Positions 1 to 64,000 of a stretch of DNA of 64,000 bases are shown one piece after another. The DNA is from Acidobacteriota bacterium (GTDB taxonomy: Bacteria; Acidobacteriota; UBA6911; RPQK01; JAJDTT01). Position numbers and translations under genes: made by a program. The stretch lies in the NCBI GenBank assembly GCA_965217775.1, contig CBDCJH010000002.1, positions 1,120,001 to 1,184,000 on the forward strand, in the 5' to 3' direction. Below the pieces are notes generated by a model. The model was not told where the DNA came from, searched no databases, and saw only the letters and a program-made list of their open reading frames with translations. Numbering within the stretch: the first letter of the stretch is position 1; each line of letters starts with the position of its first letter.

Positions 1-2
1 AG

Positions 3-731
3 TACGTCGGGATCGACCCGGTGCAGCAACCGATTCCGGTCCGCCCCGTGGTGCACTACATGATGGGAGGCGTGAGTACCGCAAACGACGGGAGCACTCC
101 CTTGGAGGGTCTCTACGCGGCCGGAGAAGTCGCCTGCGTGACCATCAACGGCGCCAATCGTCTGGGGTCAAATTCCCTGACCGAATGCCTGGTCTTCGGC
201 GGTTTCGCCGGCGAGGCGGCCGCCCGCCACGCCGTCGCCAGCGAGCTGGTCGATCCGAGCCGGATCCGGGCGGCGGCGCGCAGGGAAGAGGAGCGGATCG
301 AGCAGGGCTTTCTCCACCGCGAAGACGGGACCGAGCGCATCAGTGGTCTCCGGGGCGAGATGCAGTCCGCCATGGAAAAGGGATGCGGTGTCTATCGGAC
401 CCGGGACAGCCTGCTGGAGACCTGTTCGGAGCTGGCGGAGCTGAGAGAACGATTCGCCAACCTGCGCATCGACGACCGCGGAAGAGTCTTCAACACCGAT
501 CTGGTAGCGGCTCTGGAACTGGACTTCATGCTGGACGTGGCCCGCTGCATCGCCGGCGCCGCTCTGACCCGCGAGGAGTCTCGCGGGGCTCAGGCCCGGG
601 TCGACTTTCCCGAGCGCGACGACGAACGGTTCCTGCATCACCAACTGTCCCTCTATTCGGAGGAGGGCCCACGGTTGGAGACCCAGCCGGTGACCATCAC
701 CCGCTGGGCTCCCGAGGAGCGGAAATATTGA
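3..731 (+). CDS. frdA: Fumarate reductase/succinate dehydrogenase flavoprotein subunit, 3' part (5' end outside window)
   Basis: PVRPVVHYMMGG, GLYAAGE, GANRLGSNSL and REESRGA motifs; followed by Fe-S and two small membrane subunits. Confidence 0.93.
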   Translation, partial: YVGIDPVQQPIPVRPVVHYMMGGVSTANDGSTPLEGLYAAGEVACVTINGANRLGSNSLTECLVFGGFAGEAAARHAVASELVDPSRIRAAARREEERIEQGFLHREDGTERISGLRGEMQSAMEKGCGVYRTRDSLLETCSELAELRERFANLRIDDRGRVFNTDLVAALELDFMLDVARCIAGAALTREESRGAQARVDFPERDDERFLHHQLSLYSEEGPRLETQPVTITRWAPEERKY

Positions 732-751
732 GCCAGGAGCGAGATTCCGGC

Positions 752-1489
752 ATGAAGACCATCGACATCACCGTCACCCGGTACGATCCGGAGAACAGTT
801 CTGCCCCGTACGATCAGACGTACACCATCCCCTTCGACGACGAGATGGTGGTTCTGGACGGCCTCAACTACATCAAGGACCATGTGGACGGCAGCCTGAC
901 CTATCGCTGGTCCTGCCGAATGGGGGTCTGCGGGAGCTGCGGCATGATGGTCAACGGAGTGCCCGTACTGACCTGTGCAGTCTTCCTGAAGGACTATCCG
1001 CAGGGCGTGCGCGTGGGTCCGCTGGACCATTTCCCGGTGGTCCGGGATCTGGTCATCGAGATGGATGACTTCATGGACAAGCTCCGGGCGGTGAAGCCCT
1101 GGATGATTCGCGAGCAGGAGAAGCCGGTTCAAGAGGGCGAGTATCTGCAATCCCCCGAGGAGTTGCAGCTCTTTCGACAGTTCAGCATGTGCATCAACTG
1201 CGCCCTCTGCTATGCAGCCTGCCCGGTCTACGCGGCGGACAAGACCTTCATCGGACCCGCCGCCATCGCCTTGGCGCACCGGTATGACATGGACTCCAGG
1301 GAGGAGGGCCAGGACCAGCGGGCCGAGGTCATCGGAAGCCACGAGGGGATCTGGGAATGCTCCTTCGTCGGCGAGTGCTCGGTGGTATGTCCCAAGCATG
1401 TGGATCCCGCGGCGGCGATCCAGCGTTCCAAGGTGCAGTTGACGAAGGACCATATCCTTGGGTTGCTCTGGCCCTGGGGGAAATCGTGA
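752..1489 (+). CDS. frdB: Fumarate reductase iron-sulfur subunit
   Basis: SCRMGVCGSC (2Fe-2S), CINCALCYAAC and CSFVGECSVVCP cysteine clusters; ATG 752 downstream of AGGAG. Confidence 0.95.
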   Translation: MKTIDITVTRYDPENSSAPYDQTYTIPFDDEMVVLDGLNYIKDHVDGSLTYRWSCRMGVCGSCGMMVNGVPVLTCAVFLKDYPQGVRVGPLDHFPVVRDLVIEMDDFMDKLRAVKPWMIREQEKPVQEGEYLQSPEELQLFRQFSMCINCALCYAACPVYAADKTFIGPAAIALAHRYDMDSREEGQDQRAEVIGSHEGIWECSFVGECSVVCPKHVDPAAAIQRSKVQLTKDHILGLLWPWGKS

Positions 1490-1890
1490 GCGTCGCTTCG
1501 CCGCAACGTCCGCCTCGCTATCGGCCCCAGCGGTCGGCCCTCTGGTGGCTGAGCAACGGCCGATATTTTCTGTTCATGGTCCGGGAGCTGTCGGCGGTGT
1601 TCGTGGCGCTCTACGCGCTCAGTTATCTGGTGGGCCTGTATCGGCTGTCTCAAGGGAAGGACAGCTATGAGGCTTACCTGGCCATGCTCCAGCATCCGGC
1701 CGTCCTCGTATTCCTGGGAGTGGTCCTGGTCTTCTGCCTGTTGCACACGGTGACCTGGATCCACCTGACCCCCATCGTGATGGTGGTTCGGATGGGGCGG
1801 AAGGTGGTCCCGGCCAAGTTGGTGCTGGCGGCAAACTATCTGGCCTGGATCCTGCTTTCCGGGGTCCTCTGGTACTTGGTGGTGAACTGA
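1486..1890 (+). CDS. frdC: Fumarate reductase membrane anchor subunit C
   Basis: WW..N.RYFLFMVRELSAV motif, three hydrophobic helices, GTG start overlapping the frdB stop. Confidence 0.85.
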   Translation: MSVASPQRPPRYRPQRSALWWLSNGRYFLFMVRELSAVFVALYALSYLVGLYRLSQGKDSYEAYLAMLQHPAVLVFLGVVLVFCLLHTVTWIHLTPIVMVVRMGRKVVPAKLVLAANYLAWILLSGVLWYLVVN

Positions 1891-1891
1891 G

Positions 1892-2245
1892 ATGGGTGTC
1901 CGGCTCAAGACGACCGACCCCATCTGGTGGGCTCTTTTCTCGGCCGGCGGCACGGTGGCGGCCTTCCTGGTCCCGGTCCACATCCTGGTGACCGGCCTGG
2001 GCATCGGCTTGGGCTGGATTCCCCCCGAGACACTCTCCTACGAACGGGTCGGGGAACTCCTGGAGAACCCGCTGGTCCGGCTCTACCTTCTGGTTTTCAT
2101 TTCCTTGCCACTCTTCCACTCCGCTCACCGTCTCCGGCACATCCTGATCGACCTGGGACGCGGAGCCCTCAGGACGCCGATCTCGATCCTCTGCTACGGC
2201 GGCGCCATTGCGGGAACGGCTGCCGCCGTCTGGCTGTTGGTGTAG
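1892..2245 (+). CDS. frdD: Fumarate reductase membrane anchor subunit D
   Basis: PIWWALFSAGGTVAA and FHSAHRLRH motifs, three TM helices, operon position. Confidence 0.88.
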   Translation: MGVRLKTTDPIWWALFSAGGTVAAFLVPVHILVTGLGIGLGWIPPETLSYERVGELLENPLVRLYLLVFISLPLFHSAHRLRHILIDLGRGALRTPISILCYGGAIAGTAAAVWLLV

Positions 2246-2491
2246 GAGGGGCGACATCCCTGTCGCCCGTTGGACGGGCGATTTCCAGTCGCCCAGTGGA
2301 GGGGCGACATCCCTGTCGCCCGTTGGAGGGGCGATTTCCAGTCGCCCAGTGGGAGAGGCGACTTTCTTGTCGCCGGCTCTTCGCCGCTACCGAAGATTCG
2401 CGAGACCGGAAAGTATTGAGGGGGAAAGTGTACAGTGGGGACTCCGTCCCCCCTGCCCCCCTGTTCGGCGACAAGAAAGTCGCCGCTCCAC
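2243..2491. repeat. REP cluster (GGAGGGGCGA..TCGCC palindromes) plus a REPIN-like REP-spacer-inverted REP unit
   Basis: Alternating GGCGACATCCCTGTCGCC and GGCGATTTCCAGTCGCC units, then GGCGACTTTCTTGTCGCC, ~90 bp, GGCGACAAGAAAGTCGCC; homologous inverted copy at 42661-42881. Confidence 0.85.
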
Positions 2492-2573
2492 GCCGCCGCT
2501 CCTTTCGAAACGAAACCTTATTCGCGAAAAATCCGTCTACTTATCAGAGTGTTTACCAAGTCAGGTGAACGAG

Positions 2574-4094
2574 ATGAGGAAAACCAAATTCGGGGCGGGT
2601 GAAAACATGTATGGAACTGTTCTCGGAGGCACGGGTCCCCTTTGGCGCCGGAAGACGAATTCGAATCCGTGGGAGCGGAATGAGGTCCTGGGAGCGGAGC
2701 CGGCTGGGAAAAGGGGAGAGTACGGTGACGACACCATCTACGCCTACCTGAAGGAGATGGGTTCGATACCTTTGCTTACGGCCCACCGGGAGATCGAGGT
2801 CGCCCGCCAGTTGGCCCGGGGCCGGGAACGGATCTCCTATTTTCTGTACCGTTGCCCCATCGCCGTCGGAGAGCTTCTGGTCTGGGGAAAACGGCTACAG
2901 GTCGGTGAGATGCGGATTCGCGAGATTGCCCGCCTCAATTCCGATGTCACCTCGGGAGTCGAGCCTGTGAAGTGGTTCCGGGCCCAACTGGGGGCCATTG
3001 CCCGTCTGGACGAACAGGCGCGACGGCTCTGGCGTCGATGGCGACAGGTGGTTCAGGATGGAGAGCCCGGCTTCCGGGAACTCCTGGGGTTGGCCCGCGT
3101 CCGTGGCGCGATCGCCGGGCGGATTCGTAAGCTCGGTCTGAAACAGGAAGCATGCGACCGGTTGCTCAAGTCGCTCAAGACCTCACTGGAACCGCTCTTG
3201 GAGCTGCTGAAGAAGAGCGAGAGTCTCCGGCGGAGCCAGGCGGATCCGGACCGGGACCGATACCGGCAGGTCTGCAACGAACTGGAGCAATGGGAGCAAT
3301 CCCGGTGCGTGACCCGGGAGCAGGCGCGCCGAACCTTCGGCCGTATCCGTGACGCACAGCGCCGGGCCGATGACGCCAAACAGGAACTGGTGCAGTCCAA
3401 CCTGCGGTTGGTGGTGTCCGTGGCCAAGAAATACCGGGGGCGCGGGCTGGCCTTCCTGGATCTGATCCAGGAGGGGAACATCGGTCTGATGAAGGCGGTC
3501 GACCGCTTCAATCACCGTCTGGGATTCAAGTTCTCCACTTACGCCCACTGGTGGATCCGGCAGGCGATCCAGCGATCCATCTCCAATAAGGGGAGAACGA
3601 TTCGACTCCCTGTCCACATCTCCGAGGTCGTCTACAAGTCCGTCCGGACGGTTCGCGAGTGGACGCGGATCCATGGACGCAAACCAAGTACGGAAGAACT
3701 CGCCGGAGTCGTGGGACTGCCGGCGGAGCGGGTCCGGAGCATCCTGGATATCGCTCGAAAGCCGGTTTCCCTGGAGGCCCCGATCGGCCGGGACGAGGAG
3801 GGTAAGCTGCAGGACGTCCTCGAGGACTGCAACAGCGAGTCTCCTTCCGAAAAACTGCTGCGTCAGAGCGTGGCGGATGAAACCTCAGGCATCCTCATGA
3901 ATCTGGACTCCCGGGAGGAGCGGGTGCTGCGCCTGAGGTTCGGCGTTGGGGAAGACAGGGAACATACTCTGGAGCAGATTGGCCGCGTTTTCTCCCTGAC
4001 CCGGGAGCGAATCCGGCAGATCGAGGCCATGGCTCTCCGCAAGTTGCGTCGGGCCTATGCCGGCCGTCGCTCAGTCCAGGCTGCAACACGGTAA
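2574..4094 (+). CDS. RpoD-like sigma-70 factor without a recognisable region 1.1 (start uncertain: 2574 or 2607)
   Basis: Region 1.2 YLKEMGSIPLLT, region 2 NLRLVVSVAKKY/DLIQEGNIGLMKAV/STYAHWWIRQAI, region 4 TRERIRQIE. Confidence 0.9.
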   Translation: MRKTKFGAGENMYGTVLGGTGPLWRRKTNSNPWERNEVLGAEPAGKRGEYGDDTIYAYLKEMGSIPLLTAHREIEVARQLARGRERISYFLYRCPIAVGELLVWGKRLQVGEMRIREIARLNSDVTSGVEPVKWFRAQLGAIARLDEQARRLWRRWRQVVQDGEPGFRELLGLARVRGAIAGRIRKLGLKQEACDRLLKSLKTSLEPLLELLKKSESLRRSQADPDRDRYRQVCNELEQWEQSRCVTREQARRTFGRIRDAQRRADDAKQELVQSNLRLVVSVAKKYRGRGLAFLDLIQEGNIGLMKAVDRFNHRLGFKFSTYAHWWIRQAIQRSISNKGRTIRLPVHISEVVYKSVRTVREWTRIHGRKPSTEELAGVVGLPAERVRSILDIARKPVSLEAPIGRDEEGKLQDVLEDCNSESPSEKLLRQSVADETSGILMNLDSREERVLRLRFGVGEDREHTLEQIGRVFSLTRERIRQIEAMALRKLRRAYAGRRSVQAATR

Positions 4095-4119
4095 GTCCTG
4101 CGGCAACCGTCCGGCGACG

Positions 4120-6510
4120 CTACTCGATGGTCACGAGGATGGGCCGGGAGGCGTAGTCGACCGACTCTTCCAGGATTCCCAGGCCCCTCATCTTTTCGGT
4201 TCGCTCGCTGCGGTGCCGCGTGACGACGTAGATGGGGACGGTCATTGGCTCCAGCGATTCTTCCGCCAGAATGTTCAAGGTGCGGGAGTGTTCCCCCTTG
4301 CTGATGACCAGACCCGCATTGGTGGACCGCCCGTCTACGAACAGCCCGGGCGGGCGATTCTTCACTTCGATGCCCACCTCGTGGGCGAAATCCTTGGGAC
4401 AGTCGATTCGGACATGGAGGCGGCCCTGGGTTCCACGCCGCAGGACCAGATGCTCCGGTTCCACCAGGGGCCGGATGGTGGCGGGTGGGACCAGGGAGAC
4501 CAGGTTCAGCCCGCTGTCCGGGTCCACCGCGGGATGGATTCTTTCCACGCCGCCGATGCTGGCCCGCCCTTGGATCTTGAGCTTGTGATCGGGCGGTACC
4601 GGATGGGCTGAAGAGTCCGCGGTGAAGATCAGGGTCGTCTGAAATTCGTCCCGGCGAATGGTCCCCGGCACGGCGCGGATGCCGGGCGGCAGATCCAGGG
4701 CTTCGATCCGGATTTCGTCCCGGAAGCCGTCGATCCGCAGGGCGGACACCACCAGGGGAACGCTCCCACCCAGAGGGACGTTGGGGCTCCTGGCTCCCGC
4801 TCCCCGCAGGTCCCGCTGTTGCATGAAGCCGTCGTCCAGATAGAGCCGGAAATCGGGACGGGCCGGCCGGACCGTGAGACGGTACGTATGGCGGGGTCCT
4901 CCCGCGCCGTGCAGGTCCCGCAGCCGAACCAGGTATTCTCCGTCCGCCGGGGGGTCGAACAGGAGATACGAGTCCTTGCCGTAGACGGGACCGCCGTCGT
5001 CGTTTCGATAGAAGAGGGTCAGGGTGGACGACCCTCCCGGGGCCGGAGCCCCGGGGGGGAGGATTTCCACCTTTCGGGCGTTGTAGTTCTTGGGGTGGTT
5101 CTGGGGACTGGTGCCCAACCAGGCCAGGCGCTGCCCCAAGAGGCCCTGGGCCAGGGAGAAATCGTCCGAGTGGCGGAGTCCCTCTTCCAGCCGGACCAGT
5201 TCCCGCTCGCTCAGGAGGACGAAATCACCTCCCCGAAACGCCATTCCGCTGGCCACGTCGAACCGCTGCAACTGCAGGGAACGGGAGGCCAGGGGTTCCA
5301 GGTGGCTTCCTTCAAAGACGGTCCTGAGCCGGGCCCGGGGCAGGGAACGCCCTTGGAGGTCCAGGATTTCGATATGCGAATCCAGGGGAGAATCAAGCCG
5401 TTGAGCCGCGACCTCCAAGGCCAGAGGCCGACCGCGGCGTGCCGGAAAGCGGAAGACATCGGCGTCCCGGGTCGAATCGATCCGGCCGTTGACGGTGATC
5501 GGAACGGAGATCGGCTGAGCCGTCTCCGCGGCGTCGTTCTCCTCCCGTTCCAGAGTCTCATCATGGCTTCCCACGGCGATCCGAACCGGGTTCAGGGCCG
5601 GACCCCGGGGCGTCCGGATCGTCAGGTCCCGAAAGCCGTCCTCTCGCGGCGGCCGATCCCCGCGGAGCCGGATATTCGTCTGATCTCCCAGATTGAAGCC
5701 TTCCAGCCGCGCTTCCACCTCTTCGCTTCGACGCCCGCCCGCAGGGAACAGGTGGGTCACATAGGGAACTGCGCCCAAGGTAAGGCGGTAGAAGCGCCGT
5801 GAGCCGCCTCCGCCGGCGAAGTCGGTGACCCGGACCGAGTAGCGGCCCGATCGGGGCAGCCGCAATCCCAGCATGGCGTCGAGATTTCGTGGAGAGGCGT
5901 TGTTGCTGCTGGCCAGGACGCGTCCCTCCGGTCCCATGAGGGTCAGGGCTCCGTCCAGCCGGGAACCGAGGGGGTGGGCCCGGAGTCGGAGCACCAGCTC
6001 CTCGCCCCGGCGCCCTTCCAACTGGAAGTAGTCTTCCTCTCCGGTTTTGGCGATGGCGCCGTTCACCGTCACCGGAAGAGTCACCGGTTGGGCTCCGGCA
6101 AGGGCGCCGTTGCCGTCGGACTCGCGGATCTCGGAGAATTGCCCGACGGCGAAGGGAATCCAATTGCTGGCCCCGTGCCGGGTCTTGACTCGGAATCCGT
6201 AGATTGCGGGAGGCGTTTCCTCGTGGACCTCGACTTCCAGACGCAACCGCTCCAGTGGAGTCTGGAAACGGCCGTTGGGACCGTCCCATCCCTCAAGGAT
6301 GATCGCCGTTATGTTCGAGATATTAAAAATTATATTTTCAGCCTCTTTGAGATGTATTCCCTCCAGAACGACTTGAACTCTGGATCCGGCCTGAGCGCCG
6401 GTTGGGTTGGCCAGATAGACCACCGGCGCGGAAGGATAGTAGGTGGTGGCCAGGCCCCAGGAAAGGGAGCCGACCATGATGAGGATCAAAGTTCCGGGTT
6501 TCGGGCGCAT
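4120..6510 (-). CDS. Secreted pre-peptidase C-terminal (PPC) repeat protein of DUF1501/DUF1549 clusters
   Basis: Signal peptide; repeated PVTVNG.I....E.DYF, LDS...ILD and NDD.G..DS motifs; start overlaps upstream stop (TGATG). Confidence 0.75.
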   Translation of the reverse strand: MRPKPGTLILIMVGSLSWGLATTYYPSAPVVYLANPTGAQAGSRVQVVLEGIHLKEAENIIFNISNITAIILEGWDGPNGRFQTPLERLRLEVEVHEETPPAIYGFRVKTRHGASNWIPFAVGQFSEIRESDGNGALAGAQPVTLPVTVNGAIAKTGEEDYFQLEGRRGEELVLRLRAHPLGSRLDGALTLMGPEGRVLASSNNASPRNLDAMLGLRLPRSGRYSVRVTDFAGGGGSRRFYRLTLGAVPYVTHLFPAGGRRSEEVEARLEGFNLGDQTNIRLRGDRPPREDGFRDLTIRTPRGPALNPVRIAVGSHDETLEREENDAAETAQPISVPITVNGRIDSTRDADVFRFPARRGRPLALEVAAQRLDSPLDSHIEILDLQGRSLPRARLRTVFEGSHLEPLASRSLQLQRFDVASGMAFRGGDFVLLSERELVRLEEGLRHSDDFSLAQGLLGQRLAWLGTSPQNHPKNYNARKVEILPPGAPAPGGSSTLTLFYRNDDGGPVYGKDSYLLFDPPADGEYLVRLRDLHGAGGPRHTYRLTVRPARPDFRLYLDDGFMQQRDLRGAGARSPNVPLGGSVPLVVSALRIDGFRDEIRIEALDLPPGIRAVPGTIRRDEFQTTLIFTADSSAHPVPPDHKLKIQGRASIGGVERIHPAVDPDSGLNLVSLVPPATIRPLVEPEHLVLRRGTQGRLHVRIDCPKDFAHEVGIEVKNRPPGLFVDGRSTNAGLVISKGEHSRTLNILAEESLEPMTVPIYVVTRHRSERTEKMRGLGILEESVDYASRPILVTIE

Positions 6511-8975
6511 CAGTGGTTGAAGAGAAATTCCTTGCTCATCATCAAGCCCGCCCATAAGTCCTCCAGGAGTTCGCGCCGCGCCGGCTCCCGGGACGAGGCC
6601 GAGTCCGCAACCGGACGGAGGAGCTCCAGGATTTCCGCCTCCTCCCCCGGGGAAGGCGGCCGGGAAAGCGAGCTCCAGAAGATATGGCGGATGATCTCCC
6701 GATCCGCGATCCCCTGGTCGAGCATCTGCTGGAGGTTGCCCTCGGGGGAGCGGAGTTTGGCGCTCAGAAACTCCCCGTTGAGCAGGTGCAGGACCTGGGG
6801 AACCGTGGAGCTCCGGACCCGCTCCGAGTAGGCGTTGATCTCTCTGGCGGGACGTCCGAAGAGGGTCAGGGCGTAGGAGCTCACCCGGGAGTCGGGCAGT
6901 TGAAGAGCCCGCACGCCCTCAGGGTGTCCGGCAAAGTTCTCGGGCACTCCGAGAACCTGGGACACCACGTCCAGCAGGACCTCGGCGGGGAGTCTCCGGA
7001 TCAGATAGTGGGAGTGATACTTCCGGTCGTGGCTGTTGCCTTGCGGCCGGGAGCTCCTCTGGTAGGTGGCCGAGTTCATTATGGATCGGATCAGAGACTT
7101 GAGGTCGAATCCGCTCCGCACCAGCTCGCGCCCCAGCGCCTCCAGGAGGCGGGGGTTGGAAGCCGCGTTGGTTTCCCGCATGTCGTCGGCGGGATGGACC
7201 AGGCCTCGCCCCATGAAGTGATGCCAGACGCGGTTCACGACGGCGCGGACGAAGTAGCGATTCTCGCCCGACGTGAGCCATTGGGCGAGAGGCAGCCGCC
7301 GGTCTCGCCCCGGACGGTCGCCGATCGTCTCCACCGACTCCAGAGGACGGGGAGCCAGAGGCCGGCCCAGGCGTGGATGGATCACCTCTCCGCGGCTGGC
7401 GGTGAATATGGTGGTCTCTTTCAATGAGTTGGGATTGTCGGCAAAACCGTAGCCCACGTCGTTCTTGCGGCCGACTCGGGAGAAGAAGCTGGAGAGGTGG
7501 TAGTAGTCGTCCTGGCTCCATTTGTCCAGGGGGTGGTTGTGGCAACGGGCGCAGTTGATGGAGATTCCCATGAAGGTGAGGGTCATGTTCTCCGCCAGCA
7601 CGGTGGGCTCGTCGTGCAGCAGGTAGTAGTTGGCGGCGCCGTTGCTCAGATTGCTTCCGGAAGCGGTGATAATCTCCCTGACGAAGCGGTCCCAGGGCTT
7701 GTTTTCGGCGACCGCCTGTCGAATCCAACCGTGGAAGGTTCGAGTCGCGGCCGGTGTGAGCTTGGAGCTGGAGACCAGGAGCAGGTCGGACCATTTGTAG
7801 GCCCACAGATCCGCGAACTCGGACCGCTCCAGCAACGCGTCCACGAGACGGGTTCGTTTTCGGGGGTCCGGATCGGCCGCGAACCGTCTCGCCTCTTCGC
7901 CGCTGGGCAGGATTCCCGCGGCGTCCAGGTAGGCCCGCCGCAGAAACTCCGAATCGGTGCAGAGATCCGATGGGGGAATCCGCATCTGTTGGAGCTTCTC
8001 CAAGACCGGATCATCAATGAAATTGTGGCGGGCCGCCTTGCGGAAGACCTCCTCCGGCAGCCGTGCCGGAAAGGGAACGGCGATTCTCGCCGAGGCGATC
8101 CGGTCCAAATACCAGACCGACAGGATCGCCTCACCGTGACCCGACGTCTCCACCATTCCATCCTTTCCGACCTTGGCCACGGAGGCATCGCTGCTGGAGT
8201 ACTTGCCCCAGCGGGTGACGTCCTCGGTCCACCCGTCGGAGAAGAAAGCCCGGACCACCAGCCGGTGCCGGTCCCCGGGCCGTAGCGTCGCCCGGGAAGG
8301 GTAGACCTCCAACCGCTCGATCCTGGGATCGTCGGGAGCGGGGCCCGTGGCTCCGCCCGCGATCCAGTCGGCCAGGATTCGATAGTCGAGGGAGTCGGTT
8401 TCCAGCAGCTTCCCTCCGCCGTGGGAGACGGCCAGGGTGGGTTTGAGCAGGATCAGGCTCCGAGATGGCTCCTGGCGGGAGATTCTGCGGCCCCCGGCCT
8501 CCCGGGTCAGAGCCCGATAGTCCTCCTCCGGCGAATAACCTCTCAACGAGAGCTTGAAGAAGTTCTGTCCCGCTCCGGCGCCATGGCAGGCTCCGGAATT
8601 GCACCCCGACTTGGTCATGACCGAGCGGACCTGGTTGCGAAAGTCCCGGAGCGGCGGTTGGCCGGCCGATTCCACCCGGACCCGGACGGACGTATGGGGG
8701 CCGTCGGGCAGCCGGGCGGTGATTCGAGTCTCTCCGTCGCCCACCGCCCGCACCACGCCTCGAGCGTCCACTCGGGCGACGCCGGGAGACGATGAGACGA
8801 AAGTCGCTTGCGGGGTCAGGTCGGTCTCGGAGCCGCGTTGGGGTGTCCACCGGGTCAGGATGAGCCGCTGGGTTGCGTCCTGGCCCTGAAGCGTGATGTC
8901 GGGTGGCAACAATGCCAGTGAACCGGCACCGGAAACCGTGAGGGTGGACGCGGCCAGCAGGAGAGTCGCGATCAT
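6510..8975 (-). CDS. DUF1549/DUF1553 domain protein with Ig-like domains
   Basis: GCNSGACHG, EFLRRAYLD..G.LP, CARCHNHP, VNRVW.HFMGRGLV.P.DD, C-terminal EFLFNH; ATG 8975 overlaps the DUF1501 stop. Confidence 0.88.
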   Translation of the reverse strand: MIATLLLAASTLTVSGAGSLALLPPDITLQGQDATQRLILTRWTPQRGSETDLTPQATFVSSSPGVARVDARGVVRAVGDGETRITARLPDGPHTSVRVRVESAGQPPLRDFRNQVRSVMTKSGCNSGACHGAGAGQNFFKLSLRGYSPEEDYRALTREAGGRRISRQEPSRSLILLKPTLAVSHGGGKLLETDSLDYRILADWIAGGATGPAPDDPRIERLEVYPSRATLRPGDRHRLVVRAFFSDGWTEDVTRWGKYSSSDASVAKVGKDGMVETSGHGEAILSVWYLDRIASARIAVPFPARLPEEVFRKAARHNFIDDPVLEKLQQMRIPPSDLCTDSEFLRRAYLDAAGILPSGEEARRFAADPDPRKRTRLVDALLERSEFADLWAYKWSDLLLVSSSKLTPAATRTFHGWIRQAVAENKPWDRFVREIITASGSNLSNGAANYYLLHDEPTVLAENMTLTFMGISINCARCHNHPLDKWSQDDYYHLSSFFSRVGRKNDVGYGFADNPNSLKETTIFTASRGEVIHPRLGRPLAPRPLESVETIGDRPGRDRRLPLAQWLTSGENRYFVRAVVNRVWHHFMGRGLVHPADDMRETNAASNPRLLEALGRELVRSGFDLKSLIRSIMNSATYQRSSRPQGNSHDRKYHSHYLIRRLPAEVLLDVVSQVLGVPENFAGHPEGVRALQLPDSRVSSYALTLFGRPAREINAYSERVRSSTVPQVLHLLNGEFLSAKLRSPEGNLQQMLDQGIADREIIRHIFWSSLSRPPSPGEEAEILELLRPVADSASSREPARRELLEDLWAGLMMSKEFLFNH

Positions 8976-10324
8976 GTGGCGCCGAAAAGCTCCCGGATCG
9001 GATCCACCCCGATTTCCACCACGGGAACGGGCCGGCTGCCCGGTCCGTCCAGCTCGGTGTGAACGCTGATCCCCAGGGCGTGATACAGGCTGGCCAGAAT
9101 TTCCATGGGTTGCACGGGCCGGTCCCTCGGTTCGCTGGCCGTGCGGTCGGAGGAACCGATGACCTGTCCCCCTGCGACGCCTCCGCCGGCCAGGATGAGC
9201 GTGCCGCAGGCCGGCCAGTGATCCCGCCCTCCAGCCGGATTGATCTTGGGGGACCGGCCGAACTCTCCCATGGCCACCACCAGGGTCTGCTCCAACAGAC
9301 CCCGCTGCTGGAGGTCTTCCAGCAGGGAAGAGAAGGCCTGGTCGAACATGGGCCCGAGGGTGTCGAGCGCGCTCAGGGAGGTGAAGGGCGCTTGGCCATG
9401 AATGTCCCAGGATCCGGCCAGATCGTCGAACATGTTGACCGTCACGAAGCGGACGCCGCGCTCCACGAGCCGGCGGGCCAGGAGGCAGCTCTGGCCGAAC
9501 CGGTTCATGCCATAGCTCTGCCGAAGCGGGTCCGGTTCCCCGGTCAGGTCGAAGGACTGGCGGGCCTGGCGGGAGGAGACGATCCGGTAGGCCTGGGAAA
9601 AATTGGCGTCCAGGAGCCGGCTCTCGGCACAATTCTCTTCGAAATCGAGGAAGCTCCGGTCGATGAGCCGGCGGAACGAAATCCGTCTCCGGGCTCGAAC
9701 CGCCGAGATGTAGTCGGGCGGCCGGAGGTCCCGGACCCTAAAGGAAGGGTCGGAAGGGTCCGAGTCGATGACGAAGGGCTCGTGGGTCTTGCCCAGGAAG
9801 CCGGGCCCCTGGCCCTTGTCCGGCCGGTAGGGGAGCAGGATGTGTGCCGGCAGGTCGCCCCGGGCTCCTTTCAGCTTGTCGACGACACAACCCGGATGGG
9901 GATACTGGATTCCGGGGAGCGGCGGCCGTCCGGTCTGCATCCAGGTCTTGGCCTGGGGATGGGCCGGATTGGTGTGGTAGCAGGAGCGGATCAACGCGAA
10001 CTTGTCGGCGTGCCGGGCCATTTGGGGAAACAGCTCGGTGATCCGGATCCCGGCCACGTTGGTGGCAATGGGCTTGTAGGGTCCCCGAATCTCGGCCGGA
10101 GCATCCGGCTTCGGGTCCCAGGTGTCCATTTGGGGAGCGCCCCCTTCCAGGAAGAGAAGAATGCAGTTCACGTCCTTGTCGGGAGTGGTCCGGCCGGCGG
10201 CCCGGAGTTCCATGAAGCCCGGTAGAGTGAGTCCCAGGAAGGCCAAAGATCCCGCGTGCAGAAAATCCCTGCGATGAACTTCCTGACAGAGATGAGGAGT
10301 TGAGGGGCCGTCAAGTCGAAGCAT
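8972..10324 (-). CDS. DUF1501 domain protein
   Basis: RRDFL, LFLEGGAPQMDTWDPKP, FGQSCLLARRLVE.GVRFV, GEFGRSPKIN..GRDHW. Confidence 0.92.
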   Translation of the reverse strand: MLRLDGPSTPHLCQEVHRRDFLHAGSLAFLGLTLPGFMELRAAGRTTPDKDVNCILLFLEGGAPQMDTWDPKPDAPAEIRGPYKPIATNVAGIRITELFPQMARHADKFALIRSCYHTNPAHPQAKTWMQTGRPPLPGIQYPHPGCVVDKLKGARGDLPAHILLPYRPDKGQGPGFLGKTHEPFVIDSDPSDPSFRVRDLRPPDYISAVRARRRISFRRLIDRSFLDFEENCAESRLLDANFSQAYRIVSSRQARQSFDLTGEPDPLRQSYGMNRFGQSCLLARRLVERGVRFVTVNMFDDLAGSWDIHGQAPFTSLSALDTLGPMFDQAFSSLLEDLQQRGLLEQTLVVAMGEFGRSPKINPAGGRDHWPACGTLILAGGGVAGGQVIGSSDRTASEPRDRPVQPMEILASLYHALGISVHTELDGPGSRPVPVVEIGVDPIRELFGAT

Positions 10325-10387
10325 TGGTCCAACTCCCAAGTCTAGACTCTAATCCTGCTTGGGGGAAGTCGCCGGAACGTCAGCATC

Positions 10388-10485
10388 GGAGCGGCGGTTT
10401 CCAACCGCCGAACTCCGGACGAAGCATGGGGGACGGGCGCATGGGGGAATAAGGAGAAATAGGCGACTGGAAATCGCGCCACCAC
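10388..10485. repeat. Pair of REP-like palindromes
   Basis: GGAGCGGCGGTTTCCAACCGCC (10388) and GGCGACTGGAAATCGCGCCACCAC (10462) resemble the 2243 REP units. Confidence 0.6.
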
Positions 10486-10571
10486 GCCGCCACGACATGT
10501 CCTTCGGAAACCGCCATGGGACAGAGCAGTCCCAGCGTCCCCATGCTATGATCCCCGCCGGGAGAGACGGC

Positions 10572-12074
10572 ATGAAATTGATTTCCAGCTTCTGCTTGGC
10601 GGTTTTCCTTGGAGGCGTTCTGTTACCGGGGGTCGCCTGTGCTCCGGGTTCCGAAGCGGATCCTCCCATCCGGCTGGACGATCGGGTCCAACTGTTCGTC
10701 GATGACCAGCTCATCGAGCGGATGGACCAGGTCTGGCGGAGTCTGGGCCGGGGAGGAAAAGTGGCCGGGAACCCCCTGATCCGGTCCGACCGGCCCTGGG
10801 AGGGTTATCTGATACTTCAACCGGGAAGCGTTATCTACTCTCCGGAAAAGAAGATTTTCGAGATGTGGTACAACACGCTGCCCCGGACCGGTGAAGCCGA
10901 CATCGAGCAGTTCGTCTGTTACGCCACCTCCAAGGACGGGATCCGGTGGGAGAAGCCGGAGTTGAATCACCTGGAGTTCCGCGGCTCCAAGGCCAACAAC
11001 ATCGTCCTGCGCTGGAACAACTGGAACCATTCGGTGATCCTGGACCCGCAGGATCCGGACCCCGCCCGCCGCTACAAGATGGGCTATTGGCAGACCAAGG
11101 AACGGGAACGTTGCGGCATCTGGGCCGCCTTCTCGCCCGACGGCATCCGCTGGACCGATTACGAAAAGAATCCGGTGGTGCCCTGCTGGGCGACGGGAGA
11201 CACCTTCGCGGTCATGCGGGACCCCGTCTCCCGGCAATACTGGCTCTATCACAAGACCAATCCCGGAGGTCCCAGAAAGGTGTCGCGGCTGGTCAGCGAC
11301 GACTTCATTCATTGGACCGACGATCGCCTGGTCCTGGAGCCGGACATCCACGACCGTCCCGGAACCGAGTTCTACGGGCTATCAGCCTTCCCCTACGGCA
11401 GCCAGACTTTGGGGCTGCTCTGGGTCTTTCATACCAACATCCAGACCATGGATGTCCAACTGGTCTCCAGCCGCGATGGCGTCGAGTGGGACCGGAGCGT
11501 GTACCGGCGGCCCCTGGTCTACCTGGGCTACCAGAGGAACGAGTATTCGGGAAAGAGCTTCGACAGCGGGATGATCTGGCCCATTACGGCTCCCGTGGTC
11601 AAGGATGGAATGGTCTGGATCTACTACTCCGGGTTCGACAATCTCCACAACGCCCCGTCGGAGGATCACACGGGAGAAATTGGATTGGCCCGCTTGCGCC
11701 AGGACGGCTTCGTCGCCCTCGACGCTACTGCCGAAGGCTCCGTCGTGACCCGGCCCGTGCAGTTCCCGGGGAGCACGCTCCAGGTCAACGCCCGTCTCCT
11801 GAAGAGGGAGGGGGACGCGTCGACGGCGCCGGGAGAAGTGACCTTCAACGACAGTCCCAACCAGGAAGGTTATCTGAAGGTGGAGGTCCAGGACGTCGCG
11901 GGCAAAGCCATTCCCGGTTACGAAGCCGACAGTTCCAGTCTGGCCCCCGCGGAGGGGGTCTACTCCAAGGTCTCCTGGGAGGGAAAGGAGAGCCTGGAGG
12001 AGCTTCAGGATCGGCCGGTTCGATTGAAGTTCATTCTGAGCCGAACCCGCCTATATTCCTTCCAAATCAACTGA
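10572..12074 (+). CDS. Secreted beta-propeller protein, glycoside-hydrolase-like (GH32/43/130-type fold) with C-terminal beta-sandwich
   Basis: QLFVDD, DRPWE, CYATSKDGIRWEKP.L, S.DGI.W repeats, LRQDGFVAL, VRLKF..LYSF; signal peptide. Confidence 0.7.
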   Translation: MKLISSFCLAVFLGGVLLPGVACAPGSEADPPIRLDDRVQLFVDDQLIERMDQVWRSLGRGGKVAGNPLIRSDRPWEGYLILQPGSVIYSPEKKIFEMWYNTLPRTGEADIEQFVCYATSKDGIRWEKPELNHLEFRGSKANNIVLRWNNWNHSVILDPQDPDPARRYKMGYWQTKERERCGIWAAFSPDGIRWTDYEKNPVVPCWATGDTFAVMRDPVSRQYWLYHKTNPGGPRKVSRLVSDDFIHWTDDRLVLEPDIHDRPGTEFYGLSAFPYGSQTLGLLWVFHTNIQTMDVQLVSSRDGVEWDRSVYRRPLVYLGYQRNEYSGKSFDSGMIWPITAPVVKDGMVWIYYSGFDNLHNAPSEDHTGEIGLARLRQDGFVALDATAEGSVVTRPVQFPGSTLQVNARLLKREGDASTAPGEVTFNDSPNQEGYLKVEVQDVAGKAIPGYEADSSSLAPAEGVYSKVSWEGKESLEELQDRPVRLKFILSRTRLYSFQIN

Positions 12075-12086
12075 ATTGAAGGGACG

Positions 12087-14519
12087 TTGCTAGCGGCGAA
12101 CGTAATCCCCTCCCGGGTGCTCCGGAGCTTGGGGACCCTGACTCTGGTTCTGGGCTTCACTCTGACCAAGGACGGTGCGAAAGCGTCCGGCCGCACTTGC
12201 ACGGCGGACGTTCGCATCACGTCTCCCCTTCCATTCGGCCAGATTCCCATCGACCCCTGGATCGACTTCTCCTCCCTGGCCGGAGAGGCCGGAGTCGACG
12301 GTGTGCTGGATCCCAACTCGATCCAGGTCGTGGACGCGATGTCGGGGGCCCCTGTGCCTCATGCCCTGAGCCGCGACTTCCACCACGGACAGCAGGGACG
12401 CGTCCAGTGGGTGGTGGAGGACCCGGAGCACAGAGACTACCGGATCCGGTTTCGGGTGAGTCCCGGCCGTCCGCCGCTGAAACCGCGTCCTTACGTCCCC
12501 ATGATCGGCACCGGCGACCTGCTTCGCTACAACGCGGGGGAACCGAAACCCATATCGCTTCCCATCCTGGGCGCCCTGGTGGACCTGACGGGAGACGGCA
12601 AGCGGGATCTGGTCGGAACGGGCATTTACACCTATTCGCCCGACCGTCCGCCTGGAGGAATCGTCTGCTACCCCCGGGTCGGTGATACCGGCGACTTCCG
12701 GTTCGGGGACCCCGTGGCGATCCGGTACCTGGAGGAGTCCGGTTCTTCGGAACCGCGGCATCTGCGGGCCGGTTACCTCCACTTGGACGCCGGAGACCTG
12801 AACGGCGACGGCCTGGTCGACCTGGTCTATGCCTCGCCCGCCGACGGCTCTCATCAGAATCCCCGCAGCGCAGGAGGTTGGATCGTCTTCCTCCTCAACA
12901 CCGGACGACGTGACGACGGAGGACTTCCCATCTTCCGGGACTTCGGCCGCATCTCCCGTCCCCGGGACTGGTGGGGGCCGGTACGCATCGTGGACCTGGA
13001 CCGGGACGGTGTTCTCGACCTGGTGGTGGGGTCCATGTTTCAAGGCAACCGAATTCCTCCCGACGGCCGCGGTTACTTCATTCGGAATACCAATCCCGGA
13101 GGCTGGCCGTTTCAGCCCGCAACTCCCGTTCGAATCGATCCGGGCGTGAGAGCCAGTTTCCAGGACCTGGACGGCGACGGTCTGCCGGACAGTGTCTGCT
13201 TGGTTCATGATCCCGAATCCGAAAGGAAAAAGTACTTCAAGCGGGTGGCCTGGCGCCGGAACCTGGGCGGGACGGTTCCCCGCTTCGGTCCTCCCCGCCT
13301 ACTGGAGCAGATAGACGTCCGGGCCGCCTTTTTCACCGCGTCCGTGCCCTCGGGTCCGCGCCGGGGAGTGCTGGTAGCCTACGATCACTTCCGAAAGTTG
13401 GCTTTCTTCGAGCAGGTTCGAAGTGGTCCCGGAAAGGAACCGGCTTTCCGCCGCCAGGAGGCGCTGTCGCTTTCCGCTCACGCGATCCTGGGAGAACAGT
13501 CCACGCCCTATCCCTGCGACTGGGACGGAGACGGGGACTGGGACCTGCTGGCCGGCGACGGATTCGGCTTCGTGCGAGTCCTTATCAACCAGGGTTCCGG
13601 CACCCGGCCCGTCTTCGTCCGGGAGCAGCCGGTCCGGTCCCAGGGAGAGCCGATCCGCCTCTTCATGAGCCAAGTCTTTCCCGGCTTGGAGGAATACGGC
13701 CACAACATGGGGTACACGCACCCAGTCTACATCGACTGGGACGGAGACCAACTGCCGGACCTGATGCTGCCCAACCTCACCAACCGGATCTACTGGTACC
13801 GGAACGTCGGCACCCGGAGCCGGCCCCGGTTCGGGCCGCGGCTCCAGGTTTTGTGCGAGGGGTATCCCGACGGAAAGGAACTCCTGGCCGCGACCGCCAA
13901 GCTCCTGGGCGCCGGCACCCGGCAGTGGAAGAAGCGGGTTCCCAACCGTCACCAGCCGTTCCGCTGGCGGGCCCGGGCCGCCTTCGACGATCTGGACGGG
14001 GACGGTCTCACCGATCTGGTCACGGCCGCCGCCGTCACCCGGGAGGCCCACCTGTTCCAGCGGTTCCAGGACCGGGAGGGTTCCCTTCGGCTCCGGGACG
14101 ACGGACCCTTTCGCCTCCCCGATGAGGACACCATCCAGGGAGTCGATTTCCAGCCGACCCAGTTCTTCCTGGTGGACTGGAACGGGGACGGCCTGCTGGA
14201 CCTCTTCTTCAATGAATGCTGGCGCAAGTCGGGCGAATGGGACCACAATCCGACCCGGCCTCTCATCTATCCCAACGTCGGCACCCGGACCGAACCGCGC
14301 TTCGGCCGGCCCCTGGTTCTGGCCCTCTTCGGCAAACCGTTGGAAGGGCTCGCCTCACACGGTCCCTACTACGGCTTTCGGGACCTGGACGGAGACGGCA
14401 AGCCCGACATTCTGGCCTCTCCCGAAATGGGGACGTATTTTTTCTACCGGCACACGGCGCTGGAACTGGACTCCCGCCCCACCGTCCGATTGGGCCGGGC
14501 TATCGAGTTGGAACGTTGA
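12087..14519 (+). CDS. FG-GAP/VCBS repeat protein
   Basis: Many DxDGDGxxDL repeats (DLNGDGLVDL, DWDGDGDWDL, DLDGDGKPDI). Confidence 0.85.
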   Translation: MLAANVIPSRVLRSLGTLTLVLGFTLTKDGAKASGRTCTADVRITSPLPFGQIPIDPWIDFSSLAGEAGVDGVLDPNSIQVVDAMSGAPVPHALSRDFHHGQQGRVQWVVEDPEHRDYRIRFRVSPGRPPLKPRPYVPMIGTGDLLRYNAGEPKPISLPILGALVDLTGDGKRDLVGTGIYTYSPDRPPGGIVCYPRVGDTGDFRFGDPVAIRYLEESGSSEPRHLRAGYLHLDAGDLNGDGLVDLVYASPADGSHQNPRSAGGWIVFLLNTGRRDDGGLPIFRDFGRISRPRDWWGPVRIVDLDRDGVLDLVVGSMFQGNRIPPDGRGYFIRNTNPGGWPFQPATPVRIDPGVRASFQDLDGDGLPDSVCLVHDPESERKKYFKRVAWRRNLGGTVPRFGPPRLLEQIDVRAAFFTASVPSGPRRGVLVAYDHFRKLAFFEQVRSGPGKEPAFRRQEALSLSAHAILGEQSTPYPCDWDGDGDWDLLAGDGFGFVRVLINQGSGTRPVFVREQPVRSQGEPIRLFMSQVFPGLEEYGHNMGYTHPVYIDWDGDQLPDLMLPNLTNRIYWYRNVGTRSRPRFGPRLQVLCEGYPDGKELLAATAKLLGAGTRQWKKRVPNRHQPFRWRARAAFDDLDGDGLTDLVTAAAVTREAHLFQRFQDREGSLRLRDDGPFRLPDEDTIQGVDFQPTQFFLVDWNGDGLLDLFFNECWRKSGEWDHNPTRPLIYPNVGTRTEPRFGRPLVLALFGKPLEGLASHGPYYGFRDLDGDGKPDILASPEMGTYFFYRHTALELDSRPTVRLGRAIELER

Positions 14520-14525
14520 AAACGG

Positions 14526-16208
14526 ATGCGCGTTTCTGAAAAACACCCACATCACTCCCGGAAGCCGATCGTCGCCGGACGCAGGGCTCTCCGGACGCTC
14601 CTGTGGATCCTTCTCGGAGTCTCACTGGGCGAGGCCTCGTCTCCGCCCCGTCCCAACATCATCCTGATCATGGCGGACGATCTGGGCTACTCCGACCTGG
14701 GTTGCTACGGAAGCGAGATCCGAACCCCGAATCTGGACCATCTGGCTCGCAACGGGCTTCGCTTTTCCCAGTTCTACAACAACGCCATCTGTCCCGCCAG
14801 CCGGGCGTCGCTGCTCAGCGGACTCTACTCCCAGCAAGTGGGAAGCAGCCGATTCCTGGGATGCGTCACCTTGGCGGAAGCGCTCCGGGCCGCCGGGTAC
14901 CGGACCCTCATGTCGGGCAAGTGGCACCTGGACGGCCATCCCTTGAAACGGGGTTTCGAGCGTTACTACGGACTCCTGACGGGGACCTGCAACCACTTCA
15001 ATCCGGGTCGGCGCAGACCGGGAGAGCCGGAACCGGGCAAGAAATTCCCCGGCGACGATCAACCCTTTTCTGTCGACGGGAAGGTGATCCGCCCCTACAC
15101 GCCGGAAGATCGCCGCTTCTACAGCACCGACGCCTTCACCGATCGCGCCATCCGCTACCTGGAGCAGTACGGCCGGGAGGACCGCCCCTTCTTCCTCTAT
15201 CTCGCCTATACCGTGCCCCACTACCCACTCCATGCCTGGCCTGAAGACATCGCCCGCTACCGGGGCCGATTCATGGCCGGTTGGGATGCTCTCCGCCGGG
15301 AACGCCACCGGCGTCTGGTCCGGGAGGGGCTGATCCCGGAGCAATCCGAGCTTTCCGCGCGCAGTTCCCACTCCCCCGCCTGGGACGAAGTGGCGGACAA
15401 ACAGGCCTGGGATCTCAAGATGGCGGTCTATGCCGCCATGGTGGACCGCATGGACCAGAACATCGGCCGCCTTCTGGAGACCGTGCGTGCACTGGGCAAG
15501 GAGAGCAACACCCTGGTTCTGTTCCTCTCCGACAACGGTGCCAGCGACGAGGACCGCACCCGGACCCCCGACCTGCCGCCCGGTCCGGTGGAATCCTACC
15601 GATCGGTGGATCTTCCCTGGGCCAATCTCAGCAACACGCCATTTCGCCAATTCAAGCGATGGAATCACGAAGGGGGCATCGCCACGCCCCTGGTGGCCTA
15701 CTGGCCCCGGGGCATCGCGCAGCCGGGAAGGGTCAGTTCGGAAGTCGGCCACCTCATCGACATCATGGCCACCTGTCTGGAGGTTGCGGGAGCCGACTAT
15801 CCGTCGGAGGTCAACGGGATGAAGATCCCGCCGCTCGAGGGCCGGAGCCTGCTTCCCATCTTCCGGGGAAAAACCCGCGCGGGCCATGAGACGCTCTTTT
15901 GGAATCAGCGGGGCCTCTGGCGGGCGGTCCGGCAGGGAAGGTGGAAACTGGTCTCTCCCGATCATTGGATTCGCTACGAGCCCTGGCGGCAGGCGGGGTC
16001 GGACAAGACGGTCCCACCAACCCCGGGGGATCGGGAAGAACTGTGGCAACTCTACGACATGGATTCCGACCGCACCGAGGAGCGAGACCTCTCGTCCCGC
16101 TATCCGGACCGCGTGAAGGCAATGGGCCGTCTCTATAAAGCGTGGAATCAGAGGGTTTCGGAGGACTGGGAATCGGCCCTGGAAGGAGAAGTGAGAGTTG
16201 AGGAGTAA
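14526..16208 (+). CDS. Arylsulfatase (formylglycine-dependent family)
   Basis: PNIILIMADDLG, CPASRASLLSG (CxAxR), GKWHL, LSDNG. Confidence 0.93.
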   Translation: MRVSEKHPHHSRKPIVAGRRALRTLLWILLGVSLGEASSPPRPNIILIMADDLGYSDLGCYGSEIRTPNLDHLARNGLRFSQFYNNAICPASRASLLSGLYSQQVGSSRFLGCVTLAEALRAAGYRTLMSGKWHLDGHPLKRGFERYYGLLTGTCNHFNPGRRRPGEPEPGKKFPGDDQPFSVDGKVIRPYTPEDRRFYSTDAFTDRAIRYLEQYGREDRPFFLYLAYTVPHYPLHAWPEDIARYRGRFMAGWDALRRERHRRLVREGLIPEQSELSARSSHSPAWDEVADKQAWDLKMAVYAAMVDRMDQNIGRLLETVRALGKESNTLVLFLSDNGASDEDRTRTPDLPPGPVESYRSVDLPWANLSNTPFRQFKRWNHEGGIATPLVAYWPRGIAQPGRVSSEVGHLIDIMATCLEVAGADYPSEVNGMKIPPLEGRSLLPIFRGKTRAGHETLFWNQRGLWRAVRQGRWKLVSPDHWIRYEPWRQAGSDKTVPPTPGDREELWQLYDMDSDRTEERDLSSRYPDRVKAMGRLYKAWNQRVSEDWESALEGEVRVEE

Positions 16209-16250
16209 GAACTTCCGGTCTCGTTTTTTGGAATTTGTCCCACCCGACCC

Positions 16251-16282
16251 GTAGCGGTGACCCTTGTGGGTGCCCTCTTCCG
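16251..16282. repeat. REP-like palindrome, second family
   Basis: GTAGCGGTGACCCTTGTGGGTGCCCTCTTCCG; inverted relatives at 48831-48880. Confidence 0.6.
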
Positions 16283-16428
16283 TCCAATACAGGGCTAGAT
16301 GCGACCAATATGAAGATTCGGGGACTGGAGAGCCCCCGCTCCGGGGGAGAACTTTTGGTTCCGGCTACACCGGGTTGGGAACTTGGAAGTTTTGATTTCT
16401 CCCAGATGGGAGGCGTACGTATCACGCT

Positions 16429-18261
16429 TTGGTAAGTCTTTACGGAATATCTACTGAGAACGTTTCGAGATTCCTGACCGGAACGATCCGCCATCTTGTG
16501 TCCGTCCTCACGCTGGGGACCTGCCTGTTCGCCGGGATCCAGCTCGAACCCGAAGCGCCTCGATGGGGTCAGGACTTTTTCGTACGGATCACTCCGGAAT
16601 TCCCCCGGGGGCGGCTTTATCCAGACGATCGCGTGTTCGTCAACTTGTCGACTTGGCATCAAGATGTCCTCTCCACCGTCAACGAGAAGGCCGTTTGGGA
16701 CGGAGAGGCTTTCGTGGCTCGGGTGACGTTACCCGGTAACTGCGAATGGGCCTCAATCAGGATCCGGACACCGGAAAGGTTTTTTCGTGGCATGGGTTTT
16801 GCGCCTCGAACGGATGCCGGAGAAATGCCGCCCGGAACCCGGGTCATGGCGTCATGCAGACCGCGTACGGGCCTCTCGGCGTGTAACGAGGCCATCGACC
16901 GCGCCCTCACTGAGAACCCGGATCTGTGGTGGATCTACCCGAAGGTCTGGGGGCTGAGAGAAAGGGTCTTGAAGAATCTCGACAGCAATGAAGTCATTTC
17001 GCAGCTCCGCAGGATGGAGTCACACCAGAAGAGGCCATCACTGCTTCGGACCCTGTCTATGGGTTATTGGCTCGCAAAGCGGTCCGACCGCGCGTTTGAG
17101 AGTTTGACCGAACTCTGCACTCGGTTTCCTGGGTCGAGATACTCCGTCCAAGCGCTGAACGAAGCCATTTACTGGATTTCGACTCAGGGTTTGGACCCCT
17201 TGAGCGCTCGGTTGGAGAAACTGCAGGCGAAGGTCGTGAATGAGGCGCCGACCAACCCACGTCTGTGGAAGGACAGGAGATCCGTCCTCTGGCTCCGGAG
17301 CAATTCAATCGTGAGCCTGGACGCCATGCGCAGCCTGTTCGAAGCCTGGGTCAAAGAGGACCCGGTCGATCCCCGTCCCTATTTGCTGCTGGCGAACGCT
17401 CTGTCCAGGGAGGGGACCTCGGACGAAGAAGCCGGTCGACTCATCGACCGGTCCCTTGATCTCTATTACACGCCGCGAGCCTTTGTTGCCGACAAGCACC
17501 TGCGGGATCTCGCCTACAGGGTTCGCGCCCGGCTTCGGCTCCGGAACGGGGATGCCGAAGGGGCACTGGCCGACATCAAGATGGCTCAAGCAGACGAACG
17601 AGGCCGATCGGCGGAGGATCTCGAAATCGAGGCGGCAATCTGGAAAAGCATTGGCCATCTCCGCCGGTCCGAAGAGATCCTTGTGGACGCCTATCGAATG
17701 GGATCCGCGACGGCCGAGGAGCTGTTGAAGGACGCCTACGTGTCCCGCACCGGCGACAACTACGGTTTCAAGGATTACGTCATGACCCGGTTGACCGGCA
17801 ACATTCCGGAACCGGAACCCGCTCCGGAGATCGAAGGGACGACGCTGGACGGCATCGCTCTGACTTCCAGATCACTGAGGGGGAAGCCGGTGGTCGTAAA
17901 TTTCTGGTTTACCAGTTGCGGCCCTTGTATCAAGGAAATCCCCGATCTGAACGACTTGGCGGACGAGTTCGCAGGGAAGGCCCGATTTCTGGCATTCGCC
18001 ACCGATGACGCGGAACCGATCAGGCAGTTCCTGAAGGACCGTGAGTTCCGATACGAGATCGTTCCATCCTCCAGCCGGCTGGCACGGGCGTTCGGAGTAG
18101 AGGCCTACCCGAGCCACTACATCATCGACGGCGAAGGCAACATCGTCTGGAGCGCACTTGGTGCCGCCCCGAAAACCGTCCAGATCCTGGGAGACATACT
18201 GCAGAGGCTGTTGAGCGGAAAGCCGATTCCGGTGAAGGGTCCAAGACAACGGCGAGGGTAG
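16429..18261 (+). CDS. TPR-like helical protein with C-terminal TlpA thiol-disulfide oxidoreductase domain (start uncertain)
   Basis: VVNFWFTSCGPCIKEIP and AYPSHYIID thioredoxin-like motifs; helical repeat-like middle region. Confidence 0.8.
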   Translation: MVSLYGISTENVSRFLTGTIRHLVSVLTLGTCLFAGIQLEPEAPRWGQDFFVRITPEFPRGRLYPDDRVFVNLSTWHQDVLSTVNEKAVWDGEAFVARVTLPGNCEWASIRIRTPERFFRGMGFAPRTDAGEMPPGTRVMASCRPRTGLSACNEAIDRALTENPDLWWIYPKVWGLRERVLKNLDSNEVISQLRRMESHQKRPSLLRTLSMGYWLAKRSDRAFESLTELCTRFPGSRYSVQALNEAIYWISTQGLDPLSARLEKLQAKVVNEAPTNPRLWKDRRSVLWLRSNSIVSLDAMRSLFEAWVKEDPVDPRPYLLLANALSREGTSDEEAGRLIDRSLDLYYTPRAFVADKHLRDLAYRVRARLRLRNGDAEGALADIKMAQADERGRSAEDLEIEAAIWKSIGHLRRSEEILVDAYRMGSATAEELLKDAYVSRTGDNYGFKDYVMTRLTGNIPEPEPAPEIEGTTLDGIALTSRSLRGKPVVVNFWFTSCGPCIKEIPDLNDLADEFAGKARFLAFATDDAEPIRQFLKDREFRYEIVPSSSRLARAFGVEAYPSHYIIDGEGNIVWSALGAAPKTVQILGDILQRLLSGKPIPVKGPRQRRG

Positions 18262-18380
18262 TCCTTCGGCACTACCGCAGTATCGAAGTAGAGGGTTTCG
18301 GCGAACCCATTTCCGGGCGGCGTTCCAACCTTGGATTCCACAGTGACTTCTCGACTTGATTTTCAAAACCAGATTTTCGG

Positions 18381-18409
18381 TTGAAATAAGGTATATACCG
18401 TACTATCCT
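18381..18409 (+). promoter_or_regulatory. Sigma70-type promoter for the BlaI-family gene
   Basis: TTGAAA-N17-TATCCT with ATG at 18416; GGTATATACC palindrome in the spacer. Confidence 0.5.
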
Positions 18410-18415
18410 ATACGT

Positions 18416-18787
18416 ATGTCTAAATCCTTAAGTCGTCAGGAACTGGAGATCATGAAGCTGATCTGGCGTCTGGACAAGGAAGAGGTCACTGTGCGCGACG
18501 TCTACGAAGAACTGCGCCTGTGGCGCCGGATTGCGTACACGTCGGTCATGGGCACCATGCAGAACCTGGACCGAAAAGGATTCCTGCGGAAGTGGAAGCA
18601 GGGTAGAGCCCACATCTACCAGCTCACCCGTCCGCGGGAAGAAGTGATCCGGGAGGTGGTGTCGGATCTGGTGGAGCGGGTGTTCGGAGGGTCCAGCGAG
18701 GCTCTGATGCTGCATCTGGTCCGGCGCCACGATATCTCCCGAGACAAGCTCCGGGAACTGGAAGAAATGATCGAGGAAGGGGAATGA
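18416..18787 (+). CDS. BlaI/MecI/CopY family repressor
   Basis: LSRQELEIMKLIW, TVRDV, AYTSV, FGGS..ALMLHL. Confidence 0.92.
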   Translation: MSKSLSRQELEIMKLIWRLDKEEVTVRDVYEELRLWRRIAYTSVMGTMQNLDRKGFLRKWKQGRAHIYQLTRPREEVIREVVSDLVERVFGGSSEALMLHLVRRHDISRDKLRELEEMIEEGE

Positions 18788-20331
18788 GCCTGGAATTGTG
18801 GCTGTCCAATCTCTGGTTCTACAGCCTCCAGACCGGAATCCTGATTCTGGTCGGCGGCCTCCTCGCCTGGATCTCCCGTCTCCGCGAGCCCGGCCGCTTG
18901 TACCTCTACTGGCGTCTGCTGCTGGCAGGGTGTCTGATCCTGGTATTTCAACCTGGGGTCCCGGGAGCCTTGCCTGATCCGGTGTCCGTTCCGTCACTCG
19001 GGGTATCGGTTCTTACCACTGCTCAGGTGGCGAACCCAGAGGCGCGCCCCGTCGCCAATTTATATCCGTGGTTGGGAGGACTGCTGGTCTCGGGCATCGT
19101 GCTCCGCCTGATCTGGCTGGGAATCGGTCTCTTCCGGCTCCGCCGCTTAAAGCTCAGTACCGTGCGTCTTCCCCTACCGCAGCAGGTGCAGATGCTGAAG
19201 GAGAAGCTGGGAGTCTCCGCCCGATTTCGTGTCTCGTCCGAGGTGAGCGGTCCCATCACCTTCGGCTGTCTGCAACCCGTCGTCATCTTTCCCGAGTCGT
19301 TCACCGAATTGGACAAGGGAATGCAGAGTGCCGTCGCCTGCCATGAGCTGCTGCACGTGAAGAGGAGGGACTGGCTCTGGAACACGGTGGAGGAGTTTGT
19401 GAGAACTCTTTTTTGGTTCCACCCTGGTTTCCATTGGCTGATCAGCCGGATTCAACTGACCCGGGAGCAGGTGGTGGACGAGCAGGCCGTGATCCTGCTG
19501 GGTTCCAGTAGGACCTATCTTCGATCTTTGGTGGAGATCGCGAAGCGGGGCAGGAGCGCCCCCTTGCCGGCTCCTCTGTTTCTCAAGGAGTCACAACTCG
19601 GACGCCGCGTACGGCTGCTGCTCCAACTCCGGGAGGTAAAAATGTCCAAGATGAAAACGAGAATATCTTTGGCCGTCAGTCTTGTGATGCTGGCGGTGAC
19701 CGGCTGGTGGAGCTTGGCTGCACTGCCCTTGACGTCCCCTCACTCGGCGCGACTTCCGCAAGCGGAATCTGAACTTCAGGAGCCTGTTCAGGTGGGAAGT
19801 AACGTCATGAAGAGCAAACTGGCCCTCCGGGTTCAACCTGAGTACCCGGATCACCTGACTGCTTCTCGACCAACGGGTCACGTCATATTGTCTGCCGTGA
19901 TCGGCAGGAGTGGAGAAGTTCAACAGGTGGAAGTCTTGCGAGGCGACGAAAGCCATCCTGCTTTGAACTCTGTGGCTTTGGAGGCGGTGAAACTGTGGCG
20001 CTATGAGCCGTTTACATTGGACGGGAAACCCGTTCCAGTCAGGACCACCGTCATTGTTCGTTTTCCTCCGGATGGAATCGATCCCCAACTGGTCGATGAG
20101 ATGAAGGAAAGCCAGCGCGAGATCGAGAGGACGCGGAAGGAACTTGAGCGAGCCCGGAGCGAGATCGCTGGGATTGATCTCAAGGAGCTGGAAAGAGCGC
20201 GGAAGGAACTTGAGCGTGTCTGGGGTGAGATGGCTGAGATCGATCTCCAAATCATGGCCGATAGGTTGGAGGAGATCAGGGGCCAGATCGAGACGGTACG
20301 GAAGGAACTCGAGCGGCCAAATTTGAGATGA
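18784..20331 (+). CDS. BlaR1-like M56 peptidase fused to a TonB C-terminal domain and coiled-coil tail
   Basis: HELLHVKRRD (HEXXH), FWFHP, TonB-C motifs VQPEYP and AVKLWRYEP...DGKPVPV. Confidence 0.9.
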   Translation: MSLELWLSNLWFYSLQTGILILVGGLLAWISRLREPGRLYLYWRLLLAGCLILVFQPGVPGALPDPVSVPSLGVSVLTTAQVANPEARPVANLYPWLGGLLVSGIVLRLIWLGIGLFRLRRLKLSTVRLPLPQQVQMLKEKLGVSARFRVSSEVSGPITFGCLQPVVIFPESFTELDKGMQSAVACHELLHVKRRDWLWNTVEEFVRTLFWFHPGFHWLISRIQLTREQVVDEQAVILLGSSRTYLRSLVEIAKRGRSAPLPAPLFLKESQLGRRVRLLLQLREVKMSKMKTRISLAVSLVMLAVTGWWSLAALPLTSPHSARLPQAESELQEPVQVGSNVMKSKLALRVQPEYPDHLTASRPTGHVILSAVIGRSGEVQQVEVLRGDESHPALNSVALEAVKLWRYEPFTLDGKPVPVRTTVIVRFPPDGIDPQLVDEMKESQREIERTRKELERARSEIAGIDLKELERARKELERVWGEMAEIDLQIMADRLEEIRGQIETVRKELERPNLR

Positions 20332-20575
20332 AACCGTTTGTGTTGGGATTCTGCAAATGCTGAAAGAGAAATGGAAACAAGCCATCCGTGAAGGGAATTT
20401 TCTGCTTAGTCCCAACCCTATGGTTACAGGGCCCCGCCTCTTGGAATCGGTCCCGTTCCTGAAGCGGTCGAGAGTCGACTGGGTCCTGGTACTCGGACCC
20501 AGTCCCATGGAGTTCCAGGAGTCCGGCGCCGAAGTGATCTGCACATCCGATTGGGTACAGATCAGGAGTCCCGAA

Positions 20576-22834
20576 ATGCTGAAACAATTGGGCAAGGCAG
20601 TTTGGCCCTGGGTTGTATTGCTGTGGGCAGTTACGAGCCTGTCCTGCCAACTATGGCAGAGGGGAAGCGATTCCAATCCGGAGACGTCAATTCACCGGAT
20701 AGATGTTCGATATGACGCAGATGTGCTACCCGAAGAAAACGATCCGCCGTTCGTTCCCGGGGCTGAATGTGGGGTGCAGTCCAGCGACGACGGGATTCTG
20801 AACATTGAAGACAACGTGTCTGAAGTCGGATCAGGAGCCTCCATGTGTACGTTCTATTCCCGGAATGACCCCTTGACGAGTCAAGATGACGCTGAAATGG
20901 AATTTCGAGTACGGGTTCGCTCGGTCGGATCACCGGGCGGAAGCCGATCGGTCCAAGCCGGGTTTCTCGATGGAGCCAAGATCATTCAACTCGGCCTTTC
21001 AACCACCAGCGTTCAGTTCTTGACCAGCCAGGGCATGGAAATTGCAAAGTCTCGCGTCTCTGTGGATACAACGGTCTTTCATACCTATCGGATCGTGAAA
21101 CATGGCGATGTGTCCGTTGACATTCTTGTCGACGGAGAGTTGAAGGTCAGGCTCTCCTACGCGTCGCTTTCCGACTACTCTGGCCAGGAAGCTCCGAGGC
21201 AGGGATTCGGGGCCGGATCGAGCTGGGGAACCTCGAAGTCGGACTGGGATTTCGTCAACTACAACATCAGTCGACGCCCGCCGCAGGATGACAGCCAGGA
21301 ATCGGACACCTTGGATATCTCTCAGAAGCGATTACAGCAAAATGATCGAGAACCCAAGTATCTGACTACCGAAACTGCCGACAATCTGAAAAGGCCACGG
21401 TTGGTGTTGTTGGAAGAAATCCGTCTCGACCCACCCGAAGGCCTCTCACTACACATGCATGACGTGGCCATCGGACCCAAGAGTTTCTTTCTGCTCAATT
21501 TCCGAGATACCGTCTCCGAGTTCGGTCTGGACGGCCGGTTTATTCGTCACTATGGGGAGAAACTTCGAAATCAGCTCGATCTCGGCCGGCTGTACGGGTG
21601 GGCAGCGAATCCCCGAAACGGCCGGCTCTATGTTTCGGAAACCAGACTCCTCACTATTTTTTATCCTGACGGATCGTTCGGACAGAGAATTGAACTTCCC
21701 GAAAACATAACTGCGTCTGCAATCACTTTTAGCCGGAACGGCGATCTTGTTCTGGATCTCAATATGATTGACGGCCCCTGGCTCGCTGTCCTGAAGGACG
21801 ACGGGAATATAACTCTCTTCGGCGAAGAAAGACGAAAATTGTTGGGCCCGGACGAAGAATTCAGGCCGAATTTCATGCCGCGGTTTCATACTCTGACCGA
21901 CAGCAGTGGCAACATTTATGCGATTAACAGAGTGGATTACGAGATTCGGAAGTATGACCAGGATGGCGTCTATATTGGGGACTTCAAGATACAGAGAGAT
22001 CAGCACTATCGCCCTCCGCCCGATGGAGTAGACAAATCGCTGCTGTGGACCGACCCGGAATTCAGTGAAAATTGGTATTCCACCTGGACGGCTGTGACCG
22101 GTTCAGCAATCGCCAATGGCCGATACCTGATCGCAGCTCTCGGATCGTTGTCCGCGGCCGACCAGAAAGTGCGTCTCCACTTCTACGACCTGGAGGGAAG
22201 GAAGGCCTTTCAACAGATAGAGTGGGAAGAACATCTGGTCGGAAACGATTCGGAAGGCGATCTGTACTTTTACTCGAGGCCGGCGGATGCCTTGAGAGTC
22301 TACGCGTTGGAGCCGACTTATTCGCCTGACAGGTCCAAACATACCCGCCTTCTGAATAAAAAGCGCGAGAATGGAGGTGGAAAGGCTTACGAAGAAACCC
22401 GGAAGGTCGAGACCGAGGCAGCGCCTGCGCCTGCTTTCAGTGTGACCTCGCTCGATGGAGAAGACCTCAACTCAAGGTCCCTCCGTGGCAAGGTGGTCGT
22501 GCTGAATTTCTGGTTCATCGGGTGCGCACCCTGCCGAATCGAGATCCCCAGTCTCAACAAGTTGGTGGATGAATTCGACCAGGACGATGTCGTGTTCATC
22601 GCGTTTGCCAGGGACGACGAGGCGCCACTCAGGTCCTTTCTCAAGGAACTGCCGTTCAAATACAAGATCATCCCCGCCGCGGACGTCATCAGTAAATTCA
22701 ACGTCAGCACGTATCCGACTCACATCGTTATCGATCAGAAGGGCGACATCGACACGGTCCTTTTCGGTGGTGGCGAAAATCGCCATGAAGACCTGCAACC
22801 ATTGATCGAGCGCCTTCTACAAGCGGAGTCGTAA
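20576..22834 (+). CDS. Exported multidomain protein: beta-rich N-terminus, NHL-like propeller, C-terminal TlpA domain
   Basis: AGGAG upstream of ATG 20576, signal/lipobox-like SLSC, VLNFWFIGCAPCRIEIP. Confidence 0.75.
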   Translation: MLKQLGKAVWPWVVLLWAVTSLSCQLWQRGSDSNPETSIHRIDVRYDADVLPEENDPPFVPGAECGVQSSDDGILNIEDNVSEVGSGASMCTFYSRNDPLTSQDDAEMEFRVRVRSVGSPGGSRSVQAGFLDGAKIIQLGLSTTSVQFLTSQGMEIAKSRVSVDTTVFHTYRIVKHGDVSVDILVDGELKVRLSYASLSDYSGQEAPRQGFGAGSSWGTSKSDWDFVNYNISRRPPQDDSQESDTLDISQKRLQQNDREPKYLTTETADNLKRPRLVLLEEIRLDPPEGLSLHMHDVAIGPKSFFLLNFRDTVSEFGLDGRFIRHYGEKLRNQLDLGRLYGWAANPRNGRLYVSETRLLTIFYPDGSFGQRIELPENITASAITFSRNGDLVLDLNMIDGPWLAVLKDDGNITLFGEERRKLLGPDEEFRPNFMPRFHTLTDSSGNIYAINRVDYEIRKYDQDGVYIGDFKIQRDQHYRPPPDGVDKSLLWTDPEFSENWYSTWTAVTGSAIANGRYLIAALGSLSAADQKVRLHFYDLEGRKAFQQIEWEEHLVGNDSEGDLYFYSRPADALRVYALEPTYSPDRSKHTRLLNKKRENGGGKAYEETRKVETEAAPAPAFSVTSLDGEDLNSRSLRGKVVVLNFWFIGCAPCRIEIPSLNKLVDEFDQDDVVFIAFARDDEAPLRSFLKELPFKYKIIPAADVISKFNVSTYPTHIVIDQKGDIDTVLFGGGENRHEDLQPLIERLLQAES

Positions 22835-22965
22835 GGGGTTTGTAAAACCGACGCGAGGTTGGCGAACTGTGAGTGTTCGGTCAAATTCAGGTGCTTGTGT
22901 CAGGCCAAGGTCGGTTCGACAAAATGGTTCGTGCTGGGATTCGGACCTCTGGCCTTCCAGCTGTT

Positions 22966-23514
22966 TCAGTTGTCGAACTCTCCCCGATACGACACTTGGA
23001 GGGCATTGTTGAACAGGTTCAGCAGTTGAATCAGGCCGATCAGAAACGTTAGCTCTACGATCTCCTCATCCGAAAATTCCTTCCGGAGCCGATCGAAGAA
23101 GTCTTCCTCGATTCGGTTGGCGTCCTGGATCGCCAAGGCCGTGTAGTCCAGCGCCAATGCCTCCCTGCGGCTCAGATGCTCCGGCGCTTCCAGATCCTCG
23201 ATCTGCGGATCCGGAATACCGATCATCCGCATCACGGTTCGGTGGGTGTTGATACAGAACTGGCATTCGTTTTGGAGCGAGGCTTTCAGGATCACCTTCT
23301 CCTTCAGAGGACGTTCCAAAATCCCGCCGGGGTAGACTCCCTGGCCGGTTTCTCCGAAGGCCTTCAGGATCTCGGGCCGCAAGGACATGGCCTGAAGCAT
23401 CTCCAACGGCAGGCGGCCGGCCTCGGCAAGTGCCCGGCTCTCTTCGAACGCGGGAGAACCGCTCAGCCCTTGGAAAATCTGCTTGACTCTTTCCGGATCG
23501 ATACTGACTCGCAT
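22966..23514 (-). CDS. Carboxymuconolactone decarboxylase/AhpD-like protein
   Basis: LKEKVIL.AS..NECQFC..TH; FSDEEIVEL. Confidence 0.85.
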   Translation of the reverse strand: MRVSIDPERVKQIFQGLSGSPAFEESRALAEAGRLPLEMLQAMSLRPEILKAFGETGQGVYPGGILERPLKEKVILKASLQNECQFCINTHRTVMRMIGIPDPQIEDLEAPEHLSRREALALDYTALAIQDANRIEEDFFDRLRKEFSDEEIVELTFLIGLIQLLNLFNNALQVSYRGEFDN

Positions 23515-23645
23515 CGGCTGCCTCCAAATGAAATGTCCCGGCACCGGCTCCGAACGACTGGAATTCTCTCAGGTTCGGGTCTAGCATTCATACAAGACGA
23601 CGGTACAGTCCTTTTTCCGGTCCACACAGCCGAGGAGGTGAACAA

Positions 23646-24944
23646 ATGTCCGCTACGAATCGTCGAGCTTTCTTGCAGGAATCGGGTCTGGGTCTGACGG
23701 CGGCCGCCGTCGGGTTGACTCCCGCGGTGGGCAGCGTTCTGGGAGCCAACGACCGCCTCCACGTGGGGGTCATCGGCTGCGGCGGCCGGGGACGGCGGCT
23801 GGGCGAGAACTTCGCTGCCTTGGAGGGCTGCCGGGTGACCCATGTCTGCGACCCGGACTCCCAGCGCGTGGCACAGGCCTTGGAACAGACCGGCGCGGCT
23901 CGCGGAGTCGCGGACCTCCGCTACATCCTGGACGACCCCGAGGTGGATGCGGTGGTCATCGCCACCTGCGATCATTGGCACGCTCCGGCCGCCATCCTCG
24001 CCTGCCAGGCCGGCAAGCACGTCTACGTGGAGAAGCCCTGCTCCCACAACGTCCGGGAGGGGCGGCAGATGATCGAGGCCGCCCGCCGTCACGGCCGGGT
24101 GATGCAGCACGGCACCCAGAGCCGGTCCAGCTCCGGCGTGATCCGAGCCATCGGGATGCTCCGGGAAGGAGTGATCGGCGAAGTCCTGGTGGCCAAGCAC
24201 GTGAACAGTCAGAAACGGCGCAATATCGGGCACGAAAAGGCGGCCCGTCCCCCGGCGCACGTGGACTACGATCTCTGGGTCGGTCCCGCCGAATGGGCCG
24301 AGTACCAGGCCAACTACGTCCACTACCACTGGCACTGGTTCTACAACTTCGGCACCGGTGACATCGGCAACGACGGGGTCCACGGCATCGACCTCGCCCG
24401 CTGGGGGCTGGGCGTTGAGACCCATCCCAATCTGGCCACCGGCTACGGGTCCAAGCTCTACTTCGACGACGACCAGGAGTTCCCCGACACCTACACGGTG
24501 ACGTTCGTCTATCCCGGAGGCGGCGGCGACCGTCAGGAACGGCTGCTGGTCTACGAACAGCGCATCTGGTCGCCCTATCGAAACGACGCTCAGGAGAACA
24601 GCCTCTACTTCTACGGCACCGAGGGGATGATGACCCTGGGAGGGCAGGGAATCCGGATCTATGGCAAGAAGAACGAGCTGATCCGCGAGGAAGAACGGTA
24701 CAAGCTCACCAGGGGAGTCCATCAGAAGGACTTCCTGGACGCCATTCGATCCGGTGGGCGCCCCGTGGCGGACATCGAGGTCGGCCACCTCTCCTCCACT
24801 CTCCCCCACTTGGGGAACATCGTGGCCCGGACGAATCGAAGCGTCCGCTTCGACCCGGACCAGGAGCGGATCGTGGGAGACGACGAGGCCGATGCGCTGC
24901 TGGCCCGCCGCTACCGGCCCGGCCACTGGGCCGTACCCAGTTGA
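23646..24944 (+). CDS. Tat-exported Gfo/Idh/MocA oxidoreductase
   Basis: NRRAFL twin-arginine signal, GCGGRG, DHWHA, HVYVEKP. Confidence 0.92.
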   Translation: MSATNRRAFLQESGLGLTAAAVGLTPAVGSVLGANDRLHVGVIGCGGRGRRLGENFAALEGCRVTHVCDPDSQRVAQALEQTGAARGVADLRYILDDPEVDAVVIATCDHWHAPAAILACQAGKHVYVEKPCSHNVREGRQMIEAARRHGRVMQHGTQSRSSSGVIRAIGMLREGVIGEVLVAKHVNSQKRRNIGHEKAARPPAHVDYDLWVGPAEWAEYQANYVHYHWHWFYNFGTGDIGNDGVHGIDLARWGLGVETHPNLATGYGSKLYFDDDQEFPDTYTVTFVYPGGGGDRQERLLVYEQRIWSPYRNDAQENSLYFYGTEGMMTLGGQGIRIYGKKNELIREEERYKLTRGVHQKDFLDAIRSGGRPVADIEVGHLSSTLPHLGNIVARTNRSVRFDPDQERIVGDDEADALLARRYRPGHWAVPS

Positions 24945-24954
24945 GGCGCAAGGA

Positions 24955-25296
24955 TCAGGCCTTCAGCGATACCGTCGCTATCACCTGACACACGGCCCCG
25001 GCCGGAAGCTCCGCACGGAGCCGCAGGTAGGTGCCGAAGTGGAGTACCCGGCAGAAGGTCAACTCACCCACCCGGCCGGGCAGGGCGAGGGTGGTGCCCT
25101 CATCGACCCAATGCACACCGTCGGGCGAGATCTGGACCGCGGCCCGAGCGTCGTTGACCTCTCCCTGCACTCGTAAGGCTCGAAGAAAGAAGATGGCTTC
25201 CGAGGCCCAGGCGGCTTCGTAGGGCTCGGTCGCGAACTTGTGCTCCCAATCTTCGCCCAAGGAGAGAATCGCCGTATGACTCTCTCGCAACCTCAA
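24955..25296 (-). CDS. Conserved hypothetical protein (resembles DUF6385, from recollection)
   Basis: FATEPYEAAWASEAIFF and QISPDG..W.DEG; translationally coupled to the upstream gene. Confidence 0.6.
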   Translation of the reverse strand: MRLRESHTAILSLGEDWEHKFATEPYEAAWASEAIFFLRALRVQGEVNDARAAVQISPDGVHWVDEGTTLALPGRVGELTFCRVLHFGTYLRLRAELPAGAVCQVIATVSLKA

Positions 25297-26186
25297 TCCC
25301 AGTCTCCCGACAAGATCACGGAGTCGATGTAGTAGAAGGCTCTCTTGTCCAGGTCCGTCTCGACGAAGAAGGCAACATTGAGCATGTTCCTCAGGTTGGG
25401 CATGGCGGGAATGACGATGGGGTCGATGCCGTCCATGTCATAAGCCATGTCGTTGCACCGGAAATGCGTGTAGCGCATGGTCCGCAGGTCGAACCCCACC
25501 TTGGCATAGTGCCAGTTCACCTTGGTCGGAATCTCGTTGTAGCAGAGCTCCTGCCCGCGGTCCGAGAGGGGGCGCCAGTCCCGGTCGGCCAGGTGATGAT
25601 GCGTGACCGTCTTCTCACCGACTCGGACGAACTCGACGGTCTGCTTCTTGTACTGCCAGCGCTGCACCCTCCGGCCGTCGCTGGAGTTGAGGTATCTCAG
25701 GTGCGGCATCACGCGATGGGCATCGTCCTGGAGATCGAACAGGACTCCCACCGAGCGAACGTCCAGGTCCGATAGCCGGAGCTCGGAGGCCTCGGGCTTG
25801 AAGGTGAAGATGAACTCCAACTGGATGGGACAGGGTCTGGAGAAGGTCACCCGTTTGATGGCGACTGCCTGGGCACCGCTCTGGGGACGAGTGGCCAGCT
25901 TCAGTGCGTAACTCCCGCTCATCGCCCCATGAGTTCCGCCGTCCCAGTGGGTCAGGTTGCTCAGCATCGGCTGGGTCAGGGACCTGTAGCCGGGATGCAT
26001 GCTGTCGAGGCTTCCCTCGTAGTTGCCGATCAGCGCCGTCCAGCCATTCATTCCCTGGTTGAAGTCGTCGTAATAGAAGATCCGAGGCAGCGGATCGAAA
26101 CGGCTCAGAGAGGGGTGGGAACGAAAAGGGAGGCTATCCGGTGACCCCATCCAGCATTCCTGCGCCCGAGAACACGGGCGGCTCAT
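25293..26186 (-). CDS. Conserved hypothetical protein (resembles DUF6772, from recollection; start may be 26150)
   Basis: RIFYYDDFNQGMNGW, GTHGAMSGSYALKLATRP, CYNEIPTKVNWHY. Confidence 0.6.
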   Translation of the reverse strand: MSRPCSRAQECWMGSPDSLPFRSHPSLSRFDPLPRIFYYDDFNQGMNGWTALIGNYEGSLDSMHPGYRSLTQPMLSNLTHWDGGTHGAMSGSYALKLATRPQSGAQAVAIKRVTFSRPCPIQLEFIFTFKPEASELRLSDLDVRSVGVLFDLQDDAHRVMPHLRYLNSSDGRRVQRWQYKKQTVEFVRVGEKTVTHHHLADRDWRPLSDRGQELCYNEIPTKVNWHYAKVGFDLRTMRYTHFRCNDMAYDMDGIDPIVIPAMPNLRNMLNVAFFVETDLDKRAFYYIDSVILSGDWD

Positions 26187-26267
26187 GACTTGCGATCATC
26201 CCGCGAGGCTACTTCCTGCTACTGTAAAGTATACGCGCCTCGTATGACCGGAAGACCCAGTCACGTT

Positions 26268-28412
26268 CAGGGCCATCCCACGCTAGGAATATCTGACGAT
26301 TCGCCCCAACAACCGCAGAGGTTTGCATTCTCCGCTGGCTTTTTTTCGCCCCAGGCTTCATCCTGGGGGTATGAGCGCTCCAGCAGACGACGAAGTGATC
26401 TTCAAGGAAACCCCGGAAGGCTTTTTCCTCAACGATGCCCAGGTGCGACTGGCCCGCCCCGACGAGCGGGTGAAGTGGGACCGACGGGTTCACCAACACC
26501 ATTACCTCGGCTTCAAACGGTTTGCCGGTCGCGGTCTGCGCTACGTCGTCGAATGGCGCGGGAAGTGGCTGGCGCTCGCCGGCTGGCAGTCGGGCGCCTT
26601 CAAGTGTCGGCATCGGGACCGCTGGATCGGGTGGAAGCCCGACCTGCAGTACCGGCGTCTGCATCTGATCGCAAACAACACGCGATTCGTGATTCTCGCT
26701 TCCAAGGGCGTCTTCCCGGGTCTCGGCTCCTGGACGCTGGCCCGGATGCTGCGGCGTCTCGGTGACGACTGGCAGGCGCACTATGGACACCCGGTACTGA
26801 TCGCCGAGAGCTTTGTCGACCCCGCCCGCTTCGACGGCGCCCTCTACCGCGCTTCCAACTGGCGTTATCTCGGCGACACGCGGGGGTTTGCGCGTCACAA
26901 CGGTCGCTATACCGATCCTCACGGCCAGCCGAAGCAGCTGTACGTGTCCCCGTTGCGGCGCAACGCCTGCCGTCGTCTGCGCGACCCTCGCCCGCTGACC
27001 TCGAAGTGGGAGCCCAAGGGTCCGACCCGGAAGGGCGCGAGCGAGTTGCGCTCGCTGGTTCAGGAGTTGGCCGAGATCAAGGATTTCCGGCGTGCCCAGG
27101 GGCGCAAGCATTCCGTGGCCTCGGTGCTCACCGTCTACCTGCTCGCGAGGCTGGCGAACCTGCGCGGTCCGGTCGCGGCCGCCGAGTATGCGCAGAAGCT
27201 CTCGCAGCCGGAAATCGAGGCGATCGGCGCCTGGAAGAACCCCCGGACCGGCCGCTACGTTCCGGTCTCCAAGTCCACCCTGCACCGCGTGATCTCCTCG
27301 GTGGATCCGGACCAGATCGAGGCCGTGCTCCGGCGGTTCTCGATGCCGAGACTGCAACTGGGCCGCGCGATTGCGGTGGACGGCAAGCGGATTCGCGGCG
27401 CCAACCGCAACGGAGACGGACATTTCGAGACCGCGACACTGGTGGAGCACACCACCGGATTGCCCCTCGCCACCCTCAGCTTCAATGAAGAGGGCGGGGA
27501 GATCGCTGCCGTGCGCGCTCTGCTGGAGAAGGTCGATGTCTCGGGACGCGTCCTCACGGTCGACGCCTTGCACACCACCCGCGAGACCGCGCGCGTCATC
27601 GTCGAAACCCACGGGGCCGACTATCTCATGACGGTCAAGGAAAACGCCCCCGAAACCCATGAGATGCTCTCGACCATCGACTGGAACCGGGACGCGACCG
27701 GGTCTTTCCAGGAAGAGACCGACTTGGCCCATGGGCGCATCGAGCAGCGCTCCATCCAGGTCATGACTCCTCTGGAGGGCCTCCTGAACTACCCCCACGT
27801 CGCCCAGATCTTCCGCATCACACGCCGGCGCACCGACGCCCGGCAAAACGGAACCGGAAAAACCAGCCGCGAGCAGGTCTACGGCATCACCTCGGCGCCG
27901 GCTTACCGCGCGTCCCCCCGGCAACTCCTTGCCGACAACCGCGGCCACTGGGCGGTCGAAGTCAATCACAACCTCCGGGACACCCTCTTTGCCGAAGACG
28001 ACTGTCTCGCCCGCACCCGATTCGCGCCGGCGAACAATGCGACCTGCACCAACCTCGCGATCGCGATCATCATTCACCAGACTTCGTTTGACAGCTTCGC
28101 CTCCGCCACTCGCCACTTCGCACTCCAACGCCAGGACGCCTTCACCGCGCTGCAGTCTCCGTGAGCACCGGCCCAACTCCCATCCCCACACGGCGACGAT
28201 CCGATCCCTCCCGCCGTCCCTGAGACGGAACTTCTACTCGTCCGCAGCCCGACCGGGCCGCTCGGGACCCTCAGCGGCAGGAGCTCAGGGCCCTGACGGC
28301 CCCATGGTGGCGCCCCCATTCGGACCGACCCAACGCCCAGGCCGACAGCAGCGCGCCCTGATCTCGAAAATCAACTCAATTCACGGCAATGTCAGAGCGT
28401 GGGATAGTCCTG
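26268..28412 (+). mobile_element. Complete ISAs1-family insertion sequence
   Basis: Terminal IRs CAGGGCCATCCCACGCT / CAGGACTATCCCACGCT (15 of 17 identical); 10-bp TSD CAGTCACGTT at 26258-26267 and 28413-28422. Confidence 0.93.
26371..28164 (+). CDS. ISAs1-family DDE transposase with N-terminal DUF4338 domain
   Basis: IAVDGKRIRG, TVDALHT, YLMTVKEN, HGRIEQR, RGHWAVE, RD..FAED; N-terminal HHYLG, RD.WIGW, NNTRF, ESFVD. Confidence 0.9.
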   Translation: MSAPADDEVIFKETPEGFFLNDAQVRLARPDERVKWDRRVHQHHYLGFKRFAGRGLRYVVEWRGKWLALAGWQSGAFKCRHRDRWIGWKPDLQYRRLHLIANNTRFVILASKGVFPGLGSWTLARMLRRLGDDWQAHYGHPVLIAESFVDPARFDGALYRASNWRYLGDTRGFARHNGRYTDPHGQPKQLYVSPLRRNACRRLRDPRPLTSKWEPKGPTRKGASELRSLVQELAEIKDFRRAQGRKHSVASVLTVYLLARLANLRGPVAAAEYAQKLSQPEIEAIGAWKNPRTGRYVPVSKSTLHRVISSVDPDQIEAVLRRFSMPRLQLGRAIAVDGKRIRGANRNGDGHFETATLVEHTTGLPLATLSFNEEGGEIAAVRALLEKVDVSGRVLTVDALHTTRETARVIVETHGADYLMTVKENAPETHEMLSTIDWNRDATGSFQEETDLAHGRIEQRSIQVMTPLEGLLNYPHVAQIFRITRRRTDARQNGTGKTSREQVYGITSAPAYRASPRQLLADNRGHWAVEVNHNLRDTLFAEDDCLARTRFAPANNATCTNLAIAIIIHQTSFDSFASATRHFALQRQDAFTALQSP

Positions 28413-28555
28413 CAGTCACGTTGGTCGTCTGTCAGTGGCGATCCCTATTTGCACACATCGCGGGAGCCCGAGACGTTGACTCCAGACATCTCTGAGTTCA
28501 GGGTGGTGAAGCGCGAGCTGAAGCTCGTCGGACGGCGTGCCGGGAGGGTTACCGC

Positions 28556-29308
28556 ATGGACTACGAGGCGATTGCCCGTGAATACCACGAGAACGGATTC
28601 GGGGTTGTTCCCGGCTTCTTCTCAGCAGAGGAACTCGCTGTGGTGGATCGACAACTCCGCCTGTATCTGCAGGAGTCCCTTTCCGATCTGGAAGCCGGCG
28701 AAGCCTACTTTGAGGATGGCGGCGATGGTGCGGTGCGGTGCGTTTTCAGGATCAACCAACGCTCCGGCTATTTTGCGAGCTTGATGTGGGATCCGCGTCT
28801 GATCGCGCTGGTCGAAGCGCTCTATCCCGGTGCCGCGGCGGAGGCGGATGGCGTGATGCTGATCGACAAGGCCCCCTACGCCAGCTACCGGTTCCCCTAT
28901 CATCAGGACAACGCCTACCAGTTCTGGAACCCGGCGGAGGCCGTAGCCGTCACGTTGGCGCTGGATGAGGCCGACGACCGGAACGGGACCATCGTCTGCC
29001 TGAAGGGCTCGCACCACGCTCCGATCCTGCCGCACCAGCCTTCGGGCGTCACCGGCGCAAGCCTGGGCCTGGTGGAGAAACCGGACCTCAGCCGTTTCCC
29101 TGAGGTGTCACTCGACCTGAAGCCCGGAGATCTTTCGCTCCACCACGTCAACGTGATCCATCGTACCGGACCGAATCGCACTGCTGATCACAGGCGCAAC
29201 CTCGGCTTCGCCTACCACTCTTCCCGGGCCCGGCGAGACCGGGAGGCCCACGCCCGCTACCGGGAACATCTGGGCCGGATCAACACGTCGATCGGGCAGG
29301 AGAACTGA
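28556..29308 (+). CDS. Phytanoyl-CoA dioxygenase family Fe(II)/2OG oxygenase
   Basis: YHQDNAY (HxD), NG....GSH, HH...IHRTGPN...RR. Confidence 0.88.
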   Translation: MDYEAIAREYHENGFGVVPGFFSAEELAVVDRQLRLYLQESLSDLEAGEAYFEDGGDGAVRCVFRINQRSGYFASLMWDPRLIALVEALYPGAAAEADGVMLIDKAPYASYRFPYHQDNAYQFWNPAEAVAVTLALDEADDRNGTIVCLKGSHHAPILPHQPSGVTGASLGLVEKPDLSRFPEVSLDLKPGDLSLHHVNVIHRTGPNRTADHRRNLGFAYHSSRARRDREAHARYREHLGRINTSIGQEN

Positions 29309-29397
29309 GCAGTTGTTCCTATCGGCGTGACAGCCGATCGGGATGTGGATGACTGGCAAGTCGCCCCGCCGGGCCGCCTTGATCCGCTTCGGACGCT

Positions 29398-30540
29398 GTG
29401 ACATTCTCGCAGGCCGTGGCTGAGACCTCCCCCAGCAACACATCGACGCCCCGAACTATCACCGGGGAAGTCCTGACGCGGGATCTCACTCGACTTGGGG
29501 TCCGCCGGGGGGACTGCGTCATGCTCCACAGCTCCTTGAGCAGCTTGGGGTGGGTGGACGGGGGTGCGGCGACGGTGGTGGAGGCGTTCCTGGACGCCAT
29601 GGGACCGGAGGGGACGTTGCTGACGCCGGCCTTTACGGGAGGCGCCTGGACCGAGCACATGGCCCTCCCGGACTGCCGCGACGTCTGCCCCCAGCCCTTC
29701 TGTCCCAGCCAGTGGGCCAGCCGGGAGGGAGCGATCCCGAACGCCGCCCTGCAGCGCCCCGGCCGTCTCCGAGGCTGCCATCCCACCCACTCCTGGGTCG
29801 CCAACGGGGCGCGGCGACGGGAGGCGCTACGCGGACAACGGGACTGTCCGACCCCCTGCGGCCGAGGGAATCCGTTCGAGAAGGTGGTGGAGTGGGACGG
29901 CTGCATCGTCATCCTGGGAGTCGGCGTCGACACCATCACGCTCTGGCACTACTACGAGGATCTTCTGGAGGTGGACTACCTGGGCTACTATCATCCGGAG
30001 GCGCGGCATCTCTCTTATTGCGCCACCGGAAAACGGATTCAATACGACTTCCCCGGGATCATGCAGGACGTGGTCCGGGCCTCCAGAATCATGACCACGG
30101 GAAAGGTCGGGAGAAACGAGTCGGGGTTGATCCGGGCTCGCGTCTTCCGCCGGTTCATGGCCACCATCATGGCCGACGATCCCGATTGTTTCGTGTTGAG
30201 GCCGGCGGATGCGACGAACGGCGACTTGGCCGCCGACGCACTGGCCAAGGGATCCGCCATGCTCCGGGCTTGGCGCCGGGGTCCCGTTGAATTGCCCGTG
30301 CGGATCGACCTGCCGCAAGGCTACGACGATCTGGTGCGGGAGGACTGCCCCTCGTTTGCCGGCTACCACGAGGCGGACGGCCGGCGATGGCCTCTCTGCT
30401 GGGCCAACGACCGGCATCCGGAGTTGCACCACCACGGAGGAATCTTCGATCGTCTGGGAAAGACCTGCTGTGGCCGGTGTTCCTGGCACCATCGATATCC
30501 GGAGGGATCGGCCCGGTCGGAGAACGAAGGTCAAGGTTAG
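29398..30540 (+). CDS. AAC(3)/YokD-family N-acetyltransferase with Cys-rich insertion and C-terminal extension
   Basis: LGVRRGD.VMLHSSLSSLG.V.GG, GTLLTPAF, HPTHSW, ILGV....TLWHY.E. Confidence 0.8.
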   Translation: MTFSQAVAETSPSNTSTPRTITGEVLTRDLTRLGVRRGDCVMLHSSLSSLGWVDGGAATVVEAFLDAMGPEGTLLTPAFTGGAWTEHMALPDCRDVCPQPFCPSQWASREGAIPNAALQRPGRLRGCHPTHSWVANGARRREALRGQRDCPTPCGRGNPFEKVVEWDGCIVILGVGVDTITLWHYYEDLLEVDYLGYYHPEARHLSYCATGKRIQYDFPGIMQDVVRASRIMTTGKVGRNESGLIRARVFRRFMATIMADDPDCFVLRPADATNGDLAADALAKGSAMLRAWRRGPVELPVRIDLPQGYDDLVREDCPSFAGYHEADGRRWPLCWANDRHPELHHHGGIFDRLGKTCCGRCSWHHRYPEGSARSENEGQG

Positions 30541-30550
30541 CCGGAACTTC

Positions 30551-32092
30551 TCACCGGGAGTCGAAGCGAAAGGCGAACAGGTCCGCGTCCTTCAGGACGA
30601 AGCGAAGACGCACTGGTCGTCCGGCCAGCTCGCCGACGCCCGAACCCTGCTTCCAGCGGATCTCCCGCTCCAGTTCGTCCCCGAAGTTGGGCGGGGAATC
30701 TTCCAGGGTGTAGCCCTCCAAAGGCATCCCCGCGGCGTCCTGGATCTCCACCTGAAGGCTCCCCGCCGCCGAGGTGGAGAAGTTCAGCAGCAGGCGGTCC
30801 CCCTGGAAGCGAATCGGACGAGTGATGATTTCTCCGCCCGGCATGGGTGCCGAGACCGTCACGAACCCGTCTAACCTCAGGGTGTACCGCCGCAGGTTGA
30901 GACTTTCCCCTGTCCAGTACCCCTCGGTGGCGTAGAAGGAAATCTCGTTGGGAGCTCCCTCGATGTGGCTTCGGGTCTCCACCAGACCCCAGTTCTGATT
31001 GTTGTCCCCGTAGACCCAGTTGTCGACCGGTCTCAGCCCGGGACGGATGAAGGCTTCCGGCCAGCGGTGGAAGTGGATCCGGTCGCGGCTTGCCATCAGG
31101 AGACCATCGGTGAGGCCGGTTCCGTAACGGAGGCTGACGCCGGCTCGCAGCCGGCGATGCTCCAATCCCGGGAGGGCTCTCATGGAATCGGACCATCCCC
31201 GCTCAAGGTAGCGGTTGGGAAACCCCAGCAGGATGTGAGGGGCCCGGTGGTAGGGAATGATCTGGTTGGTGTAAAGATGTTCGTCCCGGGAGCCGGGGTA
31301 GTTCAGCCAGACCGGATCGGTCCAGTTCAGAAAGTCCTGGGAAGTTCCGGTCATGACGTCCCGGATACCCTTGGTCCTCGGCTGATTCTCCGCAGTGGGC
31401 CTGAAGTCGCGATGGTATTCGCGGTACTCGTTTCTAACCGAATCCCAGAAAGCCAGGTTCTGGGAGTCGAAGTAGCCCTTGGTGATGACCGGGCGGTCCG
31501 CCATCAACTCCCAATGGATGCCGTCAGCCGACTTCCAGGCGTAGAGCCCCCATTTACGGCTCAAGGAGAAGGCCTTGTAGCGCGCATCGGACGAGGCCGC
31601 CGGGTTGGCATCCTTGAAGGGGACGAAGTTACGGATAATGTCGCCGTTTGGAAGCCGATCCATGAGGATGTTGTTCCGCTTGGACCCCTCGAACTCGACC
31701 AGACCCAATTGGGGTCGATACCAATGGATACCGTCCAGGCTCTCGGCGTAGCAGGTCACCTGCCGGCGTGGGAACTCGAGCTTCTTCCCGGTCACGAAGT
31801 GCCAGCCCCGGTAGTACATTCGATAGCGGTTTCCGTCCCGGAAGATAGTGAAGGTGAAGCAGGCATTCCCCTCCCAGGGCCGATCGGTCACCAGGGCCAC
31901 TCCCCGGGGAATCGGTCGTTGTAACTGGAGTCGAGCCTCGCCGCGGAGTTCTTCCACCAGGCTCGGTTCCACGAACAACTCCAGCCGGGAACCCACCTCC
32001 AGGACCTCCGAGTGGAGATTCCAACAGAGCATGGGAAAGAGCATTGCGAGGATCTGCAGCCTACCGGTGAGAGACGTCAAGGTCCGGTTCAT
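30551..32092 (-). CDS. Secreted beta-propeller protein, glycoside-hydrolase-like
   Basis: ELFVE, DRPWEG, CYAESLDGIHWYRP.L, FDSQNLAFWD, LRLDGFV, DADLFAFRF. Confidence 0.7.
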   Translation of the reverse strand: MNRTLTSLTGRLQILAMLFPMLCWNLHSEVLEVGSRLELFVEPSLVEELRGEARLQLQRPIPRGVALVTDRPWEGNACFTFTIFRDGNRYRMYYRGWHFVTGKKLEFPRRQVTCYAESLDGIHWYRPQLGLVEFEGSKRNNILMDRLPNGDIIRNFVPFKDANPAASSDARYKAFSLSRKWGLYAWKSADGIHWELMADRPVITKGYFDSQNLAFWDSVRNEYREYHRDFRPTAENQPRTKGIRDVMTGTSQDFLNWTDPVWLNYPGSRDEHLYTNQIIPYHRAPHILLGFPNRYLERGWSDSMRALPGLEHRRLRAGVSLRYGTGLTDGLLMASRDRIHFHRWPEAFIRPGLRPVDNWVYGDNNQNWGLVETRSHIEGAPNEISFYATEGYWTGESLNLRRYTLRLDGFVTVSAPMPGGEIITRPIRFQGDRLLLNFSTSAAGSLQVEIQDAAGMPLEGYTLEDSPPNFGDELEREIRWKQGSGVGELAGRPVRLRFVLKDADLFAFRFDSR

Positions 32093-32112
32093 TCCTGTTT
32101 CTTCCTTTCGCG

Positions 32113-33618
32113 TCAGTCCGAGGTGCGGGCCGGGAAGATCCGCGACAGCATCAGAGCCGATCCGAACGTGATCAGCGAGGAGACCGGGATCACCCACATC
32201 CAGGCCAATCGGGGGAGGCCGAAGAGCCAGTGGCCCTGGGCCCAGACCAGACCCGCCGACATTCCCGCCAGCGCCGACACCATGACCGCCCGGCCGCTGG
32301 CCGGAACCTTCAGGATGGCCAGAAACATCATGGCCCCCAGAGTGCCCACCAGGAAACTGCTGATGCGACCCGTCAGGTCGAAGAGGTTCCCCCGCTGATC
32401 GTCGGGAATGGAATCCAGAAGGAAGCAGGTGAGTATGGCTACGACTCCCGCCGCCACGGTCACGGCGCGCGCCAGGATCATCTCGGCTCGGGGACCGGCA
32501 ACCGTCCTGCGCAGGCGCCTGTAGTAGTCGGTGATGATCACGGACGAGATGGAGTTGATCCCCGAGTCCAGGCTCGACATGGCGGCGGAAAAGAGGGCGG
32601 CCACCACCAGCCCGGCCAGGCCCCGGGGGAGGACGTGGCCGATGAAGTGGGGGAAGACGCTGTCCGTATCCGCGGGGAGATGGGTCCGGTAGTAGGAGTA
32701 GAGAGCCATGCCGCACAGGCTCAGGAGGAGAGTGATGACGACGCTCGCCGTCAGGTTGCAGGCGAAGGAACGGCGGGCCGACACAGCCGAGTCGGTGCTG
32801 AGATAGCGCTGGACGGCCACCTGGTCGCCGCCCGCGGTGCAGATCCACCAGAAGAGGGTCCAGGTGATCATTCCGAACCAGCTCAACCGGACCGTCGGAT
32901 CGAGGCTGAAGAGGGGTTGAGGTTCCATCTCAGCCGCCGCCATTTCCTGGTACCAGGTGATCGGTCCGGTCCCGGCGTCGAAGGCGATGTAGCCGATGGT
33001 GAAGAGGGCGCCCCCCAGGAGGATGAAGAACTGGACCACGTCGGTCCAGATCACGGCCCGGATCCCGCCCAGGGTGGTATAGAGGGTGCCCACGGCCGCC
33101 ACCCCCAGAACCACCGTCGCGAAGGGCAGGCCGCTGATGGTGGCCAGGGCGCCGGCGGCGGTGAAGACGATGGTGCCCATCCACGCCAACCGGATCAGGA
33201 CAAAGATGGAAGCCCCGAAGAGGCGCGTCGGCAGGTCGTATTGCCGCTCCAGGCACTCGTAGGCCGAGGTGATCTTCAATTTCATCAGGAAGGGAACCAC
33301 CAGGTACCCCACCAGCACGAAGACCAGGGGATAGGAGAGGAGCTGCGAGTTCGCCCCCAGGCCGTGCTTGATGATCTCACCGGGGTGGGAGAGATAGGTG
33401 ATGGTGGAAACGATCGAAGCCAGCAGGCTTAGACCCACCGCGAACCAGGGCATGTTCCGCCCCGCCAGGAAGTATTCCTCGGTGTTGCGCTGGCGCCGGC
33501 TGAAATAGTAGCCGAGGAGGACCACGGCGGCCAGGTAAAAAAAGATCGCCGCGTAGTCGATCCCGTGAAGTCCCTCGAATCGGCTGGGTGGATCGCTCAG
33601 GGCCAGCAAGGTGCTCAT
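32113..33618 (-). CDS. Sodium:solute symporter (SSS family)
   Basis: EYFLAGR.MPW.AVGLS, GGIRAVIWTDV.Q, DQ..VQRYL, AAMSSLDSG.NS. Confidence 0.95.
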   Translation of the reverse strand: MSTLLALSDPPSRFEGLHGIDYAAIFFYLAAVVLLGYYFSRRQRNTEEYFLAGRNMPWFAVGLSLLASIVSTITYLSHPGEIIKHGLGANSQLLSYPLVFVLVGYLVVPFLMKLKITSAYECLERQYDLPTRLFGASIFVLIRLAWMGTIVFTAAGALATISGLPFATVVLGVAAVGTLYTTLGGIRAVIWTDVVQFFILLGGALFTIGYIAFDAGTGPITWYQEMAAAEMEPQPLFSLDPTVRLSWFGMITWTLFWWICTAGGDQVAVQRYLSTDSAVSARRSFACNLTASVVITLLLSLCGMALYSYYRTHLPADTDSVFPHFIGHVLPRGLAGLVVAALFSAAMSSLDSGINSISSVIITDYYRRLRRTVAGPRAEMILARAVTVAAGVVAILTCFLLDSIPDDQRGNLFDLTGRISSFLVGTLGAMMFLAILKVPASGRAVMVSALAGMSAGLVWAQGHWLFGLPRLAWMWVIPVSSLITFGSALMLSRIFPARTSD

Positions 33619-33655
33619 GGCCCGGTTCTCCGCTGAGAGCCGCGGTTGTCAGCCA

Positions 33656-34906
33656 TCAACCCGCCGTCCCGCCGTAGAGCCAGTCCCGGGTGACGATCTT
33701 GACCTTGGTGGCATGGGCGCCGTCCAGTCGTCCGGTTCCGTTTCCGTAGTCGTATCCGAAGACGACCTCGTCTCCAATGAAGGCGACCGTGGCGTAGGCG
33801 CAACGCAGAGGACCCGGCGCCCGGAAATAGCGCTTGCGGTCGCTCGGTTGCCGGTAGCCGGAACTCCGGGTCACCTTCGCCTCGTCCGGCGGAGGGACGT
33901 AGACCGTGTCGTCCAGCGACTCCAGGTTCCGGTGCAGCTTCCAGGTCCGGGCCTCGTCCCTGGAAACGGCGCACGACAGGCGGTGGCGCGAGAGGCCCAG
34001 TTCCACTTCCCGCGGCGAGGCCTGGTTCCAGACCAGCAGCAGGTCCCCGGTGGAGGGAATCCGCACCAGGGTGCAGGGCGCGTACGACGCGGCGACGCCC
34101 GTGGGTTGGGGAACGGACCACGAAACCCCCTGATCGGAGGAGAAGCTCTGGTAGAAGCGTCCCAGGGCCGTCCGTCCGTACATGAGGATGCGGCCGTCGC
34201 GGAGCTCCTCGACCACCGGTTCCTCGAAGTGGTGGGCGCCGCGCTGCATCTCCTCCAGGATCAGGACCGGTTCCGAGAGGCTGCGCTGCCAACTCCGACC
34301 ATCGTCGTCGGAGTAGACCGTCCAACTGTAGCAGAGGCCCTTTCCTCCCTGTTCAGACTCCCCGCCTGCGTACGGACTGACCCAGGCGAAGAGAGGCGCC
34401 AGAATGCGTCCCGAGCTCAGAACCCGCACGCTGCCGTTGCGGCAGACGGCGAATCGAGGTTCCAGGACGGTGGGCGTGGACCAACTCTTTCCACCGTCGT
34501 CGGACCGGCGAAAGAGGACGGTCCCGTCGCGGCCCGATCGAACGTAAGGCCCCCCGTAGACCAACCCCAGCGCACCCGAAGGCAGGCGAAACAGAGTGTG
34601 GTGGGCCGTGTTGCGTCCGGTGGGAATAGGGGCGCTGCCCTTTTCCTGCAGCGCCTCCGGCCCGGCCCACGATCTGCCGCCGTCGCTGGATGTCTGTCCC
34701 ACCAGGTGGCGGTCCTGACCGAAGAGGAGCCAGAGACGCCCGTCCTCCAGTTGGGCCAGGGTGGCTTCCTGGCTTCCGGCGCGAGAGGGTGCGATGGCGA
34801 TCCCTTCGAATCGGACCCCCGGACTCGGCTGAGAGTAAAGCTGCGCCCAAAGTCCTGCGGCGGTCCCGAGAGTCGACTTGAGGAACGTCCGGCGCGGTTC
34901 GTTCAT
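33656..34906 (-). CDS. Tat-exported sialidase-like (BNR/Asp-box) protein
   Basis: RRTFLKS signal; five S.DxGxSW-type Asp boxes. Confidence 0.85.
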   Translation of the reverse strand: MNEPRRTFLKSTLGTAAGLWAQLYSQPSPGVRFEGIAIAPSRAGSQEATLAQLEDGRLWLLFGQDRHLVGQTSSDGGRSWAGPEALQEKGSAPIPTGRNTAHHTLFRLPSGALGLVYGGPYVRSGRDGTVLFRRSDDGGKSWSTPTVLEPRFAVCRNGSVRVLSSGRILAPLFAWVSPYAGGESEQGGKGLCYSWTVYSDDDGRSWQRSLSEPVLILEEMQRGAHHFEEPVVEELRDGRILMYGRTALGRFYQSFSSDQGVSWSVPQPTGVAASYAPCTLVRIPSTGDLLLVWNQASPREVELGLSRHRLSCAVSRDEARTWKLHRNLESLDDTVYVPPPDEAKVTRSSGYRQPSDRKRYFRAPGPLRCAYATVAFIGDEVVFGYDYGNGTGRLDGAHATKVKIVTRDWLYGGTAG

Positions 34907-35328
34907 TTGTCCAGATCCTTCGGGCACATCACCAGTTCAAGTCGACCTGGGACTCTCACCACGGATGGTTTGATCTCCGTCTCCCCGAGACCCTGCGAGG
35001 CTCGCAAACGAATCCGTCCAGGTCAATATGGTCCTGCGTAGTCGGGGACATAACTATCAGCCGTGCCAAGCATAATCTGCTGACCTCGTTCAATCTGCCA
35101 ATCCCGGATGATTCCGGATCGCAAGGATGCAGGGAGGTCGACAAGGTCGCTTCTGACCACGGAACCTGCTCCCCGCAGATCGCTGAATCTTCGGTACCTT
35201 CACAAGTGGAGCGCCGGTTTGAACTGAGCTGTCCAGAGCAGTAGCTTGTTTACGACTTCCGGATGCTCTGACGGTCGTGCGTCCGAGCGCTCGAAAGCCC
35301 GATTCCGCGAGCTTCTGAGGAGAGGACG

Positions 35329-36468
35329 ATGAGAGAAATCCAACACCAGGAAACTTCTGAAGAAGCGTTTGTCGACAATCAGCGAGAAGAGGACGTAGAT
35401 GTCCTCGATGAAGCTGAAGAGGTTATTCCCTACACGAACAGTATCACGTCCTATGGCGCTGACTACCCGGTGGACTCCCTCGTAAAACGACTCGAGTCGG
35501 GCGACATCATTGTGCCGACATTTGACTGGGTTTCCGACGAAGACGCTGAAGTCGTAGGATTTCAACGCGAATATAAATGGCCGAAGCCGAAGGCAGACAA
35601 GTTCATAGAATCCCTCCTTCTGGGCCTGCCTGTTCCCGGTATTTTTCTGGTCAAGGAAGCGACGGGGCGCTTGCTGGTTCTGGATGGACACCAGCGGCTT
35701 CACACCCTCCACGCGTACTACAACGGCGTCATCAATGGAAAGGAATACCGTCTGCAAAATGTACAAAAGCGTTTCGTGGGATTGCGTTTCAGGGATCTGG
35801 ACACCGAGGACCGTCGTCGACTCGATGACAGCATCATTCACGCCACCGTCGTCAGGCAGGACGAGCCGACTCAGGACCAGAGCAGTATCTACATAATCTT
35901 CGAGCGTCTCAACACTGGAGGTGTCAACCTCCAGCCACAGGAGGTCCGTATGGCCCTCTACCACGGCGATCTGGTACGGGTGCTGAAGAGCCTCAACGAG
36001 GAAAAGTCATGGCGAAGACTGTACGGCAAGAAATCCAGACACCTGAAGGACATGGAGATGATCCTGCGATTCTTTGCTTTTTACTATCACGCCGATCGAT
36101 ATCACAGCCCGATGAAGGACTTCTTAAATCGTTGCATGGCCATGAATCGGAACCTTGAACGCCAGTCCGAGGCGGAACTGAGAGAAGTCTTCCGGAAAAC
36201 CATTTCAGTGCTGGACAGTGTCCTCGGGCACCGGGCGTTTCGACCCAAGAGGGCTGTGAACGCCGCCGTCGTGGACTCCTTGATGACGGGCGTTGCGCAA
36301 CGACTGCGACATGGTGAGATCAAGAACTCCAATCAATTTCAACACCAATACGAGTCGCTACTCTTAAATGAGGAGTACATCTCGGCGACCGAGAAAGGGA
36401 CTTCGCAAGAGGCTCGTGTCGAGGCGCGAATGAGGTTGGCGCGGGATGCCTTTGCGGATGTCACATGA
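35329..36468 (+). CDS. DUF262 (GmrS/ParB-like) domain protein
   Basis: FQREYKW, FIESLLLGLPVP, LDGHQRL, IFERLNTGG; lower GC than flanks. Confidence 0.9.
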   Translation: MREIQHQETSEEAFVDNQREEDVDVLDEAEEVIPYTNSITSYGADYPVDSLVKRLESGDIIVPTFDWVSDEDAEVVGFQREYKWPKPKADKFIESLLLGLPVPGIFLVKEATGRLLVLDGHQRLHTLHAYYNGVINGKEYRLQNVQKRFVGLRFRDLDTEDRRRLDDSIIHATVVRQDEPTQDQSSIYIIFERLNTGGVNLQPQEVRMALYHGDLVRVLKSLNEEKSWRRLYGKKSRHLKDMEMILRFFAFYYHADRYHSPMKDFLNRCMAMNRNLERQSEAELREVFRKTISVLDSVLGHRAFRPKRAVNAAVVDSLMTGVAQRLRHGEIKNSNQFQHQYESLLLNEEYISATEKGTSQEARVEARMRLARDAFADVT

Positions 36469-36521
36469 CTCGTAGAGCGAAGGTTTCCAGCATGAAGCTG
36501 CGGCGCGTTGGTCGCATTGGC

Positions 36522-37829
36522 CTACCCTTCGTTGGCACGGAGGACGCGCAGAAAGTTCCCACTCAGGATCTTGACGATCTCCTCCTCCGAGTAACCCCGT
36601 TCCAATAGGCCGCCAACGAACTCCCGGTAGAGCCACGTATAGTCTTCCCGCCTGATGTCGGTGTCGGTTCCGATGCTCACGTGGTCGATTCCAACCAGCT
36701 TCACGATGTAGTCGATGTGGTCCAGTGTGCCTTCCACGCTGGCCCCTTGGGTGATGATTCCCGACCGGGGCCGGACTTTGTGGAGGGAAGACAGAGGCTC
36801 CAGATCCAAGGTCTGGAGTGCTTCCTGCGTCTCTGCCGGGTTGCGTATGGCCGCAGCCAGCCGGAAGGGGTCCGGATAGCGTTCCAACAGATAGTTGTTG
36901 ACCTTGGCCATCGTGATCCACGCTCCCGTCTTGCGGATCGGTTCCAGGTGTTTGGGGTCGTACATGGCGCCGACGGCGATCAATCCGCCCTTTTGGGCCA
37001 GTGCCTTGATCTGATCGTCGGTGAGGTTGCGAACCGCATCGACGACACCCCGGGCCCCCGAATGGGACGCGATGACCGGTTTCTTGGAGGCCTCGATGGC
37101 CTCTTCCATCGTCCGGTCCGAGGAATGGGACAAATCCACGAGGATCCCCAGGCGGTTGCACTCCCGCACTACCTCCAGACCGAAGTCGTTCAGTCCCAGA
37201 TCGTCGTCGTCCAGGATCCCGGAGCAGGCATCGGCCCAGGAGGCGGGGAACGCATGAGCGAGCTCCAGGCGCCTGAGGCCCAGCTTGTGGTAGACGCGAA
37301 GGGTGGCCAGGTCCTCGACCACGATGCCGCTGTCCACGCCCAGCATCAGGGAGAGCTTGCCTTCCGCACGGTGACGTTCCAAGTCATTCGCGGTGCGAGC
37401 CAGCTCCACCTGGGCATGAGCAGCGGCCGTCTCGTGGACAGCGTCTATTTCCCAAAGGAAACGCTTGACGGCGTCCGCGCCGGTAAAGACGCTGTGAGCT
37501 ATGACATACCCCGGCGGAGGGGAGGTGTACCAGTAGTTACTCAGGTCTCCCACCAAGAGCGCCTCGGTGACGGTCCCCACGCCCAAAACGGCCACGTCGA
37601 TCCCATCCGCCAGCAGGGCCGCCGGATCGAAGGGGGTCTCCGGCTCCTCGGGGAAGCGGAAGAATCGCGTCGTGACCGCGGGGTCGACGACCATGTGCCG
37701 TTTGAGGATTGCGCTGAGCGGATCCGCCTCCGGGGTTTCGGGAGCGGGACCGGCACAGGCCGCGCACAATAACAGGCCGGTTAGTGCGGCTCGAAAAGGG
37801 ATGGAAAACCGGCTTCCGTCTGTATGCAT
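36522..37829 (-). CDS. Membrane dipeptidase (M19)-like lipoprotein, copy 1
   Basis: GLNDFG..VV.ECNRLGILVDLSH, PVIASHS, RNLTD, IGTD; lipobox-like LCAAC. Confidence 0.88.
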   Translation of the reverse strand: MHTDGSRFSIPFRAALTGLLLCAACAGPAPETPEADPLSAILKRHMVVDPAVTTRFFRFPEEPETPFDPAALLADGIDVAVLGVGTVTEALLVGDLSNYWYTSPPPGYVIAHSVFTGADAVKRFLWEIDAVHETAAAHAQVELARTANDLERHRAEGKLSLMLGVDSGIVVEDLATLRVYHKLGLRRLELAHAFPASWADACSGILDDDDLGLNDFGLEVVRECNRLGILVDLSHSSDRTMEEAIEASKKPVIASHSGARGVVDAVRNLTDDQIKALAQKGGLIAVGAMYDPKHLEPIRKTGAWITMAKVNNYLLERYPDPFRLAAAIRNPAETQEALQTLDLEPLSSLHKVRPRSGIITQGASVEGTLDHIDYIVKLVGIDHVSIGTDTDIRREDYTWLYREFVGGLLERGYSEEEIVKILSGNFLRVLRANEG

Positions 37830-37890
37830 GGGTAAGTCGTCTCCTTTGACTATTTATTGAGGGGGAGTGCGGCGCGGTCGTGGCATCGGC

Positions 37891-39198
37891 CTATCCCTCG
37901 TTGGCGCGGAGCACACGCAGGAAGTTTCCACCCAGGATCTTGGCGATCTCCTCCACCGAGTAACCTCGCTCCAGGAGGCCACCCGCGAACTGCCGGTAGA
38001 GCCAGGTGTAGTCTTCCCGCCTCATGTCGATGTCGGTCCCGATGCCGACATGGTCGATGCCAACCAGCTTCACGATGTGGTCGATGTGGTCCAGGGTGCC
38101 TTCCACGTTGGAGCCATGAGTGATGAGTCCCGAGTAGGGTTGGACCGTCAGGAGGGGACTCAGAGGAGGCAGGCCCAAGACCTCGAGAGCGTTCTGCTTC
38201 TCGGCCGGGTCGCGGATGGCCGCGGCCAAGCGGAAGGGATCCGGATATCGTTCCGCCAGGTAGTTGCCGATCCGGGCCTGAGCGGTCCAGGTGCCCACCG
38301 TCCGGATCGCTTCCAGGTGTTTGGGGTCGTAATAGGCGCCGACGGCGATCAATCCACCTTTTCGGGCCAGTGCCTGAATCAGATCGTCGGTCAGGTTTCG
38401 GACCGCATCGACCAGGGACCGGGCTCCCGAATGGGACGCGATGACCGGTTTCTCGGAGGCCTCGATGGCCTCTTGCATGGTCTGGTCCGAGGAATGGGAC
38501 AGATCCACCAGGATCCCCAGGCGATTGCACTCCCGCACCACCTCCAGACCGAAATCATTCAGTCCCAGGTCGTCGTCATCCAGGATTCCGGAGCAGGAAT
38601 CGGCCCAGGAGGCGGGGAACGCGTGAGCCATCTCCAAGCGGCGGAGTCCCAGCCTGCGGTAGACCCTAAGGGTGGCCAGGTCCTCGACCACGATTCCACT
38701 GTCCACGCCGAGCATGAGGGAGAGCTTGCCTTCCGCACGGAAGCGTTCCAGATCGTCCGCGGTGAGAGCCAGACCCACCTGGGGGTGGGCAGCGGCCGTC
38801 TCGTGGACGGCGTCCACTTCCCACAGGAAACGCTTGACGGCGTCGGCGCCAGTGAAGACACTTCGAGCCAGGACATGCCCCGGCTCGGGGGACGCGTAGA
38901 CGTAGGGTGTGAAGTCTCCCACGATGAGCGCCTCGGTGACCGTCCCGATGCCCAAGACGGCGACGTCGATCCCTTCCGCCAGCAGGGCCGCCGGATCGAA
39001 GGGGGTCTCCGGCTGCTTGGGGAAGCGGAAGAATCGCGTGGTGACCGCAGGGTCGACGACGATGTTCCGTTGGAGAATTTCGGTGACCGGGTCCGCCGCC
39101 GGGGCCTCGGGAGCGGGACCGGCGCAGGCTGCGCACAACAAAAGGCCGGCCAGCGCGGGCCCACGTGTGGTGGAAAACGGATTTGTACCTACAGGCAT
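37891..39198 (-). CDS. Membrane dipeptidase (M19)-like lipoprotein, copy 2 (tandem paralog)
   Basis: Same motifs and same 435-aa length as copy 1. Confidence 0.88.
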   Translation of the reverse strand: MPVGTNPFSTTRGPALAGLLLCAACAGPAPEAPAADPVTEILQRNIVVDPAVTTRFFRFPKQPETPFDPAALLAEGIDVAVLGIGTVTEALIVGDFTPYVYASPEPGHVLARSVFTGADAVKRFLWEVDAVHETAAAHPQVGLALTADDLERFRAEGKLSLMLGVDSGIVVEDLATLRVYRRLGLRRLEMAHAFPASWADSCSGILDDDDLGLNDFGLEVVRECNRLGILVDLSHSSDQTMQEAIEASEKPVIASHSGARSLVDAVRNLTDDLIQALARKGGLIAVGAYYDPKHLEAIRTVGTWTAQARIGNYLAERYPDPFRLAAAIRDPAEKQNALEVLGLPPLSPLLTVQPYSGLITHGSNVEGTLDHIDHIVKLVGIDHVGIGTDIDMRREDYTWLYRQFAGGLLERGYSVEEIAKILGGNFLRVLRANEG

Positions 39199-39341
39199 GG
39201 ATGAGTCGCCTCCTTTCCTGGTCCGCCCGGAAGTGTAGCGGAAGATTTAAGGAAAGGCATGGCCCGTAACGGGGTCCGGTTGTGCTCGGAACCCGGCCAA
39301 TGCAGGCTCGGGTATTCTGTGGTGCGGGAGGATTAGGAAAG

Positions 39342-41075
39342 ATGCTTCACGTCGGATCGCTGGAGGAAGTTCGGTCCAGAAGTCCCCTGGTGGTGTCCAA
39401 GGGCCCGGTCCCCATCGTGATCTTCCACCACGATGGGGAGCTGCATGCCGTTGACAACCGCTGCCCGCACATGGGTTTTCCCCTGCATCGCGGCACCGTG
39501 GAGGACGGCATCCTCACCTGCTATTGGCACCATGCGCGCTTCGATCTGGTGAGCGGCTGCACCTTCAATCTGTTCGCCGACGATGTGGATTCCTACGGCG
39601 TAGAGGTCCGGGACGGGCAGGTCTTTCTGGACGTCACGCCGCCGCCGGTCGATCCGGTCCGGCGCTGGAGCCAGCGGCTCACGGAGGGGATGGAGCAGAA
39701 TCTCAGCCTGATCGTGGGCAAATCGGTGGTGGGACTGCACCACAGCGGTGTGTCCCACGACCAGGTCGCACGGCAGGGGGCTCTTTACGGAGTCCGTCAT
39801 CGCCGGGACTGGAGTTCGGGCCTCACCATCCTCAGCGCCATGGCCAACGTCTGCGACGGCCTCGCGGGAACCGAGCGGATCCCGCCCATGTACCACGGAC
39901 TGGTCCAAATCGCCCGGGACTGCTCCGGCCGGACTCCCAAGTTCGAAATTCAGCCCCTTAGAAATCAGGAGATCCCGGCGGGCCATCTCAAGCGCTGGTT
40001 CCGCTACTTCGTGGAGGTCAGGAGCACCGAGGGCGCCGAGCGCTGCCTCCTGACCGCCGTCCACAAAGGGATGTCGGACGCCCAGTTGACCGACTTGGTG
40101 GGTGCCGCGGCCACCGACCACGTCTACCTGGACGGCGGCCACGTCATCGACTTCGTGAACAAGGCCTTCGAGCTGCTGGACCGCATCGGCTGGGAACATG
40201 CCGGCCGGTTGCTGCCCGCCCTGATCCAGCCCCTGTGCCTGGCGGTTCGAAGCGAGGAGAGAAATCCGTGGCGGCACCCCATCGATCTGGTGCCCCTGCT
40301 GCGCCAGGCGGTGGCCCAAATCCCCGAAGCGCTGGAAGCGGGGCAGGGGAAGACCTGGACCAAGCCGAATAACTTCACTGAAGCTTTGTTCAGCGACGAT
40401 CCCCACACCCCCATCGAGGCGCTATTGGCGGCGTTGCGCGAGGGCGCCCAACCGGTGCAGTTGGCCCAAGCCGTGGCCTACTCCGCGGCGCTACGCATCG
40501 TCCGATTTCATGTCCAGAACGAGTTGGCCGACTGGGTCGCGGTCCTGCACACTTTCACCTACTCCAACGCCCTGCATCAGCTGCTCAAACGCAACCCGTC
40601 GCCCGATCTGACACGGGGCGTGTTTCACGGTGCCATGCGAGTCTATCTGGACCGTTTCTTCAATATCCCGCCGGCACGGCTGCCATCAAGCCGGGCCTCG
40701 TCCCCGGCGGAGCTGAACGGAGATTCGATTCGGGCTCGTCTCCTGACGCTCATGAACCACCAGCAGGAGACGGACCGGGCCGGACAGATAGTCTGGAGTT
40801 ACCTGGAGCGGGGCGGGTCCGAGGGTCCGCTCATCTCGGCCCTGACCGAGAGCCTGATGCGGGAGGACGCCAACTTCCACACGTTTCAGATGCTGGAGGC
40901 GGCCATTCGGCAATACACCGAGTCCGAGGACCCGGACGAGAAGCATCTGGTGATGGTCGGGGCGGCCCGCTACCTGGCGGCCCATGCTCCGACTCAGCGG
41001 GCCATGAACCAGACCCTCCGCGTCGCCATCCGCCTTCATCGAGGAGACCCGGTCTACGAACCGGAGACGGACTAG
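39342..41075 (+). CDS. Rieske (2Fe-2S) domain protein with long helical C-terminal region
   Basis: NRCPHMGFPL...LTCYWHHARFD Rieske ligands. Confidence 0.88.
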   Translation: MLHVGSLEEVRSRSPLVVSKGPVPIVIFHHDGELHAVDNRCPHMGFPLHRGTVEDGILTCYWHHARFDLVSGCTFNLFADDVDSYGVEVRDGQVFLDVTPPPVDPVRRWSQRLTEGMEQNLSLIVGKSVVGLHHSGVSHDQVARQGALYGVRHRRDWSSGLTILSAMANVCDGLAGTERIPPMYHGLVQIARDCSGRTPKFEIQPLRNQEIPAGHLKRWFRYFVEVRSTEGAERCLLTAVHKGMSDAQLTDLVGAAATDHVYLDGGHVIDFVNKAFELLDRIGWEHAGRLLPALIQPLCLAVRSEERNPWRHPIDLVPLLRQAVAQIPEALEAGQGKTWTKPNNFTEALFSDDPHTPIEALLAALREGAQPVQLAQAVAYSAALRIVRFHVQNELADWVAVLHTFTYSNALHQLLKRNPSPDLTRGVFHGAMRVYLDRFFNIPPARLPSSRASSPAELNGDSIRARLLTLMNHQQETDRAGQIVWSYLERGGSEGPLISALTESLMREDANFHTFQMLEAAIRQYTESEDPDEKHLVMVGAARYLAAHAPTQRAMNQTLRVAIRLHRGDPVYEPETD

Positions 41076-41530
41076 GAGCGACGACTTTCTTGTCGCCGGA
41101 TGGGAGTATCCATGTTGCAAGTGGTGGGTGCTAATCGGTGTTTCCATCCCGTGTCGTTAGTGCGTGATCTGTCCGGTCCAAGAGGCACAGGGTTAGGAGG
41201 AGCGTTCTTCCGCCGGAGGTGAGGCGGAGATCGAACTGGATCCGCCGGGCGCCGTGCAGGGGGCGATGAGTGGACCGATCAACTGGATCGAGGGGCCTGA
41301 GATCGTCGACGTCAGTCCTCCGGGAGGTCCGGATACGCCCTGGGGAGCGTCGGGTCAAGCCTCCGGCTCCTCCGCTTCGCTGCGCCCCTTCGGGTGACCC
41401 GACGCTCCCCAGGGCGTGAAGAGCTTTCATGGCCGTAAGCAAGCTTCCGGCCAGGCCTGACCGGAAGTTCTACAGACGTTCCTTGGGGGACCCGACACGT
41501 CCCCTCTCCTCCTCGGGTCGCTCCGTGGGC

Positions 41531-42478
41531 TCAGGAGACCACGCGGGGTGCGACGGGCAACCAGGTGCGGTCCTGCCGGACGAGGGTGTTGGCCAGGACG
41601 ATGAGCTTGCGCATGACGGCGACGAGGGCCACCTTGCCGGGCTTGCCGCGCTCTCTCAGCCTCCGGTACACCTCGGCCAAGTCGGGGTTCCAGCGCAGGG
41701 CGGACACCGCCGGCATGTACAGGAGCCGTCGCGCCCGCGCCCGTCCGCCGCGGATGAACGCCCGGCCCTGCCAAGCCCCCGACTCGCGCGGAACGGCGGC
41801 CAACCCGGCCAGACTGGCGGCGGCCTTGCCGCTGAGGGCGCCCAACTCGGGCATCTCGGCCAGCAGACCGGCGGCGGTGGTGGCCGCGATCCCCGGGATG
41901 GAGGTGAGGATCTCCAACTTGCGGGCCCGCGCCTCGTCGGCCGCGATCAGCGTCTGCATTTTGCGGTCGATGGTGCGCACGTGACGCTCGAACATGTTGA
42001 TCTGGGTCTGGTGCTGCTGTTTCAACACGGGTTCGCGGAGCTGTTGGCGGCGGTTGAGCGTGGCCGTGCGCTGGCGCATCAGCCCGTCCCGGACCATCTG
42101 CAGTTCCTGGAGCCGGCGTTGCGTTTTCGACGGCGCCGGGGTCCGGCGCGGATCCAGGCTGGCGGCCAACTGGGCCAGTTTCCGAGCGTCTACGGCGTCG
42201 GTCTTGGCACGGCTCCCGGTCGCCTCGGCGAAGCGCCGCGCCTGCCAGGGGTTCACCTTCGCCAGCGGCAGCTTCGCTTTGGACAGCGCTTCCTCGAGGT
42301 CCCGGTGGTAGGGGCCGGTGGCCTCGTAGACGACGCACTCGACCGGAGTTCCGATCCAATCGATCAGCGCCCGGAAGCCGGCCGGGTCATTGTCGAACTG
42401 GGCGGAATGGCCGTCGGCCAGCCGGTGCGCGTCCAGGTGCGCTTTCGAGATGTCGATGCCTACGGTATGCTGTTTCAT
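41531..42478 (-). CDS. IS110-family DEDD recombinase/transposase
   Basis: VGIDISK, YEATG, KTDAVDA (DEDD); SIPGIA, RESG serine, GGR...R..LYM, AVMRKL. Confidence 0.95.
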   Translation of the reverse strand: MKQHTVGIDISKAHLDAHRLADGHSAQFDNDPAGFRALIDWIGTPVECVVYEATGPYHRDLEEALSKAKLPLAKVNPWQARRFAEATGSRAKTDAVDARKLAQLAASLDPRRTPAPSKTQRRLQELQMVRDGLMRQRTATLNRRQQLREPVLKQQHQTQINMFERHVRTIDRKMQTLIAADEARARKLEILTSIPGIAATTAAGLLAEMPELGALSGKAAASLAGLAAVPRESGAWQGRAFIRGGRARARRLLYMPAVSALRWNPDLAEVYRRLRERGKPGKVALVAVMRKLIVLANTLVRQDRTWLPVAPRVVS

Positions 42479-42484
42479 CTTTCC

Positions 42485-42644
42485 TGTCTCCTGTGCTTGT
42501 CATTCGGGCCATGATGCCCTTGTATCCATTCAGGACATCGGGAAAGACGGTGGCCGACCTCACTCCACATCCGGATCTGACGGTCAGCGGCGACACGGTC
42601 CAGCCACCGCCGTCCGGGTCGCTCATGAGCGACCCGGACGGCCC
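42485..42644 (-). ncRNA. Putative IS110 bridge RNA in the left end (ends approximate)
   Basis: 5' 34-nt perfect hairpin (42609-42642); loop with GUCGCCGCU/GUGGAG matching the REP target; loop with AUGGAUAC/GACAAG matching the element end junction. Confidence 0.85.
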
Positions 42645-42660
42645 TATTTAAACAGACAAG

Positions 42661-42881
42661 CGGCGGCTTTCTTGCCGCCGACCAGGGGGGTTAGGGGGGA
42701 CGGAGTCCCCACTCTACACTTTCCGGCCTCTACACTTTGCGGCCACCGAATCGCATAGCAACACAGAAGACCAGGCGACAAGAAAGTCGCCTGTCCCAAT
42801 GGGCGGCAAGAAAGCCGCCCCTCCTAATGGGCGGCAAGAAAGCCGCCCCTCCTAATGGGCGACAAGAAAGTCGCCCCTCCT
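42661..42881. repeat. REPIN-like unit plus three tandem 28-bp REPs
   Basis: AATGGGCGRCAAGAAAGYCGCCCCTCCT three times (42798-42881); 42661-42792 is an inverted homolog of ~2357-2491. Confidence 0.88.
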
Positions 42882-44094
42882 AATGCGGACCCCGGTTGTG
42901 CCACCAGCGCAACTCCAGGCCCCGCTCGTTGACGGCGACCACGTCGGGCCACTCATCCCCGTCCATGTCCGCCACGATCACGGTGGCGCCCAGAATCCAA
43001 TGCTCCTTCAGCGGGTGCTTCTTCCAGGGCGCCGTGGGATCTCCGGAATTCTCGAACCAGGCAACCTGCCCCTTCTGGCCGAACCCGGTGGCCACCACGT
43101 CCAGGTCGCCGTCCTTGTCCAGATCGTGGGGGACACCCTCGAAGCCGTACCAGAAACCTTCCTGGATGTTGTGCATGCGCCAGCGGTGGCCCCGTCCGGG
43201 TTCGCCAGTGTTCTCGTACCAGACCAGATAGTGGCGGTCGGGAGCATCTCTCCCCAGCAGCCCACCCGCCATGATCAGGTCCAGGTCGCCGTCCCGGTCG
43301 AGGTCGACGGGCGTCCCATGCATGGGAAGGTGGCGGAGGCTGATGACGTGCCGCCTCCAGGGACCGGCGGCCGGATTACCGCTGTTCTCGTACCAGAGAA
43401 CCATGCCGGCCACCCGGGCCGAACCTACGAGATCCATGAGCCCGTCCCCGTTGAAGTCTCCTGCCCGGATCATCCGCGTCTCGAACCGGCCTTCGTCCAC
43501 GACATGGGTGGGCCATTCCTCGTGCTGCCACGGACCGGGATTCCGATACCAGGTGAACTTGTTCCCGAGCCGCCAACTGGAAGCGGCCACATCCGGGCGG
43601 CCGTCCCCGTCCAGATCGGCCACGTCCACGTCGTAGGCCCCCATGAGGCCGCCGCTGGTGATGGAGTGTCTTTTCCACGATTTGGTCTGCGCCGGATTTC
43701 CCGGGTTCTCGAACCAGAAGACGTCGCCGTAGAAATTGTCGATCCCGACCAGATCGATACGCCCGTCCTGGTTGATGTCCGCCAGCCGGTGCCGTTCGTA
43801 ACGGCCTTGCCAGTCTTCGCTGGCGATGGAATGGCGCCGGAACTTGCCGGATCCGTCGTTCTCGTACCAGTAGAAGGCGTTGTGGATGCGGGATCCCTTG
43901 GTCCCGCAATCGGAACTGGTGAGATCCAGGTCGCCGTCACCGTCCAGGTCGGCCGCGGCCACGGCGTAGGCGTAGGTGTAGTCGTTGGAGATGAGGTGTT
44001 CCTCGAACTTCAGGTCACGGGCCTGAAGCAGCAGGCTCGCAGTGACGAGTCCGAGGCAGATTCCGTAGGTGTTTCGATACTTGGACCAATTCAT
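42880..44094 (-). CDS. Secreted FG-GAP/VCBS repeat beta-propeller protein
   Basis: Seven ADLDGDGDLD-type repeats, each followed by W(F/Y)EN.G...W..H; signal peptide. Confidence 0.88.
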   Translation of the reverse strand: MNWSKYRNTYGICLGLVTASLLLQARDLKFEEHLISNDYTYAYAVAAADLDGDGDLDLTSSDCGTKGSRIHNAFYWYENDGSGKFRRHSIASEDWQGRYERHRLADINQDGRIDLVGIDNFYGDVFWFENPGNPAQTKSWKRHSITSGGLMGAYDVDVADLDGDGRPDVAASSWRLGNKFTWYRNPGPWQHEEWPTHVVDEGRFETRMIRAGDFNGDGLMDLVGSARVAGMVLWYENSGNPAAGPWRRHVISLRHLPMHGTPVDLDRDGDLDLIMAGGLLGRDAPDRHYLVWYENTGEPGRGHRWRMHNIQEGFWYGFEGVPHDLDKDGDLDVVATGFGQKGQVAWFENSGDPTAPWKKHPLKEHWILGATVIVADMDGDEWPDVVAVNERGLELRWWHNRGPH

Positions 44095-44284
44095 GACGCC
44101 TCCCAGTTTTCCAGAGACCATAGCTTGCCCACTTTGCCGGTATCAAGGACCCGGCGCCATTGGTTCCGGTCTCCACAGGTGTCGATAGACTGAAGTGGTG
44201 ATCAAGTTTTTCGAGAAACAATGAAACTTTCGCCGGGCTTCGGGGTTTTCATTAGGACGATGGGATCGAAATCGCCAGTGCGTT

Positions 44285-44827
44285 ATGACCGACACCAGCG
44301 CTTTTGAAGCGTTCGTTTGCAAGCACCAGGACCGGGTCTTCGGCATCGCCGTGCGGTTGCTGGGGGATCAGGCCGAGGCCGAGGACGTTTCCCAGACCGT
44401 CTTCCTGAAGGCGTTCGAACGTTTCGAACGGTTGGGGAGCAACCCTTCGGCAGGAGGCTGGCTGAGAACGGTGACCACGAACCTGTGCCTGAACCACCTG
44501 TCCCGTTATCGGGCGCGCTGGCGTCTGTTCAGCCAGCGATCGCCCGATGCAGCCGGAGCCGGACGGAGCTACGAAGAGCGTCTGGTTGTGCCCGGGTCCC
44601 AGTCGGCGGACCTGGAACGCGCCGGCGAGCATGCGCGGTTGGAGCAGGGAATTCGTGGGTTGCCGCCTCATCAACGTGTGCCGCTTGTGCTGTTTCATTT
44701 CGAAGATAAGAGTTATAGAGAGATCGCCGGAATCCTGGGTGTCACCCTGGCCAAGGTCAAGACCGACATCCACCGGGGCCGCCAGGCTCTCCGGCGCTTG
44801 ATGGAGATGAACGATGAACGGCAATGA
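44285..44827 (+). CDS. ECF sigma factor
   Basis: AEDVSQTVFLKAF, WL..VT.NLCLN, SYREIA.ILG.....VK..IHRGR. Confidence 0.92.
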   Translation: MTDTSAFEAFVCKHQDRVFGIAVRLLGDQAEAEDVSQTVFLKAFERFERLGSNPSAGGWLRTVTTNLCLNHLSRYRARWRLFSQRSPDAAGAGRSYEERLVVPGSQSADLERAGEHARLEQGIRGLPPHQRVPLVLFHFEDKSYREIAGILGVTLAKVKTDIHRGRQALRRLMEMNDERQ

Positions 44828-45266
44828 TCCGGAGTCCATGATTCATCGAAGACTGTCCCAACTCCCGCCGCCGCGTGCGCCGAGAACACTCGTTCCCCGG
44901 GTGATGGCTCGGGTTCGAACGCGGCGTCAGAGTCCTTGGTATGCGCAGCCTTGGATCGCTTGGCCGCGGGTTTGGCAAGTGGTGTCGGTGACGCTGCTCC
45001 TGGGCCTTTGCAGTATGGCTTGGCACGTCGTCGAAGGCGCACGTGGCCTTTTCGATTTCTCCTGGGCCACGAGGGTAGAGACGAGCATCATTGCCGTCAC
45101 CGACACGATTTCGGCGCTGGCGGAAAGTGGGCGGATCCTGCGTCGTGTGATTCTGGAACCGGTTGCCGGACATCTCATGATCGTGATCGTGGTCGTGTGC
45201 ATGGCGAGCGCGTTGCTCGGTGCGGCACTGGCCCGTTTGCTCCAGGAAAGGGAGGCTGGACGATGA
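44814..45266 (+). CDS. Putative membrane anti-sigma factor
   Basis: Coupled to the ECF gene; LP..RAP.TL.PRVM N-terminus and two TM segments. Confidence 0.65.
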   Translation: MNGNDPESMIHRRLSQLPPPRAPRTLVPRVMARVRTRRQSPWYAQPWIAWPRVWQVVSVTLLLGLCSMAWHVVEGARGLFDFSWATRVETSIIAVTDTISALAESGRILRRVILEPVAGHLMIVIVVVCMASALLGAALARLLQEREAGR

Positions 45267-46744
45267 AGTTCGCTTGGGCATTTTCGGGATTGTTGGTCGT
45301 GGCGCTGGGTCTCTCCGCGGGTTGTGGCCTCGATTCGAGCGGGCCTGACGCGCCTCCGGTTCCAGGGATTCTGGAAGTCGGCAGCGATGACGGTGAAGTG
45401 GTGAAGATCGGCGGGAACTACGTTCTCCCAAAAGATCAAGAGGTCGAAAGGCTCGTCGTCATCTCGGGTCTGGCTCGAATCGAGGGGACGGTCAAGGACG
45501 AAATGGTGGTGATCGCCGGCGGAGCGACGCTTGCCGGCAGCGCCCGCGTCCAGGGCAATGTCGTGGTCTTGGGAGGAACGGTCGAAGTCGAGGAGGGAGC
45601 CACCGTACAAAGAGATCTGGTGGTGCTTGGAGGTGGGTTGGAGGTTCCCCCCGGCTTCGAACCGGGCGGAGAACAGGTATCGATCGGGACAATTCCTACA
45701 GGAGGGATGCTGGCCGAAGTGATTCCCTGGTTCACCCAAGGGCTGTTTCTGGGCCGGCCTATCGTGCCGAGTCTAACCTGGATCTGGGCTGTCGTGGCCG
45801 TTCTGGCACTCTTGTATCTGCTGATCAACTTTATCTTCTCCGGTCCCGTGCACGCTTGCGCTCAAGCTCTCGCCGACAAGCCGCTGAGCGTGGGTCTGGT
45901 GGGCATGTTGGTGGTGGTCTTGATTGCTCCCCTGTCTTTGATGCTGGTGGTGTCCGTTATCGGGCTGGTGCTGATTCCGTTCTTCTGGGTCATGCTCCTG
46001 GTCGCCGGACTCGTGGGGAGTGTGGGTGTGGCCCGCTGGATCGGAACCCGTGTTCTGGCTGAGGAGTCTCCGGAAAACCGTGTCGATGCAGCGCGGTCGC
46101 TGCTGATCGGACTTGCCTTGATCACTCTGGTCTTCATGATTCCTGTCCTGGGTTTCGCCGCATGGTCCGTGTTGTGCGTACTGGCATTGGGCGCGGCGGC
46201 GACCGAAGCCTTTGCGGGTTTGAGGCGAGAAAATCCGGCCGCACCGTCCCCGGCCGCGCCATCGCCGCCGCCGGTACCGGCAGGAAGCGGACCAGCGGAT
46301 GACAAAGCTGTGGAATCCGCCGCACAAACGGCATCGCAAGACGAACGCGTTTCGGCGGACGACCTTTCCGCGTTTCAGAGAGCCACCTTTCTGGTTCGAC
46401 TGGGGGCTTTCCTGATTGATCTCGCCATGGTGGCCTTCTTGACGCACCTCCTGGAGATAGGAGGAGGAAAAACGTTTCTGCTTTTCTTGATCTATCGCAT
46501 CGCACACTGGAGTTGGCAGGGGACGACGGTCGGCGGCATCATCTGCCGTTTGCGCGTCGTGCGCACCGATGGAACCCCGATCCGCTTCACCGAGGCGGCG
46601 GTGCGGGGACTCAGCAGCATCCTTTCGACGTTGGTCGTGGGACTGGGATGGCTCTGGATTCTCTGGGATCCGGAGCGGCAGGCATGGCACGACAAGATCG
46701 CGGGAACCCTCGTGGTTCGAGTCCCGGCCGATTGGCCCCGGTGA
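45263..46744 (+). CDS. Membrane protein with beta-helix-like N-terminus and C-terminal RDD domain
   Basis: Repeated VV(I/L)GG strands, multiple TM helices, RLGAFLID...G.T.GG....LRVV...QAWHDKIAGT. Confidence 0.8.
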   Translation: MKFAWAFSGLLVVALGLSAGCGLDSSGPDAPPVPGILEVGSDDGEVVKIGGNYVLPKDQEVERLVVISGLARIEGTVKDEMVVIAGGATLAGSARVQGNVVVLGGTVEVEEGATVQRDLVVLGGGLEVPPGFEPGGEQVSIGTIPTGGMLAEVIPWFTQGLFLGRPIVPSLTWIWAVVAVLALLYLLINFIFSGPVHACAQALADKPLSVGLVGMLVVVLIAPLSLMLVVSVIGLVLIPFFWVMLLVAGLVGSVGVARWIGTRVLAEESPENRVDAARSLLIGLALITLVFMIPVLGFAAWSVLCVLALGAAATEAFAGLRRENPAAPSPAAPSPPPVPAGSGPADDKAVESAAQTASQDERVSADDLSAFQRATFLVRLGAFLIDLAMVAFLTHLLEIGGGKTFLLFLIYRIAHWSWQGTTVGGIICRLRVVRTDGTPIRFTEAAVRGLSSILSTLVVGLGWLWILWDPERQAWHDKIAGTLVVRVPADWPR

Positions 46745-46768
46745 CAACCGAAGTGACGAGCGAAAAAG

Positions 46769-46804
46769 TGTCCGAATTCGGACAGTTTGTCCCGATTTCG
46801 GACA
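46769..46804. promoter_or_regulatory. Tandem TGT-N10-ACA-type palindromic sites, cluster 1
   Basis: TGTCCGAATTCGGACA GTT TGTCCCGATTTCGGACA. Confidence 0.6.
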
Positions 46805-46924
46805 CCTGGGACCGACTCGATATACCGTCACGGATTCCGCTGCCCATGGACCTCTGTTACCCGGAAGGGCCACCCGGATTCGCGGATGATCTATCGTAGT
46901 CGGTTTAGAGGTAACAAATCTGCC

Positions 46925-47194
46925 ATGACCTCAACCATCGACAGAGCTGGCCGTATCGTGATTCCCAAGGCGATTCGAGACGCGGCGCGGCTGGAACCGG
47001 GTACCAGAGTCAGATTTCGGGTCGTTTCCGGACGGGTTCAGATTGAACCGGTGCCACTTGAAGTCACGCTTGAGCAGCGCGGTTCACTTGTCGTCGCCGT
47101 TCCGGGCCCGGACCAGCCGGCCTTGAAGGCCTCCACGGTGAAGCGCACGATGGATTTGGTTCATGATCGCGGAGCCGCGAAGGGTGCTTCCTGA
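46925..47194 (+). CDS. AbrB/MazE/SpoVT-family antitoxin-like DNA-binding protein
   Basis: TIDRAGRIVIPKAIRD...LEPG. Confidence 0.85.
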   Translation: MTSTIDRAGRIVIPKAIRDAARLEPGTRVRFRVVSGRVQIEPVPLEVTLEQRGSLVVAVPGPDQPALKASTVKRTMDLVHDRGAAKGAS

Positions 47195-47250
47195 TTGAGT
47201 CGGTGTCTCTGCGACACCAGTCGTCTCGTCTCAGTGTTGTGCCGCCCGCG
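47195..47250 (+). pseudogene. Probable N-terminal stub of a PIN/VapC toxin
   Basis: MSRCLCDTSRLVSVLC resembles the first PIN strand (DTS) directly after the antitoxin, then runs into convergent creD. Confidence 0.5.
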
Positions 47251-47262
47251 TCATTCCCGCCA

Positions 47263-48627
47263 CTACGAAGACCCGGATGATTCAGGAGGCCGAGATCCTG
47301 CCGTGTACCAGTCCACGCGCCGCGTGGCGTACATGATCGCCGCGAGGATGACGAAGAGGCCGAGCGATCCGATGAGAAGAGCATAGTCCTCGTTCATGAG
47401 GAGGATGTAGAGGTAGGCGTAGAGCAGGGCGACGCCGGCGGCGAGAAGCGAGGCAAGCCGTTTACGGTGCAGTACCGCCGCCGAGTACGCCCCCACCAGG
47501 GCGATGATCGATATGCTCGCCATGGCATATGCGAGAGGGAACCCGATGTGCTCGGACAGTGAGAGCTCCAGCAGGTAGAAGAGACAGAGCGCGCCTCCGA
47601 GCATGAGGTATTGGATCGGATGGACGCGAACGCCGACCAGAACTTCAATCAGCCAGACGACGGCGAAGGGGAGAAGGATGAAGAGGAACGCGTACTTTAC
47701 GCTCCGCTCCGCCATCCGATAGTGGTCCACTGGATGGACCAGCTCGACACCGAAGCGTGAGCTGTCGATGGCTTCGCTCATCTTGGCCTCGGCCGTCCAC
47801 GCCTGCGGGTAGTTTCGGCCGAGAAACGGGATCGACCACTTGGCTTGGAAGGCAGTGGCCGACACGGAGCGCTCGGCCGGGAGCCAGTTGCCTTGGAAGC
47901 TGGGATGGGCGTAGTCCGACTGGAGCTCGGCGACGGTTTCCTGCCCGAAGGGAGTGAAGTAGAGACCGAGGCTGCCATTCAGAGAGAGCGGGAAAGAGAA
48001 TTTGAACCTCTCTGATGTGTCCGCCACGGCAACGACTGCGTGGATACCCGCAATCCCGTCCAGGAAGGCTCCGGTTCCCGGAAGAAATGACGCCGGCTGG
48101 CCGTTCCACGACACGGCCGTCTCTTCCTGGATTGCCCGCGCGTCGGATATTCCGACTGCCAGATAGGCTCGCTCCCAGTTGACCGCCGCAGGTTCGACAC
48201 CCAGCTCCGCGAAGCTGGGACGTGCAAACTCGCCTTCGACCGTGAGGCCGAGCCGATAGACCGGGACTGAGAAAATCCCCCGAGAGCGGGTCTCGCTGTC
48301 GATGGAGCCGCGAGTGTGGAGCCGCTCCGGCAGGAAGCTGGCGTTCCGGACCTCGGTGCGGGTGACTTCCTGGCCGCCTGTCGCGAACTCGGTCCAACGA
48401 TGGGTGTAGGGAACGACCAAGGCCGGCCCAGTGATGATCTGGGTGTTTCCCCACTTTGACGAAACCTCCGCCACTGCCTCTTGACGACGCTCTTGGCGCT
48501 CGGAAACCAATTCCGCAATCAGCGCGATCGGAATCTGGAGCAGTAGCGCCAGGAACCCGACCCACAAGAGACGCAGCATCTGAGAACTGCGAAGCGAGGA
48601 TGTCAACCGTTCGATCGAATCTTGCAT
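47263..48627 (-). CDS. creD: Inner membrane protein CreD
   Basis: L.LLLQIP...I..LV.ER, W...Q.ITGP.LVVPY, HPSFQG..LP, ERSVKY..LF, HPIQY, LL.LSLSEHIGF, EDYALL.GS, TRRVDWY. Confidence 0.92.
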   Translation of the reverse strand: MQDSIERLTSSLRSSQMLRLLWVGFLALLLQIPIALIAELVSERQERRQEAVAEVSSKWGNTQIITGPALVVPYTHRWTEFATGGQEVTRTEVRNASFLPERLHTRGSIDSETRSRGIFSVPVYRLGLTVEGEFARPSFAELGVEPAAVNWERAYLAVGISDARAIQEETAVSWNGQPASFLPGTGAFLDGIAGIHAVVAVADTSERFKFSFPLSLNGSLGLYFTPFGQETVAELQSDYAHPSFQGNWLPAERSVSATAFQAKWSIPFLGRNYPQAWTAEAKMSEAIDSSRFGVELVHPVDHYRMAERSVKYAFLFILLPFAVVWLIEVLVGVRVHPIQYLMLGGALCLFYLLELSLSEHIGFPLAYAMASISIIALVGAYSAAVLHRKRLASLLAAGVALLYAYLYILLMNEDYALLIGSLGLFVILAAIMYATRRVDWYTAGSRPPESSGSS

Positions 48628-48742
48628 TGAGTGCGCTCCATAAGCTTAGGGAGGATTCCGAAAAATAGCAGGAAAACGGGCTCCTTGTAACCGTTCCGCT
48701 CTTCGCAGGAGACGGAAAGACCTCCGGTCCCGCTCGCTGAAC

Positions 48743-48778
48743 TGTCCGATTTCGGACAGTCTGTCCCGAAATCGGACA
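48743..48778. promoter_or_regulatory. Tandem palindromic sites, cluster 2 (upstream of creD)
   Basis: TGTCCGATTTCGGACA GTC TGTCCCGAAATCGGACA. Confidence 0.6.
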
Positions 48779-48830
48779 GTTGCAACGGATTTTTCATGGA
48801 GTCACGCGCTGACGCACACGTGGTTTCGGG

Positions 48831-48880
48831 GAGGGCACCCACAAGGGGCGGAAGAGGGCACCCACAAGGGGCGCCCCTAC
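48831..48880. repeat. REP-like tandem, second family
   Basis: GAGGGCACCCACAAGGGGCG twice, ending CCCCTAC. Confidence 0.65.
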
Positions 48881-48994
48881 GTGTCGCACGCGCTCGCCTG
48901 GAATCACGGACGATCGGTGATGATATTTTCATAGCACCCCGGCGAGAACTTTGCGTCAGGTGCCCTTGCCGGGTCTGAGAAAAGCCGGACGGAC

Positions 48995-49049
48995 TGTCCG
49001 AAAACGGACAAACTGTTCGAAATTGGGATGAACTGTCCGAAATCGGACA
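48995..49049. promoter_or_regulatory. Triple palindromic sites, cluster 3
   Basis: TGTCCGAAAACGGACA, degenerate TGTTCGAAATTGGGAT, TGTCCGAAATCGGACA immediately before a GGAGGAG RBS. Confidence 0.6.
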
Positions 49050-49065
49050 CTGGAGGAGAATTTCC

Positions 49066-50688
49066 ATGAGGCCATTCACGAATCGACTCGTTTCGGTAGC
49101 AGCGGCGCTGTTGGTTGGCACCGCCGGCTACACCTGTGCAGCGGGCTCGGAGAGTTCCCTGAAGCCGTCGCCGGACGCCGCCCTCTACGCTTACGGTTAC
49201 CATCAGCGCCCCTACCCGCTGGAACCGGGCCCTCATCTCTTCGTGGATTGGCGCTACGTGAATCCAGGGCACGTGAGTTACACCTACCGGGGAAAGCGGA
49301 TTCAGCGGGACCGGCCCGAGGAGTACGGTCCGGAGATCAACTCCCAGATCGAAGTCCATCCCCGCGACGTCCCCAGCGGGGTCCGGATCGAGGTGCAGCC
49401 GGCGGGCAAGCTGGGGCCTGTGATCCGGAACGACCGCCCGTGGGAGTTCTTCACGCCCTACGTCACCTTGATCCACCACGAAGGTAAGTACCTTCTTTTC
49501 TACAACACCACGACCTACCGGCTCGGCCGGAGCTCGGAAGGCTACATGGTCTGCTACGCCGAGTCCGAGGACGGATTGAACTACCGCAAACCGCCGCTGG
49601 GACAGGTGGAGTTCCAGGGCAGCCGCGAGAACAACCTCGTCCTGGGGCCGGGAGTCTGCAGATACGGGATTCACGGTCCCGCCATCTTCGTGGACCCCAG
49701 CGCCGAGCCGGCCGAGCGCTTCAAGGCCATCTACCAGGCCGCCGTCGACCAGGAGACCGTCGAAAGGCTGAAGGGCGTCCGCCCCGAGTCGGTGACGCCG
49801 GCCTCGAAGGACGGAACGGCTCTCATGGGGGCGGTCTCTCCGGATGGAATCCGGTGGCGGGAGCTGGAAGAGCCGCTCATGGGGCACGTCAGCGACACCG
49901 GGACCACGGCCTACTGGGACCAGCGCCTGGGCCGCTACGTGGGTTACTTCCGGATGGGGTTCTGGGGACGGCGCATGATCGGCCGGGCCGAGACCACCGA
50001 TTTCCGGCGCTGGCCCCGTCCCGAGATGGTGCTGGCCCCCAATCCTTCGGAGGCGGCCTGGGTTGACTACTACACCAACGGAAAAGCGCTCTACCCGGGC
50101 ACCAGCACCATGCACCTCATGTTTCCCATGATCTATCACCGGAACCTGGACACCAGCACGGTCCGGGTGGCCGCCAGCCTGGCGGGGAGGATCTGGAACT
50201 TCCTGCCCGGGGGGCCGGTCCTGGAGCCCGGTCCGGAGGGATCGTTCGATGCCGGTTGCCTCTTTCCAGGGGCCGGGCTGGCCGAGATCCCGGGAGACCG
50301 GGTCATCCTGCCCTACATCGGTTTCGCCGTTCCCCACAAGTTTCCCCGCCTCAGCCCGCTGGGGGAGGTCGCCTTCGCCGTCTGGCCCAAGCAGCGCCTG
50401 AGCGCCCTGGTGGCGGACGAGGTGGGGTCCTTCGTCACCAATCCCCTCTCCAGCCAGGGCAAGACCCTCTGGCTCAACTTCGACGCGGGCCGGAACGGTT
50501 CGGTTCAAGTGGAGGTGGTGGGCGTCGAGGGCAGAACCCTGGCCGAGTGCGATACCCTGTCTGGTGACCGGCTGTCGCAGCAGGTGACCTGGAAGGGCCG
50601 GCCGGATCTGGGAATCGATGCGGGTGAGTCCTTTCGCCTGCGGTTCCGGCTGCGCGGCGCCAAGCTCTTCGCCTTCGAGATGCGTTGA
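49066..50688 (+). CDS. Secreted beta-propeller protein, glycoside-hydrolase-like
   Basis: HLFVDW, DRPWE, CYAESEDGLNYRKP.L, SPDGIRW, RLRFRL..AKLFAFE. Confidence 0.7.
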   Translation: MRPFTNRLVSVAAALLVGTAGYTCAAGSESSLKPSPDAALYAYGYHQRPYPLEPGPHLFVDWRYVNPGHVSYTYRGKRIQRDRPEEYGPEINSQIEVHPRDVPSGVRIEVQPAGKLGPVIRNDRPWEFFTPYVTLIHHEGKYLLFYNTTTYRLGRSSEGYMVCYAESEDGLNYRKPPLGQVEFQGSRENNLVLGPGVCRYGIHGPAIFVDPSAEPAERFKAIYQAAVDQETVERLKGVRPESVTPASKDGTALMGAVSPDGIRWRELEEPLMGHVSDTGTTAYWDQRLGRYVGYFRMGFWGRRMIGRAETTDFRRWPRPEMVLAPNPSEAAWVDYYTNGKALYPGTSTMHLMFPMIYHRNLDTSTVRVAASLAGRIWNFLPGGPVLEPGPEGSFDAGCLFPGAGLAEIPGDRVILPYIGFAVPHKFPRLSPLGEVAFAVWPKQRLSALVADEVGSFVTNPLSSQGKTLWLNFDAGRNGSVQVEVVGVEGRTLAECDTLSGDRLSQQVTWKGRPDLGIDAGESFRLRFRLRGAKLFAFEMR

Positions 50689-50726
50689 GACCGGCGGTTG
50701 TTCGGAAGTTCTGGAGGTTGAGTTCC

Positions 50727-53489
50727 ATGAAGAAACTGGCCGTATTGATCTCTCTGGTCCTGGTCTGGCCCGGCGTTGCCTTCCCCGCGAAGAGCACCGA
50801 CGGCTCCATGGGGTCGCAGATCGACATCCCGTTCGAGAAGTTCGTCCTGCCCAACGGCCTCACCCTGATCGTCCACGAGGACCACAAGGCGCCCATCGTG
50901 GGCGTCAACGTCTGGTACCACGTGGGGTCCAAGAACGAGAAACCGGGGCGCACGGGATTCGCCCACCTCTTCGAGCACCTGATGTTCAACGGGACGGAAC
51001 ACTGGCCCGGCGAGTTCTTCGAGCCCTTGGAGGAGGTCGGCGCCACCGGAATGAACGGCACCACCAACGCCGATCGCACCAACTACTTCGAGAACGTCCC
51101 CAAGAACGCCCTGGACCTGGCCCTGTGGCTGGAGTCGGATCGGATGGGCCACATGCAGGGGGCCATTTCCAAGGAGAAGCTGGACGAGCAGCGCGGCGTT
51201 GTCCAGAACGAGAAGCGCCAGGGGGAGAATCAACCGTACGGCCGGACCTGGACTCTTCTGACCGAGAACACTTATCCGGCCGGCCATCCCTACTCCTGGT
51301 CCACCATCGGCTCCATGGAGGATCTGGACGCCGCCGAGCTGGACGACGTCAAGGAGTGGTTCAAGACCTATTACGGCGCCGCCAACGCGGTGCTGTCCAT
51401 CGCCGGCGACGTCGACGCCCAGGAGGTGAAGAAGAGGGTCGAGCACTATTTCGGAGACATCCCCTCCGGTCCGCCGGTGGACAAACAGGAAGCCTGGATC
51501 GCCAAGATGACGGGGACCCACCGCCAGCAGATGCAGGACCGTGTCCCCCAGGCCCGGATCTACCGGGTCTGGAACGTGCCCCAGTGGGGTACCCGGGAAG
51601 TGGCGATTTTGGGCCTGGCGGGCCGGATCCTGGGGCGGGGCAAGACCTCGCGGCTCTACAAGCGGCTGGTCTACAAGGACCAGATCGCCACGGACGTGTC
51701 GGCTTACGTCTACTCACGCGAACTCGGCGGCCAATTCCAAATGATCTCCACGGCCCACCCGTCCAAGACGCTGGGTGAGGTGGAGCGGGCCCTGGCCGAA
51801 GAGGTGGAGAAATTTATTCAGGAAGGTCCCACCCAGTCGGAGCTCGATCTGGTCAGAACTCAGATATTTGCCGGTTTCGTGCGGGGCTTGGAGCGGGTCG
51901 GCGGGTTTGGAGGCAAGTCCGACACCCTGGCGGCCAACGAGGTCTACGGCGGTTCCCCCGATACCTACAAGAAATATTTCCGGTACCTGGAGGAGGCGAC
52001 TCCGGAGGACCTCCGCGAAGCGGCTCGCGAGTGGCTGTCCGACGGGGATTTCATCCTGGAAGTGCACCCGTTCCCCGAGTACTCGACAGCCGATTCGGGG
52101 GCGGATCGGGACCGGTTGCCGGACGTGGGCGAGCCGCCGCCCGCCGAATTTCCCCGCCTTCGGAAGGCGACCCTGTCCAGCGGTCTGAAGGTGATCCTGG
52201 CCGAGCGCCACGCAGTGCCCATCATCAACTTCCGGTTGCTCATGGATGCCGGATATGCCGCCGATCTGGGCGGACTGGCGGGGACGGCCAACCTGACGGC
52301 GGACATGATGGACGAGGGGACCTCGACTCGCAGCGCACTTGAGATCAGCGAGGAAGCGGCCCGTCTCGGGGCCGGCATCGGCAGCAACGCGTCTCTCGAC
52401 GATTCGACGGTCACGCTGTCCGCGCTCAAGTCGAACCTCGCCGAGTCGCTGGACCTCTATGGCGACGTGGTCTTGAACCCCTCTTTCCCGGGGAAGGAGC
52501 TGGAGCGGCTCCGGCGCCAGCTTCTGGCCCGGATTCAACGGGAGAAGGTCAGCCCGGTCAGCATGGCCTTGCGGGTGATGCCCAAGCTCATCTACGGGGC
52601 GGACCATGCCTACGCGAACCCACTGACCGGGTCCGGAACCGAAGAGACGGCCAAGGCCATCACCCGGGACCAGCTCGCGGATTTCCACGCCACCTGGTAC
52701 CGGCCCAACAACGCCACCCTGATCGTGGTGGGGGATACGACCTTGGCTGAGATCGAACCTCAGTTGGAGCGGGTCTTCAAGGCCTGGCAGAGCGGACCGG
52801 TTCCGGAGAAGCAGGTCGGGCGAGTAGACCACCACTCCCGGTCCCAGGTCTACCTCATGGATCGGCCCGGGTCTCAGCAATCGCTGATTTTTGCGGGGCA
52901 CGTGGCGCCGCCCACCAACAATCCGGACGAGATCGCCCTGATCACCATGAACCGGATCATCGGCGGCAGCTTCACCTCCCGCATCAACATGAACCTGCGG
53001 GAAGAAAAGCACTGGTCCTACGGGGCCCGGACCCTCCTGCTGGGGGCCAAGGGGCAGAGGCCCTTCATCGTCTATGCTCCGGTTCAGACGGACAAGACCA
53101 AGGAATCGGCGGCGGAGATCGACCGCGAGCTCAGGGAATATCGGGGAGATCGGCCGGCGACGGCGGAGGAGTTGGACCGGGCCAAGAAGGCCCAGACGCT
53201 CAGCCTGCCTGGACGGTGGGAGACCTCGGGTGCAGTGGGAGGAACCATCGCCGAGATCGTCCGCTTCGGGCTGGCCGACGACTACTACCGGACCTTTCCC
53301 GGTAAAGTTAGAGCGTTGGACATCCCGGCTATCCAGGCCTCCGCCAACGAGGTAATTCGCCCCGACCAGTTGGTGTGGGTCATCGTCGGCGACCTCTCGA
53401 AGATCGAAGAGGGGGTCCGCGAGCTCAATCTTGGGGAACTGAAACGGCTCGATCAGGACGGAAACGTGATCAACCCTGCCGCGCAGTAA
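50727..53489 (+). CDS. M16 (pitrilysin-family) zinc protease, double-length
   Basis: WYHVGSKNE..GRTGFAHLFEHLMF (HXXEH), NGTT..DRTNY, SRINMNLREEKHWSYG. Confidence 0.95.
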   Translation: MKKLAVLISLVLVWPGVAFPAKSTDGSMGSQIDIPFEKFVLPNGLTLIVHEDHKAPIVGVNVWYHVGSKNEKPGRTGFAHLFEHLMFNGTEHWPGEFFEPLEEVGATGMNGTTNADRTNYFENVPKNALDLALWLESDRMGHMQGAISKEKLDEQRGVVQNEKRQGENQPYGRTWTLLTENTYPAGHPYSWSTIGSMEDLDAAELDDVKEWFKTYYGAANAVLSIAGDVDAQEVKKRVEHYFGDIPSGPPVDKQEAWIAKMTGTHRQQMQDRVPQARIYRVWNVPQWGTREVAILGLAGRILGRGKTSRLYKRLVYKDQIATDVSAYVYSRELGGQFQMISTAHPSKTLGEVERALAEEVEKFIQEGPTQSELDLVRTQIFAGFVRGLERVGGFGGKSDTLAANEVYGGSPDTYKKYFRYLEEATPEDLREAAREWLSDGDFILEVHPFPEYSTADSGADRDRLPDVGEPPPAEFPRLRKATLSSGLKVILAERHAVPIINFRLLMDAGYAADLGGLAGTANLTADMMDEGTSTRSALEISEEAARLGAGIGSNASLDDSTVTLSALKSNLAESLDLYGDVVLNPSFPGKELERLRRQLLARIQREKVSPVSMALRVMPKLIYGADHAYANPLTGSGTEETAKAITRDQLADFHATWYRPNNATLIVVGDTTLAEIEPQLERVFKAWQSGPVPEKQVGRVDHHSRSQVYLMDRPGSQQSLIFAGHVAPPTNNPDEIALITMNRIIGGSFTSRINMNLREEKHWSYGARTLLLGAKGQRPFIVYAPVQTDKTKESAAEIDRELREYRGDRPATAEELDRAKKAQTLSLPGRWETSGAVGGTIAEIVRFGLADDYYRTFPGKVRALDIPAIQASANEVIRPDQLVWVIVGDLSKIEEGVRELNLGELKRLDQDGNVINPAAQ

Positions 53490-53528
53490 GACTGGCGGGC
53501 AGGATCAGGGCCGGTTCCGGGAGGACAC

Positions 53529-54230
53529 ATGAAGATAGGAATTCTGCCGGTAATACTCCTCATCTGCGCCGGATGCAGCGAGCTTGGTGAGATGCAGACG
53601 ACCGGAGCGCGGATCAATACCTTCGACGCCGGCCGGGAGAGCTGGCAGATCTACGACTACACCGGCGGAAGCGGAAACCAGAACGTCTTCTACCTGACCA
53701 GTTGGGAAAAGACGGGCGGAGTCGGAAATTCCGGGTACGTCTGGGCCGATGACTCCCGCTGGCGGATCGACACTCCTGAGGATCCTCACTCGATCCTGCC
53801 TCTGATCCTCTATCACCGGTGGATTGCCGAGGACCTCGAGGAAGGGGCGAGTACAACTCCGCGGCCCACGGGATTTCGGGAGGAGGAAGCCCTCGACCTT
53901 CGGGGAGCCCGGGTGTCGGTCCACCTCCGCGGTGACGATCTGGATCTAAAGGGCGCCGAATGCTACTTCTGGGTCCACTCCGGCGGCACCCGGTGGCACT
54001 ACACGGGCCGTCCGCTCAAGATCCACCACGGGAAATGGGGTCCGCCCGAGCATTTCGTCCTGGTGAACGACGAATCCCTGTGGCACCGGAGTTGGGCCCC
54101 CTCCAGAGCCTCCCTGGATGCGCTGCTCAAGAAAAGCGCCAGCTACGGCTTCTCCTTCGTAGGGTTCTCGGAGGAGGTGACCGGGAAGCTCTCCATGGAC
54201 CAGTTCGAGCTCCACTTGACGAGGCAGTAG
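53529..54230 (+). CDS. Hypothetical lipoprotein
   Basis: GGAGG RBS, lipobox-like ICAGC; coding status supported by a paralogous 3' fragment at 63223 with mostly synonymous differences. Confidence 0.7.
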   Translation: MKIGILPVILLICAGCSELGEMQTTGARINTFDAGRESWQIYDYTGGSGNQNVFYLTSWEKTGGVGNSGYVWADDSRWRIDTPEDPHSILPLILYHRWIAEDLEEGASTTPRPTGFREEEALDLRGARVSVHLRGDDLDLKGAECYFWVHSGGTRWHYTGRPLKIHHGKWGPPEHFVLVNDESLWHRSWAPSRASLDALLKKSASYGFSFVGFSEEVTGKLSMDQFELHLTRQ

Positions 54231-54588
54231 CCACGACCTTCACTTTTCGAAGGGCTTTGGGGTGGGACGTTCCACATTGGCAACAATGGACCGAATCGAG
54301 AGTCCTGATGCGAGTGACTCCGGAGTTGCGTCGCGTGTTCCAGGTGACCACCAACGCGGGTATGTAACTTATTCGTCGGTGATCAGATCGGTCGGGGCCA
54401 GATCGATGCATCGGCTGGCCAAGCGGGGCGTGAGTTGGCGCGCGGTACACCGACCGGGACAGCCGATTCGGAGTCTGTATGTACCGATGGATTCCTGGGG
54501 CAGGTGCCGAGTTCCGGATCCGCAGAATAGGTTCCGATAATATACTTTATTGGACTCTACATCCTGCCTCTGACCCCCTATATTCTCC
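54082..54588 (+). repeat. Diverged ~500-bp direct repeat, copy 1
   Basis: Collinear similarity with 63223-63730 (gene 3' end plus ~360 bp non-coding). Confidence 0.85.
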
Positions 54589-54669
54589 GTTGGCTGGGGC
54601 GCTTGTGAAGGTTCCCTGGGATGGATAGCCGACATTTCTCATGCCTGGCCTGTCCGGTTCTCGATTCCC

Positions 54670-56666
54670 CCCAGATTATTCATCATGCAAACATAAAATG
54701 GGAAAGCGTTCCCGCCATGTCGAGTCGGATCAGAGGGTTACGGGATACCCACATAAAAAGGTCGAGAGCCGCCGTGGGTGAAACGCTATCGTGGTTTTCG
54801 ACTCCGCCTTAATCTTTGGGTTCAGAGGGGTCCGAAACCCTCGCATTTCCAAGGTTTTCTCCCCTTCCAAGGGCGGCAAAAAGAGGCGGCGTGCCCGTCA
54901 TTTGTGGTATAGTTATGGTGTTACAAAAACAACCACAATAAACGGAGCACGCCATGCCTGAGACGATACCGCAGATCCGGCCCTCATTCAACCGATCCCT
55001 CCGCCTCGAGACCCGCCCCGAGTTGCTCAGTGCGGACACGGGAGCCCTGGTGCAGCGGGAGCTGATGGATCGCAGCGGCCTCATCGACTGGTTGACCGGG
55101 CGGTTGCACGATCCGCGACACCCGAGTTCGATCCGCTATCCGCTGTCGGATCTGCTGCGGACTCGACTCCTGCTGCTGGGGCAGGGCTGGCGCGACCAGT
55201 CCGACGCCGACCGCCTGCGTCAGGATCCGAGCTTGCGGGTGGCGAGCCAGACCCGTCGGGGCACGGCGGCCTTGGAGGAGGGCCACGGGCTGGCGTCACA
55301 GCCGACCTTGTCCCGACTACTGGACACGCTCAGCCGGAAGGAGAACCTTCCGGTCCTGCACCAGGCGGTGACGGAGCTGGCGTGCCGTCGGATCGAGATG
55401 ATCGAAGGCCGGCGGCGAAAACGGGGGAAAAAGACCCCACGGAAGAAGAGACGGAAAAAGACGATGTACCTGGACGTGGACGGTCTCCCGGTGGAGGTCC
55501 ATGGGCATCCCCTGGGAAGCGAGTGGAACGGATACTATCGCCAGCGGATGGACCACGGGTTGGTGGCGAGTTGTGCCGAGACGGGGGACCTGATCGACGG
55601 GGAGATTTTTCCGGGAGCCAGCTACCTGGGGAAGAAGGCGCTGAAGTTGACGCTCCGGGTGGTGGACCGCTGTCGGGGGCGTCTGTGCGGCTCGATGATC
55701 GTGCGGATGGATGCGGGGTTCCCGGAGCCGGGGCTACTGAAGGGGCTGGAGTCGAGAAGCGTGCCCTATATCGCTCGAATCCGCAAGAATGAGGTCCTGA
55801 ACCGGATGGCGAAGCCCTACTTGACCCAACCGGCGGGGCGATCCCCGGATGCACCACCGAGGCTCTGGTTCCATGAGCTGACCTATCAGGCGGAGAGTTG
55901 GGATCGGGCGCGCCGGGTGGTGCTGGTGGTGCGGGAGCGACCGGGGGAGTTGTATCCGGATCATTTCTGGTTGCTGACGAGCCTGAGTCGGAAACGATAC
56001 GAGGCTCAGGAGTTGCTGGCGCAGTACCGCAAACGGGGGAAGGCGGAAGGCCACATGGGGGAGTTGATGGACGTGCTCGATCCGGCCTTGTCCTCCGCGA
56101 GCCGGCCCAAGACGCACTATCGGGGGAACCCGCTGAAGCCGGGAGCCAAGCCGGAAGCGACGACGGAGGCCGGAGTTCGACCCCACAACGAAGTCCGGTT
56201 CCTGCTGAATCTGCTGGGGTACGAGATCCTGCACCTGGGTCGGGTGCTGATGGAGCAGGCGACGCGTCGGGGCTGGAGTCTGCGTCGTTTTCGCGAGCGG
56301 GTGTTGCGAGTGGCATCTCGGGCGTTGCGTCAGGGGAGGCGATTGATTTTCGTCATCAGTCAAGGGGCGACGGACTGGAAGCGGTTGTGGCAGAGACTGG
56401 CGCGGGTGTCCTGGGCGCCGGGATAGTGGACGGAGGAGGCATCGGGCCCGTGGAAGGGACCGAAACGGTGGGAATTTCTCACCGGAAAGTCAACCTGTCG
56501 GCGGATGACGGTCCCCCTGGCCGGTAAACGGTTTATGACTGGTTCAATCGTCCTGTTTTTGAGCCGATTCAGTCGAATCGACAGAGGTTCGAGAGAAACC
56601 GGGCTCCGACCGCCAGAAAACGCCGGGTCGGAAGCCCTTATCAACATGTTCCATGAATAATCTGGG
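54670..56666 (+). mobile_element. IS1380-family insertion sequence
   Basis: 14-bp perfect IRs CCCAGATTATTCAT (54670) / ATGAATAATCTGGG (ending 56666). Confidence 0.9.
54954..56426 (+). CDS. IS1380-family transposase
   Basis: LSADTG.L, DPR, D..RLR.DP, LASQPTLSRL, LDVD...VHG, VRMDAGF, YRKRGKAE..MGE. Confidence 0.92.
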   Translation: MPETIPQIRPSFNRSLRLETRPELLSADTGALVQRELMDRSGLIDWLTGRLHDPRHPSSIRYPLSDLLRTRLLLLGQGWRDQSDADRLRQDPSLRVASQTRRGTAALEEGHGLASQPTLSRLLDTLSRKENLPVLHQAVTELACRRIEMIEGRRRKRGKKTPRKKRRKKTMYLDVDGLPVEVHGHPLGSEWNGYYRQRMDHGLVASCAETGDLIDGEIFPGASYLGKKALKLTLRVVDRCRGRLCGSMIVRMDAGFPEPGLLKGLESRSVPYIARIRKNEVLNRMAKPYLTQPAGRSPDAPPRLWFHELTYQAESWDRARRVVLVVRERPGELYPDHFWLLTSLSRKRYEAQELLAQYRKRGKAEGHMGELMDVLDPALSSASRPKTHYRGNPLKPGAKPEATTEAGVRPHNEVRFLLNLLGYEILHLGRVLMEQATRRGWSLRRFRERVLRVASRALRQGRRLIFVISQGATDWKRLWQRLARVSWAPG

Positions 56667-56902
56667 CTGATTCGGGTCGCAACACGCCGTGGCCACTGCC
56701 TCCCTCGGTTAGCCTCATCCGGTGAAAAATTCCGTGTTGTTGCTGCGTACCTCCTGCCCTCTGTGGGGACGTTCCACGGGGGACAGGAGGTCGAAGCCTC
56801 GACAGTGACCAAGAGTGTTTCCGACGGGTAGAGCGATAACGTCAGGGAGGCCCGCGCCTTGAAGATAGGCCCAGTGTTGAAAACTGCGATGGACTCAATT
56901 CC

Positions 56903-57430
56903 GTGTCTTGCTACTCGGAGCCTGTTTTGCGGAAGGTCCGGAGGGACTGGCAGGCGCCGGCGAATCGGGCGCTGATGACATCCGGCGGGGAGGAGTGGAT
57001 CAATCCGCGGAGCTTGGCCGAACTCCGGACCGAGACCCTGAAACGAGGTGACCTGGAGACGCCAGCGGGATTCAGTCGGGTGTCGAACATCCACCGGGGG
57101 CCTCAGTCTTACAGCGGGGAGCGATCCAGCGAGATGCGAATGATGGCCGATCGGGTCGAGCGCCCCAACCGGGCGCTGGCTCGGGCGCGGAACCGAAAGG
57201 AGCGGGCCATCCAGCAGGCTCTCCGGCTGGCGGAGGGGTTGACGGGAGACCTGGTCCGCGTGGTGCGCGAGCCCCGGATTCAACCCGGGGCTCTCCCGGG
57301 CTGCCGGAGGTACCAAGTGGGCAAAACGGCACGGCTCGACCGACCTGCCGGCGGTCCCCGCCGACGTAGAGATGATGTCCGAAGGATACGCTTGTGCATG
57401 CTGAGCGGGCCGGTCGGGACGACCCATTGA
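56903..57430 (+). pseudogene. Possible degenerate transposase fragment
   Basis: Basic helical segment (VERPNRALARARNRKERAIQQA) with no clear start, lying between two IS ends; family not assignable. Confidence 0.25.
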
Positions 57431-57887
57431 GCCCCGCAAGGAGGCCCCCGGCGCGTCACGCCTCCGGATCGAGGGCACACTGAAGACAGCCCCATGAGGC
57501 CAGCGGGAGTTCCACCTGCTGGCCCGAGAGTATGTCTTGACCAGCCAGACGCGGCATTCGAAGGACGACTCCGCTCACCGGTCGGAGCGGACCCGGAAGC
57601 TCGGGCGCGCCATTGGGTCGAGCCGGTTGACGGACCAGGGAAGGCGTAGTGTGGACTGCGCCGTGCCCCGACGCGAGGTCCTCTTCCATCCTGGCCGAGA
57701 AATGTCTTCCCATCTCGCGCCAGCCACATGGGAAGAGAGTCGACGGTCAGTGTAGGAGTTGGGATTTCACCAAATATTCACCATATCGACCCTTATTTTA
57801 ATGATAATTTCACTGGATCCTTGCTATACTCGATTCAGAAAGTGCATTCGGTGTTTTGAGGGAAGTCTTCTAAAAGGAAGAGTGGCC

Positions 57888-58210
57888 TTGATTTTCGTCA
57901 TCAGTCAAGGGGCGACGGACTGGAAGCGGTTGTGGCAGAGACTGGCGCGGGTGTGCTGGGCGCCGGGATAGTGGACGGAGGAGGAATCGGGCCCGTGGAA
58001 GGGACCGAAACGGTGGGATTTTCTCACCGGAAAGTCAACCTGTCGGCGGGTGACGCCCCCCTGGCCGGTAAACGGTTTATGACTGGTTCAATCGTCCTGT
58101 TTTCGAGCCGATTCAGTCGAATCGGCAGAGGTTCAAGAGAAACCGGGCTGCGACCGCACGAAAACGCCGGGTTGGAAGCCCTTATCAACATGTCCCATGA
58201 ATAATCTGGG
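57888..58210 (+). mobile_element. Partial second IS1380 copy (transposase 3' tip and right end)
   Basis: Highly similar to 56343-56666; ends with the same IR ATGAATAATCTGGG, followed by TTCCC. Confidence 0.9.
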
Positions 58211-58256
58211 TTCCCAGACGTCATTAGGTATTAGGTCGCCAAAACAAGACGACTTC

Positions 58257-61200
58257 ATGGGAGGAGGAGCCCGCTTGAGAAGTCCACTACTCGGCTCATT
58301 CTCGGGTCCGTTTATTGCCTGGTGGCTGTTTTTCGTCCTGGCGCCACCGCAATCCGGCGGGCCCCCATCAAAGACCATTCTCCGGTCGGCGGACGACTCG
58401 ATCACCCGTCAGGCGCAGGAATCGGGGGAGATGATTCTGTACTTCCCGGATTACGTGGACGGCGAGGGATGGTCGGTGCAGTTGGTCCTCAGCAACGTCG
58501 ACCCGGAGGCCGCAGCCGAGGTCCGGGTGGATGTCTACGACCCCGAGGGCCAACCGATCCGGGATCTGTTCGATTCGGATTTGACGTTGGAGATTCCGGC
58601 GCTGGGCAGTCGCGTCTTGAGAAGCGCCGGTTCAGGAGCCATTCGGCGGGGTTGGATCCAGGTCCAGACCGATTCCGCTGCAGTTGGTGGACTGCTGACC
58701 TACCGGAACGCCCAAACGGGGATCGAAGTCGGCGTCAAGCCCGTCGATCTGGGACCCCAGTTCGCCTTGTTTGTGGAGGAATCCCCGACGGTCGGCGCCG
58801 GCGTCGCCGTCTTTAAGCCGGACGCCTCGCCCCGCCTTGAGCTACGTATCCGAGGCGAGGAGGGGAACGACCCCTTGGAGGGCGGGTTCGTCCCCTGGAG
58901 GGATTTCCACCAGGCGGCGCGCACGCTCCCGGAATGGTTCAGCGGCGAAGGGGTGGACACGGGGTTCTTGACCGACTTTCGCGGCCTGTTGTTCTTGGAG
59001 AGTGAAGACGAATCTCCGTTCGCCCCGCTGGGGCTACGGTTCGGGAAGGGAACGTCTTCGCTCTCGGCGGTGCCGGCGATCCGGACTCATGGTGAGGAAC
59101 CCAAAGAGACAAACCTGGTCTTCCCCGACTACGTGGACGGAGGGGGATGGTCGGTGCAACTGGTGCTCAGCAACGTCGATGCGGACACTGCGGCCGAGGT
59201 TCGGGTCGAAGTCCACGACTCGGACGGACAGCCGGTGCTGGATCTGTTCGAATCTAATCTGACGTTGGAGATTCCGGCGCTGGGCAGTCGAGTCTTGAGA
59301 AGCGCCGGAGCCGGAGCCATGCGGCGGGGCTGGATCCAGGTCGAGTCCGATTCCGCCTTAGTGAGCGGACTGTTGACGTACCGGCACGTCCAAACGGGGA
59401 TCGAAGTCAGTGTCGAGCCGGTCCAGTTGGGGAAGGAATTCGCTCTGTTCGTGGAGGAATCGGGAACCGTGGGGGCGGGACTGGCCCTCTTCAATCCGGA
59501 TGCAGAATCCAGGATCGAGCTGAGACTGCGCGACGAGGAGGGAAACGACCCGTTGGACGGGGTGTTCCTCCCCTGGAGAGACTTCCACCAGGCGGCGCGC
59601 ACGCTCCCGGAATGGTTCGACATCGAAGGAGTCGATACGGAGTTTCTGAGGGACTTTCGGGGCCTCCTGTTCCTGCGAGCGGAGGGCGAATCGGGGTTCG
59701 CTCCGCTGGGACTGCGGTTCGGGAAGGGCACCTCGTCGCTCTCGGCGGTGCCGGCGATCCGGCTCCCGGAAGGAGGAGGAATCGATGGCGGTCTCGCCCC
59801 GCCTCCGACGGTGACGCTGGCGGCTTCACCGACGTCGATCGATCGGGGCCAGAGCACGACGTTGACGTGGTCCTCCACGAGTGCGGAGAGCGCCGAAATC
59901 ACTCCGGACATCGGCGTGGTGCCGACTTCGGGCACGCGGAAGGTTTCGCCCAACGTCACCACGACCTACCGCATCACGGTGACGGGCGCGGACGGACAGA
60001 CGGCCACGGCGTCGGTGACGGTGGCCATTTCCGAGCGGGTGTTGCTGAGGGCGGTGTTCGATGCCATGGGCGGATCGGCGTGGACCCGTAGCGACAACTG
60101 GCTGACCGACGCCCCGCTGGGGGAATGGTACGGGGTCGAGGTCGATAGCCAGGGCCGGGTGATCGGACTGCGGATGGCCGAGTGGGTCGAAACTGAAGAT
60201 GGGAGACGAGTAAAAATCGGGAACAGATTGACGGGGTCGATCCCACCGGAACTGGGTTCGCTCTCCCACCTGAGAGTCCTGAACCTAAGTGAGAACCGAC
60301 TGACGGGGCCGATCCCGCCCGAACTCGGACAGCTCTCCAATCTGCAGAGGCTGGACCTCAGTGTGAATGCGTTGACGGGCCCGATCCCGCCGGAATTGGG
60401 GCGGCTGTCCAACCTGAGGGTCTTGGACCTCGGTAGGAACAATCTGGAAAGCCCGATCCGACCGGAGCTGGGAGCGCTCGCCCAACTGGAGTTCCTGCAT
60501 CTCGGTAGTAACGATCTGAGGGGCCCGATCCCCCCGGAACTTGGGCGCCTCTCCAACCTGAAGGTCTTGGATCTCGGTAGGGACCGACTGACGGGGCCGA
60601 TCCCGCCCGAACTCGGACAGCTCTCCAATCTGCAGAGGCTGGACCTCAGTGGGAACCGACTGACGGGGCCGATCCCGCCCGAACTCGGACAGCTCTCCAA
60701 TCTGCAGAGGCTGGACCTCAGTGGGAACCGACTGACGGGGCCGATCCCGCCGGAATTGGGGCGGCTGTCCAACCTGAGGGTCTTGGACCTCGGTTGGAAC
60801 AATCTGGAAAGCCCGATCCGACCGGAGCTGGGAGCACTCGCCCAACTGGAGTTCCTGGATCTCGGTAGTAACCTTCTGAGGGGCCCGATCCCGCCGGAAT
60901 TGGGGCGGCTGTCCAACCTGAGGGTCTTGGACCTCGGTGGGAACAATCTGAGGGGCCCGATCCGACCGGAGCTGGGGGTGCTCGCCCAACTGGAGTTCCT
61001 GGATCTCGGTCTGAACCTTCTGAGGGGCCCGATCCCGCCGGAATTGGGGCGGCTGTCCAACCTGAGGGTCTTGGACCTCGGTGGGAACGACAATCTGAGA
61101 GGCCCGATCCCACCGGAACTTGGGCGCCTCTCCAAATTGAAAATGCTGAATCTCAGCGGGGTCAATCGCTATCGCTATGAGGAAAACCGTCCGCCGTTGG

Positions 61201-62567
61201 ATTACTTGCCCTTGGCTGGCCTATCCGGGCTGACTTGGCTGGACCTCGGTCACAATCACACACCGGATTTGTCGTCGCTGGCGGGGTTGACCAAGCTGGC
61301 ATGGTTGAATCTCGAGTATAATGGCATACTGGATGTGTCGCCTCTGGCGGGCCTCCTTGAACTGGAATACCTGAACGGTGGACAAAACCGGATTGCAGAC
61401 ATATCCCCGTTTGCCGGGCTGACCAACCTGCGAGAAGCGGTCCTCTCCAGCAACGACATATCGAACCTTGAGCCTTTGACGGCAAACACGGGCTTGGGCG
61501 CCGGCAGCGTGGTTGACGTGAGAGCAAACCCCTTGAGCAGCATATCCATACGTGACTACGTCCCCGCGCTTCAGGGTAGGGGGGTCACGGTTCTCTTTGA
61601 CGACATTAAGTCTTTTTCTGATCCGGAAATATACAACGACAACGTTTTCGTCTTGCCCGTTGACGAGAACCTCGCTGCAGGCGGCTGGTCAGCGGTGGAT
61701 TGGACGAGACGGTTCTATGAGTATTTCAATGATGAATTCGATTTCCTGGTTTTTGTTTTAAACCTATACGCCGAGGAATTAGACGATCCTGCCAGCAACC
61801 TGAAAAGCTCCTTTATTCGTTCCCACAACGATGTACAAGGAATCGGCCTCCGGAACTCCTCAGATTATAGGTTTCCAGCGGCCCTCCAGGGCGTGGTCGT
61901 TCATGGGACTGTTTCTTTTTCAATTAATACCCAGTCCATCATATATCAGGGCCCGATGCTGCATGAGTTGATGCATCGGTGGGCGAATTTCATCACACCG
62001 AGTTCGGGTCAGGGATCCCACTGGGGATTCAGCAGCGCCGACGGAATCCTTGGCGGATTCGACATCGCCAAGTTAGTGGACCATGGCGACGGTCGTTATA
62101 CGGCAGGATACTTCTCGAGGAGGGGAGTGGCCGCCAACGACAAACCCTACAGCCCCATCGAATTGTATTTGGCGGGTCTCGTACCGCCGGAGGAGGTGCC
62201 CGACCTTTGGGTGGCCGAGGATGGGGAGTGGCTTCTCGGCGAAGGAGGCAACCACGTTACATCGGCCGATGGCGAAATGATATTCACCGCGAGTCAGATC
62301 AGAACCTATACGATCGATGACATCGTCAGGATGCATGGGTCACGTGTGCCCGACTCTTCTCACTCGCAACGTGAGTTTCGCGCGGCAACGATTCTTCTGG
62401 TCGATGATCACCACCCGGCGAAGCGCAGGATCTTGGATCAGCTGAGCGACGACGTTTCCTGGTTCAGCCAGGCGGCGTCCGACGACGACCGCGAGTACAA
62501 TTTCTATGAAGCAACCGGCGGCAGGGCTACGATTGACATGAACGATCTGCCGCGGTCTCAGAGGTAG
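58257..62567 (+). CDS. Large exported leucine-rich repeat protein with duplicated N-terminal domain, Ig-like domain and C-terminal HEXXH metallopeptidase-like domain (start uncertain)
   Basis: Two 226-aa repeats (FPDYVDG at 58443 and 59121), ~13 24-aa LRRs, ~4 22-aa internalin-type LRRs, HELMH at 61962. Confidence 0.88.
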   Translation: MGGGARLRSPLLGSFSGPFIAWWLFFVLAPPQSGGPPSKTILRSADDSITRQAQESGEMILYFPDYVDGEGWSVQLVLSNVDPEAAAEVRVDVYDPEGQPIRDLFDSDLTLEIPALGSRVLRSAGSGAIRRGWIQVQTDSAAVGGLLTYRNAQTGIEVGVKPVDLGPQFALFVEESPTVGAGVAVFKPDASPRLELRIRGEEGNDPLEGGFVPWRDFHQAARTLPEWFSGEGVDTGFLTDFRGLLFLESEDESPFAPLGLRFGKGTSSLSAVPAIRTHGEEPKETNLVFPDYVDGGGWSVQLVLSNVDADTAAEVRVEVHDSDGQPVLDLFESNLTLEIPALGSRVLRSAGAGAMRRGWIQVESDSALVSGLLTYRHVQTGIEVSVEPVQLGKEFALFVEESGTVGAGLALFNPDAESRIELRLRDEEGNDPLDGVFLPWRDFHQAARTLPEWFDIEGVDTEFLRDFRGLLFLRAEGESGFAPLGLRFGKGTSSLSAVPAIRLPEGGGIDGGLAPPPTVTLAASPTSIDRGQSTTLTWSSTSAESAEITPDIGVVPTSGTRKVSPNVTTTYRITVTGADGQTATASVTVAISERVLLRAVFDAMGGSAWTRSDNWLTDAPLGEWYGVEVDSQGRVIGLRMAEWVETEDGRRVKIGNRLTGSIPPELGSLSHLRVLNLSENRLTGPIPPELGQLSNLQRLDLSVNALTGPIPPELGRLSNLRVLDLGRNNLESPIRPELGALAQLEFLHLGSNDLRGPIPPELGRLSNLKVLDLGRDRLTGPIPPELGQLSNLQRLDLSGNRLTGPIPPELGQLSNLQRLDLSGNRLTGPIPPELGRLSNLRVLDLGWNNLESPIRPELGALAQLEFLDLGSNLLRGPIPPELGRLSNLRVLDLGGNNLRGPIRPELGVLAQLEFLDLGLNLLRGPIPPELGRLSNLRVLDLGGNDNLRGPIPPELGRLSKLKMLNLSGVNRYRYEENRPPLDYLPLAGLSGLTWLDLGHNHTPDLSSLAGLTKLAWLNLEYNGILDVSPLAGLLELEYLNGGQNRIADISPFAGLTNLREAVLSSNDISNLEPLTANTGLGAGSVVDVRANPLSSISIRDYVPALQGRGVTVLFDDIKSFSDPEIYNDNVFVLPVDENLAAGGWSAVDWTRRFYEYFNDEFDFLVFVLNLYAEELDDPASNLKSSFIRSHNDVQGIGLRNSSDYRFPAALQGVVVHGTVSFSINTQSIIYQGPMLHELMHRWANFITPSSGQGSHWGFSSADGILGGFDIAKLVDHGDGRYTAGYFSRRGVAANDKPYSPIELYLAGLVPPEEVPDLWVAEDGEWLLGEGGNHVTSADGEMIFTASQIRTYTIDDIVRMHGSRVPDSSHSQREFRAATILLVDDHHPAKRRILDQLSDDVSWFSQAASDDDREYNFYEATGGRATIDMNDLPRSQR
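60226..61160 (+). repeat. 72-bp coding tandem repeats (LRR array)
   Basis: Near-identical units containing CCGATCCC.CC.GAA.T.GG; two consecutive units encode identical peptides. Confidence 0.92.
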
Positions 62568-63222
62568 GAAGCGCGAGTGGAAGCGGCGAATCCGCCCGAG
62601 TTGCAAGAAGGATCGCTCGGTTCTTCGGGCGACGCGTCGATTCCGGGATCGGTAATCAGGCCGGGGTTGGAGAGGTTGACGAGCCGTGGAATCCCAGATC
62701 CGGAGGACTGGACACAATAAACAGAGGCAGATCGTCCGTCCAGAATACAAACTCCCTCGACTAGCGTCCGTTAACTGATTATTAACGGAAGTACTCCACC
62801 CTGCCACACTGGGTTCGGAGTAAAAACGCCGTAGCTGCTACCGACCTCGGTGAAACCAACCCGACGAAAAACATACGTCTTTTTCTAGCGACGACGATGC
62901 CAGTTCGGAAAATCTGGCGGGGAATACAATTGATCCTCTCCACAGATTACCCGTTTCCCAAAACAGTAGGGAGACAAACAATAGAGTCGCTGTGGATCTG
63001 AGCGATCTCTTTGGTCTTGGTGGGAGCCCAACCGGCAGGGAGAAGGGGCAGTTACCATCTTTGTATGCTGAAATCTTCGACAAACGAGACATATCACCAT
63101 CTTCAGCATCAGAGGGACGAAAATGCCAAAAAATGGGGCGAATTGGAGAGATCTCATGATCGACAACGAGAAGAGAAGGGGACAGTCACCTTCTCTGGCT
63201 CTGTGGGTGTTTGGCGCGCTCA

Positions 63223-63371
63223 GGCACCGGAGCTGGGCTCCGTCCGGGACCTCCCTGGACGAGCTGCTCAAGAACAGCGCCAGCTACGGTTTCTCCTTCG
63301 TGGGGTTCTCGGAGGAGGTGACGGGCAAGCTCTCCATGGACCAGTTCGAGCTCCATCTGGCGAGTCCGTAG
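63223..63371 (+). pseudogene. 3' fragment of a paralog of the 53529-54230 lipoprotein
   Basis: HRSWAPS..SLD.LLK.SASYGFSFVGFSEEVTGKLSMDQFELHL with no matching 5' part. Confidence 0.8.
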
Positions 63372-63730
63372 CCGAGACCTTCGCTTTCCAAGAGGATTCA
63401 GATCCGAACGGTCATCGCATGCAATGACGGCCCGAATCATAGATCCTGATGCGAGCGGCCCTGGAATTGAATCGGGCGGTCCAGGTGACCACGAAGGCGG
63501 CTATGGGACTTGTTCGTCGGTAATCAGATCGGTCGGGACCAGGTCGATGCATCGGCTGGCCAATCCGGGCGTGACCTGGCGCGCGTCACTGTGCCCGGGA
63601 TGGCCGTTTCAGAGTCCGTTTGTACCGATGGATTACTGGGGACAGGAGCCGAGTTCCAGAACCTAAGAATAGGACCCGAAAATATACTTTATTGGGCTCT
63701 AAACCACGCCCCTGACTCCCTATATTCTCC
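63223..63730 (+). repeat. Diverged ~500-bp direct repeat, copy 2
   Basis: Collinear with 54082-54588, including AATATACTTTATTGG and CCCTATATTCTCC. Confidence 0.85.
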
Positions 63731-63842
63731 TTCGTCCGTGGCTCCCGATCTCCTCTTTTCCCCAACCCGGTGAGCCCATCCGGGCACCAAAATCACATTG
63801 ACCCCTGACGGGATCATCTCAAACCCGGAGGAGGTCGATGCC

Positions 63843-63983
63843 ATGAAACGACAGACGAACAAGAGTGGAGAAGGGCTCAGGAACGCCACGGCGGCGGGAC
63901 TTGTCCCCCTGTTGCTACTCGCGAGCGTGCCAAGCTGCGGCGGGTGGTCCGTGGATCCCATGCCCACTTGCAGTCCGTGGTGA
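63843..63983 (+). CDS. Short ORF with lipoprotein-like signal peptide, possibly truncated or frameshifted
   Basis: GGAGGAGG RBS; MKRQ...LLLLASVPSC then an early stop near the window edge. Confidence 0.35.
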   Translation: MKRQTNKSGEGLRNATAAGLVPLLLLASVPSCGGWSVDPMPTCSPW

Positions 63984-64000
63984 AAGTCCCGCGAGCACCG

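Follow-up and report, generated by a model that had tools for sequence, protein, structure and literature searches.

The window analysed here, a 64,000-nucleotide stretch of an Acidobacteriota genome, contains at 41105-42660 an intact, recently mobile insertion sequence of the IS110 family. It is very likely an active or recently active member of the IS110 group, the 315-aa recombinase of which works, most likely, with a left-end bridge RNA some 165 nt in length. Its targets are the 3' arms of host REP hairpins. The element belongs to the known IS621/ISCro4/ISPpu10-like kind, and its mechanism is not new. An earlier reading made from the letters alone (the sequence-only reading) had placed the ends, hairpin, loops, guides and occupied site, and all of these coordinates agree when re-read on the minus strand. 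The main parts are as follows.

41105..42660, minus strand: whole IS110-group element, 1556 bp counting CT at both ends
42659..42660, minus strand: core CT, left junction
41531..42478, minus strand: recombinase gene, 315 aa, candidate catalytic residues D9, E52, D94, D97 and S233
41105..41530, minus strand: non-coding right end, 426 nt, mosaic, aligned with right ends of 358, 315 and 163 nt in relatives
41339..41414, minus strand: palindromic hairpin of 76 nt, an insertion/deletion difference between copies
41107..41113, minus strand: left donor arm ATGGATA, with the core CT then at 41106-41105
41101..41104, minus strand: right target CCCA

On the minus strand the left end begins with CT-TGTC (42660-42655) and the right end finishes with ATGGATA-CT (41113-41105), so that the occupied site reads GCCGCCG-CT-CCCA. 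These boundaries are fixed by an empty allele of the window locus, which is present in contigs from the runs X1, X7 and X9: position 41104 is joined to 42659 with 1554 bases skipped and 2 letters shared at the joint, and in one of the three runs the contig is 188 nt long and extends 134 and 54 nt to the two sides of the joint. The element thus differs from the empty site by 1554 bp plus one extra CT. As is the hallmark of IS110 elements, long terminal inverted repeats are absent, and the same core dinucleotide stands at both junctions and as a single copy in the empty site. The genome holds four copies at 98-100% identity, with identical ends, different flanks and CT at both ends in all four. 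The right flank of copy C contains GTCGCCG-CT-TGTC, which was considered as a second left junction, yet it diverges after 6 nt, and CTTGTCAGCCC is found seven times in unrelated contexts, which points to chance. Metatranscriptome contigs from two studies lie over the gene and over some of the donor loop (X7 41296-42514, X9 41495-42484, X18 42078-42519), though contig data from public runs cannot show transcription or the start, end, strand or level of an RNA. Summed depth over 42550-42681 is uneven, high in X18 and low in X7 and X9, and is not interpretable.

Judged by its sequence, the window protein is an IS110-family RNA-guided transposase, as the earlier reading had it. Pfam finds PF01548 (DEDD_Tnp_IS110) at residues 6-146 (4.7e-23, 82.1 bits against a cut-off of 29) followed by PF02371 (Transposase_20) at residues 189-272 (1.4e-18, 67.5 bits against 21.3), the order expected for the family, and in NCBIfam the protein passes the model NF033542 ('IS110 family RNA-guided transposase') at 206.5 bits, the cut-off being 140. 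Over residues 3-299 the protein matches the solved structures of ISCro4 (9t56, 6.6e-35) and IS621 (8wt6, 4.5e-31) by sequence; the motifs GID, EATG, KTDxVDA and ESG align with both, with the catalytic residues in register. D9, E52, D94, D97 and S233 correspond to D11, E60, D102, D105 and S241, the catalytic residues described for IS621 (PMC11208160, PMC11208158). The 315-aa frame is intact in all four genomic copies, with 2-3 substitutions and the catalytic residues kept. The description of this recombinase as compact does not hold, since its size is not unusual next to chains of 328 residues (IS621) and 341 residues (ISCro4).

Upstream of the gene, the non-coding left end of 182 nt folds as a 34-nt hairpin and two internal loops, with boxes of a possible promoter at the two ends of the element.

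42609..42642, minus strand: 5' stem-loop of the predicted bridge RNA, a 34-nt perfect hairpin; 7 of the 15 pairs of this helix 1 are changed on both sides among relatives
42549..42608, minus strand: target-binding loop with closing stem, 42608-42597 pairing with 42559-42549
42489..42535, minus strand: donor-binding loop with closing stem, outer TCCTG/CAGGA, inner GGGC/GCCC
42646..42651, minus strand: TTAAAT, -10-like box, by arithmetic 17 nt after the right-end TTGCAA in the circular form
41115..41120, minus strand: TTGCAA, -35-like box, 10 nt inside the right terminus

The stems of loop 1 are GGTGGCTGGACC (42608-42597) and GGTCGGCCACC (42559-42549) on the minus strand; those of loop 2 are TCCTG (42535-42531) with CAGGA (42493-42489) and, inside, GGGC (42519-42516) with GCCC (42509-42506). 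The left end folds at -88.8 kcal/mol, compared with -64.6 +/- 4.0 for shuffles (z = -5.99), and none of 200 shuffles was as good. In the alignment of 13 distinct relatives the paired cells make up 93.1%, a share that drops to 33-49% if the partner strand is slid: helix 2, which closes the target loop, has 97.1% of cells paired and both-side changes in three pairs, and helices 3 and 4 have 96.9% and 100% paired, likewise with both-side changes in three pairs. The two-loop fold is supported by these compensatory changes, which concern 13 of 35 base pairs; none of 500 shuffles reached the observed values. In Rfam 15, no family, bridge RNA included, reached its gathering score on the window element, and the eight matches below threshold, at E up to 1, were microRNA-like or lncRNA families on the right-end palindrome, or Collinsella-1 on the plus strand. 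That the left-end RNA is made and bound by the recombinase would follow from the work on IS621. A promoter across the junction of right and left end is described for IS621 (Durrant 2024, PMC11208160), and a similar one may be rebuilt across the joined ends of the window element as TTGCAA, 17 nt and TTAAAT. The -10-like box is weak, the consensus A at position 2 being missing, and the Foliamicus relatives have TTGACA at the place of TTGCAA. A promoter scan of the linear form, which is blind to the circular junction, gave no site.

The guides assigned to the two loops are these.

42586..42594, minus strand: left target guide GUCGCCGCU, 7 nt plus core, identical to left flank plus core
42563..42566, minus strand: right target guide GGAG, complementary to CT+CC
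42561..42562, minus strand: candidate handshake guide of the target loop; once strands are exchanged, its U could pair with the A that ends ATGGATA, donor position 7
42522..42529, minus strand: left donor guide AUGGAUAC, equal to right-end ATGGATA plus C
42496..42501, minus strand: right donor guide GACAAG, reverse complement of left-end CTTGTC
42494..42495, minus strand: candidate handshake guide of the donor loop; its C could pair with the G at target position 7

Loop 1 carries GTCGCCGCT at 42594-42586 and GTGGAG at 42568-42563, and loop 2 carries ATGGATAC at 42529-42522 and GACAAG at 42501-42496. Single matches of this kind differ in what they tell: of 20,000 shuffled left ends, 872 contain the left-flank 9-mer with one mismatch allowed, 21 contain the right-end 8-mer and 914 the first six bases in reverse complement, and the 4-nt GGAG, uninformative alone, is present in 15841. 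No shuffle out of the 20,000 holds the three informative matches together.

Covariation of guides with targets across homologs had been named as a way to check the reading, and for the left target guide it is found. In 26 related insertions, of which L013, L029 and L030, with flanks that are almost the same, may go back to a single event, so that the relatives are not independent, 177 of 182 positions match the 7-nt left flank (181 when wobble is allowed). The guide is exact at 22 of the 26 sites and exists in five sequence states, across which four of its seven positions change in step with the flank; none of 20,000 shuffles reaches this level of matching. The covariation includes sites without a hairpin, namely L013/L029/L030 and L031. 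Within one related genome, three ACCGACG guides all stand at ACCGACG sites, and of ten ACCGCCG guides nine stand at an ACCGCCG site and one at GCCGCCG. At its ninth base, a G in the second variant, the left target guide does not match the second core base. The count leaves out L025, where an IS5-like insertion splits the left end (guide and flank, GTCGCCG, do agree there), the loci L027, L028 and L079, where alignments begin at position 22 and the left boundary is not set, the partial L080, and L026, the locus of which is without right flank; 41 alphaproteobacterial loci and four loci of a second family were treated separately. In the alphaproteobacterial group, 41-44% identical, UUCGUGUCU stands at TTCGTGT-CT and CGUGAG at CT-CACG, and its right target guide shifts too, with GUGAG against CT-CAC. 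The second IS110 family, in the same genome as the window element, has the guide GAGGGAG at the flank CT-CCCTC (7/7). A third IS110-like locus at 4368220-4368382 is degenerate and was not used.

On the right side of the target the agreement is shorter and bears out GGAG, with weak support at best further on. Positions 1 and 2 of the right flank match at 23 and 24 of 25 sites, and positions 3-6 at 16, 9, 14 and 6 of 25. Past four bases, 45 of 100 positions match, compared with 37.9 in shuffles, and 859 of 20,000 shuffles reach 45. All four guides had been called readable, and their positions are as given there, but the right target guide of six nucleotides is not upheld: its two distal bases (42568-42567) fit none of the four sites of the window variant, as copies A and B, L022 and L023 read CCC[A/G] where the extended guide predicts CCAC. 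L025 likewise reads CCCAGG. GGAGU is present in 23 of 25 aligned relatives, and GCAGU in L021, L024 and L026.

Of the donor guides, the right one bears out the earlier assignment: it changes together with the left end, of which there are three states (GACAAG/CTTGTC, UACAAG/CTTGTA and GAUAAG/CTTATC), the match extending over 6 to 8 nt and reaching 8/8 for GAUAAG with CTTATC in L032. The left donor guide is identical to the right end over 8 nt, with the second core base unmatched at a position that is A or G among relatives; being invariant in all relatives examined, it is consistent with its role but shows no covariation. Target position 7 is G at 26 of 26 sites, and from the letters a candidate handshake guide stands 3' of each right guide, complementary to position 7 of the other DNA; its function would be that proposed for IS621.

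Two target sites in the window show where these guides point.

42661..42680, minus strand: REP hairpin CGGCGGC-AAGAAA-GCCGCCG, 7-pair stem; its 3' arm GCCGCCG at 42667-42661 is the left target
2479..2491, plus strand: unoccupied REP site GTCGCCG-CT-CCAC, perfect to both target guides as the earlier reading wrote them

That the element is aimed at the host REP is confirmed, as the guide matches the 3' arm of REP hairpins that occur 60-152 times per subfamily in the genome: 60 times for GTCGCCGCTCC, 84 for GCCGCCGCTCC and 152 for ACCGCCGCTCC, where permuted 11-mers give a mean of 10-12 and a maximum of 48. The numbers in hairpin context are 31, 36 and 126, respectively. The perfect empty site GTCGCCGCTCCAC at 2479-2491, also claimed before, is present and lies within a REP hairpin. 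Among related left flanks, 20 of 25 have such a hairpin.

The right end of the window element is longer than its left end (426 vs. 182 nt), the reverse of what is described for the IS110 group (Durrant 2024, PMC11208160). This is a secondary feature, as the excess consists of the 76-nt palindrome and a relic of another insertion sequence. The palindrome is missing from L013-type right ends and from the X18 contig, in which 41338 is joined to 41415, and the right end of the Foliamicus relatives is 163 nt long. The relic lies antisense in the long right end. In two of the four copies the right end also holds a nested element of the ISKra4 family; the nested 430-aa frame has no Pfam match, and NCBIfam assigns two overlapping nested frames to the ISKra4 family below cut-off. 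As the two copies with the nested element are at different sites, the 3.4-kb composite itself has moved.

The matches between left end and flanks could have arisen in other ways. The protein, or the structure of the REP hairpin alone, could choose the target, with the left-end matches as by-products, for instance of promoter or translation-control structures that resemble REP. The prevalence of hairpins among the left flanks would agree with this, as would a preprint in which a target stem-loop adds specificity for ISPpu10; also, the AGGAG ribosome-binding motif overlaps the 3' strand of the donor-loop closing stem, so that the structure could regulate translation as well. However, a choice by protein or hairpin does not explain why four of the seven guide positions change with the flank over five states, hairpin-less sites included, why the right donor guide follows the element end, or why the three informative matches come together in none of the shuffled left ends, and I regard it as very improbable. 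Slightly less probable still is that the covariation runs in reverse, the insertion having come first and the guide having then taken on the target's sequence by copying or conversion, for instance through gene conversion by one of the many REP copies. The guide DNA is indeed a copy of a REP arm, and between copies A and C, which are otherwise near-identical, the target loop is mosaic, indicating that recombination acts on the guide segment. Yet the guide is set 66 nt into the element with a conserved hairpin between it and the flank, loop positions outside the REP match change together with the guide, which fits exchange between elements rather than conversion by REP, and in the IS621 experiments it is the guide that determines the target (Durrant 2024, PMC11208160).

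Alternatively, the window copy could be a dead relic that is no longer mobile. Neither a circle junction nor RNA ends were seen in contigs, and two of the four copies bear the nested element; as to the circle (go-back) junction, none is among the joints listed for contigs of public runs, an absence that proves nothing. I give this reading just as little credence as the reverse one, as copy B has the same left end as the window copy and a protein that differs from it at three residues, the frame and catalytic residues are kept in all copies, other runs show the locus to be polymorphic for the element, and the composite has moved as well.

For the preferred reading, an RNA-guided insertion sequence, the following course can be proposed. 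The recombinase combines a RuvC-like DEDD domain with a serine Tnp domain and would bind a bridge RNA in which a 5' hairpin is followed by two internal loops. Of these, the first would read the target and the second the joined ends of the element, AUGGAUAC pairing with the right end and GACAAG with the left end, and recombination at the CT core would place the element just after the REP hairpin. Handshake pairing and recombination chemistry are taken over by analogy from the IS621 work and would have to be similar here. Whether IS110 elements are cut out or copied out is disputed in the literature.

Four scars, spread over four genomes from two phyla, consist of a solo left end; all of them stop precisely where the left-target-guide 9-mer ends, and three of the four run directly into normal right-target sequence (CCC...). 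At the locus orthologous to the scar of genome G000, four relatives carry one REP each and lack the element, indicating that this scar is derived. It may have originated from a deletion made by the recombinase or from slippage on the 9-11-nt repeat, and the locus comparison fits both. Since the DNA of the left target guide copies the left half of the target plus core, it may act as an internal recombination half-site, and the scars could then have come about by RNA-guided deletion, or by self-insertion followed by excision. Tentatively, and with doubts that outweigh my confidence, I suggest that the guide-template DNA is in this way a built-in liability of bridge-RNA elements to self-deletion and self-targeting. 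In the alphaproteobacterial genome, 40 of 82 scar candidates were scored and all of the 40 were full length, which is uninformative as to scars. The accessible parts of the literature on self-targeting by IS110 bridge RNAs held nothing on point, their mentions concerning CRISPR recorders, and a search for IS110 bridge-RNA remnants at the target-binding loop found nothing.

The closest described system is IS621 of E. coli (PMC11208160; PMC11208158), which shares with the window element the CT core, a left-end bridge RNA with 5' hairpin, target loop and donor loop, the strandedness of the guides, the handshake complementarity at position 7, REP as natural target, the DEDD and serine catalytic residues and a -35 box in the right end. 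The IS621 target loop has a 9-nt left guide and a 4-nt right guide, the core included in both. It differs in that the protein match reaches E = 4.5e-31 only, in the longer right end and acidobacterial host of the window element, and in the code, which is G[U/C]CGCCG-CT-CC for the target and ATGGATA-CT-TGTC for the donor, compared with the target ATCAGGCCTAC of IS621 (PMC11208160). ISCro4 (PDB 9t56) is the best solved-structure match by sequence (6.6e-35), with the same domain order, and bridge recombinases of the ISCro4/IS622 type are used in genome engineering. ISPpu10 and ISPpu9 of Pseudomonas putida are likewise IS110-family elements in REP or conserved intergenic hairpins, with the hairpin 5' of the core; ISPpu9 has a small-RNA gene downstream, where the window element has a palindromic indel and an antisense IS relic in its long right end. 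The IS1111 group shares the recombinase family but has its guide RNA in the right end and sub-terminal inverted repeats of 7-17 bp (PMC11208160), whereas the RNA predicted here lies at the left end, ahead of the gene, and only a short AACA/TGTT repeat flanks the donor arms of the window element. A literature search for IS110 in connection with both Acidobacteriota and sponges found nothing. Of the novelty proposed earlier, the uncharacterised ortholog with its own code remains; a new kind it is not, as the type has been described, the 90% protein cluster of the recombinase has 294 public members and the NCBI model already says 'RNA-guided'.

As an element it is unremarkable, one more bridge-RNA system of the IS110 type that targets REP hairpins. 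What gives it value is a clean natural data set of close copies in few genomes, with five left target guides, each at a matching site. Two target-loop variants of mosaic ancestry coexist in one genome, and copies A and C agree at 23 of 36 positions in the target loop and at 144 of 146 elsewhere; this amounts to a natural reprogramming experiment, with ready-made pairs for studies of specificity. The ortholog is a further candidate for tool development, but nothing suggests an advantage over characterised ones. The scars at the guide template would, if made by the recombinase, bear on the off-target and self-target risks of bridge recombinases, and, if this is true, the scars and the mosaic target loops would together be a natural record of the retargeting and loss of these elements.

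The element in the window (41105-42660, minus strand) is a bridge-RNA element of the IS110 family, ordinary in kind and well preserved, and in every respect tested its architecture equals that of IS621. Its sole long open reading frame with database support encodes the recombinase:

41531-42478, minus strand: recombinase open reading frame, 315 amino acids

The protein holds the Pfam domains PF01548 (DEDD_Tnp_IS110, 4.7e-23) and PF02371 (Transposase_20, 1.4e-18), passes the NCBIfam model NF033542, 'IS110 family RNA-guided transposase' (206.5 bits, cut-off 140), and matches over residues 3-299 the solved structures of ISCro4 (9t56, 6.6e-35) and IS621 (8wt6, 4.5e-31). The GID, EATG, KTDxVDA and ESG motifs are in register with both, and the residues at the aligned catalytic motifs, D9, E52, D94, D97 and S233, are the counterparts of D11, E60, D102, D105 and S241, which Hiraizumi et al. 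name as catalytic in IS621 (PMC11208158). The sole name given to the 294 public members of its 90% protein cluster is 'transposase'. The sequence-only reading had called the recombinase compact, a description I do not retain, as its length lies within the usual range.

On the minus strand, from 42660 to 41105, the element runs CT-TGTCTGTTTAAAT ... CAACATGGATA-CT. Four copies, A (window) to D, are present in the genome searched (6.43 Mb, 2 contigs); they are 98-100% identical, all start with CTTGTCTG and finish with ATGGATACT, and each has flanks of its own and encodes 315 amino acids, of which 2-3 differ from the window copy. In three public runs, of which two carry the label of sponge metatranscriptomes, contigs connect position 41104 to 42659 and so skip 1554 bases; two letters fit either side of this joint, and one such contig reaches 134 nt into the gene side, free of mismatches, and 54 nt into the REP side. 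An empty allele of the window locus with a single CT exists, and the element ends are therefore fixed to the base. Copies C and D carry at the same position of their right end a nested 1856-bp ISKra4-family element with terminal inverted repeats, a 9-bp duplication and a transposase split over two frames; at other places the genome has three more full or partial copies of this ISKra4-family element:

G000:C2:2676784-2678639 and 4663676-4665529 (locus L081): nested ISKra4-family element in copies C and D

As C and D occupy different REP sites, the 3.4-kb composite of IS110 and nested ISKra4 moved as a unit. [quoted passage not shown]

The four guide segments, left and right for both the target loop and the donor loop, lie where the sequence-only reading placed them, and they are not given by chance alone. 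Of 20000 shuffled left ends, 872 contain the left-flank 9-mer with at most one mismatch, 21 contain the right-end 8-mer and 914 the complement of the element's six opening bases, and none has all three; GGAG alone turns up in 15841 and carries no weight as evidence. Covariation was followed over 26 insertions, four from this genome, 15 from three related acidobacterial genomes and seven from three Foliamicus genomes.

Left target guides and the left flanks of their insertions
GUCGCCG: GTCGCCG or GCCGCCG
ACCGCCG: ACCGCCG, and GCCGCCG at one site
ACCGACG: ACCGACG
GCCCUCG: GCCCTCG
GUCCUCG: GCCCTCG or GCCCCCG

Guide and flank are identical at 177 of 182 positions, or 181 with wobble (all departures except one are a U facing a bottom-strand G), and 22 of the 26 sites are exact. 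None of 20000 shufflings of guides among sites attains this match; since kinship inflates that test, contrasts within genomes weigh more. This genome has two loop variants, one at G[C/T]CGCCG and the other at ACCGCCG (two sites each), and in one relative the three insertions with guide ACCGACG all have that sequence as their flank, and of the ten with guide ACCGCCG nine have a matching ACCGCCG flank and one has GCCGCCG. The flanks of three loci (L013, L029 and L030) are near-identical, possibly not representing three independent events. The right donor guide tracks the left end, as GACAAG/CTTGTC, UACAAG/CTTGTA and GAUAAG/CTTATC (locus L032, 8/8). The left donor guide AUGGAUAC and the right end never vary, which makes this guide consistent but places it beyond the reach of covariation.

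The right target guide had been read as the six bases GTGGAG, a length that the sites do not support: none of the four sites of the loop variant in the window has the predicted CCAC, all four being CCC[A/G], and the four perfect 13-mer sites in the genome are all unoccupied. For the bases pairing with CT-CC, 23 and 24 of the 25 sites agree with the guide. At positions 3-6 the agreement falls to 16, 9, 14 and 6 of 25 sites, in total 45 of 100 against 37.9 in shuffles, a value attained by 859 of 20000. In an alphaproteobacterial group the guide switches to GUGAG and the site to CT-CAC, and in a second IS110 family of this genome the guide GAGGGAG faces CT-CCCTC at 7/7 positions. Because the window variant fails CCAC while the second family pairs in full, the length of this guide differs by element. 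The second family (loci L005-L008; G000:C2:3135316, 5760330, 1656751 and 6039725) is 66% identical in DNA, has the same donor ends, ATGGATA-CT-TGTCTGTT, and a left end of 505 nt; its four copies all lie at one point, CCGGTATG-CT-CCCTCA, of a repeat of ~180 nt, and in two of them 72 nt at the start of the left end are duplicated in tandem.

The base following GGAG is U, which can pair with donor position 7 (A), and the base following GACAAG is C, which can pair with target position 7, a G in 26/26 sites; each pairs poorly with its own DNA at that position. Going by sequence, these putative handshake bases are as the handshake model described for IS621 requires (PMC11208158).

The 182-nt left end folds at -88.8 kcal/mol, against -64.6 +/- 4.0 in shuffles (z = -5.99, 0/200 as good). 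I scored the previously proposed structure (5' hairpin, closing stems of loops 1 and 2, inner stem of loop 2) on an alignment of 13 distinct left ends, to which this genome contributed two, related acidobacterial genomes six, Candidatus Foliamicus genomes three (recombinase identity to that of the window copy 65-68%), and the second IS110 family and the alphaproteobacterial group (41-44%) one each. Pairing is found in 93.1% of 447 cells, a figure biased in favour of the structure, as it was taken from one aligned sequence, and in 33-49% with the 3' partner slid by 1-3 columns. Compensatory counts are less affected by this bias; 13 of 35 base pairs show changes on both sides, and 0/500 shuffles attain the observed pairing, compensatory-pair number or covariation score, while the 'further pair types' measure is not above shuffles (457/500). 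A covariance model built from the alignment (150 of ~5079 candidates in the genome scored) returned a scar and nine full-length matches, namely the four copies, the four second-family copies and a degenerate third IS110-like left end (G000:C2:4368220-4368382, 66.2 bits), apparently a decayed copy, in which the ATGGATAC guide is missing.

That the element is programmed against the host REP, as had been claimed, is correct. It sits in a REP array flanked by two convergent genes, and the REP hairpin, for this copy CGGCGGC-AAGAAA-GCCGCCG, provides the left target with its 3' arm. Of 25 related left flanks, 20 have an inverted repeat (5 bp or more) that ends at most 2 nt from the core. Permuted 11-mers occur on average 10-12 times in the genome (maximum 48), the target 11-mers as follows:

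GTCGCCGCTCC: 60 in the genome, 31 in hairpin context
GCCGCCGCTCC: 84 in the genome, 36 in hairpin context
ACCGCCGCTCC: 152 in the genome, 126 in hairpin context

Such targeting agrees with published accounts of IS621 and of the Pseudomonas putida elements. Directly upstream of the element (window 42772-42900) are four tandem REP units of the type CATTAGGAGGGGCG[A/G]CTTTCTTG[T/C]CGCC in opposite orientation, and two REP-like hairpins score as terminator-like sites.

The one group feature from which the element departs is the ratio of its ends: in the IS110 group the left end is longer than the right, and here it is shorter (182 vs 426 nt). Two features lie in its right end:

41339-41414: 76-nt perfect palindrome
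about 41151-41320: antisense relic of ~170 nt, resembling the 5' end of an IS481-like gene

The palindrome is missing from L013-type copies and from one contig of the metatranscriptome run X18, the relic is similar to the opening codons of an IS481-like transposase gene and the DNA upstream of them (intact relative: L010, ORF 1582-2196), and Foliamicus right ends measure 163 nt. The right end is a mosaic, and its excess length is secondary. With the ends joined, TTGCAA (41120-41115) would precede TTAAAT (42651-42646) by 17 nt, and Foliamicus relatives have a perfect TTGACA at equal distance from the end; Durrant et al. (PMC11208160) describe a promoter of this kind, rebuilt across the RE-LE junction, and a simple promoter scan found none in the linear form. 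The AGGAG located 9 nt ahead of the start codon shares bases with the donor-loop stem (3' strand), so folding of the bridge RNA may limit translation. The earlier observation is confirmed, and its bridge-RNA interpretation is supported except on two points, how long one guide is and how new the element is; a literature search for IS110 elements in these bacteria turned up no paper.

Four truncated left ends, in four genomes of two phyla, break directly after the left-guide template and core:

G000:C2:5910888-5910962 (L082/L009): element positions 1-75 kept, then CCCGTT and REP
G003:C1:3239415-3239491 (L094:1501-1577): positions 1-77 kept, then TTGAGC
G032:C1:643381-643456 (Foliamicus; L122:1501-1576): positions 1-76 kept, then CCCAGG and REP array
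G033:C1:992121-992153 (L133): positions 42-74 and two bases kept, then CCCGGG

Three of the four run on into normal right-target sequence, CCC...; four other left-end fragments have different end points, namely 59, 57, 27 (not read) and 16. The scar in this genome is derived, as four relatives carry a single REP without the element at its locus. A ~1.9-kb insert between the two flanks of the orthologous locus in another genome (G002:C1:4353565-4355486) has no match to the element's left end, so the same REP has there received another insertion. Since the guide template copies the left half of the target, the element's own machinery may use it as a half-site, and half-match events are reported for IS621. 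The scars may have arisen by deletion at the template against the right junction, or by self-insertion at the template followed by excision. Alternatively, slippage on the 9-11-nt repeat formed by the template and the next REP may be responsible. Literature searches returned no description of scars breaking at the guide template.

The target loops themselves are mosaic. Over the loop (window 42563-42594), the left ends of the window copy and copy C (L003:2839-3004) agree at 23 of 36 positions, against 144 of 146 outside, while the window copy and a copy in another genome (L022:1335-1500) agree at 34 of 36 inside and 136 of 146 outside. As loop positions outside the guides change along with the guides, these patterns suggest that whole target loops are exchanged between elements, rather than being mutated base by base.
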